The notes: a model not told the origin generated them from the sequence alone. A stretch of 27,621 bases of DNA from an uncultured delta proteobacterium (GCA_963712115.1 CAVQGX010000049.1:1-27621); one strand, 5' to 3'. Shown: positions 1-27,621, counted from the first letter of the stretch. Numbers and translations: made by a program.

Positions 1-5
1 GATGC

Positions 6-201
6 TAACCCTAATGTTGCATACCTACACCAGTAAAAATCGCTGCGCTCGCGCGATAGCACGTAATCTGCGGCTGTGCTCGCCTCGGACAGGACTTCAC
101 GTACGGTCAAGTACGCCTCGACCTGTCCGAGCCTGTGCGCAGCCACATCTGACGCACTCTTGCGCGTTTTTCCTCGCCATAGGTATGCAACATTAGGGTT
201 A
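6..201. mobile_element. MITE-like non-autonomous element (~196 bp) with perfect 22-bp terminal inverted repeats
   Basis: TAACCCTAATGTTGCATACCTA (6-27) is the exact reverse complement of TAGGTATGCAACATTAGGGTTA (180-201). The terminal TA could be a target duplication. There is an internal stem (CTCGGACAGG...CCTGTCCGAG) and no credible ORF. Confidence 0.75.
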
Positions 202-202
202 A

Positions 203-324
203 GTTATACGTTATTAGTTATTGGTTATTAGTGTCAAGATCAAGAGAGTAAGGATTATGTCTTACTAATGAAGATACAGCTGGTTGATGTTTTTTCCAAT
301 AACGAATAACAAATAACGAGTAAC
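203..324. repeat. Inverted pair of 7-bp tandem arrays (GTTATTR / NAATAAC)
   Basis: gttatac gttatta gttattg gttatta (203-230) versus caataac gaataac aaataac gagtaac (297-324). Confidence 0.9.
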
Positions 325-340
325 AGCTAAACGACCCTAG

Positions 341-414
341 TGGCTGGGGGAGGAGGATTCGAACCCCCGTAGCATGATCCAGAGTCATGCGTCCTACCGC
401 TAGACGATCCCCCA
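341..414 (-). tRNA. tRNA-Gln (anticodon CTG)
   Basis: Reverse complement folds as a cloverleaf: acceptor TGGGGGA/TCCCCCA, anticodon arm CATGA-CTCTGGA-TCATG, T-loop GGTTCGAATCC, encoded CCA. Confidence 0.97.
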
Positions 415-425
415 ACGAGCATTGA

Positions 426-454
426 AAATTAGACCATAGGTTCACGAAAGTCAA
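426..454 (-). promoter_or_regulatory. Putative sigma70 promoter of tRNA-Gln
   Basis: TTGACT-N17-TAATTT on the minus strand, ending 11 bp before the tRNA 5' end. Confidence 0.55.
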
Positions 455-463
455 GAGCAAAGT

Positions 464-632
464 CGCAGAGCGCATAGCGCTAAGCGCAGAGCGTGTATGG
501 ATGTATCCAAAAATTAGTGCAATGAACATGTTGGTGTGAAATATGCAACCTGCAAGCGAGGGCTAAAAGACTTGCCAAGAGTTCGATGCAGCTACCAAAA
601 GGGTAAGACGCTATGCGCTCTGCGCTTTGCGC
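464..632. repeat. Inverted pair of 7-bp tandem arrays (CGCAKAG / CGCTHTG)
   Basis: cgcagag cgcatag cgctaag cgcagag cg (464-493) versus cgctatg cgctctg cgctttg cgc (609-632), located between two divergent promoters. Confidence 0.9.
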
Positions 633-647
633 ATAACGACAAAATGC

Positions 648-675
648 TTGACAAACCAAAGGCTTCTTTTATACT
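648..675 (+). promoter_or_regulatory. Putative sigma70 promoter of the yceD-rpmF operon
   Basis: TTGACA-N16-TATACT, near consensus. Confidence 0.7.
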
Positions 676-721
676 TACCTCTTCAATCTTTACAGGATTA
701 TAATGCAAGGAATGGTGATCT

Positions 722-1252
722 TTGAAAGTCACGGTGGATGAGCTTCCAGATATAGGTAGGGTGATTCATTTTCACAAGACTGACTCTTGGTTAGCTTCCA
801 TGACAGAAGATGCGCGTGAGATCACCCTGGCAAGGCCGGTCGAGGTTGACTTGGAAGTCATCCCAGAAGCGGATCGCATTAAGCTAAGGGGTCATCTGCA
901 AGGAGCGTTGCAGGTTGCTTGCAGCAGATGTCTGCAGGATTTCGTCTTGGACCTGGATGAAACCATAGATTTAACCCTTCTGCGACCTCTGTCGGCCGAT
1001 GCGCCCAACGATATAGATCTGCGGCCAGAGGACTTGGACACGGAATTTTTCGATGGCGTAACAATCGATGTGGACCTCATCGTGGCGGAGCAAATCTTCC
1101 TGGCGTTGCCGCAAAAGCCGCTATGTCAACCGGACTGCGGAGGGCTTTGTTCCGGCTGTGGGGCGGAGCTGAACCGAGAAGCGTGTCAATGCGAAAAGAT
1201 TGATAGAGTTTCTGTCTTCGATGCCCTTCGATCTGTGAAGATTGACAGATAA
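722..1252 (+). CDS. yceD: DUF177/YceD family protein
   Basis: CSRCL and LCQPDCGGLCSGCG..LN..CQC motifs; lies directly upstream of rpmF. Confidence 0.92.
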   Translation: MKVTVDELPDIGRVIHFHKTDSWLASMTEDAREITLARPVEVDLEVIPEADRIKLRGHLQGALQVACSRCLQDFVLDLDETIDLTLLRPLSADAPNDIDLRPEDLDTEFFDGVTIDVDLIVAEQIFLALPQKPLCQPDCGGLCSGCGAELNREACQCEKIDRVSVFDALRSVKIDR

Positions 1253-1303
1253 GTATTCTCTGACCAGGTCGAACCGGCCTTTACATGAAAAGGAGCGTTT
1301 CTG

Positions 1304-1486
1304 ATGGCTCTTCCTAAGAGACGTCACTCAAAGAGTAGAACAAGAAAAAAGCGAACACACTACAAACTCGAGCAACCCACGCTCTCCCTTTGTTCTCAGT
1401 GCAATGAACCAAAATTGCCGCACCATGCATGTGCAAGCTGTGGAACCTATAAGGGAAGAGAAGTCATTAAAACAGAGGAAGTTTAG
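1304..1486 (+). CDS. rpmF: 50S ribosomal protein L32 (Zn-ribbon type)
   Basis: MALPKRRHSKSR...CSQC...PHHACASCGTYKGREV; AGGAG RBS. Confidence 0.97.
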   Translation: MALPKRRHSKSRTRKKRTHYKLEQPTLSLCSQCNEPKLPHHACASCGTYKGREVIKTEEV

Positions 1487-1501
1487 AGGGCCAAGGGTAT
1501 T

Positions 1502-1530
1502 CGGAGGTAAACTGCCGCCGTTTATTTTTT
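1502..1530 (+). terminator. Possible intrinsic terminator after rpmF
   Basis: Imperfect stem CGGAGGTA/TGCCGCCG followed by TTTATTTTTT. Confidence 0.45.
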
Positions 1531-1541
1531 GCTTGAGATGC

Positions 1542-1560
1542 GGACCGGACGGTCCGGTCC
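1542..1560. promoter_or_regulatory. Perfect palindrome upstream of fabH, operator-like
   Basis: GGACCGGAC-G-GTCCGGTCC (9-bp arms, 1-bp centre). Confidence 0.4.
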
Positions 1561-1612
1561 TAAATGATTCAAATATTAGTGTGGACCGCTTGCAACCATA
1601 AAAGGGGGTATC

Positions 1613-2596
1613 GTGAACCGCACGGTCATTTTAGGAACAGGCGCAGCTGCACCCAAAAAGGTTGTCACCAACCAAGACCTGGAGTCTATTGTTGAAACCT
1701 CAGATGAATGGATCGCCACTCGAACCGGTATCAAGAGTCGCCACATTGCAGAGGACGGTGAGACCACGTCTACATTGGCCACAGAAGCAGCCCGCAGGTC
1801 GTTGGAAATGGCAGGGGTTAAACCGGAGGAGATAGATATGATCGTGGTGGGCACAACCTCTCCGGATATGATCATGCCTAATACTGGTGCACTGGTGCAA
1901 AAAAATCTTGGCGCCTCCAGAGCCTTTGCCTTTGACGTCTATGCGGCCTGCAGCGGTTTTGTTTACGCTTTAACCGTAGCAGACAAATTCATAAAGGAGA
2001 GCCCGGGAAAAAAGGCACTGGCTATCGGGTCGGAACTCCTTTCCAGCATAACAGATTGGCAGGATCGTAATACCTGCGTGCTTTTTGGAGATGCGGCAGG
2101 GGCTGTCTTGCTCAGCGGCAGTTCCGACGGCGACCGGGGCATCCTTTCCACTCACTTGCACTCGGACGGTCGTCTCTGGGAGTTGCTTTACATCCCAGGC
2201 GGGGGATGTGTTTATCCACCCAGTGCCGAAATGGCAGAAAAACGAGACTACTGTATCCGCATGCACGGCAACGAGGTTTTCAAGCATGCCGTCCGATCCA
2301 TGGCTGACGTGGCCCGGGAGGCTATGAGAGCAAATGACTTGAAGCCAGAGGATGTAGATCTGTTTATCCCACACCAGGCCAACATTCGTATAATGAATGC
2401 CGTGGCGGAAAGGTTAAAGATTTCGCCCGACCGGGTCTACATGAACATCGAACGTTATGGCAATACCTCATCTGCCAGTATTCCGGTGGCCCTTGATGAG
2501 GCCAATAGATCGGGCCGCCTCAAGCGGGGAGATCTGGTCCTCCTGGATGCTTTTGGTGGAGGATTCACCTGGGGAGCAGTAATGATCCGTTGGTAG
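1613..2596 (+). CDS. fabH: 3-oxoacyl-ACP synthase III
   Basis: TSDEWIATRTGI, catalytic Cys in AACSG, PHQANIRI, GNTSSASIP, FGGGFTWG. Confidence 0.96.
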   Translation: MNRTVILGTGAAAPKKVVTNQDLESIVETSDEWIATRTGIKSRHIAEDGETTSTLATEAARRSLEMAGVKPEEIDMIVVGTTSPDMIMPNTGALVQKNLGASRAFAFDVYAACSGFVYALTVADKFIKESPGKKALAIGSELLSSITDWQDRNTCVLFGDAAGAVLLSGSSDGDRGILSTHLHSDGRLWELLYIPGGGCVYPPSAEMAEKRDYCIRMHGNEVFKHAVRSMADVAREAMRANDLKPEDVDLFIPHQANIRIMNAVAERLKISPDRVYMNIERYGNTSSASIPVALDEANRSGRLKRGDLVLLDAFGGGFTWGAVMIRW

Positions 2597-2637
2597 AAAA
2601 TCTGGAGAGTTGAGCTATGGAGTAGAGGAGGCATTAA

Positions 2638-3807
2638 GTGGACTATTTCTTGACTGAAGAACAGCAGATGATCAAAGAGATTGCAGCCAAAATTGCTACC
2701 GAGAAGGTTCGCCCGGTTCGCGCTGAACTGGACGAGAGCGAAGAGTTTCCATGGGATCTCATGAAGATTATGGCGCAGTCGGATCTCTTCGGGGTCTACC
2801 TGCCGGAAGAGTACGGGGGCTTAGGCGGAGGAGTGTTGGAAAACTGCTTGGCCATTGAAGAACTTGGCCGGGCTTGCATCGGCGTTGCCACTACTTATGC
2901 AGCCAGTGGTCTGGGAGCTTATCCCATACTGCTTCACGGCAGTGAAGAGCAAAAACAAAAGTACCTGCCGGTAATTGCCAGCGGTGAAAAGCTTGCGGCC
3001 TTTGCAGTAACCGAGTCCGGCGCTGGAAGTGACGCAGGGGGTATCCAGACAACTGCTAAACGGGAAGGAGATTTTTACCTACTAAATGGCACCAAACAGT
3101 GGATTACAAACGGCGGTGAGGCTGAGATCTATACTGTTGTCGCCATTACCGACAGGGCCAAAGGGGCCAGGGGTGCAAGCGCCTTTATCGTTGAAAAGGG
3201 GGATCCAGGTTTTTCCTTTGGCAAGAAGGAAAAAAAGATGGGTATCTGCACCTCCGCTACTCGGGAGCTTCTTTTCAATGATTGCAAAATCCCAGCGGAT
3301 CGGTTGATCAGTCGCGAGGGCACGGGATTTATTGTTACCATGAAAACCTTTGACGTGTCGCGGCCGGGGATAGGCGCCTTGGCAGTGGGTCTGAGTCAGG
3401 GGGCACTGGACATTTCTGCGGAATATGCCCGCAAGCGTGTACAGTTCGGCAAGCCCATTATTTCCTTTCAGGCCATCCAGCATATGCTTGCTGATATGGC
3501 CACTGAAACAGAGGCCGCCCGGGCCCTGGTCTATGCCACAGCAAAATACATAGACAGTGGCGCCAAGGACATTTCCAAGTTGTCAGCTATGTCCAAACTC
3601 TTTTCAACCGATGTTGCCATGCGCGTAACCACCAACGCCGTACAAGTCCTTGGAGGTTACGGATATATGCGGGATTACCCGGTGGAAAAGATGATGCGCG
3701 ATGCCAAAATACTGCAGATCTATGAAGGCACGAACCAGATTCAGCGTAACATCATCGGCCAGGAATTGAACAAGGAATACGGAAGGATCAAAGAAACTTT
3801 CTTTTGA
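2638..3807 (+). CDS. Acyl-CoA dehydrogenase (short-chain/Bcd/CarC-like)
   Basis: [38 protein letters not shown], catalytic Glu in [10 protein letters not shown]. Confidence 0.95.
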
Positions 3808-3929
3808 TTTCACATTTCGCATTTGGCATTTCTCATTTATTCATTTTGGGAAAGACATTTTTGGCCTGTTCTCAAAATTGCGATGACAAATGAGCAATGA
3901 GAAATGAGAAATGATCAATGACAAATGGA
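3807..3929. repeat. Inverted pair of 7-bp tandem arrays (ATTTCNC / MAATGAN)
   Basis: atttcac atttcgc atttggc atttctc atttattc (3807-3842) versus cgatgac aaatgag caatgag aaatgag aaatgat caatgac aaatgga (3881-3929). Confidence 0.92.
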
Positions 3930-3938
3930 GCGAAGCGC

Positions 3939-4730
3939 ATGCACGTGGTTGTTTGTATTAAGCAGGTTCCGGATGCAAAGAACGTCCGCATCGACCCTGA
4001 GACCTGCACCTTGGTCCGGCAGGGTGTAGAGAGCATAGTCAATCCCCATGACTGGTACGCGGTGGAAGCCGCTTTGCGCTTCCGAGACGAATACGGAGGC
4101 AAAGTAACAGCTTTGACCATGGGTCCGCCGCAAGCCGAGGAGGCGCTTAGAGAAACCCTTGCCTTGGGAGTGGACGAGGCTGTGCTCTTGAGTGACCGGG
4201 CCTTTGCAGGTGCGGATACCTGGGCCACTTCGCTCACTTTGGCGCGAGCCATTGAAAAGCTAGGACCAGTTGAGTTGGTAATTTGCGGCAAGCAGGCTAT
4301 TGATGGGGACACTGCTCAAGTGGGTCCCGGGCTGGCAGCGCATCTGGATCGACCCTATACCACTTATGCTCGACGGCTGGAGTTGCTCAATGGAAGCCAA
4401 TTGCGGGCTGAGCGCGTCACAGATTTCGGTTACGAGATCGTACAAATGGAACTGCCTGCGGTTGTTACAGTAGTTCGGGAAATTGGTGATCCAAGGATGC
4501 CCGGACTCAAACACAAGATGAAAGCCAAGAAAAAAGAAATTCCGATCTTGGGTGCGGCTGAGTTGAAGCTAAATCCTGAAGAGGTGGGTTTGCAAGGCTC
4601 TTACACCCAAGTAGTAAAGGTATTCAGTCCGCCACCACGTTGTGACCGGGAGATGATCAACGGGGATGCGGAGGAGCAGGCAGAAAAACTTCTCAAACTA
4701 TTACAAGAGGCAAAGGTACCTGGGCTATGA
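3939..4730 (+). CDS. etfB: Electron transfer flavoprotein beta subunit
   Basis: VVCIKQVPD, NPHD, DRAFAGADTWATS, GKQAIDGDTAQVGP. Start moved to ATG 3939 (GGAG upstream; the ORF-track start lies in the repeat). Confidence 0.95.
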   Translation: MHVVVCIKQVPDAKNVRIDPETCTLVRQGVESIVNPHDWYAVEAALRFRDEYGGKVTALTMGPPQAEEALRETLALGVDEAVLLSDRAFAGADTWATSLTLARAIEKLGPVELVICGKQAIDGDTAQVGPGLAAHLDRPYTTYARRLELLNGSQLRAERVTDFGYEIVQMELPAVVTVVREIGDPRMPGLKHKMKAKKKEIPILGAAELKLNPEEVGLQGSYTQVVKVFSPPPRCDREMINGDAEEQAEKLLKLLQEAKVPGL

Positions 4731-5917
4731 AGGCCATAATTGACGGAGAAAAATGTGTAGCATGTGGCGAGTGCCTGGAAGTCTGCCCTGTGGATTCCAT
4801 TGACCTAGTAGATGACGTGGCCCAGGTGGATGATAATTGCACTCTATGTGGACTGTGCGTTGATGTTTGTGACTATGAGGCCATTGGCTTGCCAGAAGTG
4901 CAGACCGTTGAGACAGTCGATTTGGAGTCATACAAGGGTGTCTGGGTTGTTGCCGAGCACCACGATGGTGCAATACATTCTGTTTCATTCGAGTTGCTGG
5001 GCGCGGGGAGAAAGTTGGCCGATAAACTGAAGGTGGAGTTGTCTGCTGTATTGATAGGTGATCAACTGCAGGAAGGGGCCAAGAACCTAATCGGCTACGG
5101 TGCAGATCGAGTGTATTTGGCGGAACATCCGGCTCTCGTTCCTTTCAATGACGAGTCCCACGCCAATGTTCTCACTGAACTCGTCAAGGAGAAAAAACCG
5201 GAGATCCTGCTGGCGGGAGCAACCGCCATGGGTCGTTCTTTTATTCCCCGGGTGGCAGTTGCAGTGGAAACTGGTTTAACTGCTGATTGTACCGGACTGG
5301 ACATTGGTGATGATGGTCTCCTCTATCAGACCCGCCCCGCCTTTGGCGGCAATGTTATGGCTACCATTATCTGTCCGCGTCGGCGCCCGCAAATGGCAAC
5401 GGTCCGACCTATGGTAATGAAGAAGCCTGACTTCGACAAGGAGCGTCAAGGGGGGGTGGAATCTTTTACTCCTAGCCCAAAGGCTGTTACTTCGAGGGTA
5501 AAGGTCTTAGAGACGGTTACCCAAGATCAGGAAACAGTGCGTATAACTGAGGCTGATGTTGTTGTCACCGGTGGCCGCGGCTTGCAAAAAGCGGAAAATT
5601 TCAAAATTCTAGAGGAGGTAGCTCTCCTCCTCGACGGCGCAGTCGGAGCTACCCGCAGTGTGGTGGATGAGGGATGGATGCCCTACAGCCACCAGGTGGG
5701 GCAGACTGGCAAGACGGTATCTCCTAAACTCTACATCGCATGTGGTGTTTCGGGAGCTATTCAGCATGTTGTCGGGATGCAGGGTTCTGAGATTATTGTG
5801 GCGGTGAACAAGGACCCGAGTGCACCTATTTTTGACGTGGTTAATTATGGGGTTGTGGCGGATCTCTTTGACTTTCTGCCGGCACTGGCGAAGAAAATAA
5901 AAGAGCAGCGAAGCTAG
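4727..5917 (+). CDS. etfA: ETF alpha subunit with N-terminal 2[4Fe-4S] ferredoxin domain
   Basis: CVACGECLEVCP and CTLCGLCVDVC at the N-terminus; GLTADCT, RPAFGGN, QVGQTGKTV, GVSGAIQH; ATGA overlap with etfB. Confidence 0.95.
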   Translation: MKAIIDGEKCVACGECLEVCPVDSIDLVDDVAQVDDNCTLCGLCVDVCDYEAIGLPEVQTVETVDLESYKGVWVVAEHHDGAIHSVSFELLGAGRKLADKLKVELSAVLIGDQLQEGAKNLIGYGADRVYLAEHPALVPFNDESHANVLTELVKEKKPEILLAGATAMGRSFIPRVAVAVETGLTADCTGLDIGDDGLLYQTRPAFGGNVMATIICPRRRPQMATVRPMVMKKPDFDKERQGGVESFTPSPKAVTSRVKVLETVTQDQETVRITEADVVVTGGRGLQKAENFKILEEVALLLDGAVGATRSVVDEGWMPYSHQVGQTGKTVSPKLYIACGVSGAIQHVVGMQGSEIIVAVNKDPSAPIFDVVNYGVVADLFDFLPALAKKIKEQRS

Positions 5918-5920
5918 TGA

Positions 5921-5997
5921 GTTCCAAGTTCCATGTTCAAAGTTTAAGGTTTAATGCCCTTTTCTTAACTTGGAACTTGAGACTTTGAACATTGAAC
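5921..5997. repeat. Inverted pair of 7-bp tandem arrays (GTTYMAD / WTKGAAC)
   Basis: gttccaa gttccat gttcaaa gtttaag gtttaat (5921-5955) versus ttaac ttggaac ttgagac tttgaac attgaac (5965-5997). Confidence 0.9.
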
Positions 5998-6019
5998 TTC
6001 AAAGCTGCGGGGAGGAGTT

Positions 6020-6772
6020 ATGGCAGAAAACAGCAAGAAAGTTGCGGTGGTTACTGGAGGTTCTCGAGGCATCGGTAGGGCGATTATCATGGCTCTTGCT
6101 GAGCCTAACTTGACAGTTGTTTTTAATCATTTTGATCCTCCCGAGGATGCGGCAGCTGATGAGACCATCAAGATGGCCAGTGAAAAAGGGTCTGAGATCG
6201 AGGGGGTGCGGCTGGACGTCTCGAACCATCAGGCGGTGCAGGAGTTTATCAATGGTGTAGTGGAGCGGCATGGAAGGATTGACATCCTGGTTAACAATGC
6301 CGGCATCACCAGGGACACTTTGCTGCTGCGGATGAAAGAGGCTGATTGGGATGCGGTGTTGGCAGTGAATCTCAAATCTGTTTTCAATTGCACCCAAGCG
6401 GCCGTCCGGTTCATGACCAAACAACGCTACGGACGGGTAGTCAATATAGCTTCGGTGGTGGGGGCCATGGGTAACGCGGGTCAGGCGAACTACGCCGCCT
6501 CCAAAGCAGGTATTATGGGGTTTACCAAATCTGTGGCCCGAGAGGTGGCGAGCAGGAATGTTACAGTCAATGCAGTGGCTCCCGGGTTTATAGAAACTGA
6601 AATGACGGCCAAGCTCTCCGACAAGGTCAAGGAGGCATTTTTGCTCCAGATTCCCCTGGGCCGGGCAGGGCGGCCCGAGGATGTCGCCCAGTTGGTGAAA
6701 TTTCTGGTTTCAGATGACGCTTCGTACATCACCGGTCAAATTATTCACCTAAACGGCGGGATGTATATGTAG
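6020..6772 (+). CDS. fabG: 3-oxoacyl-ACP reductase
   Basis: TGGSRGIG, NNAGITRD, GQANYAASK, VAPGFIET, NGGMYM. Confidence 0.95.
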   Translation: MAENSKKVAVVTGGSRGIGRAIIMALAEPNLTVVFNHFDPPEDAAADETIKMASEKGSEIEGVRLDVSNHQAVQEFINGVVERHGRIDILVNNAGITRDTLLLRMKEADWDAVLAVNLKSVFNCTQAAVRFMTKQRYGRVVNIASVVGAMGNAGQANYAASKAGIMGFTKSVAREVASRNVTVNAVAPGFIETEMTAKLSDKVKEAFLLQIPLGRAGRPEDVAQLVKFLVSDDASYITGQIIHLNGGMYM

Positions 6773-6865
6773 CAGGCACAAGGCACAGGGTGCACGGCAC
6801 AGGGAAAATGATTGATTGCAGGATCATTGAAAGACCTGCGCCTTATGCCTTGCGCCGTAAGCCTG
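6773..6865. repeat. Inverted pair of 7-bp tandem arrays (AAGGCAC / CCTTGCG)
   Basis: caggcac aaggcac agggtgc acggcac aggg (6773-6804) versus cctgcg ccttatg ccttgcg ccgtaag cctg (6835-6865). Confidence 0.88.
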
Positions 6866-6917
6866 AGAAGAAGGTTTTACAGCAATTTACTGCAAAACTG
6901 TAATTGAGGATTAGGCG

Positions 6918-8159
6918 ATGAAGAGAAGGGTTGTTGTTACTGGGTTTGGGTTGGTCACGCCACTAGGAATCGGAGTGGAGGAGAATTGGTCGGCGTTAGT
7001 GGCAGGCAAGTCGGGAATTGGTCCGATCACCAAGTTCGATGCCAGCGATATGGCTACCAAGATTGCCGGGGAAGTCAAGGATTTCCAGGCGGAGGATTAT
7101 GTCTCCCGCAAGGATGTCAGGCGGATGGATATTTTCACCCAGTACGCCCTGGCAGCGAGCCGCATAGCTGTGGAGGATTCGAAGCTGAACATTAATGGCA
7201 ACAATGCCGATAGAGTGGGAGTTGTTATAGGGTGCGGTCTTGGTGGTCTGAATACGATTGAAAAATTTCACCGTGTTTTGCTGGAGCAAGGACCAAAGAA
7301 AGTAAGCCCTTTCTTTATTCCCATGCTCATTGCCAACATGGCTCCCGGTCAAATCTCCATCGCTTTTGGAGCCAAGGGTCCTAACGTCGCTATCGAAACG
7401 GCCTGTGCTGCCGGCACCCACGCGGTGGGCGACGCTTTTAAACATATTCAACGCGGTATTGCTGATGTGATGATTGCCGGAGGGGTGGAGTCCACTATCA
7501 CGCCTCTGGCTATAAGTGGGTTCAATGCAATGCGAGCCCTTTCAACCCGAAATGATGATCCGCAGAAGGCTTCTCGTCCTTTCGAGCGAGATAGGGACGG
7601 TTTTGTCATGGCCGAGGGTAGCGGCATCGTAATTTTGGAAGCCCTTGACTACGCCCTAGAGCGCGGAGCCCCCATCCATGGAGAGCTAATTGGCTATGGT
7701 CTCACTGGAGATGCCTTCCACATATCGGCTCCGGCTCCGGAAGGTGAGGGAATGGCGCGGTGCATGCAGATGGCCCTGGATGATGCTGGTGTTACTCCGG
7801 AAGAGGTGGACTACATAAATGCACACGGCACCTCCACGGATCTGAATGACAGTTTCGAGACTCGGGCGATAAAAACAGTTTTTGGAGAACACAGTTACAA
7901 GTTGGCTGTTAGCTCTACCAAGTCCATGACTGGACACCTTTTGGGAGGGGCCGGGGGTGTCGAGAGTGTGTTTACAGTGCTCACCATAAAACGTGGAATC
8001 ATTCCTCCCACCATCAATTATGAAAACCAGGATCCCGAGTGCGATCTAGACTACGTTCCCAATGTGGCCCGGGAGGGGAAAGTGAAAACAGCTCTATCCA
8101 ATTCCTTCGGTTTCGGCGGAACCAACGCGGCACTGTTGTTCCGCCAATACGAATCTTGA
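6918..8159 (+). CDS. fabF: 3-oxoacyl-ACP synthase II
   Basis: RRVVVTG, TACAAG (Cys), NAHGTST and GHLLG (His-His), [10 protein letters not shown]. Confidence 0.96.
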
Positions 8160-8177
8160 TAATCGGGAGATTTGAGG

Positions 8178-8609
8178 ATGAAAGTCATTATTGGATGTGA
8201 TCATGCAGGGTTCGCCCTAAAAACCCAGGTAAAAGGTTTGCTTGAAAACATGGGGCATACCGTCGAAGATGCGGGTTGCCAAAGTGAGGACTCTGTTGAT
8301 TATCCTGTCTACGGTAAGGCGGTGGCCAACGGGGTTGCCAAGGGCCAGTTCGCCAAAGGTATACTTATCTGCGGCTCCGGTCTGGGCATGTCTATGATTG
8401 CCAATCGTTTCCCCGGCGTGCGTGCAGCTCTTTGTAACGATCTTTATAGCGCTGTCTTGAGTCGACGACACAATGACGCTAATCTTTTAGTGATGGGGGG
8501 AAGGCTAATCGGCAGTGATTTGGCTGAAGAGATTGTCAGAACTTGGCTGACCACCGAGTTTGATGGCGGGCGCCACGAACGCAGGATAGGTCAACTGGAC
8601 GAAATTTGA
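8178..8609 (+). CDS. rpiB: Ribose-5-phosphate isomerase B
   Basis: GCDHAG, SVDYP, CGSGLG, HNDAN, GGRHERR. ATG 8178 preferred (GGGAG upstream). Confidence 0.95.
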   Translation: MKVIIGCDHAGFALKTQVKGLLENMGHTVEDAGCQSEDSVDYPVYGKAVANGVAKGQFAKGILICGSGLGMSMIANRFPGVRAALCNDLYSAVLSRRHNDANLLVMGGRLIGSDLAEEIVRTWLTTEFDGGRHERRIGQLDEI

Positions 8610-8684
8610 TCATTGCACCTTTACCGTTTCTTTAGCTCCGCTCAGTCCGAGCCAGCAGGTCCCCAATTTCTCATCTGTCTTTTC

Positions 8685-8853
8685 TTAATTAGTGCTCATC
8701 CTAAAACGAGATTTTTCGGACTCGCGCCATCAGCGATCAGCCTTCAGCTTTCAGCGAAATACACATAAATGCTAAAAACTAAGCTGAATGCTCACTGCTG
8801 AACGCTGACAGCTCCAGCCGGAAATCTATGGTTTCCGGATGGATACTAATTAA
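8685..8853. mobile_element. MITE-like element with imperfect 23-bp terminal IRs enclosing an inverted 7-bp array
   Basis: TTAATTAGTGCTCATCCTAAAAC (8685-8707) matches the reverse complement of GTTTCCGGATGGATACTAATTAA (8831-8853) at 18/23 positions; there is a further inner IR ATTTTTCGG/CCGGAAAT. Confidence 0.6.
8728..8813. repeat. Inverted pair of 7-bp tandem arrays (NWTCAGC / GCTGANN)
   Basis: catcagc gatcagc cttcagc tttcagc (8728-8755) versus gctgaat gctcact gctgaac gctgaca gct (8783-8813). Confidence 0.92.
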
Positions 8854-8989
8854 CACTTCCCATTTTGCATTTATCATTATACATTGCGAAATTCTTGTTT
8901 ATTTTCTATCTCACCAATGAAAAAATGGACAGATGAAAAAGGTGAAATAGTGCTGGTAAATAACTATTGCGTCTACAATGAGGCCTAAG

Positions 8990-10249
8990 ATGTCGGACTT
9001 GGAAAAAATAGATCCGCAAGTTGCAGAAGCAATCCGGCTGGAGGAGGAGAGGCAACTTCAAAGGCTGGAGCTCATCGCCTCGGAAAATTTTGCTAGCCCG
9101 GCGGTCAGGGAGGCACAGGGCAGTGTTTTGACCAACAAATATGCGGAGGGCTACCCCGGCCACAGATATTACGGTGGGTGCGAATTTGTCGATACAGCCG
9201 AAAGTCTGGCCATTTCCAGGGCAAAGGAGCTATTTGCAGCTGAATACGCCAATGTCCAGCCCCACTCAGGTTCCCAAGCTAATATGGCAGTCTTTTTCGC
9301 GGTTCTACAGCCGGGAGAAACTATTATGGGGATGGACTTGCGGCACGGAGGCCATCTTACCCACGGCAGCCCAGTCAATTTCTCAGGTAGGCTGTACAAT
9401 GTAATTTCTTATGGGGTGAACCGAGAGACCGAAACTATTGACCTGGAACAGGTCGAGCGACTGGCGAGAGAACACCGTCCCAAACTGATTATTGCCGGTG
9501 CGAGCGCCTATCCTCGGAGCATTGACTTCGGTTTTTTTCAGAAGGTATGCGAGAACATCGGTGCTTACTTTATGGTGGACATGGCCCACATAGCTGGACT
9601 GGTAGCTGCTGGGGTTCATCCTAGCCCTGTTCCCCACAGTGACTTCGTCACTTCCACCACCCACAAGACTCTCAGAGGACCTAGAGGGGGCCTTATACTT
9701 GCTAGGCAGAGCCACGCCGACAAGCTCAATAAAGGGATTTTCCCCGGCATACAGGGTGGGCCACTCATGCATGTCATAGCCGCAAAGGCAGTGGCGTTCA
9801 AGGAGGCCTTGAGTGCCGAGTTTCGCAATTACCAGAGGCAGATAGTGAGCAATGCTAGACGATTAGCAGCGGAGTTGCTGGAGAAGGGCTACCGCCTGGT
9901 CTCTGGGGGGACAGACAACCATCTGATGCTTGTTGATTTAAGGAAAAACGGGCTGACCGGTGCCCAAGCTGAAATCACCCTGGACAAGGCGTGGATTACC
10001 GTCAACAAGAACAGCATTCCATTTGATCCGGAAAAGCCGGCTGTCACCAGCGGCATCCGGGTAGGGACCCCTGCAGTGACTTCACGAGGGATGGAAGAGG
10101 AGGATATGGCCGCAATAGCTCAGTTTATTCACCAGGCCCTGGAAGCTCACGAGGATGCCGATGGCATAGAGAGGGTGCGACGGCAGGTTGCCGATTTCTG
10201 TTCCCAGTTCCCTCTTCATAAACCCGTATACGAGAGGGAGGGAAGCTGA
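8990..10249 (+). CDS. glyA: Serine hydroxymethyltransferase
   Basis: [25 protein letters not shown] lysine in [15 protein letters not shown] 8990 preferred (GAGG upstream). Confidence 0.97.
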
Positions 10250-10252
10250 GTT

Positions 10253-10717
10253 ATGAAGCGGCCGAGTTGGGATGCCTATTTCATGGAGATCACTGGGTTG
10301 GTGGCTCAGCGTTCTACCTGCCTTCGTCGTAAAGTGGGAGCCTTGCTGGTAAAAGATAAAAGGATATTGGCAACCGGATATAATGGTGCTCCTTCGGGAC
10401 TGCCGCACTGTCTAGACGTGGGTTGCATGCGGGAGCAAAACAATATACCGTCAGGCCAACGGCATGAACTATGCCGCGGTCTGCATGCGGAACAGAATGT
10501 CATTATTCAAGCGGCCCGCTACGGAATACCTATTCAAGGCGCTACTCTGTATTGTACCACGCGACCATGTGTTATTTGCGCCAAGATGATCATTAATGCT
10601 AATATTATTGCTGTCTGCTTTGATGAAGGGTATGCTGACGAACTTTCCGACCAGATGCTGCAAGAGGCTGGCGTCAAGTTGGTCAAATGGAGATCGCCTG
10701 AGGGAGGTGGGGAATGA
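10253..10717 (+). CDS. dCMP deaminase/ComEB-family zinc deaminase
   Basis: [21 protein letters not shown] and PCVIC zinc motifs. Confidence 0.92.
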
Positions 10718-11172
10718 AGTGCCAATTCTGCGGTCACCCTAAAACTCGGGTGCTCGACTCCCGACCGGGAAAGGACAACAACCACATTCGGAGGCGGCGA
10801 CACTGCCCTCACTGCGACGGGAGGTTCACCACTTTCGAGAGGTTAGAAGACAACCTTGCTCTGGTGATCAAGCGTGACGGTCGTTTGGAGGTCTTTGACC
10901 GGAATAAAATTCTAAGTGCCATCAAACAATCGTGTACCAAGCTTCCCATAGGGGAAGACCACCTCAACAAGATAGTAGGATTCATAGAAAGCCGAATCCA
11001 AGATAGCCGACGACGTAAGCTGCGTAGTGAAGTTTTGGGAGATTGGGTTGCAGCCGCTTTGTATGAGATCCATCCCGCGGCTTACATACGTTACAGCATT
11101 GTGCACCGACAAATCCAGGATCTCCAAGACCTGCAAAGACTCTTAGAAGAGGAGTTAGGTCGGCAGGGGTAA
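10714..11172 (+). CDS. nrdR: Transcriptional repressor NrdR (divergent ATP cone)
   Basis: CQFC...DSR...[25 protein letters not shown]; conserved position before ribD. Confidence 0.9.
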
Positions 11173-11198
11173 AGAGTTGCGGCTGAAAAGCGAAAACA

Positions 11199-12374
11199 GT
11201 GAGCAAGCAGGGATCTTTGACAAAAGAAGATGAACAGTTCATGAGGCTAGCCCTCCGTTTAGCCGCCCGTGGCACTGGGCACACTTCCCCTAACCCCATG
11301 GTGGGGGCGGTAGTGGTAAAGGGCGGCCAAGTGGTGGGAAAGGGTTACCATCGGAAAGCAGGCAGCCCTCATGCAGAGATACATGCCCTGGAAAATGCTG
11401 GCGGCCAGGCAAAATCTGCTACCCTGTACGTGACCCTGGAGCCTTGCCACCATAGGGGCCGGACTCCGCCTTGCACTGAGGTAATTGTTCGCAGCGGGGT
11501 TCGTCGGGTGGTGGTTGGATGCGGCGATCCGAATCCTCGGGTTGCCGGCGGTGGGGCCGAGTATCTTCGAGGGCAGGGAATCCTCGTAGATGTGGGTATC
11601 CTCGAGGAAAGGTGTCTTCGACTAAATGAACCGTTCATCAAGCACGTGACCACTGGCCTGCCCTTGGTAATTGCCAAGATGGCGGCCAGTTTAGATGGTA
11701 AAATTGCCACCCATCTAGGTGATTCCCACTGGATTTCCAGCGAGCGCTCGCGGCGGTTCGTCCACAAGCTGCGTCAGGCGGTGGATGCTATACTGGTGGG
11801 GGTCGGGACGGTTGTTGCTGACAATCCCAAGCTTACCACTCGCCTTTCCGGAAGGAAGGGTAATAATCCTCTCCGAGTAATTTTGGACACCCACCTGAGG
11901 ACTCCGGTCGACAGTCTGGTTGCTAGTCAGACCAAGGAAGCTCCGACTATCATTGCCACTGGACCAAAACCATATCACAAAAGAAGGGAAGCATTGGAAG
12001 GGAAGGGGGTAGAGGTCTTGTCTCTACCGCTGGCGCGAGGGCGTGTGTCACTGCCCGAGCTACTGGAACATCTGGGCAATCGCGACATCACCAGCCTTCT
12101 GGTGGAAGGTGGGGCTGAGGTTCACGGGAGTTTTTTTTATGACAATCTTGTTGATAAAGTGTATCTTTTCTTTGCGCCGAAAATAATTGGTGGCAATAGG
12201 GCTGTTCCCATGGTAGGAGGTGTCGGAGTTGGAAGCGTAGCCGAGGCTTTACCTCTGAGGGATCTTAGAATTCGCCGATTCGACGATGATATAATGGTTG
12301 AAGGGTACATGAAAGACTCAGCGCTATTTAAAACAATATCAGCCAGGGGAGGTTCAGCGGGTACTTCGCGATGA
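11199..12374 (+). CDS. ribD: Bifunctional diaminohydroxyphosphoribosylaminopyrimidine deaminase/reductase
   Basis: PNPMVG, HAE, LEPCHHRGRTPPC, SLDGKIA, VEGG. Confidence 0.96.
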   Translation: MSKQGSLTKEDEQFMRLALRLAARGTGHTSPNPMVGAVVVKGGQVVGKGYHRKAGSPHAEIHALENAGGQAKSATLYVTLEPCHHRGRTPPCTEVIVRSGVRRVVVGCGDPNPRVAGGGAEYLRGQGILVDVGILEERCLRLNEPFIKHVTTGLPLVIAKMAASLDGKIATHLGDSHWISSERSRRFVHKLRQAVDAILVGVGTVVADNPKLTTRLSGRKGNNPLRVILDTHLRTPVDSLVASQTKEAPTIIATGPKPYHKRREALEGKGVEVLSLPLARGRVSLPELLEHLGNRDITSLLVEGGAEVHGSFFYDNLVDKVYLFFAPKIIGGNRAVPMVGGVGVGSVAEALPLRDLRIRRFDDDIMVEGYMKDSALFKTISARGGSAGTSR

Positions 12375-12407
12375 AATACTACGCTAAGAGCTCGATGGCG
12401 CTTCGTC

Positions 12408-12504
12408 GGAGTGATGGAGTATTGGAGTATTGGAGTGTTGGGAAGATTTTCCTGAAAAGGTTTCTATCTGCATTACTCCAGTACTCCACTACTCCAGTAC
12501 TCCA
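12408..12504. repeat. Inverted pair of 8-bp tandem arrays (GGAGTRTT / NTACTCCA)
   Basis: ggagtgat ggagtatt ggagtatt ggagtgtt (12408-12439) versus ttactcca gtactcca ctactcca gtactcca (12473-12504). Confidence 0.95.
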
Positions 12505-12591
12505 AAGGTGTCGGCTTCAAACACAAAACTGAAGCCGAGGGAAATATGGCTCGGAAAAGATAATCGGCCTTTTGCCTCGGGGAGAAAAAAC

Positions 12592-13239
12592 ATGTTCACC
12601 GGGTTAATTGAGGGAATCGGCAAACTAGTAAAAATAGAGCCACGAGGCAAAGACATGCGTCTGAGCATAGAGGCTGGCTTTGAACTGGATGGACTTCAGG
12701 ATGGCGAGAGTGTCTCGGTGAACGGCGTTTGCCTCACCGTGGTATCTTGGAAAGGAAGAACTTTTACGGCAGACGTTTCTCAAGAGACCTTGAGCCGGAC
12801 CACCATTTCCCGGATACGGCTAGGTGATGAAGTCAATCTTGAACGGGCCCTCAGACTCGGAGACCGGCTTGGCGGTCACCTAGTCAACGGCCATGTGGAC
12901 GGCAGGGCCAGAGTGATCTCCCGGAGGAAGAGGGGTGATTCTATTGTGTTTGCATTCGAGGTGGCCCCTGAACTCGCTCGCTACTTCATTGAAAAAGGAT
13001 CTGTGGCAATAGACGGCGTAAGTCTCACAGTAAACCGCTGCGACGAAAAGAGTTTTGAAGTAAACTTGGTGCCTCACACCGCCCGAGTGACTAACATGGG
13101 GAATTTAAAGGTAGGCGACGAGGTTAACATAGAAGTTGATGTAATAGGCAAATACGTGGAGAAATTTGTTCGTGCCATGCAAAGGAATACTTCTGATGGT
13201 GTGGATACTGATTTTTTGGCAAAGCACGGGTTCATCTAG
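12592..13239 (+). CDS. ribE: Riboflavin synthase (alpha-chain type)
   Basis: Canonical N-terminus MFTGLIE at ATG 12592 with GGGAG RBS; NGVCLTV, VNLERAL, GGHLVNGHVD. Confidence 0.96.
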   Translation: MFTGLIEGIGKLVKIEPRGKDMRLSIEAGFELDGLQDGESVSVNGVCLTVVSWKGRTFTADVSQETLSRTTISRIRLGDEVNLERALRLGDRLGGHLVNGHVDGRARVISRRKRGDSIVFAFEVAPELARYFIEKGSVAIDGVSLTVNRCDEKSFEVNLVPHTARVTNMGNLKVGDEVNIEVDVIGKYVEKFVRAMQRNTSDGVDTDFLAKHGFI

Positions 13240-13315
13240 TATGTTTCCTGTTGTTCGGGGGCGGTTATTCCCAGCGCCGTGTTTTTCATAGGTGACGTTC
13301 ACAGTTGGGAGCAAG

Positions 13316-13441
13316 GTTCAGCCGGTTATCCGGTTGAGCCTGTTTAGCCCGTAAGCAGTTTACTTCTGTAAATTAGTCGTTGGCCATTGCTAGCAAGTCG
13401 TTGTCCGACTAAACTGGCAAAACTGGCCAAACCGGCTAAAC
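13316..13441. repeat. Inverted pair of 9-bp tandem arrays (GTTTAGCCN / NGGCTAAAC)
   Basis: gttcagccg gttatccg gttgagcct gtttagccc (13316-13350) versus cgactaaac tggcaaaac tggccaaac cggctaaac (13406-13441). Confidence 0.9.
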
Positions 13442-13463
13442 TTAAAGAATTGGAGTTAATGAA

Positions 13464-14696
13464 ATGCCAACCGCGAGAATTGCTGAGGCTCTGGAAGAGA
13501 TCAGAGAAGGTAAAATGGTCATCCTGGTAGATGATGAGGACCGGGAGAACGAGGGTGATCTCTGCATGGCTGCGGAGAAGGCAACCCCGGAGGCCGTAAA
13601 CTTTATGGCAAGGTATGGCAGGGGGTTGATCTGCCTGTCTTTGATTGAGGAAAAGGTCGAGCAACTGCAGCTGCCTATGATGGTTTCCAACAACCAGTCA
13701 AGATTTGGGACTGCTTTTACCGTCTCCATCGAGGCCCGGCGAGGGGTGACCACGGGCATCTCGGCAGCTGATCGGGCCACCACCATTATAACAGCGGTGG
13801 CGGATGAGACTAAGCCAGAGGATCTAGTCAGTCCGGGACACGTTTTCCCTCTGCGAGCTCGCAAAGGGGGTGTCTTGGTGAGAACCGGCCAAACCGAAGG
13901 TTCTGTTGATCTGGCAAGGCTGGCAGGTCTGACCCCTGCAGGGGTCATCTGTGAGGTGATGAAAGACGACGGCACCATGGCTAGGATGCCGGATCTGGAG
14001 GTGTTTGCCGAGGAACACGGCCTAAGAATTGTCACCATAGCTGATATCATTGAGTACCGCATGCGTAATGAGAGTTTCGTGCATCGGGCGGCCACTACAT
14101 TGCTTCCCTCAGTTCATGGCGGTGAATTTGTTGCTATCGCTTACACCAATGATATCGATACTAGTCAGCATATAGCTCTAGTTAAAGGTGAGATAAACTC
14201 GGATGAAGAGGTACTAGTGCGGGTTCACTCCGAATGTCTTACCGGCGACAGCTTGGGTTCTCTACGCTGCGACTGTGGAGATCAGCTACACCGGGCCATG
14301 GAAATGGTAAATGACGAAGGCAAGGGCATAGTTTTATACATAACCAATCACGAAGGCCGGGGCATTGGTCTGGTCAACAAGCTCAGGTCATATGCACTTC
14401 AAGATCAAGGCAAGGATACGGTTGAGGCCAATGAGGCTCTGGGGTTTAAAGCCGACCTCAGGGAATATGGCATAGGTGCCCAGATTCTGGTGGATCTTGG
14501 GGTTAGAAAAATGCGGCTCATGACCAATAATCCAAAAAAGATCGTTGGTCTAGAGGGTTACGGCATCACCATAACTGAACGAGTTCCCATAGAGATTGCG
14601 CCTAACCCCTGTAACCTTGATTATTTGAAAACCAAGTGTTCAAAGATGGGTCATCTGATAGACCTGGCTGGAGAAAAAGAAAAGGAAAACTATTAG
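13464..14696 (+). CDS. ribBA: Bifunctional DHBP synthase / GTP cyclohydrolase II
   Basis: [39 protein letters not shown]. Confidence 0.97.
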
Positions 14697-14764
14697 TCCT
14701 AATCTTGGGCGAACTCTAAATCCTATTATTTTTAACTGACGGTTATTGTTTGGCAAAGGCACTA

Positions 14765-14869
14765 TGGAGTATTGGAGTGATGGAGAATGGAGTAATGGTA
14801 AAAACGATTAAAAAATTAGGAATCTTCCACTACTCCAACACTCCAGTAATCCAATATTCCAGTACTCCA
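14765..14869. repeat. Inverted pair of 8-bp tandem arrays (TGGAGTRW / CCANTACT), same family as 12408-12504
   Basis: tggagtat tggagtga tggagaa tggagtaa tgg (14765-14798) versus ccactact ccaacact ccagtaat ccaatatt ccagtact cca (14827-14869). Confidence 0.95.
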
Positions 14870-14936
14870 AATCGAAATAGGAAAACTGGCCGCTATTGGG
14901 CCGGATGAGGAGTTTGGTGAGAAAAGGGAGGTTAAA

Positions 14937-15404
14937 ATGCCAAAAATAGTTGAGGGCAAGCTAGAGGCGAAAGGACTGAAATTTGCCGTGATAGTAAGCC
15001 GTTTCAATGACTTCATTTGCGACCGACTATTGGGGGGCGCCTTGGACGCCTTGCTGAGGAACGGTGCTAAAGAATCGGACATCCAGGTGGTTAAGGTTCC
15101 CGGTTCTTGGGAAATTCCTCTTGTCTCCAAAAAGCTGGCTGAGCTGAAAAAATATGACGCCATTATCTGTCTCGGAGCTGTAATTCGTGGTTCCACCCCT
15201 CATTTTGAATATGTAAGTGCCGAAGTTTCCAAAGGAATAGCTGCTGTAGGTCTGGAACAGTCAGTGCCCATAACTTTTGGCGTTCTTACAACCGACAGCC
15301 TAGAACAGGCCATTGAACGGGCTGGTACCAAAGCGGGTAACAAGGGCTTTGAGGCAGCTCAGGCAGCCATAGAAATGGCTAATTTAATGAGGCAGCTAGG
15401 GTAG
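14937..15404 (+). CDS. ribH: 6,7-dimethyl-8-ribityllumazine synthase
   Basis: [38 protein letters not shown]. Confidence 0.97.
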
Positions 15405-15419
15405 AAAGGTAGTTATCGA

Positions 15420-15565
15420 CTTTGACCTGTTTAGCCCGTTTTGTCTGTTTTACCGGTTTAGCCAGTTTAGTCAGTTTAGCCAGTTGAAATAGACGAGTCT
15501 AAGCTATTTGACAGGCTCAACCGACTTAACTGGCCTAACCGACCCAACCGGCCTAACTGGCTAAC
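15420..15565. repeat. Inverted pair of 9-bp tandem arrays, same family as 13316-13441
   Basis: gtttagccc gttttgtct gttttaccg gtttagcca gtttagtca gtttagcca (15429-15482) versus aggctcaac cgacttaac tggcctaac cgacccaac cggcctaac tggctaac (15513-15565). Confidence 0.95.
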
Positions 15566-15643
15566 CTTATTTGTATGTTGAAAACGCTCAGTTGGCCATC
15601 GGTTTATCGGGTATTTAGTGAAAAGGAGCTCTGCTAAGATCCT

Positions 15644-16132
15644 ATGAGTAGCCGACGCCGTTCTCGAGAAATGGCCATCCAGGTGCTTTACCAAGTTGAC
15701 ATGGCCCAAAGTGACCTTGCTGAAGCCCTGAGATTATTCTGCGAGCATTTTAGAGCTCCCGAAGCGATCAGAGATTTTGCCTTTGAACTTGCCAGGGGAG
15801 CACACGAGCATCGAGAGGAAGTCGATACCTTAATCAAGCGTTTTTCAGAGCACTGGCGCCTGGAGCGCATGCCAACCGTTGACCGGAATATTCTCCGACT
15901 TGCCATTTATGAACTTCTCTATCGGCCTGATATTCCAGCCAAGGTTTCTATAAACGAGGCGGTGGATCTGGGGAAGAAATACGGGTCGGAGGATTCGGGG
16001 TCATTCATAAACGGCATCCTGGACAGAATTCGTTTGCACCTGGAGGGGGGAGAACAAGCATTAGACCCTATGCGAGAGGATGGACTTGAGGAGTCGCGTC
16101 GGAATTGTCAGAGAGCGGAAAATACCAAGTAG
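15644..16132 (+). CDS. nusB: Transcription antitermination factor NusB
   Basis: RRRSRE.AIQVLY, WRLERM..VDRNILRLA, SINEAV, FINGILD. Confidence 0.96.
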   Translation: MSSRRRSREMAIQVLYQVDMAQSDLAEALRLFCEHFRAPEAIRDFAFELARGAHEHREEVDTLIKRFSEHWRLERMPTVDRNILRLAIYELLYRPDIPAKVSINEAVDLGKKYGSEDSGSFINGILDRIRLHLEGGEQALDPMREDGLEESRRNCQRAENTK

Positions 16133-16192
16133 GTTCGGCTGTTCTGCTCTCGGCGGCTCCATACGGTTAAGTGGGTGGCTCCGTTAAGCGGC

Positions 16193-16342
16193 TGACGCGG
16201 AGACACGGGGACACGGCGAATCGGAGAGTGCTTGATCATAAAACAGGTGGGCAGCGTCAGCTTCAGTGATATTTCTAAGCGTGAGTTTTCTTCATAGAAT
16301 CCATATCTCACCGCGTCGCCCTATCGCCGAGTCTCCGTGTCA
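16193..16342. repeat. Inverted pair of 8-bp tandem arrays (NGACACGG / CCGNGTCN)
   Basis: tgacgcgg agacacgg ggacacgg cgaatcgg (16193-16224) versus ccgcgtcg ccctatcg ccgagtct ccgtgtca (16311-16342). Confidence 0.9.
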
Positions 16343-16412
16343 GTTTGTAATTAGTTGGCGGGCTAACAAAAGTGGACGAAAGTTGAAAGTAAGCAGGTAG
16401 TCGGGGGAAACC

Positions 16413-19004
16413 ATGGAGGCCAAATACGATCCGAGGGAGATCGAGCCCAAATGGCAGCGGATTTGGGAGGAACAGCGTATTTTTTATGTAAGCGAAGATG
16501 CAAGCAAACCGAAATATTACCTCCTAGAGATGTTTCCCTATCCATCAGGACGCATCCACATGGGACACGTGCGAAACTACACGATTGGTGATGTAGTTGG
16601 TCGTTACAAGACCATGCGTGGATTCAACGTGATTCACCCAATGGGCTGGGATGCCTTCGGCATGCCTGCGGAAAACGCTGCTATCAAGGCCAGGATCCAC
16701 CCGGCTACCTGGACATACAACAATATTGACCAAATGAAAGCACAGCTGAAACAAATGGGATTCAGCTATGACTGGAGCAGAGAACTGGCCACCTGCGATG
16801 TCTCCTACTATCGATGGGAGCAGTTAATGTTCCTAAAGATGTATGAACGGGGTCTGGCATACCGGGCAGAGGCTTACGTGAATTGGTGCTCGACTTGCCA
16901 GACTGTGCTAGCCAACGAACAGGTGGAGGCCGGCCTCTGTTGGCGTTGCAGCCAAGAGGTGGAACAGAAAGAGATGTCTCAGTGGTTTCTCAAGATCACA
17001 GATTATGCTGACGAGTTGCTGGAATATTGTGACCGTCTGTCGGGTTGGCCAGAACGGGTGCTAACCATGCAGCGCAATTGGATCGGAAAAAGCCACGGGG
17101 CCATTATCCATTTTCCCCTGGAAGATTCGGCTGAACCCATAAAGGTTTTCACCACGAGGCAAGATACGGTATTTGGCGCGACCTTTATGAGTCTTGCCGT
17201 GGAACATCCTCTGTCCTTAAAACTATGCCGAGGCAGACCAGAGGAAGGAGCAGTCAAACAATTCATCGAGAAGACCAAGCGCATACAGAGAAGTGAGAGA
17301 ACTTCTGAGTTCTTTGATAAAGAAGGTGTCTTTACCGGAGCCTACTGTCGTAATCCCATGACTGGTGTGCGGATGCCCATCTATGTTGCTAATTTTGTGC
17401 TAATGGAATATGGCACAGGGGCGGTGATGGCGGTGCCCACCCATGATCAGCGGGATTTTGAATTTGCCCAAGCCTACAATCTACCCTTGAAGGTGGTAGT
17501 TAACCCTGTCGGCGGTGAGCTTGACGCTGACAGCATGGAACAGGCTTTCGAAGAAGATGGGATTCTCGTCAATTCCGGCGAGTTCAGTGGAATGGATAGT
17601 GGTGCAGCTAGGAAAGCCATTAACGAGCACCTGGAGTTAAAAGGGCTGGGTGAAGAGTCGATCACCTATAGACTGCGCGATTGGCTCATTTCTAGGCAGC
17701 GTTACTGGGGTGCCCCCATTCCCATGATTTACTGTGACAGTTGCGGCATAGTGCCAGTGCCCGAGAAAGATCTCCCGGTGGTCCTACCCCTGGACGCCAG
17801 TCTCACGCCCGCAGGCGGCACCCCGCTGCCAACACTCAAGGAATTTGTAGAGACCGTCTGTCCTAAATGTGGGGACGATGCCAGGCGGGAGGCAGACACT
17901 ATGGACACATTTGTAGAATCATCTTGGTATTTCAACCGCTACACCTGTCCAGAATACGAGGAGGGACCCCTAGACAAGGCAAGAAATGATTACTGGATGC
18001 CAGTCGACCAATACATAGGTGGTATTGAGCATGCGGTACTCCATCTGCTTTACTCGAGGTTTTTTACTAAGGTGCTCAGAGATATGGGAATGGTGAGTCA
18101 GGACGAGCCTTTTGTCAACCTTTTGACCCAGGGGATGGTCTGCAAGGAGACTCTCCGCTGCTCAGAGCACGGTTGGCTTGATCCGCATGATGTTATCGAA
18201 GAGGGAGCGGATGTTCTTAGCTGCCGTAAATGCGGAAACCAAGCAGAGGTAGGCCGCAAGGAGAAGATGTCCAAATCCAAGGGTAACGTAGTTGACCCGG
18301 GGGATTTGATTGAACGTTTCGGTGCAGATACGGTGAGACTTTTCTGCCTTTTTGCCTCGCCTCCTGAAAAGGACCTGGAGTGGAGCGATCGGGGGGTGGA
18401 GGGCAGTGCTCGATTCCTCAACCGGCTGTGGCGCATGGTCTACGAGGAGCACGAGCAGCTCCGCAGTGTTTCTCCCCGTGATAGCAGTGAGCCTTTGGCA
18501 GGGGAGCTGAGGGCTTTGCATCGTAAGACCCATCAGACCATCAAGAGAGTCACCGATGATATTGAGCAGCGGTTTCATTTCAACACCGCCATCAGTGCGG
18601 TAATGGAGCTGGTGAATGCCATTTACCAATTCCGTTCGGAAAATGGACACGGCCCGGAGGCTTTTCCCGTTTTGCGGTTTGCAGTGGATACAGCTGTAGT
18701 TCTGATCTCTCCCATGGTACCGCACCTTGCAGAAGAGTTGTGGCAGGCCCTGGGGCATGAGAGAAGGGTGGTGCAAGAACCTTGGCCGGAGTGGGATGAA
18801 GAAGCAGCGTCAGAGGAGATGCAACTCATTGTGGTGCAAGTTAACGGTAGACTGCGAAGTCGCATCTATGTATCGCCCAGCGCCTCGAATGAAGAACTCG
18901 AGAAAGCCGCACTATCTGATGAGAGGATAATTACATTTATTGGTGACAAACCTGTTCGCAAAGTGGTGGTGGTCCCCGGTAGGTTAGTTAATGTGGTGGT
19001 GTAG
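16413..19004 (+). CDS. leuS: Leucine--tRNA ligase
   Basis: [13 protein letters not shown] (HIGH), editing domain [27 protein letters not shown]. Confidence 0.98.
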
Positions 19005-19007
19005 GTC

Positions 19008-19547
19008 ATGTCGAGTCGTGAGCGCAAATCCCCTTGTTCTAAATTAGCCCTGATGGTTGTTTGCCTAATAGTGCTTTCGCTGCTGGGGTGTGGTTATCAT
19101 TTTGCCGGTACCGGAGGTCAGGCTCCTGGTGATATTAAGAGCATTTCTGTTGATGTTTTGCAGAATAATACAGCTGAGATCGGGCTCGGAAACGTATTTA
19201 CCAATGCCATTATCAACCAATTTGTCCGGTGGAAAAAACTACCGATAAAGCCCCACAAAGAGGCCGACGGAGTTTTGGGCGGTAGCATAGCCGACATCCA
19301 GTTCCAGGAGGTCAGCCACGTCGACTCTAAAAAGACCCTAACTACTCGGGTGACGATCACCCTGAAACTCACACTTAAGCGGGTTGAGACAGATGAGATT
19401 CTTTGGAAGAGAAACTATAGCTACTATGAGGATTATGTTGAGACGGGTAATGCTCTAGATACTGCCTTACTAAGGCGCCGAGCCGCTACTCAAATAGCGG
19501 AGTATTTGGCCGAAAAGATATATATGGACATGTTTGAAGAGTTCTAG
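19008..19547 (+). CDS. lptE: LPS-assembly lipoprotein LptE family
   Basis: Hydrophobic signal ending in lipobox LLGC-GYHF; conserved position after leuS. Confidence 0.8.
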   Translation: MSSRERKSPCSKLALMVVCLIVLSLLGCGYHFAGTGGQAPGDIKSISVDVLQNNTAEIGLGNVFTNAIINQFVRWKKLPIKPHKEADGVLGGSIADIQFQEVSHVDSKKTLTTRVTITLKLTLKRVETDEILWKRNYSYYEDYVETGNALDTALLRRRAATQIAEYLAEKIYMDMFEEF

Positions 19548-19765
19548 TCCGTTGTCTATAGTCAGTAGTCCCTTGTTGAACACTTGTAAGATGATTGAGG
19601 TCATGGGCAGCTGATTTCTCAGCCAAGGAAAATAGGAGAGAGGGATTTAGCTTGTCGAACAGCGCGTTGCCAGTAAAGAAAAAGAAAATACCTTGGTGAT
19701 GGGGTAGAGTGTTTGTCCTTGATTTAGCTCATTCACGAGAAAATAAATGCAACTGACAACGGACG
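19545..19765. repeat. Inverted pair of 7-bp arrays (TWGTCNN / CAACKGA) with ~170-bp spacer
   Basis: tagtccg ttgtcta tagtcag tagtccc (19545-19572) versus caactga caacgga c (19750-19764); GTCCGTTGTC pairs with GACAACGGAC. Confidence 0.7.
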
Positions 19766-20041
19766 CTATTTTTCTTCGGCACTTAAAGCGTGGACTTGTT
19801 TACTTAGGCGTGAAATCTTGCGTGCCGCAGCGCGATGGTGCAAACTCCCTTTGGATGCAGCCTTGTCAATCACAGGAATGGCCTGCTGAAGGGCCGTTTG
19901 TGCCTCCTCCACAGATTTATTCTCTAAGGCTGTCCGGACCTGTTTTACTGCTGTCTTCACTCTAGTTTTTCTAGTACGGTTGCGTAGCCGTCGAGCCTCG
20001 CTTTGCTTCGCTCGTTTGATTGCAGACTTATGGGTAGCCAA
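19766..20041 (-). CDS. rpsT: 30S ribosomal protein S20
   Basis: ATHKSAIKRAKQSEARRLRN...IDKAASKG.LH...AARKISRL; GGAGGA RBS, TTG start. Confidence 0.97.
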   Translation of the reverse strand: MATHKSAIKRAKQSEARRLRNRTRKTRVKTAVKQVRTALENKSVEEAQTALQQAIPVIDKAASKGSLHHRAAARKISRLSKQVHALSAEEK

Positions 20042-20168
20042 TTATATTCCTCCTTCTGACTTCCTTTCCAAATAATAAGCTCGATTGAAAGGTTGAACTA
20101 TATTTGGAATTGCAATGAAAAACGTCTTTTAACATTGCCTATCCAGAGAAGTCAAGGCTTTTTGTAAA

Positions 20169-20202
20169 GTTCTATCGGTTTGTCCGGTTCAGCCGGGCTA
20201 GC
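20169..20202. repeat. Orphan half of the 9-bp array family
   Basis: gttctatcg gtttgtccg gttcagccg ggctagc; no inverted partner seen. Confidence 0.55.
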
Positions 20203-20218
20203 ATTGGGTTATAGAAGC

Positions 20219-21781
20219 ATGAAGGTAAAACAAGTAGGTTTAATCCGCTCAGCCACGCTCATCGGCAGTCTCACTCTACTGAGTAGGGTCCTCGGATTTC
20301 TTCGTGATATGGCAATTGCATATGTTTTGGGCGCTGGTTACAAGGCGGACGTATTCTTTGTAGCCTTTCGCATCCCGAACCTTTTCCGTCGTCTTTATGC
20401 AGAGGGCTCACTAAGTCTTCCCTACATGCCAGAAATGGGCAAGGCTTATGCTCTCAGTGATGATGTCAGGTTCAGTGGGCTAGCCAACAGTCTGGGTGGC
20501 TTTGCAGCTTTTTTCTACCTGAGCTTGACCCTGTTGGGCGTGACGGTGGCTCCTCTTTTTGTCTCGCTTCTGGCGCCTGGCTTTGTTGGAAGTGGGGCCA
20601 AATGGCATTTGACCGTGAAACTTACGAGGTGGTTGTTTCCTTATGTGTTTTGTATTGGGGTAGCTGGTTTTGTTATGGCGCTTCTTAACACGCACGAGCA
20701 TTTTGCCGCCCCTGCAGCCGCACCAAGTCTGCTCAATCTGAGTATGCTTGCCTTGCTGGGAATCGGGGGATATTTCAAATTGGCTCCAGAGTGGTCCCTG
20801 ACTTGGGGAGTTTTTTTAGGTGGGTTTATCCAAGTGGCTTTCCAATTCCATTGGGCCCGGCCACTAGTAGTGAGATGGAGTTTGGCTCAGTGGTGGCGTT
20901 CCCCTGAGGTTTCTGCTGTCTTGAGACTGCTGGTGCCTACGGTGCTGGGTGCGGCGGTCTATCATCTTAATATATTTATTGCCACCCTCTTTGCCTCCTT
21001 TCTCACCGTGGGGAGCATTTCTTATCTCTACTACGCAGAGCGCTTGGTCCAGTTTCCACTGGGCCTTTTCGGTAGTGCCATCTCTACCTCTGTATTACCA
21101 CGTTTTACCCGCCAGACAGCCCTGGGAGAGTGGGCCGCTTTTCGCCAGCAGGTGGTCGAGGCCCTCGAGCTTGTCTGGTTCTTGACCATACCAGCAGCAG
21201 CTGGCCTCTGGGCGATCAGGGTGCCTCTCATACGTCTTCTTTTCGAACGAGGCGAGTTCAATGGAATATCCACCTTGATGACGGCTGATGCCCTGGGATA
21301 TTTTGCCTTTGGTCTGTGGGCGGTAGCCGGTTTCAGGGTGCTAGTGGGGGCCTGGTATGCTCTAGGTCGCGCTTACGTAACAGTTTGGACAGGTGTTGGA
21401 GCTCTGGCTATTAATGTCTTTCTGAGCATATTTTTAGTCGGCCCCCTCGGCCACAGTGGTTTGGCGCTGGCTATATCAGTCGCAGCGATTGCCAACTTGC
21501 TTAGCTTGATCATTCTCCTTGGCAATCACCTTGGAGGCATACAGGTAGGGAGGCTGCTACTTAGCAGTGCTCGTTGTTTGACAGCGGCAATAATCATGGC
21601 CGCGGTTATTCAGGCTCTTGCTCGGTTTACCTACGGTGGAGTTCAGCTTGGAGGGGGCTTGCTTATAGTTGGCTTGGGAAGTTGGGTGCTGGCTGGAGTG
21701 CTCATATACCTCGGAGCCATTTTATTGCTTGGTTTACCTGAAGGAGTCAAGACTGCCTGGGCGGCCAGGAAACAAAGATGA
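20219..21781 (+). CDS. murJ: Lipid II flippase MurJ (MviN)
   Basis: TLLSRVLGFLRD, AFRIPNLFRRLYAEG, YYAERLVQFPLG, LFERGEF; start taken at ATG 20219. Confidence 0.93.
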   Translation: MKVKQVGLIRSATLIGSLTLLSRVLGFLRDMAIAYVLGAGYKADVFFVAFRIPNLFRRLYAEGSLSLPYMPEMGKAYALSDDVRFSGLANSLGGFAAFFYLSLTLLGVTVAPLFVSLLAPGFVGSGAKWHLTVKLTRWLFPYVFCIGVAGFVMALLNTHEHFAAPAAAPSLLNLSMLALLGIGGYFKLAPEWSLTWGVFLGGFIQVAFQFHWARPLVVRWSLAQWWRSPEVSAVLRLLVPTVLGAAVYHLNIFIATLFASFLTVGSISYLYYAERLVQFPLGLFGSAISTSVLPRFTRQTALGEWAAFRQQVVEALELVWFLTIPAAAGLWAIRVPLIRLLFERGEFNGISTLMTADALGYFAFGLWAVAGFRVLVGAWYALGRAYVTVWTGVGALAINVFLSIFLVGPLGHSGLALAISVAAIANLLSLIILLGNHLGGIQVGRLLLSSARCLTAAIIMAAVIQALARFTYGGVQLGGGLLIVGLGSWVLAGVLIYLGAILLLGLPEGVKTAWAARKQR

Positions 21782-21782
21782 A

Positions 21783-21861
21783 ATTTCAGATTGAAGATTG
21801 TAGATTGCAGATTGTTTTGACCTGTTGGTTTCAGCTCTTTTGAATCTAAAATCTGAAATTT
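21783..21861. repeat. Inverted pair of 7-bp tandem arrays (ATTKNAG / CTRAAAT)
   Basis: atttcag attgaag attgtag attgcag attg (21783-21814) versus ttgaat ctaaaat ctgaaat tt (21840-21861), between convergent genes. Confidence 0.85.
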
Positions 21862-21868
21862 TATAAAC

Positions 21869-22315
21869 TTAGGATCGGGGTCGAAGAATAGCTATAGTAC
21901 CAAGTGCCTTAACTACAAGATCCCCATGTTGATCGTATACCTCGCCCTCAACCACCGCAGTTGAGCGTCCACGGTGAAGGGCACGACCTCTCGCCCTTAT
22001 GGTCTGATTAAATTCTCGCACTGCCTTGATGAAGTTGAGTTTCATTTCTTGATGGAAGTCGACTTCGCCTCTATGTCTCACTAAAGTGCGGGAAGCTACA
22101 AAGGTGGCTGCATCGAGGAGAGCAAAAAGCACCGTGCCCTGAAGAGTATCACGGTCGTTCATGAATTCTCTCCTCAGCGGGAGCTCAACCTCACAGGTCC
22201 CCTCGCTCACCGAAACAATCCTGGCACCTAACCAAGAGAAAAGAGGCTGCGAGGCAGCTATCTCTCGAGCCCTTTGTAAAAATGTTTCTTCACCGACCTT
22301 TTGGAGTAAAGACAT
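21869..22315 (-). CDS. PaaI-family (hotdog-fold) thioesterase
   Basis: PLFSWLG, N...TLQGTVLFALLD, EMKLNFIK, HRGRSTAVVEGEV. The usual HGG motif reads QGT. Start at ATG 22315 is an estimate. Confidence 0.8.
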   Translation of the reverse strand: MSLLQKVGEETFLQRAREIAASQPLFSWLGARIVSVSEGTCEVELPLRREFMNDRDTLQGTVLFALLDAATFVASRTLVRHRGEVDFHQEMKLNFIKAVREFNQTIRARGRALHRGRSTAVVEGEVYDQHGDLVVKALGTIAILRPRS

Positions 22316-22371
22316 GGCACATCTTCCCAAATTACGCTGAGGACCGTGGGCTGTGCGCTCAGCGGTTTCCT

Positions 22372-22536
22372 TTACCACAAGAAGCGAACCCCCATACCTG
22401 GCCTTATGGTTTCATCCTCAGGGCTGGCCTGACTAGACCAGACTACTTCGGCAAACACCTGCAGGGGGGAACCCATAGGGATTTCGACTTTCAAAAAAAG
22501 GCTCTCGGCGGGGTAAAGCTGTTTGTTGCATTGCAT
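22372..22536 (-). pseudogene. 5'-truncated PilZ-domain fragment (54 aa, absent from the ORF track)
   Basis: Manual translation MQCNKQLYPAESLFLKVEIPMGSPLQVFAEVVWSSQASPEDETIRPGMGVRFLW*. The AEVVW...GMGVRF pattern is typical of PilZ C-terminal strands; the RxxxR motif is missing. Confidence 0.65.
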
Positions 22537-22549
22537 CTGAGATTTGCTT

Positions 22550-22987
22550 TCACTCTAATTTTGCTATGTCTTTTTGAAGTTCCTCTATGTAAGCCACGGC
22601 CCTCTCCAGTTCATTGGTAAGGTGCCTGATCCGGAGAGCAGATTTGACTCGACTGGAAATCTCAGCCATGTCAAAAGGTTTGTTAACAAAGTCGTCCGCT
22701 CCTATATTGAGGGCTTCCATCTTGTTGTCTTCAAAGCCGGTTATAACTATGACAGGAATAAGTTTGGTCTGCTCCTTCTCTTTTAGCCGCTTGCAGACTT
22801 CCAACCCGTCAAGGCCGGGCATCTTTATGTCGAGTATGATTACCTGGGGATTTTTCTCTGACGCTAGCTTCAGTGCCTCATTCCCATCGGAGGCCAGAAT
22901 AACTTCATAACCCTGGCCTTTCAGGAAGTGGTCCAGTAAATTCCTGATCTCCTGCTCATCATCCGCCACTAAAATTTTTTCTGCCAT
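22550..22987 (-). CDS. Stand-alone response regulator receiver protein with short C-terminal helix
   Basis: ILVADDE, phosphoacceptor IILDIKMP, VITG, GADDFVNKPF; no output domain. Confidence 0.92.
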   Translation of the reverse strand: MAEKILVADDEQEIRNLLDHFLKGQGYEVILASDGNEALKLASEKNPQVIILDIKMPGLDGLEVCKRLKEKEQTKLIPVIVITGFEDNKMEALNIGADDFVNKPFDMAEISSRVKSALRIRHLTNELERAVAYIEELQKDIAKLE

Positions 22988-23171
22988 GGTGCCCCTCCCA
23001 ACTAGAAGTGTTATTTTTAGATCTGGTCAAAACTAGATTTGACCTCAGACAGCGCTCCACTGACAAAGAACCAATTTAGCCGCTAGGATAAATGAGCACT
23101 CACCTCAGCGCAAGAAAAAATGACTCGAGAGGGGGCAGGGACTTGTCTGCGAGCACCATTTGCTGGATTTA

Positions 23172-23199
23172 ATGTCTGATAATTAATCTTATGTAAACT
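23172..23199 (+). other. Candidate XerC/XerD dif site
   Basis: ATGTCTGATAA-TTAATC-TTATGTAAACT has the 11-6-11 layout, inner ATAA/TTAT palindrome and a XerD-type arm; intergenic; GGGCAGGG at 23133-23140 points towards it. Confidence 0.7.
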
Positions 23200-23356
23200 T
23201 TAATTTTAGAAAAGGTGGTCCTGCGGGCCCAGTCAAGTTTGAATCGCTTTGCCGGTAAAGATCAGGAGCGTTTTTTGGAGTATTGGGGTAGCGGAAAAGA
23301 CCATTGGAGTCTTCTCAGGAGGCAGCTAAAAGCCAGGTCCTTCCGTCCCGGATTCT

Positions 23357-24637
23357 TTAATCTTTGACTAGAGTTTCTTTTAGAAAGAGGCAGGTAAGGA
23401 AGGCAATGAGTGCGCATATAAAGAGTGCAAGAAAAGCCTGCTTGTAGCCTATTAAAGTAAAAGCATCTCCCGCTTTACCGGGACGTTCAAGAAGGTAGCC
23501 AAGCAACGGTTGAAAAACGGCCCCGCCGGCAAAGGGGAAAATATTTACCAATCCTGTAGAGGTTCCAGCAATCTGTACAGGAAAGAGCTCCTTTGTTGTG
23601 GTGAAGCCAATCACTACAATAGCACTGGAGAAAACTCCGAGAGCTAGGCAGAGTAGGTAGAGAGAGATTATGGACAACTGCTCTGTGTAAAAGGCTAGAA
23701 GAGCTGTAAGGCACAATACTATGAAACTTGAGAGTAAGAGCACTGGTTTTCGCCCACGGAAAATGCGGTCGGAGAGGAAGCTGAGGAAGGGACTTCCGAC
23801 TATCATACCGATTGCAAGCATGGAGAGGATATGACCTGCTTTGGCCTTTGAAAGTCCATATACTTGCATAAGATAGGGGCCACCCCACAGCCCACCGAAG
23901 GAGAAAAAGATAGCAAGATCAAAAAAGAACCAAATGGCAACAGGCCAAAAGCCAGGATAAGTCAATACCTTTTTCATCCCCTCCCACAGTCCGAATGAAG
24001 GCGGACTAGGCCCGGCAGGCTCTGATGGAGAGGGCCAGCCGAGATCGGAAGGTCGATCCCGGACAAAAAGCCAGACCAGAAGAGCCATCAATAGGGTAAA
24101 AACTCCGACAGCAACAAAGGAAAGCCGCCAGCCAATCCTGTTGCTGAGTATGGCCAATGGAGAGGCAGCCGTGAGAGATCCAAGTCCGCCCATGACCATT
24201 AGAATGGCGGTCATAGTGGCGAACTCCCTGACACGAAACCACTCTGCCAGTATTTTCATGGTGGGCACAAAAAGCATGGCCACGCCCAGTCCGACAAGGG
24301 TGCGTCCAATCAGGGCCAAGAGCACTGACGGAGCCAGGCCTAGCATAACGGAGCCGATAAAGGCCACCAAGAAAAACAGAGAAATGGAGCGTCTAGGGCC
24401 CCATGAATCCGAAAGCAGACCGGCGGGAAGTTGCATGAGGGCATAGGGATAGAAATAGGCAGAACTCAGCAAGCCGAGGAGGGCGCCGGAGGCCTGAAGA
24501 TCACCCATCATATCCACGGCTACTACCGCTGGACAGAGACGGTGGAAATAAACCAAGATATAGCTGAATGCAAGAATCCAGAATATAAGCCAGCGGTACC
24601 TCAATGCTTTATTCAATGGATCAGACTTCTGACTCAA
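23357..24637 (-). CDS. Major facilitator superfamily transporter
   Basis: About 12 hydrophobic segments, motif A GLLSDSWGPRR and its repeat LSDRIFRGRK. Confidence 0.92.
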   Translation of the reverse strand: MSQKSDPLNKALRYRWLIFWILAFSYILVYFHRLCPAVVAVDMMGDLQASGALLGLLSSAYFYPYALMQLPAGLLSDSWGPRRSISLFFLVAFIGSVMLGLAPSVLLALIGRTLVGLGVAMLFVPTMKILAEWFRVREFATMTAILMVMGGLGSLTAASPLAILSNRIGWRLSFVAVGVFTLLMALLVWLFVRDRPSDLGWPSPSEPAGPSPPSFGLWEGMKKVLTYPGFWPVAIWFFFDLAIFFSFGGLWGGPYLMQVYGLSKAKAGHILSMLAIGMIVGSPFLSFLSDRIFRGRKPVLLLSSFIVLCLTALLAFYTEQLSIISLYLLCLALGVFSSAIVVIGFTTTKELFPVQIAGTSTGLVNIFPFAGGAVFQPLLGYLLERPGKAGDAFTLIGYKQAFLALFICALIAFLTCLFLKETLVKD

Positions 24638-24686
24638 TCCTTCCCCCAGCTGTAAATTGGACTATTTCAAGGATGGACCATTGACG

Positions 24687-24721
24687 GAAAAGAAAAGGAC
24701 TTAGATTTAATCTCTAAGTCC
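24687..24721 (-). terminator. Intrinsic terminator downstream of the tRNA-Gly 3' end
   Basis: Minus strand GGACTTAGA-GATTAAA-TCTAAGTCC followed by TTTTCTTTT. Confidence 0.65.
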
Positions 24722-24731
24722 CTACTTTCAC

Positions 24732-24778
24732 TGGAGCGGGAGACGGGTTTCGAACCCGCAACCCTCAGCTTGGAAGGC
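24732..24778 (-). pseudogene. 3' fragment (47 bp) of tRNA-Gly(TCC), probable att site
   Basis: Reverse complement GCCTTCCAAGCTGAGGGTTGCGGGTTCGAAACCCGTCTCCCGCTCCA contains the anticodon loop, T arm, 3' acceptor strand and CCA. The D arm and 5' acceptor strand are absent. Confidence 0.88.
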
Positions 24779-24954
24779 GCTCCAAGCGACTCCAGCGATT
24801 CTAAGGGATTACGAGAACTTGCTGTTTTTTTTGCGAATTTAGAGTATAAAGGATAGAGACTATAGGGGGAGAAATATAGCATATCGGCGGTGAAATGTCA
24901 TTTTAATGTCACCGAAAATGGGGCTATAAACCTCAGCTTGAGAAGAATAGGGTC

Positions 24955-25527
24955 GTGGAGTCTGACAATTTTGACCTTCAGAAATATATTGAGAAGCATA
25001 AGTTAACTCTCGTCCAGGCATTACGCCAGGCGGGGTATCAAACTGAGTCTAACTTCCTTGAGAGGTTGCTCGATAGAGGTTTGGGTCAGGATGAATTGTA
25101 TCAACTTTTGATTGAGAACAAGATGGCCTTTGGAGCGCAAAAGGCTTTGGCAAAGGATGTGAATAAGCTTCTAAAGAAGCGTCTTCGTAGGACGGTGGCA
25201 ACTCTCGGCAACCTACTAAAAGATGATCTTTTATCCGATGAAATTAAAGAGGTAGCGAGTAGGGAACTGGAGAGGATCAAGAGACTTCGGGAAGAAATCG
25301 AGCCTCTAGTCGTTAATCTCGGTGCGCCAGCTAAAGAAAAAGACTTTATAAACTCCAAGATTGCACAGTTAGCAGATTATCTGGAGGACTTCACGGACAC
25401 CGGTGATACACTGGCAGACGAACACCGTCTGATAGCGGCCCTCTTTAACACGTACAATGTTGGCGACGGGGAGTGGACCGAGAAAAAGATCCAGATGAGG
25501 CTCTACCACATAGATCATCAGGCTTAA
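24955..25527 (+). CDS. Hypothetical protein (190 aa, charged, helical)
   Basis: Long open frame with protein-like composition; no motif recognised; GTG start uncertain. Confidence 0.6.
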   Translation: MESDNFDLQKYIEKHKLTLVQALRQAGYQTESNFLERLLDRGLGQDELYQLLIENKMAFGAQKALAKDVNKLLKKRLRRTVATLGNLLKDDLLSDEIKEVASRELERIKRLREEIEPLVVNLGAPAKEKDFINSKIAQLADYLEDFTDTGDTLADEHRLIAALFNTYNVGDGEWTEKKIQMRLYHIDHQA

Positions 25528-25731
25528 GTTGTGAAAGTTGAGATGCGTTCTGCGAAGGCTCTTAGCTGTGTTTTCCTCCAGTCTGATAGCTCTGTTTTAT
25601 TCTAATCACATTGTTGCGAGACTTTTATGCCCGTTGTTGGCAACAAACACTAATCAGCCTCCAGTTCTAATGCTTTAAAACTCTCAACATCTTGTGCTCA
25701 GGTTTCTGATGGCAAAGTGTGAATTAAGGGA

Positions 25732-27620
25732 GAGACTGTCGAAAAAGCTCAGAGGTACTGCCCTTATTGCATGCTATTTTTCAAGTCTAGATTATCGATA
25801 CCTCCATTCAGTAATTCCATAACAAGTGCAGTATAAAGTGTAAATATTTATGAGTATTTACTCATTTTATGCATTTATAATTTCAATAATATATGATAAA
25901 AACTGCTAGTGGATATTGTAGAGAGACGATTACAAATAAACTTATCAGGTGAGTTATGGCAAAGTATAAGCAATATGACTACAAACAAATGGTCATGCTT
26001 CCTATCTCGTTAGAAGATCAGCTATCACCAGGAACTTTAGAGTTTGCCATCCACACTCTTGTAGAAACTCGCATGGATCTGTCTTTATTCGACGAGAAGT
26101 ATAAAAACGATGAGACTGGCCGTTTGGCCTATGATCCCAAGATTCTTTTGAAGGTTGTCTTATTTGCCTATTCAAGAGGACTGACAGGCTCCCGGAGGAT
26201 CGAGCAAGCCTGTCGGGAGAATGTGGTCTTCATGGCGCTCAGTTGTGGGGAGAAGCCTGATCACAGCACCATTGCTGCCTTTGTCTCTTCGATGAAGGGT
26301 GAGATTGCGCCTTTGTTTCGCGATGTGCTTTTGGTGTGCGAGGAGGAGGGTCTTTTGGGTGGGACTTTTTTTGCCTTGGATGGGCTGAAGCTTCCCTCCA
26401 ATGCCTCGATGGAATGGAGTGGGACCCATTCACAGTTGCAGAGGAAAAAGGAGAGACTTGAAGCCAAAGTGAAGCAGCTTTTGGAGGAGCATGAGCGGGA
26501 GGACAAAGGAGACGATGACCCACCAGGGCCAGGGTCTTTCCGGGGGAGAGCGAGTAGAGAAAGACAAATCAAACGTTTGCAAAAGCAAGCAGAGCGTATT
26601 GAGAAGTGGTTGAGTGAAAATGAGAAAAAGAATGGCACCAATGGCAAGGAGATCACCAGCAACATAACCGATAATGACTCTGCCAAGATGATCACCTCTC
26701 ATGGTTACATCCAGGGCTACAACGGCCAGGCTTTGATTGATGACAAGCACCAGGTGGTGGTCCATGCTGAAGCCTTTGGCACTGTTTCAGATCATGAGCA
26801 TGTAGGGCCGCTTATGGCTGGAGCCAAAGAGAACATGCAAGCAATCGGTCACGATGAGGATTACTTCAGTGGAGCAATCTTTGTAGCGGATACCAACTAT
26901 CACAGCGAGAGCAACATAAAGAAATGCCAGGAGATGGAGTTGGACGCCTATATCCCTGACAGATACTTTCGCAGAAGGGATCCCAGATACGCAGACTCAA
27001 AAGCGCTACTGGCCCAAGAGGAAGAAGTTTCGCCTTGGAGGATTTTCACTATGATGAGGCGGGAGATCAGTATGTTTGTCCAAATGGAAAAAGGCTCAAG
27101 CGGAAAGTTCAAAGAGTTCTACAGAGACGGCCTTGTTTACAGAATATATGTTGCAGAAGAGAAGGATTGTAAGGGTTGCACCCTGAAGCTCAAGTGTCTT
27201 ACTGGTCGAGGTGGGAAAAGGAAATACTTATGGGTTCCCATTGCAGTTCAGCTTACCAACCTTTCCAGAAAAATGGCCGGCAAGGTCGATACTGAGAAGG
27301 GACGTAAGATATATCCTCGCAGAATAGCCATAGCAGAACCCGTCTTTGCCAACATCCGGACACACAAACGGTTGGATCGTTTTACTCTGAGGGGAAAGAT
27401 CAAAGTAAATATCCAATGGCTGCTCTATTGCATGGTTCACAATATAGGGAAAATCGCAAACTACGGCTTTACCTAGATGAGCCCGAAGGAGGCGTGGATC
27501 TCAGAAAAACAGATAAAACAGAACCACTACCCGAGCAAAGATACAACTGAAAAGCTCGATTGAAACCAAAGGCCTTTCAGAGGAATCCCACTCCTCCCAA
27601 ATGACTTAATCGACAGTCTC
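25732..27620 (+). mobile_element. IS1182-family insertion sequence (1889 bp)
   Basis: Terminal IRs GAGACTGTCGAAAAAG (25732-25747) and CTTAATCGACAGTCTC (27605-27620) match at 14/16 and flank a transposase. Confidence 0.88.
25956..27476 (+). CDS. IS1182-family DDE transposase (contains a locally frameshifted segment)
   Basis: GRLAYDPKILLKVVLFAY, SRRIE, PDHSTI, ALDG.KL, GYNGQ, ADTNY, R...AEPVFANI, RFTLRG...V. Confidence 0.92.
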   Translation: MAKYKQYDYKQMVMLPISLEDQLSPGTLEFAIHTLVETRMDLSLFDEKYKNDETGRLAYDPKILLKVVLFAYSRGLTGSRRIEQACRENVVFMALSCGEKPDHSTIAAFVSSMKGEIAPLFRDVLLVCEEEGLLGGTFFALDGLKLPSNASMEWSGTHSQLQRKKERLEAKVKQLLEEHEREDKGDDDPPGPGSFRGRASRERQIKRLQKQAERIEKWLSENEKKNGTNGKEITSNITDNDSAKMITSHGYIQGYNGQALIDDKHQVVVHAEAFGTVSDHEHVGPLMAGAKENMQAIGHDEDYFSGAIFVADTNYHSESNIKKCQEMELDAYIPDRYFRRRDPRYADSKALLAQEEEVSPWRIFTMMRREISMFVQMEKGSSGKFKEFYRDGLVYRIYVAEEKDCKGCTLKLKCLTGRGGKRKYLWVPIAVQLTNLSRKMAGKVDTEKGRKIYPRRIAIAEPVFANIRTHKRLDRFTLRGKIKVNIQWLLYCMVHNIGKIANYGFT

Positions 27621-27621
27621 G

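What the first reader, a model, noticed from the sequence alone, without database searches (positions are those of the whole stretch)
1613..8159. Putative electron-bifurcating acyl-CoA dehydrogenase/ETF module embedded in the fatty-acid synthesis operon
Seen: fabH-acd-etfB-etfA-fabG-fabF are co-oriented with short spacers, and no fabI/fabK/fabL/fabV gene is in the window. EtfB carries NPxD, GADTWAT and GKQAIDGDTAQVG. Established: such ETFs with a Bcd-like partner (clostridial Bcd-EtfAB, Acetobacterium CarCDE) reduce enoyl-CoA with NADH while also reducing ferredoxin. Inference: the complex may perform the enoyl-reduction step of FAS II on enoyl-ACP or enoyl-CoA, i.e. an unrecognised enoyl reductase class that recovers reduced ferredoxin from lipid synthesis. 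An alternative is that it makes saturated or branched short acyl-CoA primers for the adjacent FabH.
Basis: partly seen in the sequence, partly recalled or inferred. Interest (0 to 1): 0.8.

Follow-up and report, generated by a model that had tools for sequence, protein, structure and literature searches.

The report
Flavoprotein enoyl reductase inside fatty-acid operon
A butyryl-CoA-dehydrogenase-like flavoenzyme and its electron-bifurcating partner sit in the fatty-acid synthesis operon of many anaerobic bacteria, where the enoyl reductase gene usually lies, so they may be an unrecognised, energy-saving version of that enzyme.

Summary
yceD-rpmF-fabH-ACAD-etfB-etfA-fabG-fabF are co-oriented with short spacers, and the window holds no FabI/K/L/V.

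The genome does carry a canonical FabV, in two copies. FabV was found only in this genus among 151 genomes of the phylum.

The synteny is strongly conserved. Of 80 ACAD orthologue loci (66-80% identity, several phyla), 60 lie among fab genes, usually between fabH/plsX and fabD/fabG. That is the slot FabK holds in an ACAD-negative relative.

In a phylum sample, 74 of 151 genomes have the orthologue. True FabI occurs in 1 of these 74 against 21 of the other 77. Twenty-one orthologue-bearing genomes (91-100% complete, 11 families) gave no FabI/L/K/V-like hit.

A closed 1.14 Mb Omnitrophota genome has a full FAS II set and fabF-ACAD-etfBA. It shows no known enoyl reductase, thiolase or crotonase.

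The ETF is of the bifurcating CarDE type.

Best reading (0.6): an ACAD/ETF enoyl-ACP reductase that also reduces ferredoxin. No biochemistry exists, and eight literature searches found nothing in print.

The parts
722..1252 (+). yceD, the conserved first gene of the cluster. A promoter-like site lies at 648-675.
   Evidence: PF02620, 93.8 bits. Promoter-like match of 11 of 12. yceD-rpmF precedes the module in most related loci.
1304..1486 (+). rpmF (ribosomal protein L32)
   Evidence: 60-aa ORF. Matched by tblastn in related loci at 42-70% identity.
1613..2596 (+). fabH, beta-ketoacyl-ACP synthase III
   Evidence: TIGR00747, 423.6 bits against a cut-off of 292.1.
2638..3807 (+). Bcd-like acyl-CoA dehydrogenase-family flavoprotein, the candidate catalytic subunit of the enoyl reductase
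   Evidence: PF02771, PF02770 and PF00441. Best NCBIfam hit is AcrC at 440.7, below its 640 cut-off. Best solved relative is 5ol2_C at 407 bits. It keeps all 78 invariant columns of 39 fab-linked orthologues, including E363 in YEGT.
3918..4730 (+). etfB, the small ETF subunit of the bifurcating type. The true start may be the Met at 3939.
   Evidence: PF01012. Best solved relatives are CarD 6fah_B (240.7 bits) and four other subunits of bifurcating complexes (205-226 bits), against 112 bits for human ETF. Motifs NPHD, GADTWAT and GKQAIDGDTAQVG are present.
4727..5917 (+). etfA, the large ETF subunit, with an N-terminal 2x[4Fe-4S] ferredoxin domain (about 4727-4900). It overlaps etfB by 4 nt.
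   Evidence: Fer4 families plus PF01012 and PF00766. Two CxxCxxCxxxC motifs. Full-length match to CarE 6fah_A, 396 bits over residues 7-391.
6020..6772 (+). fabG, 3-oxoacyl-ACP reductase
   Evidence: TIGR01830, 342.6 bits against a cut-off of 297.75.
6918..8159 (+). fabF, beta-ketoacyl-ACP synthase II
   Evidence: TIGR03150, 661.4 bits against a cut-off of 493.75.
8172..10249 (+). rpiB and glyA, the conserved downstream end of the same gene string
   Evidence: TIGR01120 and NF000586. fabF-rpiB-glyA recurs in related loci with and without the module.

Best explanation
The ACAD (2638-3807) and the CarDE-like EtfB/EtfA (3918-5917) form a flavin-based enoyl-thioester reductase that belongs to type II fatty-acid synthesis.

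Proposed path:
- NADH reduces the bifurcating FAD of EtfB.
- One electron passes by way of the EtfA FAD to the FAD of the ACAD, which reduces trans-2-enoyl-ACP to acyl-ACP.
- The other, low-potential electron leaves through the two [4Fe-4S] clusters at the N-terminus of EtfA to ferredoxin.
- Two rounds give 2 NADH + Fd(ox) + enoyl-ACP -> 2 NAD+ + Fd(red) + acyl-ACP.

Lipid synthesis would then return one reduced ferredoxin per elongation cycle.

Shown here: the gene identities, the bifurcating-type sequence affinities, the conserved placement in fab operons, and the distribution relative to the known reductases.

Inferred: the substrate (ACP rather than CoA thioesters, and the chain-length range), the reductive direction, and the coupling to ferredoxin.

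In this organism the module is not the only enoyl reductase, because its genus also carries FabV.
For: 1. Synteny.
- Of 80 loci encoding orthologues (66-80% identity), 60 are co-linear with at least one fab gene. The organisms include Thermodesulfobacteriota, Nitrospirota, Omnitrophota, Margulisiibacteriota and Saganbacteria.
- 44 of those 60 also have etfBA, and 2 more loci hold only yceD/rpmF.
- The ACAD is the best conserved protein of the cluster: 66-80% identity, against FabF 55-69%, FabG 46-60% and FabH 44-60%.

2. Same slot as a known reductase.
- The ACAD-negative genome G072 has yceD-rpmF-plsX-fabH-FabK-fabD-fabG-acpP-fabF. Its FabK scores 502.6 against a 453.1 cut-off.
- The module lies between fabH/plsX/rpmF and fabD/fabG in 46 loci.

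3. Phylum sample of 151 genomes, 150 of them drawn at 90% or more completeness.
- Orthologue (500 bits or more): 74 genomes.
- True FabI (237 bits or more): 1 of 74 against 21 of 77.
- FabV: only G000 and its congener G186.
- No hit to the FabI model (E<=1e-25, a level that also catches FabL), to the FabK model (E<=1e-20) or to FabV: 21 of 74 orthologue-bearing genomes (11 families, 91-100% complete) against 7 of 77.
- 20 of the 21 were fetched. In 18 the ACAD sits inside the yceD-rpmF...fabF string.

4. Closed 1.14 Mb genome G035.
- It has plsX-fabH-fabD, fabZ and fabG-acpP-fabF-ACAD-etfB-x-etfA.
- Its only SDR hit is FabG.
- It has no FabV hit and no thiolase or FadB hit at E<=1.
- Its only NMO-like hit is an IMPDH-family protein.

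5. The ETF is of the bifurcating type.
- The best solved relatives are CarE and CarD of 6fah, followed by 4kpu, 7koe, 7qh2 and 5ol2. Non-bifurcating ETFs score far lower.
- The best ACAD relative is the Bcd of the C. difficile Bcd/EtfAB complex.
- EtfA orthologues (E<=1e-90) occur in 64 of 74 ACAD-positive against 13 of 77 ACAD-negative genomes.

6. Tree. The 81 orthologues (80 loci plus the window's own ACAD) separate from the genome's four other ACADs on a branch of length 0.92 (SH-aLRT 99). Their grouping follows phylum labels. This is a quick tree, because the careful search did not finish.

7. Context away from fab clusters. Where the orthologue lies outside a fab cluster, its neighbours are unrelated housekeeping genes rather than beta-oxidation genes. 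Ten flanking ORFs from 3 loci were scanned.
Against: - This genome has two FabV genes above the equivalog cut-off (544 against 400). The module is therefore not needed here as the sole reductase.
- Co-occurrence with known reductases is common. 53 of 74 orthologue-bearing genomes have some FabI-, FabL- or FabK-like hit, or FabV.
- Family f17 has a true FabL (381 against 328).
- G051, G003 and G005 have true FabI.
- L101 has a FabK-like gene in the same fab cluster.
- FabK-like (NMO) hits are almost as frequent with the module (43 of 74) as without it (59 of 77).
- 7 of 77 genomes without the orthologue also lack any recognised reductase. The four whose fab clusters were examined show plain clusters. 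Other unrecognised reductases therefore exist, so absence of the known ones does not by itself identify the ACAD.
- 18 of 80 loci show no fab gene beside the ACAD (13 alone, 5 with etf only), and 2 more hold only yceD/rpmF.
- 10 of 74 orthologue-bearing genomes gave no EtfA hit at E<=1e-90.
- No enzyme of this family has been shown to act on ACP thioesters of C4-C18 in the reductive direction. That clostridial Bcd is short-chain specific is recalled, not tested here.
- Nothing here tests ferredoxin reduction.
Confidence: 0.6

Rival explanations
1. The module is an acyl-ACP (or acyl-CoA) dehydrogenase that works in the oxidative direction within lipid synthesis. For example it might re-introduce a trans-2 double bond for anaerobic unsaturated fatty-acid synthesis, as the unrelated FabX of Helicobacter does, or it might modify acyl chains. 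ETF would carry the electrons away.
For: - The ACAD family normally works as a dehydrogenase.
- The placement in fab operons fits any FAS-linked role.
- Co-occurrence with FabL, FabI, FabV or a FabK-like gene, once in the same cluster in L101, would be natural if the module were not a reductase.
- FabX shows that a flavoenzyme dehydrogenase can belong to FAS II (PMC8626469, abstract seen in the listings).
Against: - The ETF is closest to NADH-dependent bifurcating ETFs, not to the acceptor-type ETFs of beta-oxidation.
- G035 and 18 further good genomes would then have no enoyl reductase at all.
- No quinone-linked ETF oxidase gene lies in the window cluster. The rest of the genome was not searched for one.
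Confidence: 0.13
2. The module makes saturated short acyl-CoA primers, such as butyryl-CoA or branched acyl-CoA, for the adjacent FabH.
For: - fabH directly precedes the ACAD in the window (41-nt spacer) and in 33 of 80 loci.
- The nearest solved relative is a butyryl-CoA dehydrogenase.
Against: - In 25 of 80 loci the module follows plsX, rpmF or fabF with no fabH beside it.
- G035 has no thiolase or FadB-type hydratase/dehydrogenase hit at E<=1, so no route to crotonyl-CoA was seen.
- This reading does not explain the near-exclusion with FabI or the genomes without any known reductase.
Confidence: 0.1
3. The ACAD/ETF pair is an enoyl-ACP reductase, but ETF serves only as an NADH-to-ACAD electron wire and no ferredoxin is reduced. 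The ferredoxin domain would have a structural role or an intake role, for example accepting electrons from reduced ferredoxin.
For: - All the genomic evidence for a reductase role applies equally.
- Some orthologue-bearing genomes have EtfA forms without the ferredoxin domain beside the ACAD. The alignments start at query residue 60-63 in G116, G147 and G178.
Against: - The ferredoxin domain with eight cysteines is kept in the window and in most adjacent EtfA orthologues, whose alignments start at residue 1-8.
- The whole ETF is closest to complexes solved as bifurcating.
Confidence: 0.12
4. The module is a catabolic or fermentative Bcd/EtfAB (butyrate or fatty-acid metabolism) that lies in the fab cluster by accident.
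For: - Public records name the protein butyryl-CoA dehydrogenase or acyl-CoA dehydrogenase family protein.
- The genome has beta-oxidation genes elsewhere, with FadA/FadB-like hits on C46, C20 and C2.
Against: - The placement is conserved in 60 of 80 loci across phyla.
- The orthologues form their own group, apart from the genome's other ACADs.
- The module is kept in a 1.14 Mb genome without beta-oxidation hits.
Confidence: 0.05

Closest known systems
Clostridial electron-bifurcating butyryl-CoA dehydrogenase/EtfAB (solved as 5ol2, C. difficile; 4kpu/4l1f, Acidaminococcus)
   Same: The ACAD fold is shared, and the best solved match of the window ACAD is 5ol2_C at 407 bits. The ETF subunits match the bifurcating ETFs at 205-304 bits. 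The YEGT glutamate is conserved.
   Different: - The window module lies in a fab operon, not a butyrate or crotonyl-CoA operon.
- Its EtfA has an extra ferredoxin domain.
- The orthologue group is 59-90% identical within itself but scores below the NCBIfam AcrC cut-off (440.7 against 640).
- The proposed substrate is enoyl-ACP of all chain lengths, which is inferred.
Caffeyl-CoA reductase CarCDE of Acetobacterium woodii (6fah)
   Same: EtfA matches CarE over its full length, including the N-terminal 2x[4Fe-4S] domain (396 bits, residues 7-391). EtfB's best match is CarD at 240.7 bits.
   Different: The ACAD is closer to Bcd (407 bits) than to CarC (319.6 bits). The gene context is fatty-acid synthesis, not caffeate respiration.
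FabK, the FMN-dependent enoyl-ACP reductase of fab operons
   Same: It holds the same place in the operon. In G072, FabK lies between fabH and fabD, where the ACAD-etfBA module lies in 8 loci.
   Different: The fold is unrelated (a TIM-barrel NMO family). FabK is a single subunit and conserves no energy. FabK-like genes co-occur with the module in many genomes.
FabV, FabI and FabL (NAD(P)H-dependent enoyl-ACP reductases)
   Same: They catalyse the reaction proposed here. FabV is present in this genome. True FabI is nearly exclusive with the module.
   Different: They are SDR-type or FabV-type single proteins. The window ACAD hit no FabI, FabL or FabV model.
ACAD-family enzymes acting on carrier-protein thioesters (MbtN acyl-ACP dehydrogenase, prolyl-PCP dehydrogenases)
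   Same: They show that the ACAD fold can accept carrier-protein-bound substrates. Weak family matches were seen (4irn, 6af6).
   Different: The window ACAD scores 76.8 against a 700 cut-off for MbtN and 254.8 against 650 for RedW-type enzymes. Those enzymes oxidise and do not use a bifurcating ETF (recalled).

Membership tests
Acyl-CoA dehydrogenase superfamily | N-terminal, middle and C-terminal ACAD domains | tested here: met
   PF02771 128.3 bits, PF02770 89.8 bits and PF00441 181 bits, all above their cut-offs.
Acyl-CoA dehydrogenase superfamily | Catalytic glutamate in the C-terminal YEGT motif. Its role as the catalytic base is recalled. | tested here: met
   E363-G364-T365 are invariant in 39 fab-linked orthologues including the window protein. 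The motif aligns with YEGT of 5ol2_C.
NCBIfam equivalogs of characterised short-chain ACADs (AcrC NF042972 and others) | Whole-protein score at or above the curated cut-off | tested here: not met
   The best hit is 440.7 against a 640 cut-off. None of the 24 listed families reaches its cut-off.
Clostridial Bcd (butyrate pathway) | Works with thiolase, 3-hydroxybutyryl-CoA dehydrogenase and crotonase, and is usually encoded beside them (recalled) | tested here: not met
   The neighbours are fab genes. G035 gives no FadA- or FadB-type hit at E<=1.
Bifurcating (NADH-dependent) ETF | Closest sequence relatives are ETFs of bifurcating complexes.
   The top five solved hits of both subunits belong to 6fah, 4kpu, 7koe, 7qh2 and 5ol2. 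Non-bifurcating ETFs score 112-180 bits. The motifs were read.
Bifurcating (NADH-dependent) ETF | NCBIfam cut-offs of named ETF models (NF040731, NF042971, NF042970) | tested here: not met
   295.5 against 445, 230 against 475 and 363.5 against 600.
Bifurcating (NADH-dependent) ETF | NADH-dependent reduction of ferredoxin coupled to reduction of the high-potential substrate | not testable with these tools
   This needs an anaerobic enzyme assay.
CarE-type EtfA | N-terminal ferredoxin domain with two [4Fe-4S] motifs fused to EtfA | tested here: met
   Fer4-family hits at residues 3-55. C10/13/16/20 and C38/41/44/48 are present. Full-length match to CarE.
Enoyl-ACP reductase (functional class) | Reduces trans-2-enoyl-ACP in FAS II | not testable with these tools
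   Only genomic inference is available.
Known enoyl-ACP reductase families FabI/FabL, FabK and FabV | Homology of the window ACAD or ETF to these families | tested here: not met
   No such family appears among the hits of the ACAD, EtfB or EtfA. If the module is a reductase it is a separate class.
FabV (elsewhere in this genome) | Score at or above the NF043048 equivalog cut-off | tested here: met
   544 bits against 400 for C43:129330-130502. A second copy on C70 is 97.7% identical.
Carrier-protein-dependent ACADs (MbtN, RedW/PigA type) | Score at or above the NCBIfam cut-off | tested here: not met
   NF037942 76.8 against 700, NF045652 254.8 against 650 and NF053553 244.8 against 500.

The most novel reading that the evidence does not exclude
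The fab-linked ACAD with its CarDE-like ETF is a fifth, non-homologous class of bacterial enoyl-ACP reductase.
- It is spread through anaerobic lineages. About half of the sampled Thermodesulfobacteriota have it, as do Nitrospirota, Omnitrophota, Margulisiibacteriota and others.
- It would couple each elongation cycle of fatty-acid synthesis to ferredoxin reduction by flavin-based electron bifurcation.
- An anabolic pathway would thus feed the cell's low-potential electron pool.
Probability: 0.5. Interest if true: 0.9.

Novelty: new variant of a known kind. Interest (0 to 1): 0.82.

Why it matters
- Four enoyl-ACP reductase families are known, and some genomes have none of them. This module would fill that gap for a large set of anaerobes.
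- It would be the first case of flavin-based electron bifurcation built into a core biosynthetic pathway.
- The roughly 300 mV drop from NADH to the enoyl thioester is wasted by FabI-type enzymes (potentials recalled from the Bcd/EtfAB literature). Here it would be partly recovered as reduced ferredoxin, about seven per palmitate. That matters to organisms living near the thermodynamic limit, such as syntrophs and sulfate reducers.
- It would change how lipid hydrogen-isotope signals, redox budgets and metabolic models of sediment anaerobes are read.
- It would correct thousands of database records now named butyryl-CoA dehydrogenase.
- The question can be tested directly with a three-protein anaerobic assay.

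Tried and rejected
- Docking. Complex prediction with two ACAD copies, FAD and the genome's ACP (alignments A2 and A1) gave 'no support' (score 0.00). This is no evidence either way.
- FabK anticorrelation. A simple test failed because NMO-family hits are numerous, up to 9 per genome, and occur with and without the module. Only the strict tallies are used.
- Handle limit. 50 of the 80 were searched instead. FabV was found in 0 of 50, true FabI in 2 of 50, and 12 of 50 had no FabI-like, FabK-like or FabV hit. The completeness of these 50 genomes is not given.
- Promoter and terminator scan. Terminator-like sites numbered 18 against 11.5 +/- 3.1 in shuffles. None on the + strand lies in a spacer between fabH and fabF. 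This is only weakly informative.
- RNA. Contigs from RNA libraries of three studies, at 95-99% identity, cover the region. Single contigs bridge rpmF/fabH, fabH/ACAD and etfB/etfA. Such contigs may hold DNA and come from relatives, so this is no proof of transcription or of one transcript.
- Literature. Eight searches and passages of two papers (PMC4916218, PMC5317091) gave nothing on an ACAD/ETF enoyl-ACP reductase. Subscription journals are not covered, and supplements were not opened.
- Contamination by FabV was considered and rejected. A congener with 1% contamination also has FabV.
- A structural reading of CoA against ACP binding residues was not attempted, because no coordinates are returned and my memory of the contact residues is unreliable.

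Full report
**What is in the window**

The window is a whole 27,621-base contig (C49) of a metagenome-assembled genome: 4.9 Mb, 70 contigs, 94.4% complete, 6% contamination.

On the + strand lie these genes:
- yceD (722-1252)
- rpmF (1304-1486)
- fabH (1613-2596)
- an acyl-CoA dehydrogenase-family gene (ACAD, 2638-3807)
- etfB (3918-4730)
- etfA (4727-5917)
- fabG (6020-6772)
- fabF (6918-8159)
- then rpiB, glyA, a dCMP deaminase, nrdR, the riboflavin genes, nusB, leuS and murJ

The spacers in the fab part are 41, 110, -4, 102 and 145 nt.

Two things were not in the finding:
- EtfA begins with a ferredoxin domain bearing two CxxCxxCxxxC motifs.
- The cluster lacks plsX, fabD and acpP. In this genome fabD lies on C18 and two acpP genes lie on C7 and C8.

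**The premise about enoyl reductases**

Whole-genome searches found no FabK. TIGR03151 scored 23 bits at best, and PF03060 scored 43 bits at best in a 500-aa frame. They found no FabI or FabL either: the best FabI-model score, 76.5 bits, belongs to a second FabG.

The genome does hold two FabV genes, on C43 and C70. The C43 copy scores 544 bits against the 400-bit equivalog cut-off, and the two copies are 97.7% identical. They lie in mirror-image regions beside an SDR, an aldehyde dehydrogenase and a molybdopterin oxidoreductase, not beside fab genes.

FabV was found in only 2 of 151 genomes of the phylum sample, this one and its congener G186 (1% contamination), and in 0 of 50 genomes that carry ACAD orthologues. 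It is therefore a real acquisition specific to this genus. 'No canonical reductase' holds for the window but not for the organism.

**Synteny**

A scan of one genome per species returned 80 loci that encode proteins 66-80% identical to the ACAD. By record title they come from Syntrophobacteraceae, Desulfobulbales, Nitrospirota/Thermodesulfovibrionia, Omnitrophota, Margulisiibacteriota, Saganbacteria, Elusimicrobiota and others.

I annotated them by tblastn with the window proteins and E. coli PlsX, FabD, AcpP and FabZ. The result:
- 60 of 80 have the ACAD co-linear with at least one fab gene, and 44 of those also have etfBA
- 2 more sit after yceD-rpmF on truncated contigs
- 5 have etfBA only
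- 13 stand alone

The module lies between fabH, plsX or rpmF on one side and fabD or fabG on the other in 46 loci. It lies directly after fabF in 7, mostly Omnitrophota. A typical string is yceD-rpmF-plsX-fabH-ACAD-etfB-etfA-(fabD)-fabG-acpP-fabF-rpiB-glyA.

The ACAD is the most conserved protein of the string. It shares 78 invariant columns across 39 fab-linked orthologues.

A quick maximum-likelihood tree puts all 81 orthologues apart from the genome's four other ACADs, on a branch of 0.92 with support 99. It groups them largely by phylum label, with the loci not linked to fab genes nested inside (the careful search did not finish). Where the orthologue stands alone, the flanking genes scanned (10 ORFs from 3 loci) are unrelated housekeeping genes.

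**Same slot as FabK**

In G072, a genome of the same phylum without the orthologue, the string reads yceD-rpmF-plsX-fabH-FabK-fabD-fabG-acpP-fabF-rpiB. Its FabK scores 502.6 bits against the 453.1-bit cut-off. The ACAD-etfBA module therefore sits where a proven type of enoyl reductase sits in a relative. Only one of the 80 loci, L101 from Margulisiibacteriota, has a FabK-like gene in the same cluster as the module.

**Distribution against the known reductases**

I searched a sample of 150 genomes of the phylum, drawn at 90% or more completeness, plus G000. The thresholds were my own.

| Feature | With orthologue (74) | Without orthologue (77) |
|---|---|---|
| True FabI (237 bits or more) | 1 | 21 |
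| Any FabI-model hit at E<=1e-25 | 15 | 42 |
| FabK-model hit at E<=1e-20 | 43 | 59 |
| FabV | 2 (own genus) | 0 |
| None of the three | 21 | 7 |

- Orthologues were counted at 500 bits or more (59-90% identity). Nine further genomes have only paralogues of 470 bits or less. Presence is all-or-none within most families.
- The FabI-model threshold of E<=1e-25 also catches FabL. The 157-bit hit in G106 is a true FabL, at 381 bits against a 328-bit cut-off.
- FabK-model hits often come as many paralogues in one genome.
- The 21 orthologue-bearing genomes without any hit belong to 11 families and are 91-100% complete. I fetched 20 of them, and 18 have the ACAD inside the yceD-rpmF...fabF string. 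The two exceptions (G145 and G176, 59% identity) have ACAD-etfBA elsewhere.
- Of the 7 hit-less genomes without the orthologue, I queried five. The four that gave a FabF match have plain fab clusters with no reductase gene, and G066 gave no FabF hit.

Related genomes are not independent, so I give counts and no test statistic.

**A closed, reduced genome**

G035 is a 1,137,816-base Omnitrophota chromosome by its title. It holds plsX-fabH-fabD, fabZ, and fabG-acpP-fabF-ACAD-etfB-(282-aa ORF)-etfA.

By tblastn at E<=1:
- its only SDR resembling FabG, FabI or FabL is FabG itself
- it has no FabV hit
- it has no thiolase hit and no FadB-type hit
- it has one ACAD and one ETF

Its single NMO-like hit is an IMPDH-family protein (175 bits). 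One zinc alcohol-dehydrogenase-type protein lies beside a DeoC aldolase. It cannot be fully excluded as a reductase, but it has no fab context.

This genome has every FAS II step except a recognised enoyl reductase. It has no pathway that would give a free-standing butyryl-CoA dehydrogenase a substrate.

**What kind of flavoprotein system this is**

- The ACAD's nearest solved relative is the Bcd of the C. difficile Bcd/EtfAB complex (5ol2_C, 407 bits). CarC scores 319.6 bits.
- EtfA matches CarE of the Acetobacterium caffeyl-CoA reductase over its full length, ferredoxin domain included (396 bits). EtfB matches CarD (240.7 bits).
- The next hits of both subunits are the ETFs of other bifurcating complexes. 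Non-bifurcating ETFs score 112-180 bits.
- None of the three proteins reaches the cut-off of any NCBIfam equivalog.
- EtfA orthologues (E<=1e-90) occur in 64 of 74 ACAD-positive and 13 of 77 ACAD-negative genomes, often 1-3 kb from the ACAD. In families whose fab-cluster ACAD has no adjacent ETF they lie elsewhere.

**Mechanism proposed**

By analogy with Bcd/EtfAB and CarCDE (established for those enzymes, inferred here):
1. NADH reduces the bifurcating FAD on EtfB.
2. One electron goes by way of the EtfA FAD to the ACAD FAD and on to the enoyl thioester.
3. The other goes through the two [4Fe-4S] clusters of the EtfA N-terminus to ferredoxin.

FabH, FabG, FabZ and FabF act on ACP thioesters, so a reductase serving them must accept enoyl-ACP. 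ACAD-family enzymes that act on carrier-protein thioesters exist, but this protein is not a member of their NCBIfam families.

I put 0.6 on the reductase reading. Within it, ferredoxin coupling is likelier than not.

**What weighs against it**

- The genus has FabV.
- Co-occurrence with FabL, FabI or FabK-like genes is frequent.
- Some genomes without the module also lack every known reductase.
- There is no biochemical precedent for this substrate range.
- A quarter of the orthologue loci (20 of 80) show no fab gene beside the ACAD.

**Comparison with what is known, and novelty**

The parts are known kinds: a Bcd-like ACAD and a CarDE-like bifurcating ETF. The role is a known one, enoyl-ACP reduction. 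Their combination inside FAS II is not described in anything I could find:
- Eight full-text searches returned nothing relevant.
- The two papers whose passages I read do not mention it.
- Public records call the protein butyryl-CoA dehydrogenase or acyl-CoA dehydrogenase family protein. These names appear among the 120 best of at least 7,995 related cluster representatives.

The library does not cover subscription journals. I opened no supplements.

I file it as a new variant of a known kind. If the assay bears it out, it is a fifth class of enoyl-ACP reductase.

**Other tests**

- A complex prediction of the ACAD with ACP gave no verdict.
- RNA-library contigs from three studies cover the genes and bridge some junctions. 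This is weak and is listed only under things tried.

Noticed in passing
window 341-414 (-): tRNA-Gln (anticodon CTG). It is the only Rfam match in the window at gathering threshold, so no FMN riboswitch was reported ahead of the ribD-ribE-ribBA-ribH genes.
   Followed up: no
window 1486-1613 and 6772-6918; G000 C18:92240-93085, C7:41321-41536, C8:29929-30147: The window's fab cluster lacks plsX, fabD and acpP, which most related clusters hold. fabD and two acpP copies lie on other contigs. E. coli PlsX found no match anywhere in this genome at E<=1e-5, though the genome is only 94% complete.
   Followed up: partly
G000 C43:118000-137071 (L020) and C70:9000-27355 (L021): FabV lies in two mirror-image, near-identical regions (FabV 97.7% identical). 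Both hold an SDR, an aldehyde dehydrogenase, a molybdopterin oxidoreductase and a NapH/NapG-like iron-sulfur protein. Whether this is a true duplication or two strains in one bin is open.
   Followed up: partly
G000 C46:37600-42865, 60045-60872 and 84215-85189: A second FAS-like gene set: two FabF-like genes, a FabZ-like gene, an ACP-like gene, a second FabG, a FabD-like gene and a FabH. It may serve a specialised lipid or polyketide. Beta-oxidation-like genes lie further along the same contig.
   Followed up: no
L059:12040-12888 (G035): A 282-aa ORF sits between etfB and etfA in the closed Omnitrophota genome. It has no Pfam or NCBIfam match and was not seen in the other 79 loci.
   Followed up: partly
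G064, G066, G071, G080, G117, G122, G148 (L185-L188): Seven good genomes of the phylum have neither the ACAD orthologue nor any FabI/L/K/V-like hit. The four examined have plain yceD-rpmF-plsX-(fabH-fabD)-fabG-acpP-fabF strings, so yet another unrecognised enoyl reductase may exist.
   Followed up: partly
L101:14947-17393 (Margulisiibacteriota): One fab cluster holds both ACAD-etfBA and a FabK-like gene (about 179 bits on TIGR03151) between acpP and fabF.
   Followed up: no
L174:4727-5827 (G048), with similar 366-381-aa frames in G004, G007, G008, G010, G011, G014 and G018: NMO-family proteins of about 370 aa score only 112-147 bits on the FabK model, in genomes that carry the ACAD. By length they recall the FabX dehydrogenase/isomerase of Helicobacter (recalled, not tested), so they may not be reductases.
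   Followed up: no
L197, L199, L203 (G059, G135, G196): In these clusters tblastn found ...ACAD-fabD-acpP-fabF with no fabG between fabD and acpP.
   Followed up: no
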